Source: Octopus sinensis (taxonomy: Eukaryota). From it: DNA of 64,000 nt. This document shows, piece after piece, positions 1 to 64,000 of this stretch; the first letter of the stretch is position 1; each line of letters opens with the position of its first letter. Where the stretch lies: positions 65,100,001-65,164,000 of the forward strand of contig NC_043000.1 of NCBI RefSeq assembly GCF_006345805.1, in the 5' to 3' direction. The position numbers and the translations under genes are program-made. Below the pieces are notes generated by a model. The model worked only from the letters and a program-made list of their open reading frames with translations, was not told the origin of the DNA and ran no database searches.

Positions 1-370
1 CAGACATCTTTCTTTTTTGTACTTCTATTCTTTGGAAATAATGATAGATTTGCCAAGAAATTGATTCAGAAGACAAACAGGTAGCTTTCTATAGCAGATA
101 TGTAGCACACTAAAACGTATACCTGACTTGATAAAATAAAATTAGACAAACAACTATAAAAGAGAAAGCGCTCCAAATAAAAACATAAATAAAAATGGAA
201 TAAAGGAGATAAGAGAAAGGAAAAAGAAAAAAAGAACAGTAATGTCAAAATAGATGCAAGATAGATAATAGAAATAGAACAGAGAGAGAAGCGGAAGAGA
301 TAGTAAAATGGGAAAAATAAAGTACAGATGATATACAGAATATTAGGAGGAAGAGACAATTAAGATGTGC

Positions 371-371
<1 letters not shown>

Positions 372-441
<70 letters not shown>
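372..441. repeat. (AG)n microsatellite
   Basis: Uninterrupted AG dinucleotide run; source of spurious RERE/SLSL ORFs. Confidence 0.95.
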
Positions 442-445
<4 letters not shown>

Positions 446-1008
446 ATCAAAATAGCTAAAAAGAAATTCGAGGCTAAAAGTAGATTTAATTATATTCAAA
501 GACAAATGACCGAATTAATTTCGTGTTTCAAAACTTTATTTACAGATTAATATAATCTCTAGATTTAATTCTTGTTTGTTTGTCGATCATAACAAACATT
601 TTAGATTTGTTTTCTGGAAACTCATTTCTCTCTTTCATTCTTATTCCGTAGAAATTGTCTTTGCTGTAAAAATAAATCGGAAGAATTTTATTTCTATTTT
701 CCTCTGACAAATTCCTTGTTTATTTGTATGGCTTCTCTGTACATATGTAAGTATATAAGCATTACGTACATGTATAAAACATCTGTAAATTCATACATAA
801 ATTCAAAAATACTTTTTCTCTCTCTCTCTCTCACACATACACATATGTATGTAAGTGTGTGTGCGTGTGTACATGTGTGAGCGCGTATATATGTGTAAAC
901 ACAAACACACACATATATGAATGTATATGAACACACACATACATATATGTGTGTGTGTGTTTGTGTAACAAATGAAAAGGGTGGCTTATTAGAACCTAAA
1001 GGTAAAAT

Positions 1009-1352
1009 TAATAGAGGTCACAAAAGTGACTGAGGGTGCTGACTAGCACCGCTTAAACTAAAAAAAAGAATTAAATTAACTCCAAAGCCACTAAATCCCT
1101 ATACTTAAATGACTGACAAAGGGAGGTAAGTCCCTAGCGTATATAGCTCTTTCGCGATTTCGAATCTTGGTGTAGACCACCTTAATTCTCAGCAGCAGCT
1201 CTTAGCGCATAGGGTTAAACCCAACTTCCTTGGTCAGAAAAATCGTTGAAATCATGTGCTGATTTTTAAAACGGTATATAACGACACGGCTATATATGCT
1301 AGGGACTTGCGGTGCTAGTCAGCACCGTCCGTCACTTTTGTGACCCCTATTA
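1009..1352. mobile_element. MITE-like element with ~44-bp terminal inverted repeats
   Basis: taatagaggtcacaaaagtgactgagggtgctgactagcaccgc (1009-1052) is the near-perfect reverse complement of 1309-1352; a further internal inverted pair aagtccctagcgtatatagc (~1128-1147) / gctatatatgctagggactt (~1289-1308); ends in TA; non-coding. Confidence 0.75.
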
Positions 1353-1358
1353 CATATG

Positions 1359-1397
<39 letters not shown>

Positions 1398-1813
1398 CAA
1401 AATGAGACAAGAACGCAAAACATCCGGACAACTAGGTGATACAAAAAGGGACAACAAAACATCCAGATAAACGATACAAAGAAAACAAGGACGGGTCATT
1501 CGAAATTTTCTTGCACCAGATTATCCTCGCAGTTTCGGCTGATTATTCTTGAGATTGCTCCAATCTGGCCATATTTCGTTTTTGGATTTGGTTTGCAAGA
1601 TTCTTTATGTTGTATCTGGGGAGAGTCATTCTCTTTTAGTTCCTTATTATTTAACACACTCACCGGTAAAGTTTTCATTTACTTAATTATTTTCCCTAAA
1701 ATTTTCGTTGCGTCTTGCAACCTTTTCAATAGTCGTTGACTGTCTGTTATCCGAGTTGCGTTCTTTTTGTTTGTTTGTGCGCATGTTTGTCGGTCAGTGT
1801 GTGTACGCATAAA

Positions 1814-1945
1814 CATGTATGTATGTATGTATGTATGTATGTATGTATGTATGTATGTATGTATGTATGTATGTATGTATGTATGTATGTATGAATGTAT
1901 GTATGTATGTATGTATGTATGTATGTATGTATGTATGTATGTATA
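1814..1945. repeat. (TATG)n tetranucleotide microsatellite
   Basis: Long TATG run, explains the MYVC/HTYI ORFs. Confidence 0.95.
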
Positions 1946-2079
1946 TATGTACATACGTGTGTGTGTGTATGCGTGTGTGTGTACAGAAAGAGAGCGAGAG
2001 AGTGTGTGTGCAAGTGTAATCTGTGTAACATACTTAATGCAAAACGTATCATAGAAGATCTAATTAATGCAGTATTCGC

Positions 2080-3085
2080 CATGGGATAGTGTATCTTATA
2101 GAAGTACAGTGTTAACAGAGTTATAGGTCAATAAGCTATTTTCTATCTCAGGACGAATACTACAGCTAATTAGGATTTCCAGGATGTATCTACATTAAGT
2201 ATGATGCACAGATTGCTATTATAAACTAATATTGCTTCTATAGCTCCATGACGAATTTGAGAGGTACATGGTTCAGTACTCCGCAGAGGCTTCCTAGCTA
2301 CTTTTTTTCCGTCTTCTAAATGGTTTCTCTACGATTCTCTACGCTGTCTTCAAAGCCATCCTGCGTTCGAGAATTCCTTTATTTCCTGTAGAATATACAT
2401 ATATGGGTCCACAACTGAAATAGATTCTTAAATTATGTCTGTTAAAGATCCTTCTATATTTGTGTAACCGCGTGAAATGCTTATCCACCAACCTAAGAAA
2501 TATCTTACCTACACATGTCCAGACGTTTAGGGGGAAGGGGAAACGAACCATAAGTTCTTGCGGTGGCGTTTCCTTTTATGGTTGCGCGATTCTGATGTAT
2601 ATACTATATGGTCCTTGAATCCGCTGGCCGCTAGCGTCTCATTGTAAGCGAGAGCAGCTTCGTCGAAAATATCTTTATTTGAAGATAAGTTCTAAATCTG
2701 TTTACTGATATTTTTTATTAGGTTTTTGAACACTATGCGTGAGTGGCAGGAGGCTGTGTTAATGTATGATAGCCTATCATTCGGTTTGCGGTATGGTCTG
2801 TAGGTGCCACTGTCTAAATCAAGTATGACATCCAAGAAATTCACCACGGTGAGGATAGACTCGATGGTGATTTTAAGGCCAAGGTTGTTGAGGGTGTGTA
2901 TGATGTCTTTTCTAAGTCTATCTAATGTATAGCCGTTAGCGCCTCTGGAGATGGCTAAGGCATCATCTCTATAGAAGCCGAAGTGGGAAGAAGGGAATTT
3001 ATTACCCAGGGTATCTAGAACGTAAAACCCTAAATGGTCGCAAATATCAGCGCTGTCATATGCCCTCATCGCGGCGTCGAAGGAG
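2080..3085 (-). mobile_element. Penelope-like retroelement fragment (RT palm/thumb and degraded downstream region)
   Basis: ORF 2692-3069 reads AYDSADICD..GFYRDDAL..LGLKITIE..VNFLDVILDL..YRPYRKPN..YINTASCH, the typical Penelope RT pattern (YRDD); ORF 2339-2551 has GKIFLRLVDKHF..HKYRRIFNRHN, a conserved PLE linker; stops and frameshifts present. Confidence 0.85.
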
Positions 3086-4205
3086 TCTTCAGGGTCAGTT
3101 CGTTTGACCCAGGTTGAATCCTGATTGAACAGTTGCGTTGCCTAGCGTGCATAATTATATATATTTCTCTATCACTTATGTCGGTAATTCCTCTAGCATA
3201 CACTAATGCCCTATCAAGTAACATTTTCGATATCGATGGATAAAAGTCTACTATATCGAATTGTAAATAGTGAACGCTGGGAGAAATATTTTCTTTGAAA
3301 AGAGAAAAGATAGAAGAAAGAGAAAAACAGTCCAGTCTTTAGAACGTCCGTGCAGGAAAAGAAAGATGGACGATGGTCACGTGTGAGCAACGAAAGAGAG
3401 AGAGAGAGAGAGAAAGAAGGGTCTTTTCTCTGTGTTTACTTGTCCAGAATTCGCCCCCAAATGGGTCTGTCACATTAGGTTGGCAAAATATCGTTACTGT
3501 AGAGTGCTGCTACTGGATATCTCTCGTTGAGAGATTCAGGAACAACAATGTTTCTATTATATATAGCACGGGTCGAGGAACTTTTTTAACCAATTACCCC
3601 AAAATTTATTTATTTACACCGACGTTACCTTGATTTAAAAGGAAGAAAATCAATAGGGAATTCAAAAGGTTTATCGAATCCATTTATATGGAGAATACAA
3701 TTATAAATATAAAAAGTATAAAACAGATGCCATAAAATAAATTAATATCCTCATTCCGAAACAAAAGGATTGTTCTAGAAACTTTTTCACTTCAGGTTTT
3801 GGAGAAAGGTATATGATATCTAACCCCTTTAGTATCTCGAATATCTTGAACTCCACCATAACAATGAATAATACCCCTACCCACCCAATAAAAACAATAA
3901 AGTTTTAAATATAGAATAAGCATATAAATGAAATAAAGCCATATAAGTATTTTAATTCATAATGATATTATTATCACCTTCAAGTGATTTGAGGTAGATG
4001 ACAATAATTTTATTCATATCATACTCATAAATAGCACAATTTCTCGATACAGAAGTAGTTATAACAGAAATATAAATTATAGAATTACAAAAATTCAGGA
4101 TAGTTGTAGCTGTGGGGACTTCGATCATAAATTTTTCCGATCAGGTCTGATCGAAGCTAAATAATAAACTAAACTTCAAATTTTCTCTTCCTTTATACTA
4201 TTAAC

Positions 4206-4866
4206 CAGTGGCGGCTCGTGTATAGGAACTGCATTACCCCCTATTTCCACTTGATATTATCGATAACATTCAATATAATGAGTTCTTTTTTCTTTGATTC
4301 TTTCTTTATACTTGTACATTATATAATCCTTAAGCTTAATGTCAGTAGCCATCCCCTAGTTTATGAAAAAATGCAAAAGTCCTTGTACAGAACTGCGCGC
4401 TTCACAGTTCCAGTGACGCGGTGTTTGGCTGTTGTGCGCATGCTCACATGTCTGAGATAGGAAGCTTCACATTAGGGAGAACGACAGTGCCGGGTGAAAG
4501 GTAGTGTTTCTTTTCGACTCCGCGTGTATTGTACTTACAAACGTGTTTATATTCTTGAATGTGATAACGTGTAGAATTAGATTATTATCCTGCTTCCAGC
4601 TTCAGTGTTGCTGCCAGGATTTGAAAAATAGGGCGCCCCCACTATTTTGTGATTTAGTGGGGACTTTTGAAAAACAAGTGGAATTCGCGGTGTTGTTCAG
4701 TGAACAAATTAAACGCACTACCCGGCAGTGGCTCAAACACGAACCGATCAAGTTTATGTATAAATTTTCTTTTTAATATGTTTGTTTCTTTTTACACAAT
4801 ATTAAAACAACGGCTAAAATTTTCTGAAGCAGCACCCCCTCTGATTTTATCTACAAGCCGACACTG
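4206..4866. mobile_element. hAT-type non-autonomous element (MITE) with 8-bp target-site duplication
   Basis: TIRs cagtggcggct (4206-4216) / agccgacactg (4856-4866), flanked on both sides by identical ctattaac (4198-4205 and 4867-4874); an 8-bp TSD is diagnostic of hAT. Confidence 0.85.
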
Positions 4867-5492
4867 CTATTAACCCTTCCATATACCAACTGCTTCAAAA
4901 TCGTTCCAAAAACTCCGCGATAGGTGAAAATTCGCGAAGTAGAAACAGTACTATATAATAAGTTATATAATTTGTATATATTTATTTTATTATAAATGCG
5001 AAACAACACCACGGAGTAATCGACGTAAGCTTAAATAATAAATCGCGATATGGCGAGGGATTATTGTATTTCTCTTTTATTAACAGTACACACGCACAGA
5101 CACAGACACACACAGACACACACACACACACACATAGACTACGCGCGTGCGCGCACACACACACACAACACACATACAGACAATCAGATACAGACACACA
5201 CACACATATATATAGCATAATGTTTGTCCTGATTTAAATTAAGTAATCAGTATTTTTTCTTCTGAATGACTTATGATTATTTTATAGGCAGAAGAAATAT
5301 CAATAAACTGTATATTACTTGCATACATACATACATACATACATACATATTTGTAAATACATATATATGTACAAATATATATATTCATACTTGCATATAT
5401 ATATTTGTGTATATATGTACACACGCACACACATACGTGTATGTGCGTGCATATATAGTATGAACATATGTAAATAGTTTTATCTTTATATA

Positions 5493-5537
<45 letters not shown>

Positions 5538-5844
5538 TGTGTGTGCGTGCATGTGTGTGTTCCTTTAAATTCCTCTATAAGGTAGCCTTCTGGCTATTGG
5601 CTAAATACAGGCTGCATAAATTTAACTGTTGGGGATATGTCTATAGAACACTTGTTTCGACGATAATTAAATAAAACAAATGAATATATTGTTTTTGCAT
5701 GTTCTTGAGAAGTAAGCTACTTCGGCAATAAAAAAGTTAAAATATTATATTGCCAAGATTGACAGCTTCATTATAATTCTAGGTTAACTTTCGGTCACCT
5801 GGTCAATGATTACATTTAATAAATGCACAATAGGAATAACATCA

Positions 5845-6094
5845 ATGGCAAATCACGGAGGGGATGAAAAATCTGTCGGTGGGTTCGAACAATACATGAA
5901 AGAAACTGCTCGAAGTTTCAAGGAATGCCGGGTAAAAAATTCACTGCGTCGAAATTCCCTGCAAAAGAAAACTTTAGGAATTGAAAAACAACGGAAAATT
6001 TCCTCTTTGTTGCTTGACAAAGAAGAAAGAGAGCTGAGAGAAAAATATCGCCAACTTCAAGTCGATCAAAAGGTTTCCTCCTTTACTCATTCCA
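5845..6094 (+). CDS. Candidate first coding exon of a host coiled-coil protein (CCDC190-like heptad pattern, tentative)
   Basis: Non-repetitive ORF MANHGGDEKSVGGFEQYMKETARSFKECRVKNSLRRNSLQKKTLGIEKQRKISSLLLDKEERELREKYRQLQVDQK; tag acceptor at 5831-5833 upstream of the ATG; canonical donor CA|GTAAGT at 6095; family resemblance is from memory only. Confidence 0.5.
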
Positions 6095-7559
6095 GTAAGT
6101 ATGGTGTCTTCTTTTATAATTATTGTTGTTGTTTAGCCACAGTACAGCTTTGATGGGGAAGAACTATAATCAAAGTCTTTCCAGCCGTGACCGCCCCATA
6201 TTTTCTTTTCTGTCTTCAGAAATAATGTACTTAGGTCTATATTATCCAATGTAGACTTCTTTTTCTTGAAGGTGATGGGGTATGATTTGAAAAAAAAAAA
6301 AAAAGAAACATTTGATTGAGGTTAAATAACAACAACAGTGAAAGTGCTCAGATTGCTATCTCTTGCAGATTGAGCTCTCTTGTTGCTGCTATTTAGCTCC
6401 AAGTCAGCCCTAATCGAATACACTTACTATGAAAGCCATTCAAACCCGACCATCTTGTAGTCTGCCCTGGCAAATTACATCCAGAGTAACTTTATTCAAA
6501 CTATTTTTTTTTCATCTAAGGCAACACTATGTGATTTGAGAGAGATTTAGGTGCTATTTCCAGTAGGCTGCTCGTTTGCTGCTGTTTTATTAATCGTTAT
6601 TGATTAACCACAGTCATGCCTGCAAGAGCAGGCATTTGATATAGGCAGCGGAAACTTCTCAAATAATTAGGATTACATCCAAAATGTGAGTCTAGTTTAA
6701 ATTCGATCTATCAAACGGCACTTTGCCCTTTCCCATCTCGTCTTTTGAGCGAACATTTCAAACGGTCTCCATTTTAAAAACAATAAAAGAATTTATACTG
6801 GAAAATCTCTTGTGGCTGCAGATTTGGCTGGTATACCGACTAGATTTGGTTAGCATATTGAATGGGCTTCTGAAACTTAGCTGCTATATTGAGCAGAGTT
6901 GGCTGCTATGAGAAAGAAGAGATTTCTTATGCTTCTGTTTACTAACTCAGAACTTCTTTACTTGATGCTACTGTTTTGCTGTATTTAAGTTTGGCTGCTA
7001 TTTTCAGCAGATCGAATGACCCCAAAGAAACTCTTCTTTATGTCATCATTGAGATTATAGTAACGTTTACTGTTAAACAGCGATAAGTTACCTGCAATCC
7101 CTTTGTTTACGTCTCCAATATCTCTTGGAACGGTACGAAAACAGTGATTTCCCCATTTCCATTCTCTAAAAACAGTTCATGTGATGGATAGCATTACATA
7201 GACGGTGATCTGCTGCTGGTGATCTGAGTCAGTAACGTAAGTTAGATTCATCATTGTAACTATTTCATCAACCATTGTAACATAAATATTTAATATAAAA
7301 CGATTTAGTTCTTCTACACACTTTCCGGAGAATTCGCACACCTTCGTGAGACGATGGATCGGCAACAGGCAAGTTCCTCTCTTAGGAACAGACATAGGGT
7401 TTTATAAATACGTGACCTACAGTTACCTCTGCTTTTATATCTTCTTTCTGTCCACACCACTGTTGCTGCCACCCAAAGAAAAATCAAAGGCCAACACAGT
7501 TTGGACTAGTGTTGTCAGAACACAAACAGCCAGAACAAATATCACAGGCTATTAATTCC

Positions 7560-9075
7560 TCCGACCCATCACTCAGGATTGGGAATTTATTTTTCTTATG
7601 TCAGCACCTGAGCTCCCTATAAAAAAACAAAAATTGCTGGCTTTAGGGACCGACAATGCCAGTGTGATGACAGAAGTAAACAATGGTGTTTTCCAGAAAT
7701 TAAAAGAGAAATTTCTGTCATTGCTTCTATTTAGATGTGTTTGTCAATCTTTACAGTTGGCAGTCCCCCACAGTTGAGCTGAATGTAGTCCAGAAACTTA
7801 GAATTTTTAGTATCCGAAACCTTTAAATGGTTTTCTCATTTTTCAAAGAGAGCCTACGAACAGCTCTATTTTCCTATCAATGATAAAGGGCTCTTGAAAA
7901 TTGAGAATGTTCGTGCATCTAGGACATCTAGGTGGCTGTCAATAAAACCAGCTGTAAGTAGAATTTTAAGCCAATGGTTCAAATTATAAATTCACTTCCA
8001 AACTACAAGTACGAAAGAAAAATGCTTTACAGCTCAAATGCTACACGAAATGTTTTGTGGTTCTATAAATGAACATTTTTTAAATTTTTGCATCCAATTC
8101 TAAATCATGTTCAGGAAGTGAATAAACTGTTTGAATCAAAACCTATTGAGACAAAACAAAATTACTTAGGAATTTGATCAAATCTTTTACTACAATAATA
8201 GTATTGTCAATTGATCCTCTTGATCCTGATGCTTATATTGAAGAATTTCTTAATCCTAAACCAAATTTAGCCTACAGGTTCGAGAGAAAGCTAGCTGAAA
8301 TGATAATCAAGACGGCAGTAACAGCAACCGAAAATATAGTATTCGTAAAAGAGCACAACTTTTACTCTATTTTTATAGAGATTATGCAACGTTTGTCACT
8401 AAACTTTATTGGACCGAAGAATATCAAACGCTTTTCAGTAGAGAATAATTTGAGACATTTCAAAGAGACAATTTTTCCTGTCTTTGACGCAACATTTAAA
8501 TGAAGAAAAAAATTGCTTCAATTGAAATTCAATTTAATAGCATCCATTTAGTTATATGGACAAATAATCTAATACTGAGGCATTCTTGTAAAAAGTTTTG
8601 GATTATAAAGATGACCCTGGAGGAAATCCTTTTAGACATGTTGCAAAATATGCTATTGACCTATTAATATAGCCAAACGCAAATGCCAAAGTTGAACGGT
8701 TGTTGAGCAATATGAGTAGAACCAAATCAAAACTGAAAAACAAAATACAGTTTCCAATGCTTGGATCGATACTTTCTATAGATTATGGCCTAAAAGGATA
8801 TGGGAAATACTGCAAAAACTACGACAACCAAAACCTATATTTAACAAGGCTGGGACTTTGGATGAGTACAAAGTCAATCCTGCAGCTGAAAGTGAACAAA
8901 TCTGTGAAATTGAAGAAATTATTTCTCAAAGCTGAATGTAAATAAAAATGTAAATAAAAAAAAAATTATTATATAATTGGATTTAGGCATTTTTTTCTTC
9001 TCATATCTAGCATTCTTTTGGGCATTTTTCTACTGAAATTTAGCATAAAATTGTGATTTTATGTTGGCAACACTA
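7560..9075 (+). mobile_element. Decayed hAT transposon: transposase remnant and right end
   Basis: Motifs RCVCQSLQLAV (~7735) and the hAT C-terminal dimerisation-like LLI*PNANAKVERLLSNMSRTKSKLKN..LGSILSIDYGL (~8660-8790); end motif ggcaacact at 9066-9074; many stops. Confidence 0.75.
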
Positions 9076-9275
9076 CTGAGACAATGTAAAACTAAGGATT
9101 TGTGCTCAGAAACAAAGAAATACTTGCAGCTGGATTGAAATTACGGTCTAAGGCAGCAAGTTGTCCAAAACTTTATGGGCTCAGTTATTTAATTTCTTCG
9201 ACAAGTGGTGTTAATAAATATTAAGTCTTTATTATTGAGATTATCCTGCTTTATACAAAAGTAAATAACAACTTC

Positions 9276-9545
9276 ATGTCAGCCAAATCCATCGTGAAAA
9301 CCGCCTTGCCGCCTTCCTTTGGCGGAGAAGTGCAGGATGTTTTCTTTCGACTAGTGGCTATGGCAAAAATGGTTGCACGGTGGACAAAATTGAAAGGATT
9401 CAGGACAGACACTTACATTCTTCTTCGACCAAACCTTCAGCGACTTATTCAAGTTCTGCAGACCTGCTTGGGGAAGGAAACCATGATTGAGAGGGGGATG
9501 CTGCCATACAGTTTGAAGATGGATGAGAGTGGATGAGAGTGTACA
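9276..9545 (+). mobile_element. C-terminal ORF2 fragment of an L1/Tx1-clade non-LTR retrotransposon
   Basis: SAKSIVKTALPPSF..VFFRLVAMAKMVARWTKLKGFRTDT..ER matches the pattern of Tx1-type ORF2 C-termini (LVAxAKxVxWxTRxKG..ER); frameshifted downstream. Confidence 0.55.
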
Positions 9546-9884
9546 TGAGTCCATTCTATTGGATGGTGAATTTGCCCACCCCCAATAAAGGCCTGTAAGC
9601 CGGATGACACTGCTGTAAGAGTTGCTCTCGACAGTTCAAGTAGTCCTGGATTTGAGATTCCTTGATTGATCTCAATGGCTGTCCTATTGGGATGTCTCCT
9701 GTCATTTCTTTTTCTTATACTGTTGTTTTGCAGTTGATTCTGCGTAAATTCAGAAATCGTCTTTGTACAGGGTTTTGGGGCTAAATTTGACAGCTTGCTT
9801 AAAAGGAAAAGAAAACATAATATCCGATCCAAAATTAAAAGTATTTAAAAAAAAAAAGTATCAACTAAATTATGGCGGAGGAAT

Positions 9885-10540
9885 AACAGCTTACCAAAAG
9901 TAGCCGCCCTCAGGTTCCATCACGGGCTCAAGACGGTTCCGGAACCTGGTGCATGTGTTCCTCATTGTATCTCAGTGAAGAGTTTCGAACACTCTTTCAT
10001 CTTGGCCATCAGCTCGGCCTTGGTGCGGCAAGCAGAGCAATTGGTGTCTTTCTCAACCGCACCCCACACAGTAATCCATGGGATTACAATCGGGAGAATT
10101 AGAAGGCCAGAAATCGGAGTCTTATAATTTCTCCGATTACCACTTCTGACTCTTTCCGACAAGGAACCGAATCCTGCAGCTACACATATGGTTTCCCAGC
10201 AGCAACTCTCTCCAGCCAGTATTTAACCACAATCTCCAGAACCTTCACATAACCATTTGAACCTAAAGCTTTGTATAAGGATGAGGGGCGGCAAGACACA
10301 CCCAGCGACCATCACACTTTGGGGGAACTTGGTTTTCATGATGTCCATGTCACGTCTTACAACCTTTACAGACCATTGAGCAAGACTAATGATGTCGGCA
10401 TTTTGATACCGGTGCCCATAAACATGACACCAGTAACTCTCTTCAGATGGCTTCCAGTTCTCTGTGTCAGCTAACGTTTCGTCATCTACAACTTTAATAT
10501 TTATTCTCTCCAACAATGTATTCTTCACCAATATATTAAG
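9885..10540 (-). mobile_element. Tc1/mariner-superfamily transposase remnant (maT/DD37D-like), internally deleted
   Basis: MKTKFPQSVMVAGCV (10223-10531 ORF), LEIVVKYWLERVAAGKPYV*LQDS, and VWGAVEKDTN..TKAEL..GGYF at the C-terminus; disrupted frames. Confidence 0.8.
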
Positions 10541-10656
10541 CTGTTCCTGAAAAAAGGAGACAAAATATCTTCATATTTAACCCGAACATCTTGTAATGTC
10601 CCTTCGTCTTTTGACTTTGTAACAAATAAAGAAACCAATATTATTATTTTAATTAG

Positions 10657-11085
10657 AACGGCGAGCTGGCAGAATCGCTAACACGCCTGGCAAAATGCGG
10701 TATTTCGTCGGTCTTCTCGTTCTGAGTTCAAATTCCGTCGAGGTCGACTTTGCCTTTCATCCTTTCGGGGGCTGATAAATTAAGTACCTGTGAAACACTG
10801 CAATCGACTAGTCCCTTCCCCACAAATTTCAGGCCTTGTGCTTTCAGTAGAAAGGATTATTATTATGGTTAAGGCGGCGAGCTGGCAGAATCGTTAGCAC
10901 GCCGGGCGAAATGTTTTACGTATTCACGTTCTGAGTTCAAATTCCACCGAGGCCGACTTTGCTTTCATCCTTCCAGGGTCTATGAAATAAGTACCAGTTG
11001 AGTACTGGGGTCGATGTAATCGACTTACCACTCTTCCGAAATTGCTGGCCTTGTGCCAGAATTTGAAACCAATATTATTATTATG
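10657..11085 (+). mobile_element. Two tandem copies of the abundant octopus-type tRNA-derived SINE
   Basis: Head ggcggcgagctggcagaatcgttagcacgccggg, B-box-like gagttcaaattcc, body gtcgactttgcctttcatcctt..ggggtcgat..ggccttgtgc, (TAT)n tails; same family recurs throughout the window. Confidence 0.85.
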
Positions 11086-11576
11086 TTATAAATAAGACAA
11101 AGTCGGTTGAGACAGCACGGCATTAGACTGAATACAGCGCAGCGATGTTGGTGCTTGATGCTTATAACAACAGTTATACACTTGTTTGTTTTTAATGAAC
11201 ATCGCTTCACTTCGTAAAATCGTATTCACGTTGAAGTAGATTTACTACTCTAACCTGCTGTAATACATTTAAAGGGATAATTAATTCCACATACTCTATC
11301 ACAAAACTCACGATAATGTTTAGAGAGTCTCCATCCTTCTTTATAGTTATTCTAATAGATTTACCTCACTGAAGAGAATTCGATGTCGGCTGTTTAACGT
11401 TCTAGTTAAAAGCTAAATGTATATGACAACGAGAAACTTAATTGTTTAATGATGAGCAAGTATTATTATGTAGTTAAATGTTCCTAATTCTAAACTGAAG
11501 TATAAAATGATTATATGATGTTATTCGACATCAACGTATGCTGAAGCTGGTGACTTAGCAGAGACTTGGTGGTTGG

Positions 11577-11730
11577 GTGTGGCTATGTGCTAAGAAGCTT
11601 GCTTACCAACCACATGATTCCAGGTTCGGTCCAACTGTATGGCCACACAGAAGTGTCTTCTACTATAGCTTCGGGCCGACCAAAGCCTTGTGAGCTGGTT
11701 TGGTAGACGGAAACTGAAAGAAGCTCGTCC
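11577..11730 (+). mobile_element. CORE-SINE 5' half
   Basis: gtggctatgtgctaagaagcttgcttaccaaccac..aagtgtcttctactatagc..gggccgaccaaagccttgtgag, matching the full copy at 60996-61400. Confidence 0.8.
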
Positions 11731-11804
11731 TCTACATATATATATTTATATATTATTTATATTATTATATGATCGAACACCACACATCCTTTTCCAAGTT
11801 AGTT

Positions 11805-11925
<121 letters not shown>

Positions 11926-11941
11926 ATATATAATATATATA

Positions 11942-12061
11942 TTGGCCTGCTCGCTTAGCCAGCGGGGTGGCGTCATTCGAAGGCTAAAACAATGCGAACG
12001 CATTGTGACCAGCGATGTGTAACAACATCTGATGGTCTGGTCGGTCACGTGATCACGTGAT
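11942..12061 (+). repeat. Short interspersed repeat ending in (tcacgtga)2
   Basis: GC-richer 120-bp island ctgctcgcttagccagcggggtggcgtc..ggtcacgtgatcacgtga between microsatellites; recognised as a recurrent octopus repeat from memory only. Confidence 0.4.
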
Positions 12062-12097
12062 ATATATATATATGTATAGGTGCTTACTCTCTCTCTC

Positions 12098-12505
12098 TTT
12101 ACTCTTTACTCTTTTACTTGTTTCAGTCATTTGACTGCGACCATGCTGGAGCACCGCCTTTAGTCGAGCAAACCTACCCCGAGACTTATTCTTTGTAAGC
12201 CCAATACTTATTCTATCGGTATCTTTTGCCGAACCGCTAAGTAACGTGGACGTAAACACACCAACATCGGTTGTCAAACCATGCTAGGGGGACAAACACA
12301 GACACACAAACACACACACATATATATATATATACATATATACGACGGGCTTCTTTCAGTTTCCGTCTACCAAATCCACTCACAAGGCTTTGGTCGGCCC
12401 GAAGCTATAGTGGAAGACACTTGCCCAAGATGCCATGCAGTGGAACTGAACCCGGAACCATGTGGTTGGTAAGCAAGCTACTTACCACACAGCCACTCCT
12501 GCGCC
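12098..12505 (-). mobile_element. Full-length CORE-SINE (OR2-like) with internal microsatellite
   Basis: Reverse complement of the 60996-61400 copy: tRNA-like head, CORE-like ..cttgggcaagtgtctt, internal (TA/CA)n, tail (aaaagagt)n. Confidence 0.85.
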
Positions 12506-12554
12506 TCTATCTTGTATCTTGTATCTGCGTCTGCTTGTATCTTTGTGTCTGCGT

Positions 12555-12786
12555 TTGCGCCCCCCCCCCCCATCGCTTGACAACCGCTGTTGGTGTGCTT
12601 GCGTCTCCGGAACTTAGCTGTTCGACAAAAGAGACCGATAGAAGAAGTACCGGGCCTAACAAAATCTTAAGTCTTGGGGTCGATTTCTTCGACTAAAACC
12701 CTTCAAGGCGGTGCACCAGCTTGGCTGCAGTCAAATGACTGAAACAAGAATAAAAGAATAAGCGAATAAAGAAATAAAAGAATAAA
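12555..12786 (+). mobile_element. CORE-SINE 3' half
   Basis: catcgcttgacaacc..aaaagagaccgatag..ggggtcgat..gcagtcaaatgactgaaacaag with (aaagaat)n tail. Confidence 0.8.
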
Positions 12787-13431
12787 CTACTTCGTTTAAC
12801 TACGTAACGCTGCAATTATTTAACCTCACGTCAATACCGAAAGAACAGACTTGCAATCAAAAACATTCCCTTCTATGACCATCCTGACATTTTAGAGCTA
12901 TCTAAGCTTGTGTTAATGAATGTGACCTATAATTTCTTTTAGGCAGTTGGGTGTGATTTGAGGAGTATTTGACTACCATTTCTGCCATTTTTAGTAACAC
13001 AAAATATGGTGGTTGTGATAATGCTATGATGCTGGTGCTGAGGATGTTTGTGATGGGGATGTGGTATGTGTTGCTGCTTCTGGTGATGGTAGTGGTGATG
13101 GTCAATATAATGGTTGGAAGAATAAAGAATCAACGAAAAACCATTTCTTTGGTAGGGATATAGCAGAGAGTCACTAAATAGTTCAGAACGATTCTGCATT
13201 CGTTACTCTTAAATGGAAATAACATATAATATAATATGTTATTCGACATCAAAACACTGTTGTTTTGTTATCTAACGGAACAGAGAGTATATATGCAACG
13301 GCTAATGTTTTCCTAATAACCTTAGCGTCCTATCTGATGTATAATTAAGTTAGCTTGCAAAATATTTCCATTTTACAGTTACTGTGGGAATGGTAGAACA
13401 AGCAAAACAGACGCAATATCGAAAGGGATAC

Positions 13432-13664
13432 TGTGTGTGTATGTGTGTGTGTGTGTGTGCATATGTGCGCGCGCGCGCATTTAATACGTGTACACACACA
13501 CACACACATATGCACATATACCCACATTGGCATGCATACACACACGCACATGCACACAGGTACCCCACATACATGCACACATACATGCACACATACATAC
13601 ATAATACGTACATATATGTAAGTGTATATCTATGTATATATATATATTCACACACACACGCACG

Positions 13665-13761
<97 letters not shown>

Positions 13762-13860
13762 CGTACATATATGATATATATATATACACGTACATGTATG
13801 ATATATATATATACACGTACATGTATGATATATATATATATACGTACATGTATGTATGTA
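13432..13860. repeat. Compound (TG)/(CA)/(TA) microsatellite with a 3-copy ~26-bp minisatellite
   Basis: Dinucleotide runs plus tatatatatatacacgtacatgtatga repeated at ~13755-13855. Confidence 0.9.
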
Positions 13861-14378
13861 TCAGTGTATCATAGAAGGCAACAGCAACGCATAAAATAAC
13901 ATTAAATATAAAAATAATAACAATTAATATTGAATTGCTACCTAACAAATATTTCATTACTTCTGATATTTGGAGTTTAAGAAAAAAGACCTTTACAATT
14001 GCTTTAAAGAACAAGAGAAAGTTATAAATTACCTATCCATTCAGCTGGCGTGTCGAATCTCTGTGTGAGTGTGTGTTTATGTGTGTGTGTGGTGTGTGTG
14101 TGTGTGTGTGGTGTGTGTGTGTGTGCGTGCGTGTGTGTGTGTGTGCACAAGTATACACACACACAGATATACAAATATATACAAATATATATTTATATAT
14201 ATAAATACGTATGCATATATACATACACAGCTTTTATATATACTTATAGGTGTGTATGGATGTATACATGTATATATACATACACACACAAACACACACA
14301 CATATTCATGTTTTATGAATGTGCATGTGTATGTGAGTTTGTGTGAGTGTGGGTTGTGTGTGCCTTTGTGTGCGTGCC

Positions 14379-14426
<48 letters not shown>

Positions 14427-15009
14427 TGCGCGCTCGTCTAAACAAGATCAGAATTGTTGATAGACAAACAGCTGCCATACATAGATTTCTCCTAATTGTT
14501 TATATAGATCACTTTTTTCGCCCAAGGGAAATTAATAAACTGATGCAAATCACTTCAATTCAATCAGACAGAATCTAACTGATAATCGAAATATGGGAAG
14601 TTCAATTTTCACCATCATTCCATTAATAGCCATGTACTGGCTGGATAGACATACCAGAATTGTTGTAGTCATTGCCTTTGTATGTTTGTGCACGTCAAAA
14701 CAAAGAATTCCTGTATGTATGTATGTATGTATGTATGTATGTATGTATGTATGTATGTATGTATGTATGTATGTATGTATGTATGTATGTGTGTGAGTAT
14801 GTGTGTGTGTGTGTGTATGTAAAACAATAGTAAAGGACATCAGCTTGAACTTGGTATTCCGTTATTTCATGTTTCAGTGTTTGGTAACACATGATCTTAC
14901 AGTATAAATACAATCCTTTGATGCACTTCATAAGTGCTACCTACCTAATCACTCCAAAAGTTTCTTCATACCGAAGAGAAATACAAGTCACAAACATGCA
15001 GTAAGCATA

Positions 15010-15293
15010 GTTCTATATATAAGAGATGAGGAATTATGTACATTATTTACATTCGACGATTATTTGTCCTCATCTTGTTTGTTGTTAACACAACGTTTCG
15101 GCTGATATACCCTCTAGCCTTCTTCAGATGTCTTGGGGAAATTTCGAACCTGGGCTCTCATTCCTAAGGTATTCTTCGATGCTATTATTATTATTATTAT
15201 TATTATTTATTATTATTATTATCAGGTGGTGCTATTAAGTTAGACATGGCCTGGACCAATCTCTGGTCGAAACATATCTAAGTTTTATCTAAG

Positions 15294-15357
<64 letters not shown>

Positions 15358-15603
15358 GTTCAGGTCACTGCTTGGAATCGAATTCGGAATCTTGGGGTTA
15401 GTAACCCGCGCTCTTAACCACTACGCCATATGCCCGTGGGCACGATAATAATGACATCGAAGAATACCTTAGGAATGAGAAACCAAGTTCGAAATTTCCC
15501 CAAGACACCCGAAGAAGGTTGGAGGATATATCAGCCGAAACGTTGTGTTAACAACAAATAAGATGAGGATAAATATCCATGGAATGTAAATAATGTAAAT
15601 AAT
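15010..15603. mobile_element. Inverted pair of Penelope-type termini flanked by a 14-bp direct repeat
   Basis: ~15030-15185 is the reverse complement of ~15444-15603 (gaagaagg..cagccgaaacgttgtgttaacaac); atgcagtaagcata occurs at 14996-15009 and 15604-15617. Confidence 0.7.
15360..15443 (-). mobile_element. Short tRNA-derived SINE with (AAT)n tail
   Basis: Minus strand tggcgtagtggttaagagcgcggg..aattcgattcc with A-box and B-box-like motifs, no acceptor stem, followed by an AAT repeat. Confidence 0.55.
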
Positions 15604-16329
15604 ATGCAGTAAGCATATTTAAATATACGGGAGATTTAATTGTTGTGCCTCGTTCCTACATATGCATGTATATATAACGACGATGAAGTTTTAATGTCAT
15701 AATGCGGTGGGGAAAATGATTAAGGAACAATATTTGCTTGATTGGTTAATATGGTCATTTATTAAGTTAATTTTAATATTAGTTGTTACAACGTCGTCGC
15801 GTCGTTGTGTGACCATAAGTTATTTGTTTGTTGCAGTAAGATATTTTCTGTGGATCCATGGCTCATTGTGTAAGCTAGGAGTTCTGAGACTGCTACCAAG
15901 AAAGACATATCAATAAATGTCTTTACAATTAGAAATAGTGATGGTTCTATTCCCGCGCGTCACTCTTTGACTAGGGATTGGTCAATACTCTTGGTTTGGC
16001 GTTGCATTTCTCAAAGAAGGAGATAGAGAAAGAGTATAAGCAGTGTGTTCTCCCTTTCTTCTACATCGGTACCGAAGTGTCCTTTGATCTGAGGTAGCAA
16101 CCAAAGAGGAAAACAACTATTTGTTTGTGTTTTTATAATGTTACTGAATAAACCAGGTCAAGCGAAAACAATAGATTTTTCCAATATTATCTTTCTTAAC
16201 CCTTCCACGACCACAGAAAGATCAATAGATCAACTTAATCGCATCAATTTCCGAGTGCAGAGACGAGACAACATTAAGTTTAAGATTTATTTGACAATGT
16301 TGAGAAATGTAGATTCGGTTTCAAATCCA

Positions 16330-16389
16330 TGCTTAGCTATAGTGTAGCTGTTCGTTACACAAGCATACGTACTCACACACACACACACA

Positions 16390-16422
<33 letters not shown>

Positions 16423-16889
16423 CACACACACACACACACTCACACTCACACACACACATACACACACACACACACGTAGTCGTGGCTGTGTGGTTAAGAA
16501 GCTTGCTTCCTAGTCGATGAAGTCATTAGTTTTAGTCCCACTGTGCAGTACCTTAGGCAAATATCTTCTCTAGCCTCGAGCCGACCAAAGCCTTGTGAGT
16601 GGATTTAGCAGACGAAAACTGTATGTATGTATGTATGTACATACATACATACATACATACATACATACATACATACATACATACATACATACATACATAC
16701 GTACGTACGTACGTACGTACGTACGTATGTATGTATATACTTCCAATTTTTGCCTGCTAAATCCACTCACAAGGCTTTGGTTGACTCGAGGCTAGAGAAG
16801 ATATCTGCCTAAAGTACTGCACAGTGGGACTGAAACTAATGACTACATTGACTAGGAAGCAAGCTTCTTAACCACACAGCTACGACTAC

Positions 16890-16925
<36 letters not shown>

Positions 16926-16980
16926 GTGTGTATGTGAGTACGTATGTTTGTGTAGCGAACAGCTACACTGTAGCTAAGCA
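16330..16980. repeat. ~650-bp inverted duplication (fold-back) of unique DNA + (CA)n + CORE-SINE head
   Basis: 16330-~16618 and ~16745-16980 are reverse complements, including non-SINE tgcttagctatagtgtagctgttcgttacacaagcatacgtactcac; spacer is (TACA)n(TACG)n. Confidence 0.9.
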
Positions 16981-17046
16981 CTTGTCCAAGGTGCCACGCA
17001 GTTGGGAAGCAGACGTCTTACAACACATACATGCCTCTGCTTACAG

Positions 17047-17108
<62 letters not shown>

Positions 17109-17144
17109 ATCATCATCATCATCATCATCCTCATCATCACCACC

Positions 17145-17178
<34 letters not shown>

Positions 17179-17190
17179 TTATCATTATCA

Positions 17191-17237
<47 letters not shown>

Positions 17238-17239
17238 TT

Positions 17240-17760
17240 ATGTTTGACTTCTGCTTTACATTTGTACAAGTTGGTTCCAAGTCTCACCCAGAGACCTCAA
17301 GAGACAACAAGTTGGAAGTTCATGTTGGTGTTATGCCTAGGGTGCCATATATTTGGTTTTGTACATTGTGTTGTTCTAGAGAATGTTTAAGAAACCATAA
17401 GAATATTGTTTGTTTTAAAACTTGAGATTACATAGAAAGTATTTTGCGTAGGATATGGGCAGTTCCCATGAGTAGTATCTTTTGAATTTCTGCCATTTTG
17501 GTGTTTCCTGGTATCTGAGCTAGGTAGCAATTAGCCCCTTTTGCTATCATTCCCAGGGCACTTATGACAACAGGTATTGTTTTAGTCTTCAGGTTCTACA
17601 TTTTGCTAATTTCTATTTCAAGATCTTTATATTTGCTCAGTTTTTGGTAGGTCTTGACAGATACGTTTATATCGATTGGGACAGTCATATCAATGAGGAG
17701 GCATTATTTTTGTCTGAAATCCTTCAATATGATGTCTGGTCTATTCGCATCTATCTTTAT
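17240..17760 (-). mobile_element. 3' end of an R4/Dong-like (restriction-like endonuclease) non-LTR retrotransposon
   Basis: Minus strand RPDIILKD..LLIDMTVP..KLSKYKDLEIEI..TIPVVISALGMI..IQK..LMGTAHILRK, then 3' UTR and (TAA)n tail; second copy at 52592-52995. Confidence 0.85.
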
Positions 17761-18054
17761 GTCAGTTTGAATGGTGAAATTCCAGAGGAGTGAGATATGA
17801 TTATTTTCAAGTACTGGATGTGGTTTGTGTTCCTACCAGTTTTTATATGGTGGATGAGATTGAAATGGTTTTTCTCTTTGGCCAATCCCTGATGAACTTC
17901 AAGTTTCACTTGAAAAAAAAATGAGGGTAGAGAGGGATGTGTCGTCATCTAGCCAATATACTGAAAGGTGGATGAAAGTGGTGAGAATGGTACGAATGAA
18001 CGGGCATGCCCTGAGTATATGCTTGTAGTTGGAAAAAAAGGACAGGAAAATGTC

Positions 18055-18057
<3 letters not shown>

Positions 18058-18103
<46 letters not shown>

Positions 18104-18405
18104 GTTATTGTATTATTATTGTTTTTTTTCCTTCTTTCTTCAAATTTTCTTTCATTTCTCGCCGGGTGTTTTCCGTGTACCTAGGGTAGTGAAGCTCATT
18201 GTATGCATTTACAGATTACACTCGCAAATTCACAGGTAAAATATGTATTTAAAAAAATTAATAAATAAATAATTTCATGAATGGATGTTGTTTTCACAGT
18301 GATAATGCTCTTCTCAGTACATGAGTCGTTCCAGTTAACACGAGTTTTTTGCACTTCCTGTAGGGATGGTAATCGAAATATGGGAATTCTTTCGCCGTTG
18401 TATTA

Positions 18406-18483
<78 letters not shown>

Positions 18484-18798
18484 TATTATTATTATTGTTA
18501 TTGTATTATTATTGTTTTTTTTCCTTCTTTCTTCAAATTTTCTTTCATTTCTCGCCGGGTGTTTTCCGTGTACCTAGGGTAGTGAAGCTCATTGTATGCA
18601 TTTACAGATTACACTCGCAAATTCACAGGTAAAATATGTATTTAAAAAAATTAATAAATAAATAATTTCATGAATGGATGTTGTTTTCACAGTGATAATG
18701 CTCTTCTCAGTACATGAGTCGTTCCAGTTAACACGAGTTTTTTGCACTTCCTGTAGGGATGGTAATCGAAATATGGGAATTCTTTCGCCGTTGTATTA

Positions 18799-18842
<44 letters not shown>
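18058..18842. repeat. Direct tandem duplication of a ~395-bp unit bounded by (TAT)n
   Basis: ~18100-18410 is essentially identical to ~18494-18803. Confidence 0.9.
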
Positions 18843-18843
18843 T

Positions 18844-19000
18844 AAAAACAGTTTGATTCGGCCCCATGCAACATAAAGTTTCGTAGGTTCGTCAGAGAAA
18901 CCTAGCTTGTCAGGCTCAGGTTGAGGCACCTGAGCCTTAGGAGCTGAAGTTTTGTGACTACGAAACTTTATGTTGCATGGGACGGAATCGAACTGTTTTT
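18844..19000. repeat. 157-bp imperfect palindrome (small MITE or hairpin)
   Basis: aaaaacagtttgattcggccccatgcaacataaagtttcgtag / ctacgaaactttatgttgcatgggacggaatcgaactgttttt, plus inner stem ggctcaggt/acctgagcc. Confidence 0.85.
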
Positions 19001-19074
19001 TGATAATATTTGTAACTCCTACCTCATGTGGTGAGTGCCTCTTTTTCTGTTTGTCTACTCACTCGCGCGCGTGT

Positions 19075-19138
<64 letters not shown>

Positions 19139-21244
19139 TTGCATGTGCATGTCGATGTATATATTTTCTGTGCGCATAATGATATTTCGACAGACAACTG
19201 TGTTGTGCAGCATATGTGACTATCCAGTAGCAAGACCAGATCAAAATGATTAAGGATAGAGACGCATGCAGTGGATGAACAAGATGTCTTACTTTCCTCA
19301 TTTTGCTCTCTGCATCCCAAAATGTTATGCTGCAGCCGCCTTCCCTCTCGTTGAACCATGATGGTTTCTTTCTCAGAGACCACCAGTTCCAGTCTTCACA
19401 TGCATAGGTATGCAAGCTCTGATATACTAATTAATCAATAGCTGGAACTTTGATAGGTGCCACAACTCCGGGTCTGATTAGACCTGGGGGAAATAAGAGC
19501 TAAGAGGTGGTTCCACATTGCCCAAAACCCTGGAACTCCTGAACCAGGACCCCGCTACCAGATGCAGTTTAAACTCATACCCAGTATATTAAACAACAAC
19601 AACAACAACACTACATGAAGATGAGGTTTACAGCAAAGTTATTACCACCCAATGTATCATTAGAACTAACCAGCATTTCCTTCTTGATGCGATTTACAAC
19701 GAGTTAGAATGGAAGCGCAAGATTTAATTTTATTTCGCTATGGACACAAGCGCTGAGCTAGTGACAGGAAGCGATTACTCGACTGGAATCATAACACCAT
19801 CTGCAATTCACTTGCCTTCATACTATTTGTTCTAATATATATAGTTGCCAATATTTGTATTATAATTACTCGAGTGTCTTAGTCTATCTTCGGTACTCTA
19901 TGAAGTGATACAAAGTTATCATCTCTGGCTTCCACTTGAGACTTAAATTTTCTTTTCATTCATCCCAATGAAGTAATGACATTTCATCAAACATTCTCAA
20001 ACCGCAATTCTGATTCGCTGATTCTGTAATTCTTTTATTTCTTGATGTTTTCAACTTGAATTAGTCATTCCGGTCATCTTTCATTTTATATTGCACTTTG
20101 CATTCACTGACTAATTTGTTTATGACACTGATAAGAGAAGCTACACATTGCCAATACTAAGAGAAGAAATAATATAATTGAATTGTCCTCTCGTATATCA
20201 TTTTACTAAACGTGCTGCTGCTTTCACACATCAGCAATATAAGCACAATGCTGAGCCGGAAATAGAGTTGCCACACAATATAAGTATGAAATATTAACAC
20301 AGATGGTATGTTTAACAGGCCTTGTTGCAGATTCACACATCCTCAATATTAATCATATATTCTCATGTTTTACTACAACTACTACCACCGCCGTCACTGC
20401 CGCCGCCGCCGCACCGTCACTGTAACTACTACTGCTGCAGCTTCTTCACTATCATCAGCTTTTTCTAAATGATGATAAATGCCAAGGTCAGTAGTCTGCA
20501 GAACGAAATGTCTCGCAGGATTTACTCCTGCCGAGATGAACATTGCATTTCATCCTTCCGAGGGAAACTGCAATTATGTCCTTAGTTTGTCATGTACTGC
20601 AACACACGCAAAGATCCAGCCATGCCCGCCTTAAATGCCTCTGGGATGTAAATGTTTTCTTGTACAGTTTCTTTGATAAACTAGTTTCTTTTAAAAGAGT
20701 AATGGTTGCTAGTTCTTGCCTCAATCCTCCAATTTTACCTGGACTTGAAGCCTGCTGGCAGCCTCAACTCAATGAAAATAACCAGCCAAATATCTGCCAA
20801 CTTTCAGAGAGAGAGAAAAAGAGAGAGCGAGAGAGAGAGAGAGGAAGAGGAAGAATTAACTCCAGTAGTTTACTGGTACTTTATTTCATCGATATAGAAA
20901 AAAATGAAGCACATAGTTGAGTACAACGGAATTTGAATTCAGATTGCAAAATGCCGGGACAAATATCTGAGGTTCTAATGATGCTACCAAATAACCATCA
21001 CAAGGGCCGATACAATCTTTTGCTTTCGTCTTATATTTTTAGCCTTATGTCTTAATTATTTAGTGTTCTTTTCTCTTTTTTTGTTAAATTCCAAGGTCAT
21101 CCCGGAGCATAGCCTTTACGTTAGAAATCAGGGTGGCGCAGAACTGGTAAAGCGCCAGACAAAATATTTTGCTTTGTAGTATGTAAGTATATAAATACAT
21201 TCCTATAAGGCAGCGTACTCAAAGAAATGAAGGTGTTTGGCCCA

Positions 21245-21400
21245 GTGGGGAACATGCCGCACTCTCAATCGCAAGATCGCGGTTTCGATTCCCGAATCGG
21301 GCGATGCGTTGTATTCATAAGCAAAAGTTCACATCACTTAATTTTACGTCACTCCAGTTCACTCAGCTGTAAATGAGTAACCATGCGACGGACTAAAGTC
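21245..21400 (+). mobile_element. Degenerate tRNA-derived SINE (same family as 42287-42573)
   Basis: cgcaagatcgcggtttcgattcc B-box-like motif followed by gttgtattcataagcaaaa, similar to gttgtgttcttgagcaaaa. Confidence 0.55.
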
Positions 21401-21782
21401 CCATTTTGGAGCAATCTCGTGGTATCGGTCGCTTATACGCCACAGAAGACAGGTAAACGTACCTGTGAGTCCTCGGAATCGAGACTCAATAGAAAAGGCC
21501 CAGTGGCATTCAGTTGAATTCCTTTGAATTTTGTCTCCAAATACGTTTGGAGGGTCGATAAAATAAGTATCTGCGATCAACTGGCTCAGTTATATCGGCT
21601 ATACCATTACCCCACCTCGTATCAAAAATATTGCATTAGTTTTGTGTCAAATATAGAAATCGATATTATACAGTAAGGTCAACTTTGCCTTTGAATCGTC
21701 TGAGATCGATAAAATAAATTACAAGTCAAGTATTGGAGTTTGATATAATCATTTATATCCCTCCACCAAAGTTGAGGTTTTG

Positions 21783-21970
21783 CACCTATCTTTTATCTTT
21801 TACTTGTTTCAGTCATTAGACTGCGGCCAGACTGGGGCATCACCTTAGGGTATTTTATTCGAACTACTCGACCTCAGTACTTCTTTTCTAGTTTTTAAAG
21901 GCCTCTTTTACCGAACTGCTAGGTTACTAGGACCTAAATACACCCACACCGTTTGTGAAGCGACAGTGAC
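21783..21970 (-). mobile_element. CORE-SINE 3' half
   Basis: ttttacttgtttcagtca..gactgcggcc..tttaccgaactgctaggttac..cacaccg. Confidence 0.7.
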
Positions 21971-21989
21971 ACACACAAACGCGCGCGCA

Positions 21990-22045
<56 letters not shown>

Positions 22046-22051
<6 letters not shown>

Positions 22052-23436
22052 GTTGTGCACCTGAAAGAAGGAGTCACCTTCGAGGCATATTACCGAAGAT
22101 TTCAACAAAATTTCGAAAATGAATGCCAAGACAGGACGGACGAAATGAAAACGCGTCTAATTCTGAGGAAACTAGTGACGACAGAGCACGAGAAATACTC
22201 TAACTTTATATTGCCTAAAAAAGTTTCTGACGTAAATTTCACGGACACAATTGACATTTTGTGTATGACGTTTAGTGAGAAAACATCGTTGGTCAACACT
22301 AAGTTTAAACACTGAGAAAAGTGATGACGTAGAATTTACCACATATGCGGGTAGAGTGAATAGAGAAAGCGAGAGATTTAAACTGGATAAACTAACTCCT
22401 GACCCGTTCATGTGCCTGATCTTTGTTCAAGAACTTACTGCTAAAAAGGACGCAGAAGTCAGAATGAAAATTCTCACAAAGCTGGAAATGAATCAGGATA
22501 TAACTCTCCAGAAACTGTCAGGAGAGTGCGATATGATATTAAAAGTAAGACACGAAACAGAAGAAATCCAAAGCAGAGATTGTTTTCAGATAAAACTTGT
22601 GGAAGAGATGGAAGACGGATAAAAGTTTCACAAAAAACACTATATTCAACAGGCGATAATCCCATGTATGGTATGCGGTGGTAGGCACCTGAGAAAAGAG
22701 TGTCCGTTCAAAAAAGCAACGTGTTTTCATTGTGGGAGCACAGTGCACATTAAATCGCACTGACGAAAAACTGGACCAAACGAGAAAAAATAAATAGTTT
22801 GTCGTTAGAGAAAAAAGTTTGCACAACGAACAGAAAATCCATCAAGGTGAGAATCGAAACCACTAGTGTCAAAATGCAATTAGACACGGGTAGTGATATT
22901 ACTATCATAAATGAAGAAACATAGCGACAAATTGGAAAGCCGAAATTATTTAAATCAAATAAAGTAGTATATGGTGTTACAGGAAAGAAATTATATTTTA
23001 TCAGCGAATGTATTTGCAATGTAACTTTTCGAGGTAAAACAAAAAGGGCAATCATTAATGTGATGAAAATATCACTAAACTATTTTGGCACAGAATGCAT
23101 GGAGTTATTTAAAATGTGGGATATCCCCATTAGCGTTCTCTGTGAAAATGTAGTCGGCACGGTGAAAAGTTCGAATGAAGTCGAACAGCTGAGATAAAAA
23201 AATTTTTTAATTGTTTCCAAATGTTTTTTGGGGAAGTATTAGGCTGCATGACACATTCCAGGTACCAACACCGTTACAGGTGGTTGAACCCACGCATACG
23301 AGTGGAAGAAAAAGAACACAGACGCCAAAAGGAAAAAATATCAAGTTGGAAAAAAATCGTTAAAAGGGAGGAGGGGTGAATAAAATAAAATAAAATTACT
23401 TGCTTCCCAAAGAAAAGAAAAAATTAAAAGGAGAGA
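22046..23436 (+). mobile_element. Internally deleted Ty3/Gypsy LTR retrotransposon: gag C-terminus, protease and polypurine tract
   Basis: Gag-like TFEAYYRRFQQNF..KTRLILRKL..EHEKYSNFILPK; two knuckles CMVCGGRHLRKEC and CFHCGSTVHIKSH*; retropepsin MQLDTGSDITII (DTG at 22883-22891); RT/RNaseH/integrase missing; purine tract aaaaggagaga (23426-23436) directly before TGTAGTG. Confidence 0.85.
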
Positions 23437-23520
23437 TGTAGTGAAAATGGTACTCCCCTTCCTACGTATCAAAGTGGTATGGTTCAGCCACTATAAAGGC
23501 AGACAGTCAGTCGTTGTAGG
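23437..23520 (+). mobile_element. Left portion of an interrupted Gypsy LTR (U3 with TATA-like box)
   Basis: Starts TGTAGTG right after the PPT; tataaa at 23492-23497; ends at the 18-bp duplicated site. Confidence 0.65.
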
Positions 23521-23670
23521 AGGTCATTAGTAGGAGAGCGTCTTCGGCTTTTAGTCTTTGAGTGAGTTATTTGGAGTTATTCAGGTGTGATTATTCTGGT
23601 GTGTTTATTTCAAGTGAAGAGGTGGTGAGTTCGAGTTCGTTGGAGGACGTGGAATAATTTTTTCCTGAAA

Positions 23671-24993
23671 ATGCAAGAAGAACAGACTTACGCGCGAGCG
23701 GCAGGCAGAGGCCTGGTTGCCGGTGAGCTGGAAATGGAGGAGGTGGTGGTCGAACAGAAGACTTTACAGAAGTATTTCGACAGTTTAAAGAGGGAGGGTG
23801 ACTGCGTAAGAGTCACACCGTCCGAGGAGGAGGAAAGCAGTGCCGAGAAGCGTACTATAACGTACAGGACGTGGTGTGTGGAGTCCAAAAAAATTGAAGT
23901 GGCGGAAATGAAAGAAGTAGAAGAATGTCTGAAGGAAATTGAGGGCGAACCCACATTTTTCAAAAGAGGAAGGAAGTATGCCACGGTGGTGGTATATTTT
24001 GAAACAGAAAATGAGGCAAAAAAGAACGCAACAAGACTTTTGAAATCGGATAAGTGGACTTTGCTACCAAGTTACTGCGGAAGGAGAGCAGGTGAGGATG
24101 AGAATCAATAGAATCTCACCCGAATTTAATATGGAAAGGTTGCTGGCAGCAGTGCTGTTTAACTGCAAGGATGATGTGGGAGTACTGAAGGTGGAGAAGT
24201 CAGCGGAGGTGAAATGGTGGGGATATACGGTGCAGGTTCTCGCGCACACATTACCCGTGCGACCTGTAAAACATCCCGGAGGAGCTGGTCTACCCTGACG
24301 AGACACGGCTCCGAGTTGTGGTAGAGGGAAGACCCCCAATTTGCTACAATTGTAAATCAAGGGGCACACATGAAGGATGTGTGCCCGCGAGAAAAAACTA
24401 AAGCACGGAGGTTGTGATGGAGGACGTGTGTGTGGAGGAGGCAAAAGCGGAGGAAGTACGAATGGAGGAGCGGTTAAGTGAGGAAGAACGAGAGAGTGCA
24501 GAAGAGGAAAAGACGGAAGACAGGAAGAGATCAAGGGTGGAATCACCACGAAGGATCAAAAAAAGAAGAAAATTAAAAGCAAGATAGCAAGAGAGAGAAG
24601 ACAAAGAGGACAGAAAAAAAGAGAAGGTGAGTGAGAGCGGCCAAGGACAGAGTTTGAAAAAGAATGGGAGACAAGAGTGAACGAGCAATTGGAATCGTGC
24701 AGATATGGAAGAAGGCCTACAGGGAAAAACTTGAAGGCGTTGTTGTATGTATATCAAGAATACAGAAGTGGAGAAGAGACTTGTAGGTAAGAAAGGGTTG
24801 GTCAGGGTGAAGGTGAACCCAAAGCTGTATGGTGACGACGTGAAAGGCGTCATTATAGACAAAGAGACATATATAAACTAAAAAAGATGTTTAATGCCAT
24901 ACAATAACGCATTATGTGCGTTATGATAAATTGCCAGATGTATAAGAGCATACGGACCTGTTGGATTATATGACGGACGAGCGTCTAATGTAA
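23671..24993 (+). pseudogene. ORF1/Gag-like protein, unit 1 (frameshifted as assembled)
   Basis: Near-identical to the intact unit-4 ORF but broken by many 1-3 nt indels, mostly in homopolymers; may be sequencing error. Confidence 0.75.
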
Positions 24994-25407
24994 AAGAATA
25001 GAATTGTAAGATTTAAAGTTGTATTTTGAATATATGTAATGTTGACATGTAGAATTGTAAAATTATTGTAAAGTAAAATTGTATGTATAATTGTATTTTA
25101 AACGGAACTGCGAGTTGGGGGTTCGTAAGCCGTTCCATCTCATTACATCTAAATCATTTTTTACTTCATATTTTATTTTTATTTTATGTACCCCATGTCC
25201 CGTCTTGTAATGTCCCCCTCTTCGTGGCCCTTAGTGGGTAATAAAGAAATAGGTATTAGTAGGAGAGCGTCTTAGGCTTTTAGTCTTTGAGTGAGTATTT
25301 GGAGTTATTCAGGTGTGATTATTCTGGTGTGTTGTATTTCAAGTGAAGAGTGGTGAGGTGGTGAGTTCGACGTTTGGAGGACGTGGAATAATAATTTTTT
25401 CCTGAAA

Positions 25408-26733
25408 ATGCAAGAACAGACTTACGCGCGAGCGGCAGGCAGAGGCCTGGTTGCCGGTGAGCTGGAAATGGAGGAGGTGGTGGTCGAACAGAAGACTTTA
25501 CAGAAGTATTTCGACAGTTTAAAGAGGGAGGGTGACTGCGTAAGAGTCACACGTCAGGAGGAGGAGGAGGAAAGCAGCGAGAGAGAAGCGTACTATAACG
25601 TACAGGACGTGGTGTGTGGAGTCCAAAAAAATTGAAGTGGCGGAAATGAAAGAAGTAGAAGAATGTCTGAAGGAAATTGAGGGCGAACCCACATTTTTCA
25701 AAAGAGGAAGGAAGTATGCCACGGTGGTGGTATATTTTGAAACAGAAAATGAGGCAAAAAAGAACGCAACAAGACTTTTGAAATCGGATAAGTGGACTTT
25801 GCTACCAAGTTACTGCGGAAGGAGAGCAGTGAGGATGAGAATCAATAGAATCTCACCCGAATTTAATATGGAAAGGTTGCTGGCAGCAGTGCTGTTTAAC
25901 TGCAAGGATGATGTGGAGGTACTGAAGGTGGAGAAGTCAGCGGAGGTGAAATGGTGGGGATATACGGTGCAGGTTCTCGCGCACATTACCGTGCGAGACC
26001 TGTACAACATCCCGGAGGAGCTGGTCTACCCTGACGAGACACGGCTCCGAGTTGTGGTAGAGGGAAGACCCCCAATTTGCTACAATTGTAAATCAAGGGG
26101 CCACATGAAGGATGTGTGCCCGCGAGAAAAAACTAAAGCACCGGAGGTTGTGATGGAGGACGTGTGTGTGGAGGAGGCAAAGCGGAGGAAGTACGAATGG
26201 AGGAGCGGTTAAGTGAGAAGAACGAGAGAGTGCAGAGAAGAGGAAAAGACGGAAGACAGGAAGAGATCAAGGGTGGAATCACCACCGAAGGATCAAAAAA
26301 AGAAGAGAAAATTAAAAGCAAGATAGCAGAAAAGAGAGAAGACAAAGAGCACGGAAGTAAAAGAGAAGGTGAGAGAGCGGCCAAGGACAGAGTTTGAAAA
26401 GAATGGGAGACAAGAGTAAACGAGCAATTGGAATCGTGCAGATATGGAAGAAGGCCTACAGGGAAAAACTTGAAGGCGGTTGTAATGTATATCAAGAATA
26501 CAGAAGTGGAGAAGAGACTTGTAGGTAAGAAAGGGTTGGTCAGGGTGAAGGTGAACCCAAAGCTGTATGGTGACGACGTGAAAGGCGTCATTATAGACAA
26601 AGAGACATATATAAAACTAAAAAAGATGTTTAATGCCATACACATAACGCATTATGTGCGGTATGATAAATTGCCAGATGTTATAGAGCATACGGACCTG
26701 TTGGATTATATGACGGACGAGCGTCTAATGTAA
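25408..26733 (+). pseudogene. ORF1/Gag-like protein, unit 2 (frameshifted as assembled)
   Basis: ORF fragments 25408-25635, 25616-26212 and 26428-26733 tile the unit-4 protein. Confidence 0.75.
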
Positions 26734-27144
26734 AAGAATCAGAATTGTAAGATTTAAAGTTGTATTTTGAATATATGTAATGTTGACATGTAGAATTGTA
26801 AAATTATTGTAAATGTAAAATTGTATGTATAATTGTATTTTAAACGGAACTGCGAGTTGGGGGTTCGTAAGCCGTTCCATCTCATTACATCTAATTCATT
26901 TTTTACTTCATATTTTATTTTTATTTTATGTACCCCATGTCCCGTCTTGTAATGTCCCCCTCTTCGTGGCCCCTTAGTGGGTAATAAAGAAATAGGTCAT
27001 TAGTAGGAGAGCGTCTTAGGCTTTTAGTCTTTGAGTGAGTTATTTGGAGTTATTCAGGTGTGATTATTCTGGTGTGTTTATTTCAAGTGAAGAGGTGGTG
27101 AGTTCGAGTTCGTTGGAGGACGTGGAATAATTTTTTTCCTGAAA

Positions 27145-28464
27145 ATGCAAGAACAGACTTACGCGCGAGCGGCAGGCAGAGGCCTGGTTGCCGGTGAGCT
27201 GGAAATGGAGGAGGTGGTGGTCGAACAGAAGACTTTACAGAAGTATTTCGACAGTTTAAAGAGGGAGGGTGACTGCGTAAGAGTCACACCGTCCGAGGAG
27301 GAGGAAAGCAGTGCCGAGAAGCGTACTATAACGTACAGGACGTGGTGTGTGGAGTCCAAAAAAATTGAAGTGGCGGAAATGAAAGAAGTAGAAGAATGTC
27401 TGAAGGAAATTGAGGGCGAACCCACATTTTTCAAAAGAGGAAGGAAGTATGCCACGGTGGTGGTATATTTTGAAACAGAAAATGAGGCAAAAAAAAAGAA
27501 CGCAACAAGACTTTTGAAATCGGATAAGTGGACTTTGCTACCAAGTTACTGCGGAAGAGAGCAGTGAGGATGAGAATCAATAGAATCTCACCCGAATTTA
27601 ATATGGAAAGGTTGCTGGCAGCAGTGCTGTTTAACTGCAAGGATGATGTGGAGGTACTGAAGGTGGAGAAGTCAGCGGAGGTGAAATGGTGGGGATATAC
27701 GGTGCAGGTTCTCGCGCACATTACCGTGCGAGACCTGTACAACATCCCGGAGGAGCTGGTCTACCCTGACGAGACACGGCTCCGAGTTGTGGTAGAGGGA
27801 AGACCCCCAATTTGCTACAATTGTAAATCAAGGGGCCACATGAAGGATGTGTGCCCGCGAGAAAAAACTAAAGCACCGGAGGTTGTGATGGAGGACGTGT
27901 GTGTGGAGAGGCAAAAGCGGAGGAAGTACGAATGGAGGAGCGGTTAAGTGAGGAAGAACGAGAGAGTGCAGAAGAGGAAAAGACGGAAGACAGGAAGAGA
28001 TCAAGGGTGGAATCACCACCGAAGGATCAAAAAAAGAAGAAAATTAAAAGCAAGATAGCAGAAGAGAGAGAAGACAAAGAACAGGAAGTAAAAGAGAAGG
28101 TGAGAGAGCGGCCAAGGACAGAGTTTGAAAAAGAATGGGAGACAAGAGTAAACGAGCAATTGGAATCGTGCAGATATGGAAGAAGGCCTACAGGGAAAAA
28201 CTTGAAGGCGGTTGTAATGTATATCAAGAATACAGAAGTGGAGAAGAGACTTGTAGGTAAGAAAGGGTTGGTCAGGGTGAAGGTGAACCCAAAGCTGTAT
28301 GGTGACGACGTGAAAGGCGTCATTATAGACAAAGAGACATATATTAAACTAAAAAAGGATGTTTATGCCATACACATAACGCATTATGTGCGGTATGATA
28401 AATGCCAGATGTTATAGAGCATACGGACCTGTTGGATTATATGACGGACGAGCGTCTAATGTAA
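27145..28464 (+). pseudogene. ORF1/Gag-like protein, unit 3 (frameshifted as assembled)
   Basis: ORF fragments 27145-27567, 27528-27947 and 27899-28417 tile the unit-4 protein. Confidence 0.75.
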
Positions 28465-28871
28465 AAGAATCAGAATTGTAAGATTTAAAGTTGTATTTTG
28501 AATATATGTAATGTTGACATGTAGAATTGTAAAATTATTGTAAATGAAATTGTATGTATAATTGTATTTTAAACGGAACTGCGAGTTGGGGGTTCGTAAG
28601 CCGTTCCATCTCATACATCTAATTCATTTTTTACTTCATATTTTATTTTTATTTTATGTACCCCATGTCCCGTCTTGTAATGTCCCCCTCTTCGTGGCCC
28701 CTTAGTGGGTAATAAAGAAATAGGTCATAGTAGGAGAGCGTCTTAGGCTTTTAGTCTTTGAGTGAGTTATTTGGAGTTATTCAGGTGTGATTATTCTGGT
28801 GTGTTTATTTCAAGTGAAGAGGTGGTGAGTTCGAGTTCGTTGGAGGACGTGGAATAATTTTTTTCCTGAAA

Positions 28872-30191
28872 ATGCAAGAACAGACTTACGCGCGAGCGGC
28901 AGGCAGAGGCCTGGTTGCCGGTGAGCTGGAAATGGAGGAGGTGGTGGTCGAACAGAAGACTTTACAGAAGTATTTCGACAGTTTAAAGAGGGAGGGTGAC
29001 TGCGTAAGAGTCACACCGTCCGAGGAGGAGGAAAGCAGTGCAGAGAAGCGTACTATAACGTACAGGACGTGGTGCGTGGAGTCGAAAAAAATTGAAGTGG
29101 CGGAAATGGAAGAAGTAGAAAAGTGTCTGAAGGAAATTGAGGGTGAACCCACATTTTTCAAAAGAGGAAAGAAGTATGCCACGGTAGTGGTATATTTTGA
29201 AACAGAAAATGAGGCAAAAAAGAACGCAACAAGACTTTTGAAATCGGATAAGTGGACTTTGCTACCAAGTTACTGCGGAAGGAGGGCAGTGAGGATGAGA
29301 ATCAATAGAATCTCACCCGAATTTAATATGGAAAGGTTGCTGGCAGCAGTGCTGTTTAACTGCAAGGATGATGTGGAAGTACTGAAGGTGGAGAAGTCAG
29401 CGGAGGTGAAATGGTGGGGATATACGGTGCAGGTTCTCGCGCACATTACCGTGCGAGACCTGTACAACATCCCGGAGGAGCTGGTCTACCCTGACGAGAC
29501 ACGGCTCCGAGTTGTGGTAGAGGGAAGACCCCCAATTTGCTACAATTGTAAGTCGAGGGGCCACATGAAGGATGTGTGCCCGCGAGAAAAAACTAAAGCA
29601 CCGGAGGTTGTGATGGAGGACGCGTGTGTGGAGGAGGCGAAAGCGGAGGAAATACGAATGGAGGAGCGGTTAAGTGAGGAAGAACGAGAGAGTGCAGAAG
29701 AGGAAAAGACGGAAGACAGGAAGAGATCAAGGGTGGAATCACCACCGAAGGATCAAAAAAAGAAGAAAATTAAAAGCAAGATAGCAGAAGAGAGAGAAGA
29801 CAAAGAACAGGAAGTAAAAGAGAAGGCGAGAGAGCGGCCAAGGACAGAGTTTGAAAAAGAATGGGAGACAAGAGTGAACGAGCAATTGGAATCGTGCAGA
29901 TATGGAAGAAGGCCTACAGGAAAAAACTTGAAGGCGGTTGTAATGTATATCAAGAATACAGAAGTGGAGAAGAGACTTGTAGGTAAGAAAGGGCTGGTCA
30001 GGGTGAAGGTGAACCCAAAGCTGTATGGTGACGACGTGAAAGGCGTCATTATAGACAAAGAGACATATATAAAACTAAAAAAGATGTTTAATGCTATGCA
30101 CATAACGCACTATGTGCGGTATGATAAATTGCCAGATGTTATAGAGCATACGGACCTGTTGGATTATATGACGGACGAGCGTCTAATGTAA
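28872..30191 (+). CDS. Intact 439-aa L1/Tx1-type ORF1 (Gag-like) nucleic-acid-binding protein
   Basis: TYARAA N-terminal motif; RRM-like segments (..KRGKKYATVVVYFETENEAKK..; RMRINRISPEF..); IPEEL..RLRVVVEGRPPICYNCKSRGHMKDVCP with a CX2CX4HX4C knuckle at 29538-29579; E/K-rich linker; basic C-terminal domain; no RT or endonuclease motifs. Confidence 0.85.
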   Translation: MQEQTYARAAGRGLVAGELEMEEVVVEQKTLQKYFDSLKREGDCVRVTPSEEEESSAEKRTITYRTWCVESKKIEVAEMEEVEKCLKEIEGEPTFFKRGKKYATVVVYFETENEAKKNATRLLKSDKWTLLPSYCGRRAVRMRINRISPEFNMERLLAAVLFNCKDDVEVLKVEKSAEVKWWGYTVQVLAHITVRDLYNIPEELVYPDETRLRVVVEGRPPICYNCKSRGHMKDVCPREKTKAPEVVMEDACVEEAKAEEIRMEERLSEEERESAEEEKTEDRKRSRVESPPKDQKKKKIKSKIAEEREDKEQEVKEKARERPRTEFEKEWETRVNEQLESCRYGRRPTGKNLKAVVMYIKNTEVEKRLVGKKGLVRVKVNPKLYGDDVKGVIIDKETYIKLKKMFNAMHITHYVRYDKLPDVIEHTDLLDYMTDERLM

Positions 30192-30451
30192 AAGAATCAG
30201 AATTATAAGATTTAAAGTTGTATTTTGAATATATGTAATGTTGACATGTAGAATTGTAAAATTATTGTAAATGTAAAATTGTATGTATAATTGTATTTTA
30301 AACGGAACTGCGAGTTGGGGGCTCGTAAGCCGTTCCATCTCATTACATCTAATTCATTTTTTACTTCATATTTTATTTTACTCTATGTACCCCATGTCCC
30401 GTCGTGTAATGTCCCCCTCTTCGTGGCCCCTTAGTGGGTAATAAAAAAACA

Positions 30452-31366
30452 GGAAGGAGAGCAGTGAGGATGAGAATCAATAGAATCTCACCCGAATTTA
30501 ATATGGAAAGGTTGCTGGCAGCAGTGCTGTTTAACTGCAAGGATGATGTGGAGGTACTGAAGGTGGAGAAGTCAGCGGAGGTGAAATGGTGGGGATATAC
30601 GGTGCAGGTTCTCGCGCACATTACCGTGCGAGACCTGTACAACATCCCGGAGGAGCTGGTCTACCCTGACGAGACACGGCTCCGAGTTGTGGTAGAGGGA
30701 AGACCCCCAATTTGCTACAATTGTAAATCAAGGGGCCACATGAAGGATGTGTGCCCGCGAGAAAAAACTAAAGCACCGGAGGTTGTGATGGAGGACGTGT
30801 GTGTGGAGGAGGCAAAAGCGGAGGAAGTACGAATGGAGGAGCGGTTAAGTGAGGAAGAACGAGAGAGTGCAGAAGAGGAAAAGACGGAAGACAGGAAGAG
30901 ATCAAGGGTGGAATCACCACCGAAGGATCAAAAAAAGAAGAAAATTAAAAGCAAGATAGCAGAAGAGAGAGAAGACAAAGAACAGGAAGTAAAAGAGAAG
31001 GTGAGAGAGCGGCCAAGGACAGAGTTTGAAAAAGAATGGGAGACAAGAGTGAACGAGCAATTGGAATCGTGCAGATATGGAAGAAGGCCTACAGGGAAAA
31101 ACTTGAAGGCGGTTGTAATGTATATCAAGAATACAGAAGTGGAGAAGAGACTTGTAGGTAAGAAAGGGTTGGTCAGGGTGAAGGTGAACCTAAAGCTGTA
31201 TGGTGACGACGTGAAAGGCGTCATTATAGACAAAGAGACATATATAAAACTAAAAAAGATGTTTAATGCTATGCACATAACGCACTATGTGCGGTATGAT
31301 AAATTGCCAGATGTTATAGAGCATACGGACCTGTTGGATTATATGACGGACGAGCGTCTAATGTAA
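30452..31366 (+). pseudogene. 5'-truncated ORF1, unit 5 (frame open to the stop)
   Basis: Begins at ggaaggagagcag (codon ~135 of the full ORF) and runs open to the same stop. Confidence 0.8.
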
Positions 31367-31623
31367 AAGAATCAGAATTATAAGATTTAAGTTGTATTTT
31401 GAATATATGTAATGTTGACATGTAGAATTGTAAAATTATTGTAAATGTAAAATTGTATGTATAATTGTATTTTAAACGGAACTGCGAGTTGGGGGTCGTA
31501 AGCCGTTCCATCTCATTACATCTAATTCATTTTTTACTTCATATTTTATTTTACTCTATGTACCCCATGTCCCGTCGTGTATGTCCCCCTCTTCGTGGCC
31601 CCTTAGTGGGTAATAAAAAAACA

Positions 31624-32533
31624 GGAAGGAGAGCAGTGAGGATGAGAATCAATAGAATCTCACCCGAATTTAATATGGAAAGGTTGCTGGCAGCAGTGCT
31701 GTTTAACTGCAAGGATGATGTGGAGGTACTGAAGGTGGAGAAGTCAGCGGAGGTGAAATGGTGGGGATATACGGTGCAGGTTCTCGCGCACATTACCGTG
31801 CGAGACCTGTACAACATCCCGGAGGAGCTGGTCTACCCTGACGAGACACGGCTCCGAGTTGTGGTAGAGGGAAGACCCCCAATTTGCTACAATTGTAAAT
31901 CAAGGGGCCACATGAAGGATGTGTGCCCGCGAGAAAAAACTAAAGCACCGGAGGTTGTGATGGAGGACGTGTGTGTGGAGGAGGCAAAAGCGGAGGAAGT
32001 ACGAATGGAGGAGCGGTTAGTGAGGAAGAACGAGAGAGTGCAGAAGAGGAAAAGACGGAGACAGGAAGAGATCAAGGGTGGAATCACCACCGAAGGATCA
32101 AAAAAAGAAGAAAATTAAAAGCAAGATAGCAGAAGAGAGAGAAGACAAAGAACAGGAAGTAAAAGAGAAGGTGAGAGCGGCCAAGGACAGAGTTTGAAAA
32201 AGAATGGGAGACAAGAGTGAACGAGCAATTGGAATCGTGCAGATATGGAAGAAGGCCTACAGGGAAAAACTTGAAGGCGGTTGTAATGTATATCAAGAAT
32301 ACAGAAGTGGAGAGAGACTTGTAGGTAAGAAAGGGTTGGTCAGGGTGAAGGTGAACTAAAGCTGTATGGTGACGACGTGAAAGGCGTCATTATAGACAAA
32401 GAGACATATATAAAACTAAAAAAGATGTTTAATGCCATAACACATAACGCATTATGTGCGGTATGATAAATTGCCAGATGTTATAGAGCATACGGACCTG
32501 TTGGATTATATGACGGACGAGCGTCTAATGTAA
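31624..32533 (+). pseudogene. 5'-truncated ORF1, unit 6 (frameshifted as assembled)
   Basis: Same truncation point as unit 5; several 1-nt indels. Confidence 0.75.
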
Positions 32534-32811
32534 AAGAATCAGAATTGTAAGATTTAAAGTTGTATTTTGAATATATGTAATGTTGACATGTAGAATTGTA
32601 AAATTATTGTAAATGTAAAATTGTATGTATAATTGTATTTTAAACGGAACTGCGAGTTGGGGGTTCGTAAGCCGTTCCATCTCATTACATCTAATTCATT
32701 TTTTACTTCATATTTTATTTTTATTTTATGTACCCCATGTCCCGTCTTGTAATGTCCCCCTCTTCGTGGCCCCTTAGTGGGTAATAAAGAAATAGGTCAT
32801 TAGTAGGAGAG

Positions 32812-32962
32812 TCCTTGTACGAGTTCTCAGTTGGAGTCAGTGTCAGATACGTGTTATATACGAATCCGAGTTACCGTCAAGGTAGTCATTGCCTTGCGGA
32901 GCTATCAGCGATAGCACGATAGACGAGTCAAAGATTATAAGACGCGGAATACTGCCACAACA
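32812..32962 (+). mobile_element. Right portion of the interrupted Gypsy LTR
   Basis: Continues after the terminal 18-bp repeat and ends CACAACA (32956-32962), a 6/7 inverted match to the TGTAGTG start; PBS-like tggcgac at 32969-32975 and tggacgaggat at 33009-33019 make the exact end uncertain. Confidence 0.55.
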
Positions 32963-35342
32963 TAATAGTGGCGACAAGAATATTAAAGTGCCTACAATAA
33001 CATACAAGTGGACGAGGATCCACATTATAACAGTTATATCGACCCTTATTATATTGATTTGTTGACTTGTACTTATTTCATCATCCCAGCAAAGGTGATC
33101 TCGGCGGGATTAGAACTAAGAACATGAGTAGTAACTAAATATTACAACATTTTTGATTGCTGCTCTAGCGTTTCTGCTAATCACATAGAACGCTAACAGC
33201 AATGTACCGCAATATCGCTCATCTTACCACTCCCTCACCATCTTTAACAACAAAATGTTAGCGGATAATTCAGATATTTTTCATTGAAGCGAACTTATTT
33301 GGAAATCGAATGGCGTTTTTTGTTTCACATCACCGAACTGTTATTTATAATATTGCATTTCTGCAGAAAGATTGTACTGTAAAATGTAAGCACTCACCGT
33401 CGTGTAAGATACACCACTCATAAAAGAACAGTTTGATGGAGAGAAAATATTGTAGCAACCTTATTTAAATGTGCATTATTGTTTTTGTGAGAATGTAAAA
33501 CAAAATGATTTTGACTTTAGAGAAATTAAATAAAATATTTTCCCCATTAGAATGTAACAGTATTCAATGATTGTTGCTTTTATTATGTAAACATAATTCT
33601 TAAGCGCTCGCTATTACATTTCTTACAAGAAGAATGCCATTACCACAACTGAAAGAACCGGTGTTTTAATGTTGTTATAATGCGTTTTTTATGTTATTAT
33701 ATCAAGCAATGATGGTAGAGCTACGCTAGTTTTAAACATTTCACTTTAAGGTTAGATTCTCTTTCTTATGTCCTTTGTATCTGTATCCACATTTAGTTTA
33801 AATATATAAAAAAAACATGTTCTACACCTCCATTTACCTTCAAAACAAATTCAGTTTAATTGAGTTCTATGTTGTTGTTCTAAAGAACAGGAATTTATAT
33901 TTCAAAAACAAATATTAAACTTTTCTATTCAAAGAGATATTATCGTCTTTATCTGAGCCGAAGAATTATTGACATGCTTCTTTGCAGATAAAGGCACCGT
34001 AATCTGAAACGATTAAAAGAATATTAAATGTCACAAGCAATGGCAGCATTGCAGTGTAACTCAGTGGTTTCCACCTAAGTGATTCGCAGAAAATAAAATC
34101 TTTTTACTTTTGAAATTCATGCTAAAATGCAAAATGTTTGTAAATATGTTATACAATAAGCCATAGACATAAGGGCTACAGCGTATTTACTGTTAACAAA
34201 AAAACGGGATTATTTCTCCATGACAAGTATGGAATACTTTTTAAAATGCAATAGAAGTTTATCGCTAAGACAAAAACTGGTGGCGACAGTAAACGTGTGG
34301 CGACAGTAAACGGGTGGGAACTATTGATGCATCATATTCTATTGCTTATCACTTAATTTCGCTATTCTTTCTTCTATCTTTACTCTCTGCACCATTTCTT
34401 CTCGATATGGTACTGCACCATTAGTTCATGATATGATACTGAAGCAAAACAGTGGTAAGCTTAATAGTCATCCAGTTTAACACCGTTACACGACAGTTGA
34501 GGGCTTTCAGAAGAGTTCACTTTGTAGCAAGCATTCGAGCTAGAACTCCACTCTAAGGATAACCAACCAATAAGTCTTGTTTTCACCTACTCTTTTTCCA
34601 ATCAGTCTTGGAGGTCCAGCAAACAGGTCATGAGAGCTACCTTTCATCATCAGACAAAAATCATTAAAAATAAAAACTGATATGGAAATTGGTTATCATC
34701 TAACTTAACTGTACACCACATCAGTTACACAGCAATAATAGCATCGTGTATCCCGATTGAAGAGAATTACAAGATGTAATTAGACATTACGCGCGTAAGA
34801 ATTATAACAGCGGTGAATTGTAAGAGCCATTAGAGCATAGAATAAAATGCATCGCAGTATTTCTTCCGACTCTCTGCGTTCTGAATGAGTTAAGATCTCG
34901 CCGAGGTCAATTTACCTCTCGCTCTTCCTGAATCGATAAAAATTACCAATCTCGAACGGTGGATTGTCAGAACGTCGGAAGATGTCAAGTTGTATCGACG
35001 CTTGCCTTACCTTTTTTCTCAGGCAACATCGGTAGCATAAAAAGGCGAGACTAGTGTGCATAGACAACTCGATAGTCTTCCACAAAACAAATTCGGTAAA
35101 GTCTTGGCATGCGCATAAATGTGTGGTACAAGGTTGACGGTGGCTTTAGAATTTTGGTATTCCTAATAAGTAGAAGTTTGACTCAGTTATTTTTGTTGCT
35201 GCTGTTTTAAAAAGGTAAATGAAATTTCGTTCAATTGTGGGAAGATATGTTATTTAATTGAAAATGCTTTTAAATGGCCAAGTAGGAATATGTAAACTTT
35301 TCTATTTCGGTAACAGATAACTACATTAGGACAATCAAATGT

Positions 35343-35459
35343 TTAGCGGCCTTGTTGTTGATAGGTTTCATCAATGAACACATCTTCACGTTCCAGTCTT
35401 TCTTCTTCTTGAAGGTAGTTATGGTACCAATGATAACTACCTATTTGGAATCTGGGTAA
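35343..35459 (-). CDS. Possible terminal coding exon of an unknown gene (LPRFQIGSYHWYHNYLQEEERLEREDVFIDETYQQQGR*)
   Basis: Pyrimidine-rich acceptor aatttcttttaaag| followed by a phase-0 open frame of 38 codons and TAA; protein-like composition; no partner exon identified. Confidence 0.25.
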   Translation of the reverse strand, partial: LPRFQIGSYHWYHNYLQEEERLEREDVFIDETYQQQGR

Positions 35460-37117
35460 CTTTAAAAGAAATTGGTCAAATATTCAGTTGTGTATGTAAC
35501 TGTTCAGATATGCAACTGGACAACAGATTTTTATGGCGAATTCAGTGTCGGACAAAGAATTTGTACTTGTTCCGACTTTCTGTGTTCTGAGTTCAAATCC
35601 CACTGTTCAGTGTCCTGTATATTAATTACACGTTCAAAGGTCGATAAATAAAGCACCAGTCAAATATTATGGACGATTTCTTTTCGTCCCTAAATCCCTT
35701 CTCCCCCCTTTCTTCCTTCTCTTTCTCCATCTCCATTTTATTTCTCCCATCTCTCTAAATCAGTGTCGCTACACTGTGTGAAGGGTCCACTCACAACGTC
35801 CTTTTGTCCAAAATGATTAACAACCTCTTCTAAAAGAAAAAAAAAAAGCAACAAACTGGTAAGCTAATACAATCATCTAGGGACAGGCCAGTTAATGTGC
35901 ACTACGGCACAGAACTGAAATACAACTAATAACAGGATAATTTTTTGTAATTACTTGATCAAACTTCATGAAACTAATACAATATAATGAAATTACAACT
36001 AATTATTAAAACAAATATATTTATGAAATTAAAATGAAATGAAATAAACAAATTACTCATTTGTATATTTGCAATAGATATATGTTATATGTAGCAATAA
36101 TACTGTTTAACTATCAATTAATTACATATTGACTAGTTCCATATAAGCAGCAAGCCGTATTTTAATTTAAGGTAGAATTGTCACCACGTCAGACAAAATG
36201 CGTAGCGGCATTTCTTCCGACTCTTCACGTTCTAAGTTCAAATCCGGTATCAACGAAATAAGAACCAGTCGATTACAGGGATGGGGAGGGATCAACGTAA
36301 TCAACTAACTCCCACCCCCAAAATTTTAGGCTTTATGCCTATATAAGTAAGTTTTTTTAATATTCTATTTTTCCCCACTAGCTTATTTTGCATAAGTTTT
36401 TTTAATATTCTATTTTTCCCCACTAGCATATTTTGCATACTTTCGTTTTGTGGGTTTCAGCTACATTTCAAATATTTGCTAACGATTGCAGTAGTATTTA
36501 AGTTATATTTTTTAGAACGTAAACACGGTTTCTATTTTATAAGCAATACAATATTTGAAGCGAGAAATTATGGTTACTTCCTTCAACAAATTTATCGATA
36601 TCTAGTTGCTTTGATGTTGATGCGATGTAGCCATTGGTTGTCACTGCTTACCCTTAGGTCCTGATCAAGCAGTCCCTATGAATGCCAACCATAACCGTCT
36701 CGTATTTTACGCTTCAGGCAATTCCGAATGCATTATCCGATGTCTTCTATTGCAAGAAGGTTGGGTGTAATTGAGGGAGATTGGCTGCTGTTTCTGGTGG
36801 GTTGAACGAGCTTGTATAGGCTTCCTCGTTAACTTGATTTTGCTGTTGTTGTTGTTGTTGTATTGTTATTGTAGATGTCGCTGTTAGTAAAGTTCGTCGC
36901 AGCCGATATTCCATGCAGTTAGAAATCTGTTCTGAATACGAAGAGGTTAAAAGTAAAAGAGAAAAAACAAATAAGACGTTACATATGAAGACTGGTAAAC
37001 ACTGGCGAGATAATCGAGAAGGAAATTCAACATATTTCAGAGCACATTCTCTTCTGTCTCTTTGTCTCTCTCTCTCCCTCCCTCTCTCTCCCTCCCTCTC
37101 TCTCTCTCTCAACATCT

Positions 37118-37147
<30 letters not shown>

Positions 37148-37148
<1 letters not shown>

Positions 37149-37370
37149 TGCATTTCTTTTATCTTTTGCTTGTTCCAGTCATTTGACTGTGGTCATGCTG
37201 AGGCACAGCATTGAAAGGTTTTAGTCGAATAAGTCGACCCCAAAACCATTTTTTAAAACCTGGTACTTATTTTGTTGGTCCTTCAGCCCAAACTGCTAGG
37301 TTACGGGGACATAAACACACCAATATCGGTTGTCAAGTGGCAGTGGGAGACAAACACAGATACAAAGGCA
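37148..37370 (-). mobile_element. CORE-SINE 3' half
   Basis: cttttgcttgttccagtcatttgactgtggtcatgctg..gtcgacccc..ggggacataaacacacc..ggttgtcaag. Confidence 0.75.
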
Positions 37371-37496
37371 CACACATGTATGTATGTATGTATGTATGTA
37401 TGTATGTATGTATGTACGCATGTTCGTATGTATGTATGTATGTATGTATGTATGTATGTATGTATGTATGTATGTATGTATGTATGTATGTATATA

Positions 37497-38050
37497 CAGC
37501 CTTGGCTAAAAGAATTAAGCCGCCCCAATGTTTTCGAGTTCTGCTTTCTCAATGAAATGATCTATTATCTCGAGGTGATGTAACCTTTTTTATACCTGTT
37601 CTTTGTACTGTCTTCGCATAATTTGTCTCTCTGAAGCGATTGAGAGTCGTTTGCACCGCACATCGAGAACGTTTCATCTTCTGGGCAATTTGCCTTTGAG
37701 ATATTCCCTCTTCATGATGAGCTACGAGTTGACCTCGTTCACTCTCACTCAACTCACTTGTTTTAGGCATTTTTACAGTTTATTAACTATATCGACAACG
37801 TATTTAACATAAAATTCTGAAATAATCAAGGAAGCATAAGTTAATTTTGGACGTTGGTCTTACTCATAATTGGTTGCATATGTCCAGTACAGTATAAAAG
37901 TGGCAATTGATGCTAAAGGAGGGTCAACCAGATATTAAAACTAATGTATATTGTGAAATATACCATAATCTACCATGTACTCGAGTTTCATTAACATTGA
38001 GACAGCAGAAACCCAAAACACTGGGGTTGGCCTAATGCTTTTGGCCAAGG

Positions 38051-38053
<3 letters not shown>
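37497..38053. mobile_element. Non-autonomous Tc1 element with ~60-bp TIRs and TA TSD
   Basis: cagccttggctaaaagaatta..tctcaatg / cattgagac..taatgcttttggccaaggctg, TA on both sides; contains transposase N-terminus (MPKTSELSESERGQLV..SQRQIA..) and C-terminus (AIDAKGGSTRY*). Confidence 0.9.
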
Positions 38054-38092
<39 letters not shown>

Positions 38093-38261
38093 TATATATA
38101 TATAGTAAGCACATAAATGTAAAACAAGGAGGAAAAAAGAGTACTGAAATACCAAGGTAGAGTAATATGCCTTATTTAAAAGCAAACAAAACTGTCTGAC
38201 GAATAAGAACGTGAAACTCCGAGTAACAGTTTTTTGTGATATTTCTGCTGCTTTTAAATAA

Positions 38262-38319
<58 letters not shown>

Positions 38320-38334
38320 CATACATACATACCA

Positions 38335-38475
38335 CGTATTTCATTCAGTTTCTGTCTACTAAATCTACTCACAAGGCTTCGGTGGGCTCAAGGCATTAGT
38401 AGAAGACACTTACCCAAGGTGCCATGCAGTGGGACTGGACCCGGAACAATGTAGTCGGGAAACAAGCTTCTTACC
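38335..38475 (-). mobile_element. CORE-SINE 5' half
   Basis: ttcagtttctgtctactaaatctactcacaaggc..gacacttacccaaggtgccatgcagtgggact. Confidence 0.75.
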
Positions 38476-38959
38476 AATATTAATGTCTGTTTTCCTTTGA
38501 AGTCATATATAAAAACACTATAACATTAAACTGTGAAGTATTACTGACTTCGGAGTTTCGGCTACCTCGCAGTCATCACACATTCAGATAATCTGATGAG
38601 AGCGAAAAGGCCGAAACAACTTCCAAGTGGTAGTTACATTTCCCTAGTAAAAATTAATAGTTAACACACACACACACACACACACACTAATTCGTTAAGA
38701 CAGGCGTTTTTGTATTTGTAAATTCCATATAATAAATATCACTTCAACACGTAGTATATTTATGAAATCAGATATTAATGGAGTTGGAAAACTTCGAATT
38801 TTATAAATTGAAGATCGTAATATATCGAATGATTTTCCCGTCTACCTAAAATTACTGATATATTTCCAGTTAAAACTTTCAGAATGATAAAACCAAAATA
38901 TATTTTATGTATTTTTGTCAGGCAGAAAATATGATTCTGCGTGGATATGTGTGTGTAGC

Positions 38960-38997
<38 letters not shown>

Positions 38998-39183
38998 TAT
39001 ATTATATATATATATATTATGAGTATACATCTATATATGTAAATGTAATATATATGTGTGTACACGTACACACACACATACATACATATATATAAATATA
39101 AATATATGTATATATATTATATATATATATGTATTTATATACATATACATGTACATATACAAACATATATATATCAACATATA

Positions 39184-39231
<48 letters not shown>

Positions 39232-39579
39232 ATATATACATATTATTTGTGTGTGTGTGTGTTTCTTTTTTTATTAGATGAACAGATATATGTTAGAGTT
39301 CCATAATTGTATTTTGTGGTATGAAATTTTGTTAGACTCTGGTCTCAGTCTATCTATCAGGATTGGCAGGTAAAATATACATCAATATGATTATCGAAAT
39401 ATATCAGCATCGATGCCTATGTACTTCAATGCTTAATAAAGATCAAAATATTCAGTTGATATTTTAGTATATTTATAAACATTTAATATGTTTGTTTTGT
39501 CTGGCAATATGAATTATAGCAGCAGACAGTTTCTCTTCCACACCTTTTTTAATCGGGATATATGTGTGTGTATTCATAT

Positions 39580-39612
<33 letters not shown>

Positions 39613-39672
39613 GGATGTAAATAAATCTATCTACCAATCTACCATCTATCTATCTATCTATCTATCTATCTA

Positions 39673-39706
<34 letters not shown>

Positions 39707-39754
39707 GTCTATCTGTCTAACTGTGTAACTGTTTTCTATCTGTCTGTCTATATG

Positions 39755-39844
<90 letters not shown>

Positions 39845-40204
39845 CTCCCTCTCTCTCTCTCTCTCTATGTTCGTCCCTTTGTGTATTTCACGTTATTTAT
39901 ATATGTAAAGGTTTATTCTATATATATATATATATATATATACGTATACATTTATATACGTATATATTTATATGTAAACATGCGTGTGTGTGTGTATGTA
40001 TGTGTGTGAGTGTGTCTACGCGCACGCGTTTGCGTATACATGTAGGCCAATATATTTACATAATATACATTCAAACACACATTCTCATACAAACACACAC
40101 ATACACACACACGCACACACACAGACACACACAAACACACACAAACACGTACACATATACCTCGCACATATAAGTCAAACAAACCGAACCCACGTGCGAC
40201 ATTT

Positions 40205-40390
40205 CCTGGTGTTCTCTTTTTTTTTACCTTCTTTCACCTCTCTCTTCACTACCCAGTTTCACTTGCACTACTCTCTGGTATCTGAAGAAGGGCTATGCCC
40301 GAAACGTTATACCGTTTCCTCTTACCATTCTTCTTTGAGCGTCAACCCAAATAATATCAATAATTCGCACTATTTTATATTTGATTTTAA
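40205..40390 (+). mobile_element. Penelope-type terminal fragment with a hammerhead-core-like motif
   Basis: ctgaaga-agggctatgccc-gaaac at 40282-40305, preceded by a pyrimidine-rich stretch, as in PLE pseudo-LTRs. Confidence 0.5.
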
Positions 40391-40620
40391 CTGAAAAAAC
40401 TGGATTACTACTTCTGTGTGAAAGCAATTTATAATATACTAAATACAACACTATTTGTGCTTCTTGAACAAATTATGAGCTACATTTGTTATGAAATGCT
40501 TCAAATACAAATCAGGGCACGGCTATCATTTTAGGGTCTATGGTACAATGTTTTGAAGCCTGTTACAAGTAGTTATCATAATGAGAAATTAGTTATGCTC
40601 GAAATGGAGTGGACGACGTC

Positions 40621-40649
<29 letters not shown>

Positions 40650-40655
<6 letters not shown>

Positions 40656-41546
40656 CCCTGTATCCTATTTAATGTAATTACATCATTGAAAGGCAATTTA
40701 CTGCGGTACTCGTTCAGAGGAAACAACTCTTATGCATGAGCTGTGTTTAAAAAGCGAACAACAACAGTTTATATCAGCGGCTAGCGAAAACGTCAGATAC
40801 ATTCCGGCATTTCAGCCTAGTTGGTAGTGAAGTAAGGATATGAAAGAAATTATGCATCCTTAAGGATATTATGCATCAATTCCCTCAACTCAAAGGATCT
40901 GTGTTTAACCTCAGAGATTTTATCTTGATTGGTTCCCCAGTCACTTCGCCACTGACGCCAGCCGTTCCGTGACCAGTATTTTGAAGATTTACCCACACAT
41001 AATTTAGAACATTGTTGCTTTTTATAAAACCTCTGCTCATCCTAATACTGAGCAATTAGTAGAGATAGCAGAATTCAGTATCTTGTTTTCGGCCTCCTAA
41101 CACACTTTTATTTACTCAGTCAATAAATTAGAGAATAAATATTGCCTGCAAAAGGCTACATTGGAAGAATTTTTAGGTAGAAATAATGGTTGTGTTGGAG
41201 GATGGTGCTGATGCAGAAAATACAGTGGGGGTGGGGTCGGACTCTTCAGAATCTATGAATGTCCAACGTTAAGTTTATGTTTTTGAACTTTGTATTTGGA
41301 AGGAGTTGATGATGACGACTATGGTAAATGTCAGGAAGAAGTTGTTGAATAATATCGAACCTAATTTGGAGTTTGAAGAATCTGAGACAAACTACTTTGT
41401 AAATGTTGGCAACTGGGAAACAACTAAAGATAATGTCCAGAAGCAGCTTGAAATTGAATATGATTCTGGTTATCAAGTCTTCACTGACGAAGAAATTGTA
41501 AATGAGGCTCTATATGATACGGCCGGAGAAAAAAACCTTGAAGAAG

Positions 41547-41577
<31 letters not shown>

Positions 41578-41760
41578 GATACAAATATGGGCAACACTGA
41601 GATGAATTATCTCATGGACAATGCTTTCTACTACAAAAGGGCAGCTGATCCTGAGATTGTCTTTTACAATGAATATGTTCGATAGTTCAAAGCAATTTTG
41701 ATTAAGAAAGAATGTTAGAACAGCGAACAACTATAGCTAGGTCCTTTTCTAAGATAACTT
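40650..41760 (+). mobile_element. Decayed pogo/Tigger (jerky-like) transposase remnant
   Basis: PPNT (41092-41103) followed by IACKRLHWKNF (cf. QPMDQGII.A.KR.Y), MVNVRKKLL, and an acidic tail FTDEEIVNE..EEEEE; multiple stops and frameshifts. Confidence 0.6.
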
Positions 41761-42237
41761 CAATTTCACCTCTAACAACGTGTACATCACAACTGTCTGC
41801 ATATGAACAAACAGACGACATCAGTGTTTCCATATATACCCATTTCAGAAAAGCCTGAAGGGGAAATGGATTCCTCTTCACTTCTACTTTCAGACACTGA
41901 ATAAAGATTACTGTATACTCTTCAACTCCGTTGTCAAAAAGATAAAATAAATGAATAAATAAATACATATTCTTCTTTATTATAGTTTGATAATTTTATA
42001 TCGTGCAAATACATACACTGTGTTTGTTTTCTTTTATGTGGAAAACGATGCAAAATAGCTCCTTATCTACGGCCAATCTAATGAATTTTCTGCATCAACG
42101 GACAGACCATCTTCCTATTAGTCCATTTCACCAGGGGTTTACTATCTATGTTTATGTGCATGAGTGTGTGCGCGCAACTCACACACACACACACACGCAC
42201 ACGCACACGCACACACACACGCACACACACACGCACG

Positions 42238-42283
<46 letters not shown>

Positions 42284-42286
42284 TGT

Positions 42287-42573
42287 ATGATCGAGTCTCC
42301 CGTCGAAAATGCCGGGTGAGCGTTCAGTTTTTGCTGAACGACCGGCACAAATGATTCGTTTATAGTGATCAAATGTGTGTGCTGTACAAATTTCCATCAA
42401 ATCGATGTTGCTCGAACAGGTGCGCAGTGTAACACGCGTCAAGTGTCGCAGTGATCGGAGAGCATCCTTAGATGAAGTGTTTTGCTCAAGAACACAACGA
42501 CCCAACCGGTTCAGGAATTGAAACCAGGATCTTGCGACCGAGAGTCCAACGCCTTAACCACTAAGCCATGTGC
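42287..42573 (-). mobile_element. tRNA-derived SINE (second family, CORE-like gttgtgttcttgagcaaaacactt)
   Basis: Minus strand gcacatggcttagtggttaaggcgttggactctcggtcgcaagatcctggtttcaattcc has A and B boxes followed by a non-tRNA body. Confidence 0.75.
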
Positions 42574-42576
42574 TTT

Positions 42577-43058
42577 CACATACATACATACATACATACA
42601 TACATACATACATACATACATACATACATACATACATGCATACATACATGCATGCATGCATGCATACATACATACTTACATACATACATACATACATACA
42701 TACATGCATACATACATGCATGCATACATGCATACATACATGCATGCATGCATGCATACATACATACTTGCATACACACATACATACACACATACATACA
42801 TACATACATACATACATACATACATACATACATACATACAGAAAGCTAAGCTAGCTTGCTAGCAAGATAGATAGGTACTTAGGTTGAGTATATATATACA
42901 TATATATATATAATATATATATATGTATGTATTATGTATGTATGTATGTATGTATGTATGTATACACATACACACACATAAATAGAGAGAGAGAGAAATT
43001 GATAGATGGATAGATAGATAGATAGATACATACATACATACATACATACATACATACA

Positions 43059-43090
<32 letters not shown>
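42577..43090. repeat. Compound (TACA)/(TGCA)/(TAGA) microsatellite block
   Basis: Long tetranucleotide runs. Confidence 0.9.
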
Positions 43091-43091
<1 letters not shown>

Positions 43092-43609
43092 TGTATATAC
43101 ATTGTCAATCAATAAACACACACAATCACAGAGACATATTTTACCAAATGAAGAATATTGGCAATTTTACAAAATGCCTTTATCATACCAGCTATTTTAT
43201 TTTTCCCAGTGTATCTAAACATCTTTTCTTGTGTTGTACCAAAAACAGCAAGAGAGTTACAAGTTTAATATATTTGTATAAAATATTAAGAATCTTTAGT
43301 AACGTGTCAGAGACACTCTGTAAGTATGCTCTGAAGATTCTAACCTCAAACCTCTTTGAAGCTAAGCAGAAAAAGAAAAAGTTAAAATAGTTTATAATGC
43401 AAATGGGATGCGCCATTTGCTATGCGCCGGAAGTTATTTCAGAAGCCTCTATAAATAACCGCCCAAAACAGTGCTGCTTCTGTGTCGTAGTAAAAAAAAT
43501 AGCTGTTCAATATCTTTCAGCAGAAATCGATAGCTAATTAATTCCTTTTTAAAAGAAACAAAAATATTTGCTTCTCTTTTCATTCTCGTTTAACTGAAAG
43601 TTACTCTAT

Positions 43610-43778
43610 AATAATGAGAATGATAATGATGATGATGATGGTGGTGGTGGTGGTGGTGATTGTGGTGGTGGTGGTTATAATAGTAATGATTAATATTAAT
43701 AGTGATAATAATAATGATGAAGATGATGATAACAATAATAACAACAACAACAATAATAATAATAATAATAACAATAAC

Positions 43779-43823
<45 letters not shown>
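43610..43823. repeat. Compound trinucleotide microsatellite (GAT/GGT/AAT/AAC)
   Basis: Direct inspection; explains the poly-N/I/H ORFs. Confidence 0.9.
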
Positions 43824-44496
43824 CATGGTTTAGTCTCAAATTCTGGCACAAAACCAGTAATTTAGTGGGTGGCATAAGTGTTCGATTGGTACTTTATCAC
43901 CCTCGAAAGGGTGAAAGGCTAAGTCGACGTCAGTGGCACTCAGAACGGAAAGCTGGAAGAAATGTCGCAATGCATTTTGTCCGACGTACAAGCGATGCTG
44001 CTAGCTCACCAATTTTGGCACTAGATCAGTGATTTTAGGGAGAGACCAATTACACAGGCCCCAGTGCTCAACTGCTACTCCTTTTTTTTATAGGTCTTGA
44101 AAGGGTGAAAGTACAGCCGATTTCGGCAGAGGTACAACTCTAACGAATCTGCGAGCCTACCACCAATGGGTTCTAACTGGGTCACAAGGCCTGACATTTT
44201 ACGGGAAGAATTAGTGGATACCGTTGACCCCTTACCTTGCACTTTATTTTATCGGACCTAGAGTAATCAAAAGGGAAAGTCGATCTCGACGGAATCTGGA
44301 TATGGAACGATAAGAGCCGGAAAAATGCTGGAAGACTTTTGTCCGACGGCACTTTTACCGCAATACCGAGCGCAACTTAATACCTTCGCATATGCAATAT
44401 TTAGTGCTTCGGTAGCGCAATAGGCAGCGCGCCAGTCTCATAACTGAAACCAATATATTTTGTTATTTTGATCGTATTGAAAGTGATTTTTGTACA

Positions 44497-45749
44497 ATCA
44501 GGTCATCCCATAAGTTCTGTCCAATTTTACCATTTTAAAAAAATTGAATGAAATTTAATAGTATTTTAGACTGTCTAATGGGATTAAAAATTATTTTTAT
44601 ACATTTGTGCATATTTTAACTAATTAAATATTATTTTATAGAATAATAGAATTAAAATGTCTTTGATTAAAACCCTTTCTAACATGGAAGTATCCAAAGA
44701 ACATTTAAGGCACATAATGCTTTATGAGTACGAAAAAGGAAACTCTGCAGCCGAAGCGACTCGAAACATACACTCAGTTTATGGGAAAGAATACTTGAAT
44801 GAAAGAACTTGCAGAAGATGGTTTGCAAAATTCAGAAGATGAAGATCGAACATGACGTCCAGCTGAGTTTGATGACAAGCTCCTTGAGGCATTACTTGAA
44901 GAAAATCCTGCATTATCAGTTGAAGAATTGGCAATAAAGCTTAGTTCAAACCATACAACTGTTCATCATCTTCTTCAACAACTTGGAAAATGGGTTCCTC
45001 ATGAATTGACCGAAAGCAACCGCAAATCCCAAGTTGACATCTGCTCTTCTCTTCATTCTCACGAATTCATTTCACCCTTTTTGGATAGACTTGTGACTGG
45101 TTATGAAAAATGGATCTTCTATCGAAAATGTTAAATGTTGTAAACAGTGACTTGGTAAAAGGGAAAAAACTCACCCACAACCGAGAAGGGAACTTCATGG
45201 AAAAAAGTTTCTTCTCTCTATCTGGTGGGATTGCAAAGGAGTAGTTCACTTTGAATTGTTACCACCTAATGCAACAATCAATGCTCAAGTCTACTGTCAG
45301 CAATTAGAGTGTTTGAACCAAGCTTTGAAGAAAAAAAACCCCACTTTAGTGAATTGAAAAGGAGTGATGTTTCATCAGGACAATGCGCGACCCCACATTG
45401 CTAAGATCACATCACAGAAGATTGAAGAGCTTGGTTGGGTAAAAATCCTCATCCACCTTATTCTCCCGACCTTGCTCCTTCAGACTACATTTGTTTCGTA
45501 GTTTACAGAATCATTTGTGGGACAAACTTTCGCAAGCCAGGAGGAGATTGAAACTGACACTTCAGAGTTCTTCGCTTTGAAACCAAAAGAGTCTTACATT
45601 GATGGGATTAAAAAGCTTGTAAATAGATGGAGGGAAGTCATAGATGATCAGGGAAAGTACATCGATAATTAAATTTCAATTAAATATAACATTTGATCGC
45701 TTGTTTTCTTTATTCGAAATTCGGACAGAAATTATGCGATGATCTGTTA
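44497..45749 (+). mobile_element. Full-length but inactivated mariner (DD34D) element, ~1.25 kb
   Basis: TIRs caggtcatcccataagttctgtcc (44499-44522) / ggacagaaattatgcgatgatctg (45723-45746); transposase inside. Confidence 0.9.
44657..45672 (+). pseudogene. Mariner transposase pseudogene
   Basis: HLRHIMLYE..AAEATRNI..RRWFAKF; WVPHEL; VTGYEKW (first catalytic D mutated to Y); HQDNARPH; YSPDLAPSDY; stops and frameshifts. Confidence 0.9.
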
Positions 45750-46289
45750 TGTGTGCGGTGCCTAGTCGTACTATTTTCTGCATATTGAGTATTTTAAGTC
45801 TTAGTGTCTTGGCTATTTATTTGTCGGTGTGTTTTTTTTTTTATATTATTTCCAAGACAACTATTGTTTTAGGGATTGCTTCTCTTTTCGGTCCACGTAG
45901 CCCTTTTTCCATATCCTAATATTCGGATGATTTCTCCATTTCTCTGACAGATACATTATCGTTTGTTGGATCTGTTACTTTGATTTTTTGGCATTTCTCT
46001 TGCTGAACCCTTCACAATATTATCTCATAGATTAATCTTGATCTCTGTGTATTTACAAAATGTCTTTGACAGGTTACAAAAACCTTTGATATAATATATG
46101 TATATATATATATTAGATAAATATTTATATATATTAGGTAAATATTATTAAATTTATGGCTCTCCTGCAGTTTTTGGTAAAACACAATAAAGGGTGTTTA
46201 GATACACTGGGAAAAACAAAATAAGTCATATGCTAAAAATATTTTTGAAGAGTGCCAATATTCTACAGATGAATTGGCTATTGAACATT

Positions 46290-46672
46290 CTTTTACTCGT
46301 TTCAGTCATTTGACTGCGGCCATGCTGGAGTACTGCCTTTAGTCGAACAAATCGATCCCAGTACTTATTATCTGTAAGCCTCTCTTTTGCCGAACCGCTA
46401 AGTAGCAGGGACGTAAGCACACCAGCATCGGTTGTCAAGCGATGGTGGGGAGACACACTCAGACAACAAACACACACAAATACACACACATATATATATA
46501 TATATATACATATAGTCGAGCTTCTTTCAGTTTCCGTCTACCACATCCACTCCCAAGGTTTTGGTCGGTCCGAGGCTATAGTAAAAGACACTTGCCCAAG
46601 GTGCTGCGCAATGGGACTGAACCCGGAACAATGGGGCTGGTAGGCAAGCTACTTACAACACAGCCACTCCTG
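46290..46672 (-). mobile_element. Full-length CORE-SINE
   Basis: Reverse complement of the 60996-61400 family from tail to caggagtggctgtg head. Confidence 0.85.
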
Positions 46673-46697
46673 TGCGTGTGTGTATATATATGTATAT

Positions 46698-46793
<96 letters not shown>

Positions 46794-46794
46794 C

Positions 46795-47016
46795 ACGAGA
46801 GGGTGCTGGAAAGTTCCTGGATTTAAGAGTATCGCGAAAGGCTTCATTGGAGGCCTAACCTTCCGAGTTATTTTACAGGGCTTTAAAAAAAAATGAAGAA
46901 CCGCTAAAATAAGTGTGTGAATCTAAGAGGAGAATATGTTGAATAAAATAATCAATTGATCCTCCTGTATTTTCTTTTACCCGAAGCACCTCTCATATAA
47001 TTCAGCACCTCTCATA
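46795..47016 (+). mobile_element. Mariner-derived MITE, right end partly deleted and duplicated
   Basis: Left TIR acgagagggtgctggaaagttcctgg; retains transposase C-terminal ..NKCVNLRGEYVE*; right-end cagcacctctcata present twice (46984-47016). Confidence 0.75.
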
Positions 47017-47049
47017 TAATATATATATATATAGTTCAAATTTATATTC

Positions 47050-47410
47050 TGCTTCGTTACATGCTTTTGGTGATATCTTGTGGAAGGTTTCGATCCTGCG
47101 CTGCCATCCAGATTTCCTCGGTTTCAGTTATTTGTTCCGCATTTCTTTTCTCAGCTACTGTTGTGAATTTTCTTCGTCTGCTTCCGTTCAGTTCAATCTT
47201 TTCAAGTATCAGCTATGTACCTTTTTTAATCATGATATTATCTAGTCATATTTTAATTTTCTCTTTTGACCTTTCAACAATTTCTGTTGTTAGTCTTCCT
47301 TTTTCTTCTTACTTAACATTTTGCTTTTGTCTGTCTGGTAGCCATGGCAAAAGAGGCTGCGTAGTGGACAGGACTGAAAGGGCTGAAGACAGATGTTTTT
47401 CTCTCTAGCC
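47050..47410 (-). mobile_element. Possible decayed 5' UTR + ORF1 start of a non-LTR element related to the array unit
   Basis: Minus strand gagag..gtcttcagccctttcagtc resembles the array 5' end gagagcgtcttcggcttttagtc; followed by gccATG and a stop-ridden E/K-rich frame. Confidence 0.3.
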
Positions 47411-47774
47411 CAAGCGCTCAACTTTTTCAGGTTTCATTTGAAACGAAAACTGAGGGTAGAGAGAAAAGTGTCATATTCCAGTAAATTTGTTGAGCGGTGG
47501 ATGAGAGTGGCAAGCATATTACAAGAGAACGGACCCGCTCTGAGCATGCGCTTTTAGATTGAAAAAGAAATGAATAGGAAAAGCGGCTGCCTAAGTGGTC
47601 AGAGTGATTACTTTTGGTGGGATTTCCACGAGTAACTCTCGGAGGTCCTCCTATTGGGGAATTTTCATTGTTTAAAATTTTATTACCTCTTTGGTTTTAT
47701 TATAAATTTGTGTACCTGTAAAAAAAACCTGTTTTGCTGTCTTGTACCAATGTTTTTTGCATCTTTTAAGTTGA

Positions 47775-48260
47775 TTGTATCTTTCATCTTTCGGGGTCGA
47801 TTAAATAAGTACCTGTTGAGCACTGGGGTCGATGTAATCAACTTATCCCCTCCTCAATATTTCAGGCCTTGTGCCTATTGTAGAAAGCATTATTAAGATG
47901 GTTAGCTGGCCGAATCAGTAGAGTGTCGGACAAAATGCTTATTGGCATTCGTTTAGGCTCTTCATATTCTGAGCTCAAATCTCACCGAAGTTAGCTTTGT
48001 CTTTCATTCTTTTGGTGTCAATTGAATAAGTACCAGTGAAGTACTGGGGTCGATGTAATAGACTTGTCAACTCCCCTCTAAATAGCTGGCCTTGAGCCAA
48101 AATTACAAAAACATATTGCAAAGGCGGCGAGTTGGAAAATTTTTTAAAGTGTCAAAAAATTTTTTATTTGGTATTCATTCGGTATCCTTCCAGCTCTTTA
48201 CGGTCTTATTTCAAATCCTACTGAGGTCAAGCTTGCCTTTCATTCCTTCGGAAACGATCA
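47775..48260 (+). mobile_element. Cluster of three degenerate tRNA-derived SINE copies
   Basis: Repeated ggggtcgat..aagtacc, tgagctcaaatctc, ggcggcgagttgg motifs. Confidence 0.75.
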
Positions 48261-49268
48261 GTCTTAAAATTTCTGATTTTGTACCTACATCAGAAATCAG
48301 TATTATTGCTATTAACATTGTGACGTTACTAAAGTCTCTAGAATTCTATCAATGACCTCTACTACTTTTCTCATTACCTTCCTATAAATCTTGTGTGCTC
48401 AGCAGTAGTACGAATATATTCTTTATAATTGCCAGTCAGTTGTTTGAACTGACTCAGAACTACATATATTCCCACATATTCTTTATCAAAATATTCTTTG
48501 TCGTCTCTTCAGACTCCAAAACAACAATGCATAATTTTGTATTACTGATTCTAACAATATAAAGATATCCTTCAGCATATTTTGATTTATTTTTTTATCT
48601 CTGTTCGTTTATGAATAATGTCTACCTTCTTTTCTCACACTCATACATACATACATATCTGTCTATCCGACCATTTCTCACACATTCTCGCAATATATAT
48701 ATAAACACACGCACGCACACACGCACGCACATACACACACAAACAAACACACACACACACAGCTAAATTTGGAAACCATCCGATGAGGTGTCACACTTAA
48801 CTTTTTTTTAAGCCAATTTTGTTTTCAACCATGCAAAATTATAGAATCTTCAGTAGTTCAGCAACGTAATTATTTATGTGTAATGAGGCTCAAAACCAAG
48901 TCATACTGAAACAATTGTAACCAATATTAAACTTTTCCTATACTGATATCTTCATCTTTCTGTTGGTCTTATATGTTACTCTATGAAAATATATAACCAG
49001 TCATTCTTTCAGTGATAAGTACTTGGATTTTTCCTGCTCACATAATCTACATTAATTACCAGTCGTAACATGCAGCTAGCCAGAGATTCGTATCGTGTGG
49101 TGCATAAGAAATGCGCCGAAATTTTACCAAGTTCAATCCTATGTTATATGTACATACATGTATGCATACATACATAGACACATTTATATACACATACATG
49201 TATATACGTATAGATACACACATACACATGTGCACACCTATATATACACATACACACAAACACACAAA

Positions 49269-49317
<49 letters not shown>

Positions 49318-49676
49318 ATGTGTGTGTGTGTGTGTGTATACATACATGTATATATATATATACACATATATACGTACATACTTATATACACAATCATAAA
49401 CATGTATATATATATACATATGTACGTATATATACGTATATATAAATATATATATGTATATATACATATATATACATACATATATATATACATACATATA
49501 TATATATATACGTATATATACGTACATACATACATACTTATACACACATACACACACACTGACGCATATAAATCATCTTATGTGTACATATTGATTTGTC
49601 ACAGCTATTATAATATGTAAGTGCAAAGTATACATATCGATTCTTCCCTACAGTAAGAACCTGCGTTCGTGCGCAC

Positions 49677-49734
<58 letters not shown>

Positions 49735-49839
49735 TGTGTGTGTGTGTGTGTCTGTGTGTTTGTGTGCCGGTCTTATAGCAAGTGCATTTCTACGTAAGTC
49801 TTTATCATAACATGTACATGCATGCCTGCCTCTTATAAA

Positions 49840-49908
<69 letters not shown>

Positions 49909-50589
49909 GTGTGTGTCTACAGCATGATATCATATATCAATACTTGTCTTCCTCTATAACATGTGAAAAGCCATTTGTTGCAGAGCTCTTAATGTATGTA
50001 TTGTTGTATTTCTGCGATAACAATACATACATTAACTGTCTCTTGGTTCTCTGTTGTTATTCTGTTCCAAGAACCAAGCCTAATTTGAATCATTCGAGAA
50101 TTTGCACATCAATTACGAATATTTGATTACTGATAAATACTAACGATTGACTGAGATGTCAATTAATTGATAATGGCATGACAGTACTATATTTAAATCT
50201 GGAAAAGTTACATAGCAGACAACTAGAGTGTTGTTTATAATTATAAAACAGTCAACTCACGTTCAGACATTCAGCCAATCTATATAAGTCTATATAACTG
50301 TTGTCAAGAGAGATCAAAGCTTTTTCTTTTTTTACGTTCACTCCAAATGAGATCACTTGTGGTTTGTAATCAGCAATTGTGTATTCTGATAACTAGTGAA
50401 ACTTAGGAATTTACGTTTTCTCAATACTCAGAACGCTGTTCCCCATGTATACAATTATAATTATATAACCGGTACCTTAGCTTCTAACTTTATATGATAA
50501 ATTATCTTTCCTGGTTTGTTACATACAACACTTTAAGATATACCAGGTGTTCTAAACGTAGCCAATGGAACCTTAAAACATACGTTATC

Positions 50590-51174
50590 TCATCTTTTAT
50601 GTTTTATCTTTTACTTGTTTTACTCTTTGGAGTGCTGCCATACTGGAGCATCGCCTTGAAGGGGTTTAGTCGAACGAATTGATCGCATGAGTTAATTTTA
50701 AAGCTTGGTACTTAATCTATTGGTCTCTTTTGCCGAACAGTTGAGTTACAGGGATGTAAACAAAACAACACCGGTTGTCAATCAGTGGGTGGGGGACAAG
50801 CACAGAGACACGGACACACACACCCATACACACACATATACAGACATGTGTTTGTGTGTGTGGTGTGTGTGTAAGAAGTTTGTTTCCCAATCATATAGTT
50901 CTGAGTTCAGTCGAACTGCGTGGCAGCTTGGGCAAGTGTCATCTCCTAGTCTTGGGCCGATCGAAGCCTTGTGAGTGGATTTGATAGCCCGAAACTGAAA
51001 GAAGCCTGTCGTACGTATGTATGTTCAGCCCCACTGCGTGGCACCTTTGGCAAGTGTCTTCTACTATAGCCTCGGGTCGACCAAAGCCTTGTGAGTGGAT
51101 TTGGTTGACGGAAACTGAAAGAAACCTGTCAATGTATGCATGTATGTATGTATGTATGTATGTATGTATATATG

Positions 51175-51232
<58 letters not shown>

Positions 51233-51233
51233 C

Positions 51234-51269
<36 letters not shown>

Positions 51270-51480
51270 GTGTCTTTGCGTCTGTGTTTGTTCCGCCACT
51301 ATCGCTTAACAACTGATGTTGGTGTGTTTACGTCCCCGTAACTTGGCGATTCGGCAAAAATGACCTGATAGAATGTGTTAGGCTTACAAATGATTAATCC
51401 CGGCTTCGATTTCTTCGACTGAAATCCTTTAAGGCGGTGCTTCAAATGACTGAAACAAGTAAAAGTAAAAGAATAAAAGA
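50590..51480. mobile_element. Cluster of CORE-SINE pieces (3' half on minus, two heads and a 3' half on plus)
   Basis: Matches to the 60996-61400 family at ~50590-50830 (-), ~50870-51010 (+) and ~51025-51480 (+). Confidence 0.75.
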
Positions 51481-52275
51481 AATATAATAAATTTGTTTTG
51501 TTTTTTTTTATACAAATTTAAGCCTTCCGTTTACATATTTCGGACTTACCTGAAATCTCTATATTTGCATCATAGAACAACCACTTTGTATGTATGACAA
51601 ACTTCTCAACACCAAAACGTATCGTCAGACATGTCAGGACTTGGTAATGCATGCAAAAATTCAGTGGTTGTTCAATCTACTGAAATCAGCAACCCAAACA
51701 CAGACAAATCCTATCCTAAAATAAAGACGCTTACTAAACAAAATAGTTCCTGATATACAATCATTGGCATTGTTGTGTTTACAATTGACCAATGACTGCA
51801 GAACATCAAACTTTGTTTTAGACAGAAACACCTACCTAGAGAGTAGAGTTTTTGCTTGTTATTACACAAATATTAAAGTAAAATTGAAGAAATACAACTT
51901 CACAGAGTTTGATATCCTGTCTTGTTTTGGTTCTTTTTTTTTCCATGAAATATATAATTTGTTTCGACACAGTGTTTACATATAGTTCCCCTTTCTATAG
52001 TTTATGAATAAACCAGTCTTTTTCAATCGAATGTATATGATAATAATGGTTTCTATCATAGGTACAAGGTAAAGGGTGTTAGTCGATAACCACCGGTGAC
52101 AGTACTTCAGTGGCATTTTAATTCATCGATCACAAGGTTTGACGAGAGGGTGTAGTCGATTATTATTATCATTGAGTGAGAGAGCAGTGCATGCCATCAA
52201 AGTGATACTGGGGTAAAATTATCATCATCATCATCATCATCTTCATTATTATTTTATTATTATTATTGTTATTAG

Positions 52276-52480
52276 AAGGCAGCGAGCTGGCGAAATCGTT
52301 AGCACGCCGGATGCAATGCTTAACGACATTTCGTCCGATGCTTACGTTCTGAGTTCAAATACCGACTTTGCCTTTCATCCTTTCCTGTCGATAAATTAAG
52401 TACCAGTCATCTACTGGGGTCGATGTGATCGACTATCCTCCTTTTCACAAACTCCAGGCCTTGTACCTATAGTAGAAGTG
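52276..52480 (+). mobile_element. tRNA-derived SINE
   Basis: aaggcagcgagctggcgaaatcgttagcacgccgg..gagttcaaatacc..ggggtcgat..ggccttgtacc. Confidence 0.85.
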
Positions 52481-52489
52481 ATTATTTTA

Positions 52490-52540
<51 letters not shown>

Positions 52541-52591
52541 CACTATTATTATTATTATTTTTATTTTTATTATTATTATTATTATTATTAT

Positions 52592-52995
52592 ATGTTTGAC
52601 TTTTGCTTTGTATTCGTACAAGTTGGCTCCAAGTCTCACCCAGAGACCTCAAGAGACAACAAGTTAGAAGTTCATGTTGGTGTTATGCCTAGGGTGTCAT
52701 ATATTTGGTTTTGCACATAGTATTGTTCTAGAGAATGTCTTAGACAACATAAGAAAATAATGAGTTTGTTTTAAAATTTGAGATTACATATACAGTATTT
52801 TATGTAGGATATGGGCAGTTCCAATGAGCACTAATTTTTTAATTTCTGCCATTTTGGGGTTTCCTGGTATCTGAGTTAGGTAGCAATCAGCCCCTTTTGC
52901 TATCATTCCTAAGGCACCTATGACAACAGGTATTGTTTTAATCTTGAGGTTCCACATTTTGCCAATTTCTATTTCAAGATCTTTATACTAGCTTA
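52592..52995 (-). mobile_element. Second 3' fragment of the R4/Dong-like element
   Basis: High similarity to 17240-17640, with (TAA)n tail at ~52490-52591. Confidence 0.85.
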
Positions 52996-53140
52996 TTATT
53001 ATTATAGACGTCGCACAGTATACAACATTGAAGATATTGTGTCTATCGGGTGGGTGGGGTGGGGGGGGGGGTTGTACTGTTTGTCAGGTCACAACAAGGA
53101 CCTTAGGCAGACAGTACTTTACGCACTATGCGTGCGGACA

Positions 53141-53353
53141 GTGAGTTAGCAGAATCGTTAGCACGCCGGGAAAAATGCTTAGCGGTATTTCACCCGTCTC
53201 TACGTTCTGAGTTCAAATTCCGCCGATGTCGACTTTGCCTTTCATCCTTTCGGAGTTCGATAAAATAAGTAGCAGTTGAGTACTGGAGTCGATGCATTCG
53301 ACTATCCACCCCCACCATCCAAAATTTCAGGCTCTGTGCCTATAGTAGAAAGG

Positions 53354-53360
<7 letters not shown>
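53141..53360 (+). mobile_element. tRNA-derived SINE
   Basis: gcagaatcgttagcacgccggg..gagttcaaattccgcc..tagtagaaagg(att)n. Confidence 0.85.
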
Positions 53361-53394
<34 letters not shown>

Positions 53395-54083
53395 CTAACA
53401 ATAAGTACATTTTAAAACCTAAGACACTTATCAATGTCATCATTTCTATATCTTCTGTGTCTGCTTAAAGAAAAAATATTATTCTAATGATCTCTATATC
53501 TGATATTGAGATTAGAATAATTAATTAGATAACTGTAATTAATCTTTTAAGATGCAGTGCAAAAAAATACCATGGAAAATATTTCAACAACCTCCTCTGC
53601 TTAAAGTTGAAGGCATGTTAAAACCAGATATTGACTCTGACGTTGAAACTTCACCAAAGTTACATACAATAGATGACTAAGCTAGTGGAGGAACTTCTAG
53701 GTAGTCGCTTGACCTGCTAAAGATCGCAGCGATATATTCCATAAATTTTATCTATGAAGATAAATGAAGATAATACAATCCTAGATATCCTGAAAAGTTG
53801 GGATAGTCACAGTCAGAATGATTTCGAGCATAGGTTTCCTTATCGAGGCTTACTTGGGGTTAAACAATATCAACGATCCTTCATATCCATTTTCCTTTAC
53901 TATCAAATTTTCCATTAGTTAAATCGTGAAAAGAAAGCCAATTAAATACTCGTAGTTTCGTCCTTCTATGTTCTGAGTTCATATTCTGCTGTAGTCGACG
54001 TTGACTCACATCATTGTAGAGTCGATAAAATAGACAGCAATCCTTTACTGCAGTTATTAAGCGGCAATATTGTAAAGACTCAA

Positions 54084-54260
54084 AGGCGGCGAGCTGGCAG
54101 GCTCGTTGACAAACCGGATAAAATGCTTAGAAGCATTTCGTCCGTCTTTACGTTCTGAAGTCAAATTCCGCCGCGGTCAGCTTTGCCTTTCATCCTTTCA
54201 GGGTCGATAAAATAAGTACCAGGGATCGATATAATCGATTGCTGGACTCAATATGAAACC
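54084..54260 (+). mobile_element. tRNA-derived SINE
   Basis: aaggcggcgagctggcag..gtcaaattccgcc..ggtcgataaaataagtacc. Confidence 0.8.
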
Positions 54261-56249
54261 AATATTATAAACATTATATTATATGATATAGTATAAAACG
54301 GCCACATTATTAACCTGCTATGTTGTAGCGTTGTCAAACGTATATTTTATATTAACGGAGCCAACGAAGTTTAAATGTCTCGCTGATGGAGTTTTATTTA
54401 TAGGAATTTTATTAATCGAGCCAAGAGGTTTATGCTTAATCTATTTGGCCATTACAACTCTTCTACATCTCCCATATAAATGTTTGGTTTACTTTAGTAT
54501 CGCAAATTATAAAAATGTACAGCTGTTGATGTGTCCAAATATTTGTAAGATTCCTTTGTTAAAAATAACGATAATGTTGATTTAAATGAATTTCGGTGAG
54601 ATAGCAAACTATTTTAAAATCTAAAAAACAAATCTTATCTTTCTTCTTTTACCTGTCGACTCGCACGGACCACATGTTCCGTCAGTTACAAGATATTTCG
54701 TGGAAGTGTTCTATTATTGTAATGGTTTTGAAATTTAGTACATACCAGAGGTTGTTGTTCTTCACAGGAATACTGTGGGTCGTTAGGGTTTGTCCCCTTG
54801 TCCTCCTCGAGAGCTCAAGTAATAATCATACAAGATTCGTTTAGAATCCTCAGCCATAGTCTCTTGTTTGAAGAAAGCTTAGATACACCAGTATCAGCTG
54901 ATTAAATTGACCTAGTATTTGACTAGTACTTTATTTTATCGACCCCTGAAAGAGGATCAGAATAAAATACTGCAGAATATTTTTTGTCCAATGATCTAAT
55001 TGTTCTGCCAATCCATCGCCTAATCATTGACTTTATTAAAATTAAGAAAATCAAAATAAGAGCGGGGTTTGTTATGTTTGTGATAAGATTTCTGTTTCGT
55101 CGGTAATTTGATCTCCTCATATTTATTATTTCAATTACATAGTGAAGATATTTAACTGTTGTTGTAAGCCTTTGTAAAAAGAAAATATTTAGATCTTGTT
55201 TTTGTTTCACAATAAAATTTGACCTGTTTTCTCTGTGTATATGTAAAACAATAACATCACAATAACTTGATTAGTTCCGTTGCATATTGTTAGATTCACA
55301 TTTTTATCCTTCTTTTTCTGTTTCTTCCCTCTCCTTTCTCCCTCCCTGTCTTCTCTGTCTTTTCTTTCTATTAATTCGTTGGCTCGATACAGTTCTTCTG
55401 AAAGAATTTTACTGCGATATACTACATTCCTTATTAATATATATCCGACAACCTCTGTCATTTCCATTTTTCAAAATGGCTGCAAACACTGTGGTTTTCT
55501 CTTATATCTATTATTAATTTTACAAAGCTTTCACACCTCTATTCTTCACTGTGCATTATCTTTCTGAATTATATGAAGTTATCATGAACATGTTATCGAT
55601 TTTAGTGAGCAGACATATCTCTAAGCTATGTTCTCGCTAAGTTATAAAATAGATAAGTTGTCATTCAAATTATTTAGTGATGTATTACGTGACTTTTACA
55701 TCATTTACACTATTCAAGGTCTCATATTAGTAAAAGACGGGTTATATTCCCTGCCATTCAACCTGAAAGGTTCTATGTAAAATTAAACACAAAAGCATTC
55801 CATTTTAGCCTTTACTAGACTTTGTGAAATTATGGTGGTTTATATAAAATAATAGCTTTTTTTATGGTATCGAGAAGATAAATAATAGAAGAATTCTATA
55901 GAAACAAAAGTTGTGTTAAAATACAACTGATCGTATCTATAGAATATATTAACAACGATAGTGAATTTATGGAATATTTGCTTTGAAGTTTAGTCAAGGA
56001 ATTATAGGGACCAAGCTAAATGATCGATTCACCATATTACATCAAATTTGCCTTGTATAACATATTCTGCGAAAATGACAATGCATTAGACCATTATATT
56101 TTATCAAAATGTTATTAGGTTACTCATCATATGACATTTTCATGTGTTCACCGGTGTGTAAGTGTAGTATGTATGTGTGTGTGTGTTTGCACAGATATGT
56201 GTACATCTCCCCATCAAGACACACATATCTATATATTTATCTATCTATC

Positions 56250-56250
56250 T

Positions 56251-56284
<34 letters not shown>

Positions 56285-56300
56285 TTATTTCTCTCTCTAT

Positions 56301-56343
<43 letters not shown>

Positions 56344-56580
56344 CACATACGTATATACATGCACATGCATATATACATACGTATACACACACACACATAT
56401 ATGTATGTATATTTATATGTGTATATATATATATATATCTCTATATATTTATATGTATATATATATACACACACATATATATATACTATGTATATATACA
56501 CATAGACACACACATATATATATATATATACGTATACACACACACATATATGCACTCGCATATATGTGTGTGTGTGAAAA
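56250..56580. repeat. Compound (TCTG)/(CA)/(TA) microsatellite block
   Basis: Direct inspection. Confidence 0.9.
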
Positions 56581-57620
56581 CATTCACACACACATATTAA
56601 AAGGACTGAGTGAAAAGATAGCCATGTACGTACTCAAGTGCACACTCAATTCATTTCTTTTCCATTGTAGAACGACGCTGAAGCCAATTCGGATTGGAGT
56701 GAGTGGGTGTTAATGAAACTACAAAACTCTGTGATGATTATCATGTTGTTTATTTAGAAATATTGATTTCTTTCTTTACATTACAATACTCTAGACTTTT
56801 TGGGCTAGGAGAACTTTCAAAGGAGTTTAGCTTTGAAAGACACCCGAAACGATTTTAAACCATGTTCGTTACATGATTTTGTGTTTTTTTGAATGCTTTA
56901 ATAATATAGAAAAATAAATCAATATCTTATCCATTTTAAGAAAACGTTCAATGATAGTTAAAGAAAATTAGCAGTAATGTGAAAGATTTTTCTTTCTACA
57001 TTTAACTAGTGATGAATTTAATTTGTCTACGAACAAATTGCCATGAGAGTAAAACACTGACGACGAGGAATTAAAACACCTGATTTGATGTATCTCACTA
57101 ATCTTCATCGAATAGCAGAAAAGTGAGTTAGTGCTGATTTGCTTTTATTAATGCTCAAAATAGGAACGTTGAATAAATAGCACGTTGGAAATTATTTTTC
57201 ACTAATGTTCTATATGAGTCATTAGATATTCATCAACGACCAGACTACATTTATTAAATTATTGAGGGTGTTAGCATATTTTAAACTACAGAACATTTAA
57301 CGCTCTCTTTCTTTTTTCTTCTTCCCACTCTCTCTTTCTCCTTTCTTTCTCTTATTGTATGTACGTACGCACATGTATGTGACTGTGTACTAAAGCAAAA
57401 ATAAATGGACGTGTGTGTGGACATTTCTTTCTCTCTTTACATACACATACGCATGTGAGTGTGTGTGTATGTGCCTGTGTCTGTGTGCATGAGATGTTCG
57501 TTTCTCTCCCCCCTCAACTATCACTATCACTTTATCATTGTCTCTGTCTGCTGTCTCTTTCTATATTTCTTCCTCTCACTTTTTCTCTCTCTCTTTCCCC
57601 TCTCTCTCTTTCTGTGTGTG

Positions 57621-57656
<36 letters not shown>

Positions 57657-57818
57657 TGTATGTATGTATATGCATTAATCAATGAAATTCTAACTTAGTC
57701 TGATTTTCACGTTTTATTATTTGCAATTTTTACAATTTTACAATATTGAAACAAACTAGTACTTTCATGCTTTACGCAGTCATCAGGTTTATGTAGTGAC
57801 AGTCGTGTTCTACAATTG

Positions 57819-57850
<32 letters not shown>

Positions 57851-58229
57851 ATTTGTATAACCTCACTCAGTGAAATTAAGCATCTTGATCTACAATTAGA
57901 GTTTAAACACTTGTCATTGCCAACTTACACACACACACACACACACACAGACACACACGCACATGCATACACACACACACACACATACACACAGCCACAC
58001 ACAAACACACACAGCCACACACAAACACACACAGAGTAATGCTCCACTTAGCGTTCAGCTCCGCTTTGCTTTAGCGGTCTTTTTTGTTGAAAACAATATT
58101 TTCAATGGGATGATAATGCATTAGAGTAATCGTTTATTGATATCTACGAAGCTATGGTCCATACTCATGCATATACGTACGTACAACCGAATCGCTCAGC
58201 GTTTCAAACACGCGGCTCCATAACATCAG

Positions 58230-58657
58230 TTTGAAATATACCACCATCTTTGGATACATAATATAGGTTTCCAATATATGCAGGATACTCCATTATAATT
58301 TTTAGCAAATATTTCATCAAAACTAGAGAATGGAAGAATTACATGCTGCTAATATTGTAGCAGAATGAACTTAGAGAGAAAATACTCCAACTATACTTTG
58401 GAGTGGCAGAAGAGAATAACAATGGGGATCATGAGCTGGTAATATAGCTACCACCTCATAGCTCCCATTGTTATTCTCTTCTGCCACTGCAAAGTATAGT
58501 TAGGGTGTTTTCTCTCTAAGCTCATTCTGCTAGAATATTAGCAGCATGTAATTCCTTCATTCTGTAGTTCTGTTGAAATATTTGCAAAAAATTATAATGG
58601 CATATCCTGTATGTTGAAAACCTATATTATGCATCCGAAGATGGCGGGTTATTTCAA
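58230..58657. repeat. ~430-bp near-perfect palindrome (fold-back/MITE-like)
   Basis: Arms 58230-~58440 and ~58448-58657 are reverse complements, with long exact blocks such as gtggcagaagagaataacaatggg/cccattgttattctcttctgccac; loop under 10 nt. Confidence 0.9.
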
Positions 58658-58914
58658 ATTAATGTAATGCTTTCATTGTTCGATTGAATAGAGCCGCCTG
58701 AAACGGCCGTAATGCACTAATGCCTTTACATCCTTGTTTTTCCTATTTGCTTTTATTCACCTTAATTCGAGCTGTGCGGATAATACCGGACTAACTTGGT
58801 GCCTCAACTTAAGTACCAAATTTAACTGAATTTTAATTATCTCTCATATATATGTATATATATATATCGAATATCGAGAGAGAGAGAGACAAACAGAAAG
58901 GGGAGGGAGGGAGG

Positions 58915-58954
<40 letters not shown>

Positions 58955-60995
58955 AGACTCGTCATATACATCAATCTTATCATTCATCCTCCAAACAAAC
59001 GTTTACTCCTTGAACAAAACTTCCTTGTTCATAACAGTGATGTCATGATAGCGGAAATTTCTATTTCGCCTCCATTTTACATGCATGTTCTAATCGCTAA
59101 TGTTGCCAAGTTCATCACCTTCTTTCAATTGAGTCAAAGCTTACGATTTTAACATCTACTATCATGATTTTACTCACCATCTTAGATTAACATTCAACAC
59201 ATAGTGTTAACAGCCTGTCTTCTATTCATGATGTATATATGAAACTGTCTGAACACTTCAGCTGTACGAGGAAATATGCATGGGTATGAACTATAGTTCC
59301 GTACATATCAATAAACAACTATTATAACATATTGTTATCTAATTGAAAATATTGTTGATTTCAAGAAAAAAAAATAGAGCGTTATAGCAAATCGGAACTG
59401 AACCGGATAGCGATAAGTGGAGTATTACTCATGTGTGCGCGTGTGTGTAAGTTGGCAATGACAAGTCTTAAAAGCCAGTTTCTAATTTTATTCTAATTGT
59501 AGATCAAGATGTGTGAGATTATCTAAATTATAAAGTGCTTGATGAATGATAAGGATGAATAAGATTGATGTATATGACGAGTTCTGTCCCCTCTCTCTCC
59601 CTCTCCCTCTCTCTCTCTCCTCTTTCTGTCTGTCTCTCTCTGGATGATCGAGACGTTTGGCAGTGCCTGTCATATCCATTTACCTTCGTATCATTGTTAA
59701 AAACCTTATATCATACTGGTAGCCTCATTTGTGCTATATTATATTGGTCCATATAACGCTGATTCGTTTAGCTCTGTACTTTGTAGGAACGTATCCAGAT
59801 CACCAACAGTAGTATAACTAAATATCAGTGATCCTAAATCCAAGCAGTTGCGTCTCCTTGGGGATGTTGATTAATAGCTCTCAAGAAAGCAGCAGATATC
59901 AAAGGTAGAGCTGGAGGTGGTGGTAGCATCGAATGTTGGAGGTGTTGTGATTTTTCTTCAAATTAAGGATAATACTTATATTTTAAACACATTTTCACAA
60001 AAAATTATTTGCCAGAATTAGAATATGAGTCGGACATTGTGTTGTCAATGAGCAGAAAACTTGATGACACATCAAAGTACAATATAATTTCATTATATTA
60101 GTTTTCGTCTTCTTTGGTCGCTTCCATATAAATTTAGCATGGGGGGGGGACACTAATCCATATTAATATCTAAGAGGTGCGCACGCTGGATGGGACAGCA
60201 TAAGAAAATATAGGATAAATTTAGTTTCTATTTGAATAGAGTAACCCACTTTTTTTGCAGGATATGCAAAGGGGGTATTTGTAAAACGCCTTTTTGTGAG
60301 CTACAAAAAGTTGTGAACCATTGTTGTATATGAACCAAGGTTCTACAATTTTATGTATGTCTAGACGACATATTTGTACAATGAGAGTGGGCAGTAACTC
60401 AACAAAGAGTCGGTGCTATGAATTTATGAAAATTAAACAAGATGAAGGAACTCGATTATACCATGAAAAGAAAATGTGAAAATTTACTGCGATATATCGT
60501 TGTAAATATGAATTCTTACAACGAGGGAGCATTTAGATGTTTAGCTAACTATTCATCTCGTCAGCCGCTGCTGAACTAGAGGTTGTTGTTCTTCAAGCCA
60601 CACACTATATAGTAGTTGCTGTCATAATAATTTATTGGTGTGTAAATCAATGAAATACAGATAAATAAACGAAATGGTCACTTCATATACCACGACGAAA
60701 TAATAGATGTCATAGAAAGGTAATGAAAAGTGCCATCAGAGTGTTCTATTAGCTGTAATGTAATAAGCTGACACATTTAACTATTTGCCAGGAGCTATGT
60801 AGTAGATATGCGCACAGAAACCTAGACAGTATAATTTTAGTTCATTTAGTTCAAGATATATTAAGGTATATTTCTCCTCTTTGTTTAATTCACATAGAAA
60901 TAAAATCGCAGCCCCACGTACATACTTAATGGTATATTTTCCCCAGTGATTTTCATTGTTATGATCAAATTTAATTGTGTTTTTAAATTGATTAT

Positions 60996-61400
60996 AGGCG
61001 CAGGAGTGGCTGTGTGGTAAGTAGCCTGTCTACCAACCACATGGTTCCGGGTTCAGTCCCACTGCGTGGCACCTTGGGCAAGTGTCTTCTACTATAGCCT
61101 CGGGCCGACCAAAGCCTTGTGAGTGGATTTGGTAGACGGAAACTGAAAGAAGCCCGTCGTATATATGTATATATATGTATGTATGCGTGTGTGACTGTGT
61201 TTGTCCCCCCAACATCGCTTGACAACCGATGCTGGTGTGTTTATGTCCCCGTTACTTAGCGGTTCGGCAAAAGAGACCGATAGAATAAGTACTGGGCTTA
61301 CAAAAGAATAAGTTCCGGGGTCGAGTTGCTCGATTAAAGGCGGTGCTCCAGCATGGCCGCAGTCAAATGACTGAAACAAGTAAAAGAGTAAAAGAGAGAG
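60996..61400 (+). mobile_element. Full-length, young-looking CORE-SINE (OR2-like)
   Basis: tRNA-like head caggagtggctgtgtggtaag..gggttcagtccc, CORE motif gcaccttgggcaagtgtctt (cf. MIR CORE accttgggcaagt), internal microsatellite, 3' body and (aaaagagt)n tail. Confidence 0.9.
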
Positions 61401-62109
61401 TAATTTAAAAACACAATTAAATTTATGTACCTGCAAAGAAGAGAAAACATATCTGATTAGACACCCTCCCACTCGAAGCTCAACGGATGGCTAAGCACTT
61501 CTCCTTGGCGACTGTATACCTTATCTATCTATCTATCTATCTATCTATCTGGCTGTCTGTCTGTCTGTCTGTATACGTGCGTACGTATGTTTGTATGGAT
61601 GGATGGATTTTTGTATAAACTTTCTAAGACAACTTTAAACAGAACACGTTTTGATATTGAGTTATTGATTTAAAACAATCGATTTTTGTAATATTATCTT
61701 TACAAACTTCTTTAGCTTGAAATCTTATCAAAACTTCATCGGTATATCTGAAACATGCTTAATGTAAACATTATCCACATAATGGACGTAAATCCTTAAC
61801 GTAACTATTTTCATGAAAGATTTATTCTGAGATTCTGATTTAAAAAAAAAAAACAGAAAAAATAAAATATGCAAAAGATAGTTTTCGAAATCTATGGAAG
61901 ATTTTATTTATTCACATTTAATCTTATCACATTCTCAGCAAACAATTCACGGTTTCTGTGGTAATCTCCGGATGTAGATTCACTTATTTTGTGATCAGTT
62001 GTTATCAATACCGTAATCTGAATACACAGTACCATTAAATTTCAGGTGATTTTACGAATAGTTGGGAAATTATTTTTATTAACTTATTTTCCACAATTGC
62101 AAATTACTA

Positions 62110-62340
62110 AATTTTTACCAGTAAATCTGGATGTATTTCATATTAGAAATATCGATTTTAATCGCGATTCGATAACTGAATTGAGATAATGCTGTCATAA
62201 GCAATACAGTTAAGAGTTTCTTCAAAATCAGCTGGCAAAAGTTATTTACATCACAAATTGTTGATAAACAAGTCTGTAAACTTTGTTGGATATTCCATCT
62301 CCTCTTGGGAATTGACCTAACAGAGATGTGTACTCTTAAC
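62110..62340 (-). mobile_element. Possible decayed LINE ORF2 fragment (RT domain-0 region)
   Basis: Minus frame LLGQFPRGDGISNKVY resembles the KSPGPDGIxNExY motif; many stops. Confidence 0.35.
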
Positions 62341-62837
62341 AAATGAAGTTGACTTGTCTGATCGTTTGTCTGTAAAAGAGGGGAAAGTCTCCATCATTTT
62401 TGTCTTTCAGGCTCGGCTGTATAGTAAGTCAAGCGCCAGATTAATAAGTGACTGTTGATAGAACTAGTGATCATAAATTTTAATGACTATATAATACCAT
62501 AGCTGAATGTAGTCATTGAGTTTTAGGGAAAGTAGGTTGTATCAAGTCACCTAGATGTGGAGAGGAGATTGGTATATCTAGTGTAAATAGTGTACTGTCA
62601 GTAAATTAAATATATCAGTGACCATTCTAGTAACGATAAGGGAGACAGATAATATTACTCGATGGTGGAGCAAAGTTTCCAAACCGTTCGGAATGACGAT
62701 ATGCATTTTAAGTCGGTGAAGTTTTTATACCACTTGAATGTGATTGTATGTGCTTTGTCATAGACATGTGAAAATATCTCGTTCGTTCTGATGGAGACGG
62801 GGTTATATGATAACCGACATTCTAAAATCAATTTATA

Positions 62838-63231
62838 CTTTTTACTGTAGGCACAAGGCCCGAAAGTTTGGGGGAGGGGGCCAGTCGATTAGATCGACCC
62901 CAGGACGCAACTGGTACTTAATATGTCGACCCCGAAAGGATGAAAGGCAAAGTCGACCTCGGCGGAATTTGAACTCAGAACGTAAAGACAGACGAAATAC
63001 CTATTTCTTTACTACCCACAAGGGGCTAAACACAGAGGGAACAAACAAGGACAGACAAACGGATTAAGTCGATTATATCGACCCAGTGCGTAACTGGTAC
63101 TTATTTAATCGACCCCGAAAGGATGAAAGGCAAAGTCAACCTCGGCGGAATTTGAACTCAGAACGTAATGGCAGACGAAATACTGCTAAGCATTTCGCCC
63201 GGCGTGCTAGCATTTCGACCAGCTCGCCGCC
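62838..63231 (-). mobile_element. Dimeric tRNA-derived SINE containing an internal LINE-type tail
   Basis: Monomer 1 (63231-~63067), linker ending gccccttgtgggtagtaaagaaata (63066-63001), then 5'-truncated monomer 2 starting ggtatttcgtctg. Confidence 0.85.
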
Positions 63232-64000
63232 ATCTTAAATCAATTTATAGCATTTAAAAATGAACACGTGTTCTTGACCCCTAACGATGTTAGTTGAATT
63301 GTGTGTGTATCGAATAAATGACAAACTAAGTGCAAATGAAAATCATAATCGAGAGATTAAGATCTGTTAATGCTAATGTTTAAAATATTGAACGCTTTTC
63401 AAATACGTAAAGCGTTCCAAATATTCAAAGATGTATCAAGTAATTGTTGAATAGTTAACAGAATTTGTTCGTAACAATATAGACTCTAGTCATTCTGTTT
63501 TGATTAATGGGAATTTTGAGAAAAATATTTAATTACTTCGTTTCAGCCAATCTACATAATTACACAATAAACTTTTATGATATTTTCAGAAAGTAACCAG
63601 AATGAGGATGCTAAGAACAGATGTTAGAATGACATTGTAGTTTAAGAGAAATACAACCTTCCAGTTTCTTGGTAATAGAAATACCTTTAACGTAGTTTGT
63701 TAGGAAAAGAAGTGTTATTACGATTGGAATGAATTGATAACATCCCGTAGAGCGGGAGATTAAATGCTGTATAAACTTTAATCTTGACTTTATGATTCAA
63801 AATCTCACCAGGTTTTCACACTGATTTTCATTCTTTTGTTGTCAATAAAAATAAATAACAGTGAACACTGGGATAGATTCAGCTTACTAAAATTTAATGT
63901 TGTAACAAATTACAAGAATCAGAGTAAAAGGAATAAACGAAGACATTGTATCGTAACAGTTCAAGAGGACATAAAAGGATTATCGATACATATAAATAAT

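What the first reader, a model, noticed from the sequence alone, without database searches (positions are those of the whole stretch)
23521..32811. Tandem array of an ORF1-only (RT-less) L1/Tx1-like retroelement with the target sequence regenerated at each full-length junction
Seen: a ~1.72-kb unit (short 5' UTR, single 439-aa ORF, 3' UTR ending AATAAA plus a short A-rich tail) repeated head-to-tail six times. The pattern is T-unit-T-unit-T-unit-T-unit...T with T = aggtcattagtaggagag, and the flanks resume unrelated LTR sequence, so T behaves like a 17-18-bp target-site duplication. No unit contains RT or endonuclease. Established: the V..EG.P.C-X2-C-X4-H-X4-C context is typical of L1/Tx1 ORF1; TSDs of this length suit L1/Tx1 integration; Xenopus Tx1L targets another transposon; ORF1-only derivatives exist (HAL1), as do Gag-only head-to-tail arrays (Drosophila HeT-A, telomeric). 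Inference: a non-autonomous protein-coding element that re-inserts at its own regenerated target, building an interstitial HeT-A-like array. I do not know of this arrangement described in cephalopods.
Basis: partly seen in the sequence, partly recalled or inferred. Interest (0 to 1): 0.88.

Follow-up and report, generated by a model that had tools for sequence, protein, structure and literature searches.

The report
Octopus ORF1-only LINE tandem array
A stretch of octopus DNA carries six head-to-tail copies of a small retrotransposon that kept only the RNA-binding gene of its parent LINE; it is a real and previously undescribed family, but the way the array formed (repeat insertion at one site plus unequal recombination) is already known from other transposons.

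Summary
Window 23521-32811 contains four full units of about 1.73 kb and two units cut at the same 5' point. An 18-nt sequence T sits at both ends of the array and at every full-length junction. It is absent from the two truncated junctions.

The 439-aa protein is a LINE ORF1 protein: tandem RRMs, a CCHC knuckle, a coiled coil and a small C-terminal domain. In Octopus sinensis and O. vulgaris, and on two unattributed short-read contigs, its homologues lie directly upstream of an endonuclease or a full endonuclease/RT/zf-RVT ORF2. The last 50-100 nt of the unit match the 3' tail of an autonomous octopus LINE and of an abundant SINE. Related ORF1-only copies occur singly, one with a 19-20-nt target-site duplication, so T reads as a target-site duplication.

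The array is not a pure product of serial re-insertion. Unit 5 is a clean recombinant of units 4 and 6, which is the signature of unequal crossover. Unit 4 differs from the others by 29 substitutions under purifying selection (omega 0.13-0.25), which suggests a second, independent insertion.

Head-to-tail arrays recur in this LINE group, including an array of full-length autonomous copies. The closest precedents are HAL1, tandem Tx1-mobilised SINEU-3 copies sandwiching a TSD, and the double-insertion-plus-unequal-exchange model. I rate it a new variant of a known kind, of moderate interest.

The parts
22830..23105 (+). Left flank: degraded LTR-retrotransposon protease (DTGSD motif). A gag-like CCHC lies just upstream at ~22680-22760.
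   Evidence: Pfam RVP 21.3 bits against a cutoff of 20.7. Sequence read.
23362..23520 (+). Polypurine tract AAAAGGGAGGAGGGG (23362-23376), then TG... (23377), read as the putative start of an LTR. TATAAAG lies at 23492-23498, 23-29 nt upstream of T.
   Evidence: Read directly. No second LTR copy exists in the window, so the LTR identity is inferred.
23521..23538 (+). T copy 1 (AGGTCATTAGTAGGAGAG), the left boundary of the array. The true TSD is probably 16 nt, GTCATTAGTAGGAGAG, because the family tail ends in ...AAATAG.
23521..25250 (+). U1, a full-length A-type unit. Its frame is broken by 22 small indels.
25251..26993 (+). U2, a full-length A-type unit. It starts with T lacking one C (25251-25267) and has 16 indels.
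26994..28721 (+). U3, a full-length A-type unit. It starts with an exact T (26994-27011) and has 8 indels.
28722..30450 (+). U4, a full-length B-type unit. It starts with T lacking one T (28722-28738). It has 29 substitutions (26 transitions) and 2 indels relative to the consensus.
28872..30191 (+). The only intact ORF, 439 aa, a Type-I-like ORF1p. Layout: N-terminal helices, RRM1 (~61-135), RRM2 (~137-217), CCHC knuckle (222-237), charged coiled coil (~250-343), small alpha/beta C-terminal domain (~357-405).
30192..30452 (+). 3' UTR of U4 with the LINE/SINE-type tail ...GTCCCCCTCTTCGTGGCCCCTTAGTGGGTAATAAA(A/G)AAA(C/T)AG. AATAAA lies 5 nt from the end.
30451..31622 (+). U5t, 5'-truncated at unit position ~556 and joined directly to the U4 tail with no T. 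It is a recombinant: the 5' part is like U6t and the 3' part is like U4, with the switch between consensus positions 1296 and 1375.
31623..32793 (+). U6t, with the same 5' truncation point and an A-type 3' end.
32794..32811 (+). Terminal T copy. Unrelated flank follows (TCCTTGTACGAG...), with a PBS-like TGGCGACAAG near 32971.

Best explanation
The unit is a non-autonomous, protein-coding LINE derivative that retains only three parts of an octopus L1/Tx1-like LINE: the 5' UTR, ORF1 (tandem RRM + CCHC + coiled coil + C-terminal domain) and the 3' UTR with its tail.

Proposed life cycle (inferred):
- The unit's RNA is bound by its own ORF1p.
- It is copied by the ORF2 protein of an autonomous relative that recognises the shared 3' tail.
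- Target-primed reverse transcription starts at a nick just 5' of GT..., and a second nick 16-20 nt downstream produces the target-site duplication.

Proposed history at this locus (inferred):
- An element landed about 145 nt into a putative LTR, just downstream of its TATA box, and duplicated T.
- The downstream T copy still carries the nick site, so at least one more element of a diverged lineage (B-type U4) entered the same site. This gave a T-sandwiched tandem.
- A 5'-truncated copy was added at the last T, or was created by a deletion.
- Unequal crossover between the 1.7-kb units then changed the copy number, producing U5t and probably the near-identical U1-U3.

What is shown: homology to ORF1 of autonomous LINEs, tail sharing, TSDs in relatives, the recombinant unit, and the signature of purifying selection.
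What is inferred: trans-mobilisation, reuse of the nick site, and the order of events.
For: Protein identity:
- An exhaustive phmmer search finds 385 homologues (96 with E<1e-10), and the 20 best looked up are mostly Octopus bimaculoides, O. sinensis or O. vulgaris proteins, the rest unnamed Logan or MetaClust entries.
- Homologous ORF1s sit directly upstream of ORF2 in four loci. L006 has Exo_endo_phos, RVT_1 (E=4e-16) and zf-RVT. L012 shows ORF2-wide similarity to L006. L002 has an EN after ORF1. L001 has an ORF2 start, MALLKVGSINVRGL, 35 nt after the ORF1 stop.
- An AF2 model built with an MSA has pLDDT above 90 over residues ~30-230. Foldseek top hits are tandem-RRM proteins such as IMP3 RRM12 and SFPQ/NONO (prob ~1, E~1e-4). 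The CCHC residues are invariant in alignment A2.

Shared 3' tail:
- A conserved tail motif runs through the unit, the SINE, the autonomous LINEs in L012 and L006, and the ORF1-only copies in L008, L009 and L010.
- The unit's last ~109 nt are 72% identical to the L012 LINE 3' UTR. The alignment score is 82 against 31+/-6 for shuffles.

Mobility of ORF1-only relatives:
- L009 is a single copy with a ~19-20-nt TSD and no EN/RT within 10 kb.
- L007 is a 5'-truncated single copy.
- A SINE with the same tail has a 17-nt TSD.
- The targets all begin with GT.

Array history:
- U5t shares none of U4's 10 private sites upstream of position ~1300, nearly all of U4's ~10 downstream sites, and the truncation point of U6t.
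- U4 differs from the consensus of the other units by 14 synonymous and 7 non-synonymous codon changes. pN/pS is 0.13, with P=7e-6, or P=0.002 under a transitions-only null.

Precedent:
- Double insertion with the TSD in the junction followed by unequal exchange is described in PMC5932611.
- Tandem Tx1-mobilised SINEU-3 copies sandwiching a TSD, and Tx1 families that target LTR elements, are described in PMC4494074.
Against: - No empty copy of the flanking LTR could be examined, so T has not been shown to occur once in the uninserted target.
- The three sampled relatives with scorable TSDs use unrelated targets apart from starting with GT. Two or more hits on one 16-nt site therefore need either a hotspot or some homing effect that has not been demonstrated.
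- The A/B divergence could instead come from gene conversion or from selection acting in situ.
- Indel noise means that copy number and the T variants may contain assembly errors.
- The partner LINE's clade (Tx1 or L1) was not resolved by phylogeny.
Confidence: 0.6

Rival explanations
1. There was a single insertion with a TSD, and the whole array then grew only by unequal crossover or replication slippage. The difference between U4 and the other units arose in place.
For: U5t is a clean recombinant. U1-U3 are identical apart from indel noise. Both truncated units share one junction. The sampled relatives show no strong target specificity.
Against: The first duplication would have to use only 16-18 nt of homology. 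The U4-versus-rest divergence shows purifying selection (omega 0.13-0.25), which is not expected for neutral in-place decay. In O. bimaculoides, one array (L008) mixes two subfamilies that share no detectable nucleotide similarity apart from a single ~48-nt 3'-UTR match, although assembly gaps hide the junction between them. That composition cannot come from one insertion.
Confidence: 0.2
2. The array is a pure product of serial re-insertion, the first reader's HeT-A-like model. Every unit is a separate retrotransposition into the regenerated T.
For: T lies at both ends and at all full-length junctions. Every 3' tail abuts the same position. Arrays recur in this LINE group: L008, L010 and the autonomous array in L012.
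Against: U5t and U6t have an identical truncation point, and U5t is a U6t/U4 chimera with a single switch point. That cannot be produced by independent insertions. No T lies between U4, U5t and U6t.
Confidence: 0.08
3. The array is a tandemly duplicated host gene family derived from ORF1, a domesticated gene like L1TD1, and not a mobile element.
For: There is purifying selection. Gene models exist in NCBI annotations of three octopus species. Tandem organisation is seen at several loci.
Against: The unit carries the LINE/SINE 3' tail. Relatives have TSDs and 5' truncations. The array sits inside an LTR-like remnant and has no introns. Many homologues are fragments or chimeric predictions with WD40, LDLa or RGS domains. 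Purifying selection is also expected for an element that needs its own ORF1p.
Confidence: 0.05
4. The copy number is an assembly artefact, an over-expanded or mis-joined repeat in a noisy long-read assembly.
For: Differences between the near-identical units are dominated by indels, while the one unit rich in substitutions is clean. Related arrays in O. bimaculoides are full of assembly gaps.
Against: Four structurally distinct unit types are present (A full, B full, A/B hybrid truncated, A truncated), each with its own junction. A simple collapse or expansion cannot produce that. Only the number of U1-U3-type copies is at risk.
Confidence: 0.07

Closest known systems
HAL1 (half-L1) of mammals
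   Same: A non-autonomous LINE derivative that keeps ORF1 and the 3' end, has lost ORF2, and is presumably mobilised in trans. HAL1 is mentioned in PMC5753468 and PMC4161310; the details rest on my own knowledge of Bao & Jurka 2010.
   Different: HAL1 derives from mammalian L1 with a Type II ORF1p (coiled coil-RRM-CTD) and a poly(A) tail. This family has a Type-I-like ORF1p (two RRMs + CCHC) and a specific 3' tail without poly(A), shared with a SINE. It is an independent origin in cephalopods. HAL1 is not known for arrays.
Tx1-clade target-specific LINEs and their SINEs (Tx1-Mar/SINEU-3; Kibi, Koshi, Keno)
   Same: Tandem copies sandwich a 16-nt TSD, explained by sequential insertion. Some Tx1 families prefer LTR retrotransposons, and microsatellite targeting occurs (PMC4494074). 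The related octopus LINE in L006 is flanked by (ATT)n on both sides. RRM + CCHC ORF1 variants are typical of Tx1 (PMC5203782).
   Different: The tandem element here encodes a protein rather than being a SINE. Strict target specificity was not seen in the sampled copies. Clade membership of the partner RT was not tested.
Double insertion plus unequal exchange as the origin of TE tandems and satellites (R1 array of D. melanogaster; McGurk & Barbash 2018, PMC5932611)
   Same: The TSD is retained in the head-to-tail junction. Tail-to-internal junctions arise from 5'-truncated copies. Later expansion is by unequal exchange.
   Different: This is a different organism and element. The array is short (six units) and its units keep a selected ORF.
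Drosophila HeT-A/TART/TAHRE telomeric arrays
   Same: A Gag/ORF1-only element depends on a relative's RT and forms head-to-tail arrays.
   Different: HeT-A arrays are terminal, have no TSDs, attach to chromosome ends and serve telomere maintenance. This array is interstitial, TSD-bounded, and sits inside another transposon.

Membership tests
LINE ORF1p, Type I (RRM + CCHC) of the L1/Tx1 group | At least one RRM followed by a CCHC zinc knuckle | tested here: met
   The AF2 model built with an MSA is confident over residues ~30-230, with two beta-alpha-beta-beta-alpha-beta modules. Foldseek top hits are tandem-RRM proteins. C-X2-C-X4-H-X4-C lies at residues 222-237, and C162, C165, H170 and C175 of A2 are (near-)invariant. 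Pfam zf-CCHC scores only 18.7 bits, below the 20.8 cutoff.
LINE ORF1p, Type I (RRM + CCHC) of the L1/Tx1 group | Homologues encoded immediately upstream of an APE-endonuclease/RT ORF2 | tested here: met
   Seen in L006, L012, L002 and L001.
Tx1 clade (as opposed to L1 proper) | RT-domain phylogeny places the partner LINE inside Tx1 | not testable with these tools
   No reference RT set (Repbase) is available. Only EEP + RVT_1 + zf-RVT domains and an (ATT)n-flanked copy point to the L1/Tx1 group.
Tx1 clade (as opposed to L1 proper) | Sequence-specific target use by independent copies | tested here: not met
   The TSDs of sampled relatives differ: GCTGGGTTCG... in L009, GGTTATGATGTTTCGGC and GTATTTCTA for SINEs, and T here. 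The only shared feature is a GT start. The sample is very small.
ORF1-only non-autonomous LINE derivative (HAL1-like) | ORF1 present, ORF2 absent, 3' end shared with an autonomous LINE | tested here: met
   There is no EN/RT similarity in any unit or within 10 kb in L007-L011. The tail and the last ~100 nt of the 3' UTR are shared with the L012 LINE.
ORF1-only non-autonomous LINE derivative (HAL1-like) | Dispersed copies with TSDs and 5' truncation, as evidence of retrotransposition | tested here: met
   L009 has a 19-20-nt TSD. L007 is a 5'-truncated copy. The copies examined are from related subfamilies, not this exact one.
HAL1 proper | Derived from mammalian L1 with a Transposase_22 (Type II) ORF1 | tested here: not met
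   There is no Transposase_22 hit. The architecture is RRM-RRM-CCHC. This element is therefore an analogue of HAL1, not a member.
TE tandem formed by double insertion + unequal exchange | TSD retained in the head-to-tail junction and at both array ends | tested here: met
TE tandem formed by double insertion + unequal exchange | Evidence of unequal exchange between units | tested here: met
   U5t is a single-switch chimera of U6t (5' part) and U4 (3' part).
TE tandem formed by double insertion + unequal exchange | Target present once in the empty site | not testable with these tools
   There is no second copy of the LTR in the window or in 160 kb of other octopus loci. No octopus genome could be searched by nucleotide.
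HeT-A-like telomeric array | Terminal location, no TSD, role in end maintenance | tested here: not met
   The array is interstitial, with unique flanks on both sides and a TSD.

The most novel reading that the evidence does not exclude
This octopus LINE group, both its autonomous members and the ORF1-only derivatives, has an intrinsic homing habit. New copies are primed at the tail/TSD boundary of resident copies, through reuse of the retained nick site or through pairing of read-through RNA with the duplicated target. Interstitial HeT-A-like arrays of protein-coding units would then arise repeatedly across the genome, sometimes mixing subfamilies. They would supply a selected pool of RRM-CCHC protein.
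Probability: 0.25. Interest if true: 0.7.

Novelty: new variant of a known kind. Interest (0 to 1): 0.45.

Why it matters
This would be a second, independent example after mammalian HAL1 of a LINE that survives as an ORF1-only parasite of its own relatives. In this case it has a Type-I ORF1p and a SINE-like tail that the RT is likely to recognise specifically. It would also be a worked case of a protein-coding retroelement at the first steps from dispersed repeat to tandem array.

In the small sample taken here, 3 of 6 ORF1-only loci are arrays (the window, L008 and L010, against single copies in L007, L009 and L011), and one locus holds an array of full-length autonomous LINEs. That makes octopus genomes a candidate system for asking whether tandem formation is driven by the element or by the host.

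There is also a practical point. These arrays are places where octopus assemblies break or stay unpolished, and where ORF1 fragments get annotated as host genes or fused to them.

Tried and rejected
- Word-indexed protein searches found nothing with the full protein or a full-length profile beyond one hit, because the E/K-rich region swamps the word index. A trimmed N-terminal profile gave only 5 short hits.
- Sequence search of the PDB gave only a marginal CCHC hit, and single-sequence AF2 was uninformative (pLDDT 37).
- An exact-protein look-up of the 439-aa product found no record.
- A sensitive BLAST found no second copy of the flanking LTR in the window, and none in 160 kb of other octopus loci. 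Two exact-pattern scans of metagenome contigs, one for the empty site and one for the tail, found nothing. The empty-site test therefore could not be done.
- I considered that T might be the R region of the LTR, with the array made by R-mediated template switching of an LTR-type RT. I rejected this. The unit has no PBS or PPT, it carries a LINE/SINE tail, and relatives have ordinary TSDs.
- I considered microhomology (AGGAGAGC in both T and the unit at position ~560) as the source of the truncated junction. The observed junction keeps only AGG/GG of T, so that 8-mer was not the joint.
- Alignment of the 5' UTRs of related arrays was too divergent to delimit spacers equivalent to T in L008, L010 or L012. 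The right ends of those arrays lie in assembly gaps.

Full report
**1. The observation**

A BLAST of one unit against the window gives six collinear, same-strand copies that abut one another from 23521 to 32796, plus an 18-nt stub at 32794-32811. The repeat finder agrees, with spacings of ~1.73 kb three times and ~1.17 kb twice.

Four units are full length (U1-U4). The last two (U5t, U6t) begin at the same internal position, unit position ~556, which is codon ~136.

The 18-mer T (AGGTCATTAGTAGGAGAG) is exact at the left edge, at the U2/U3 junction and at the right edge, where 0 matches are expected by chance. It carries a single-base deletion at U1/U2 and at U3/U4. At the two truncated junctions there is no T. 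The tail ...AATAAAAAAACA is joined through GG to internal sequence.

Only U4 carries the intact 439-aa ORF (28872-30191). No other ORF of 200 aa or more exists anywhere in the 64-kb window outside the array.

**2. Quality of the sequence**

Realigning each unit to the consensus shows that U1, U2, U3, U5t and U6t differ from it almost only by 1-3-nt indels. The counts are 22, 16, 8, 4 and 6 events, several of them in compensating pairs a few bases apart.

U4 has 29 substitutions (26 transitions) and just 2 indels. The consensus of the units is an intact 439-aa ORF.

My reading, which is inference, is that the near-identical copies could not be polished and carry long-read noise. U4 is distinguishable by its SNVs and was polished. 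The frameshifts, the two "mutated" T copies and the exact number of U1-U3-type units should be treated as uncertain.

The array as such is not an artefact. It contains four structurally different unit types, each with its own junction.

**3. What the protein is**

Pfam sees only a sub-threshold zinc knuckle, and word-indexed searches fail.

An exhaustive phmmer search finds 385 homologues, 96 of them below 1e-10. The best of these are uncharacterised proteins of Octopus bimaculoides, O. sinensis and O. vulgaris. The long ones are chimeric gene models with WD40, LDL-receptor or RGS domains, as expected for transposon fragments inside host genes.

Genomic context settles the identity:
- In O. 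sinensis (L006), the homologous ORF1 is followed by an Exo_endo_phos endonuclease, an RT (RVT_1, E=4e-16; motifs FDRVDH, QGCPLS, YADD) and a zf-RVT domain.
- In O. vulgaris (L012), ORF1 is followed by the same ORF2.
- A Logan contig (L002) has an EN after ORF1.
- An ENA contig (L001) has an ORF2 start, MALLKVGSINVRGL..., 35 nt after the ORF1 stop.

With an alignment of homologues, AlphaFold gives a confident model (pLDDT above 90 over residues ~30-230). Its best PDB matches are tandem-RRM proteins.

The architecture is two RRMs, a CCHC knuckle, a charged coiled coil and a small C-terminal domain. This is the Type I ORF1p pattern that the literature associates with plant L1 and the animal Tx1 group (PMC5203782).

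**4. Why it is a retroelement and not just a gene**

The last ~50 nt of the unit (...GTCCCCCTCTTCGTGGCCCCTTAGTGGGTAATAAAGAAATAG) match the 3' tail of four other kinds of element:
- an abundant tRNA-like SINE, at window 63232-63001 and twice in L007;
- the autonomous LINE of L012;
- the LINE of L006, more loosely;
- other ORF1-only elements.

The last ~109 nt of the 3' UTR align to the L012 LINE 3' UTR at 72% identity, well above shuffled controls.

Related ORF1-only copies exist as ordinary dispersed insertions:
- L009 (O. vulgaris) is a single copy bounded by a 19-20-nt duplication, with no EN or RT within 10 kb.
- L007 (O. sinensis) is a 5'-truncated copy with its own 3' UTR and tail.

A SINE with the same tail has a 17-nt duplication. 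All these targets begin with GT directly after ...AAATAG, as T does. The true duplication here is therefore probably the 16-mer GTCATTAGTAGGAGAG.

Taken together, the unit is an ORF1-only, HAL1-like derivative that depends on a relative's ORF2. T has the length and position of a target-site duplication of this machinery. The direct proof, one T in an empty copy of the target, could not be obtained.

**5. The flanks**

The left flank carries four LTR-retrotransposon features:
- a gag-like CCHC;
- a retropepsin remnant (RVP, just above the Pfam cutoff);
- a purine tract followed by TG at 23377;
- a TATAAAG 23-29 nt upstream of T.

The array therefore lies ~145 nt into what looks like an LTR, at about its expected transcription start. 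No second LTR copy is in the window, so this is plausible but unproven. Tx1 families that prefer LTR retrotransposons are on record (PMC4494074).

**6. How the array formed**

Two signals point in different directions.

(a) Recombination. U5t lacks all ten U4-private substitutions between positions 556 and ~1300. It shares nearly all ~10 U4-private sites from 1375 to the end, including the tail variant AAAAAAACAG. It also shares its truncation point and two private sites with U6t. That is the reciprocal product of one unequal crossover between U4 and U6t. Not every unit is an insertion.

(b) Independent insertion. U4 differs from the consensus of the others at 14 synonymous and 7 non-synonymous codons. 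pN/pS is 0.13, with P=7e-6, or P=0.002 under a transitions-only null where omega is ~0.25. Copies decaying in place should not show this. Two lineages of an element that needs its ORF1p would.

The most economical history is the published two-step route. Double insertion at one site leaves the TSD in the junction, and unequal exchange follows. That route is described for the R1 array and many Drosophila TEs in PMC5932611, and for tandem SINEU-3 copies sandwiching a TSD in PMC4494074.

The tail-to-internal U4|U6t junction is either a 5'-truncated insertion at the last T with almost no duplication, or a later deletion.

**7. Arrays recur in this LINE group**

- In O. bimaculoides, L008 has a unit's tail running straight into the next unit's 5' UTR and start codon. 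It also has a third copy of a different subfamily in the same orientation, separated from the second by an assembly gap.
- L010 has two units of that second subfamily head to tail.
- In O. vulgaris, L012 holds at least three full-length autonomous LINEs head to tail, with a 5.28-kb period and 99% identity.
- The window's own SINE at 63 kb is followed directly by a truncated SINE.

The sample is small: seven genomic loci chosen by protein hits, plus the window. Several array ends lie in assembly gaps. The frequency, and the mixed-subfamily array, still suggest that insertion next to a resident copy is favoured.

Reuse of the retained nick site is one possible reason. Another rests on the position of AATAAA, which lies 5 nt from the tail end. 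Transcripts probably run into the downstream T before being cleaved, so pairing of that read-through RNA with the duplicated target is possible. Both are hypotheses. Against strict site specificity, the sampled copies use unrelated targets.

**8. Comparison with known systems and novelty**

The element works like HAL1 but is not a member. It has no Transposase_22 ORF1, it has a different tail, and it has an independent origin.

The array works like R1 or SINEU-3 tandems and the double-insertion model. It only superficially resembles HeT-A, because it is interstitial, TSD-bounded and non-terminal.

I found no description of ORF1-only LINE derivatives or of such arrays in cephalopods. The octopus LINE paper I read deals with RTE elements (PMC9115989). 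I therefore rate it a new variant of a known kind. It is a solid, moderately interesting transposon finding rather than a new mechanism.

**9. Verdict**

- The proposed mechanism is partly supported: some re-insertion is likely, recombination is certain, and homing is unproven.
- The copy number and the broken frames need long-read confirmation.

Noticed in passing
window 63232-62883 (- strand): A full 232-nt tRNA-like SINE with the same 3' tail as the unit is followed directly, head to tail, by a 5'-truncated copy of the same SINE (positions 50-166, 90% identity). This is a tail-to-internal tandem like U4|U5t.
   Followed up: partly
window 9249-9560, 17822-18013, 47326-47554 (+): Three fragments of a LINE ORF2 C-terminus (zf-RVT region, 37-69% identity to the L006 ORF2). 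The third is followed at ~47760-47890 by a 3' UTR that contains the SINE core (GGGGTCGATTAAATAAGTACC...) and a tail-like end. The SINE body and tail therefore derive from this LINE group.
   Followed up: partly
window 18107-18449 and 18500-18842: A perfect (100%) 343-nt direct repeat with a 393-nt period. It could be a very recent tandem duplication or an assembly artefact.
   Followed up: no
window 23362-23498: A polypurine tract plus TG (like a PPT and LTR start), and a TATAAAG 23-29 nt upstream of the first T. The array begins about where the LTR's transcription start would be, so U1 could be driven by the LTR promoter.
   Followed up: partly
window ~32971 and 34274-34317: A PBS-like TGGCGACAAG lies ~160 nt right of the array. 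A related motif, TGGCGACAGTAAACG, is repeated 2.6 times at 34274-34317. Their meaning is unclear.
   Followed up: no
L012 4441-19184 (O. vulgaris OX597840.1, ~31.87 Mb): At least three full-length autonomous LINEs (ORF1, EN, RT, zf-RVT) lie head to tail with a 5.28-kb period and 99% identity. Their tail is nearly the same as the unit's. The right end is lost in a 100-N gap.
   Followed up: partly
L006 9720-15400 (O. sinensis CM016872.1): An autonomous LINE of the same group is flanked on both sides by (ATT)n microsatellite. The L001 contig's 5' end is also preceded by ATTATTATT. This is a microsatellite-targeting habit like that of Tx1.
   Followed up: partly
L008 11441-11774, 12688-13280, 14590-15153; L010 9037-9358: Assembly gaps (N runs) in O. 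bimaculoides fall exactly inside ORF1-only tandem arrays. ORF1 fragments there are annotated as 'uncharacterized protein' genes.
   Followed up: no
window 28722-30450 (U4) versus the other units: 26 of the 29 substitutions that separate U4 from the other units are transitions (A>G 7, G>A 8, T>C 9, C>T 2). I did not test whether this reflects ordinary mutation bias or RNA editing captured by reverse transcription.
   Followed up: no
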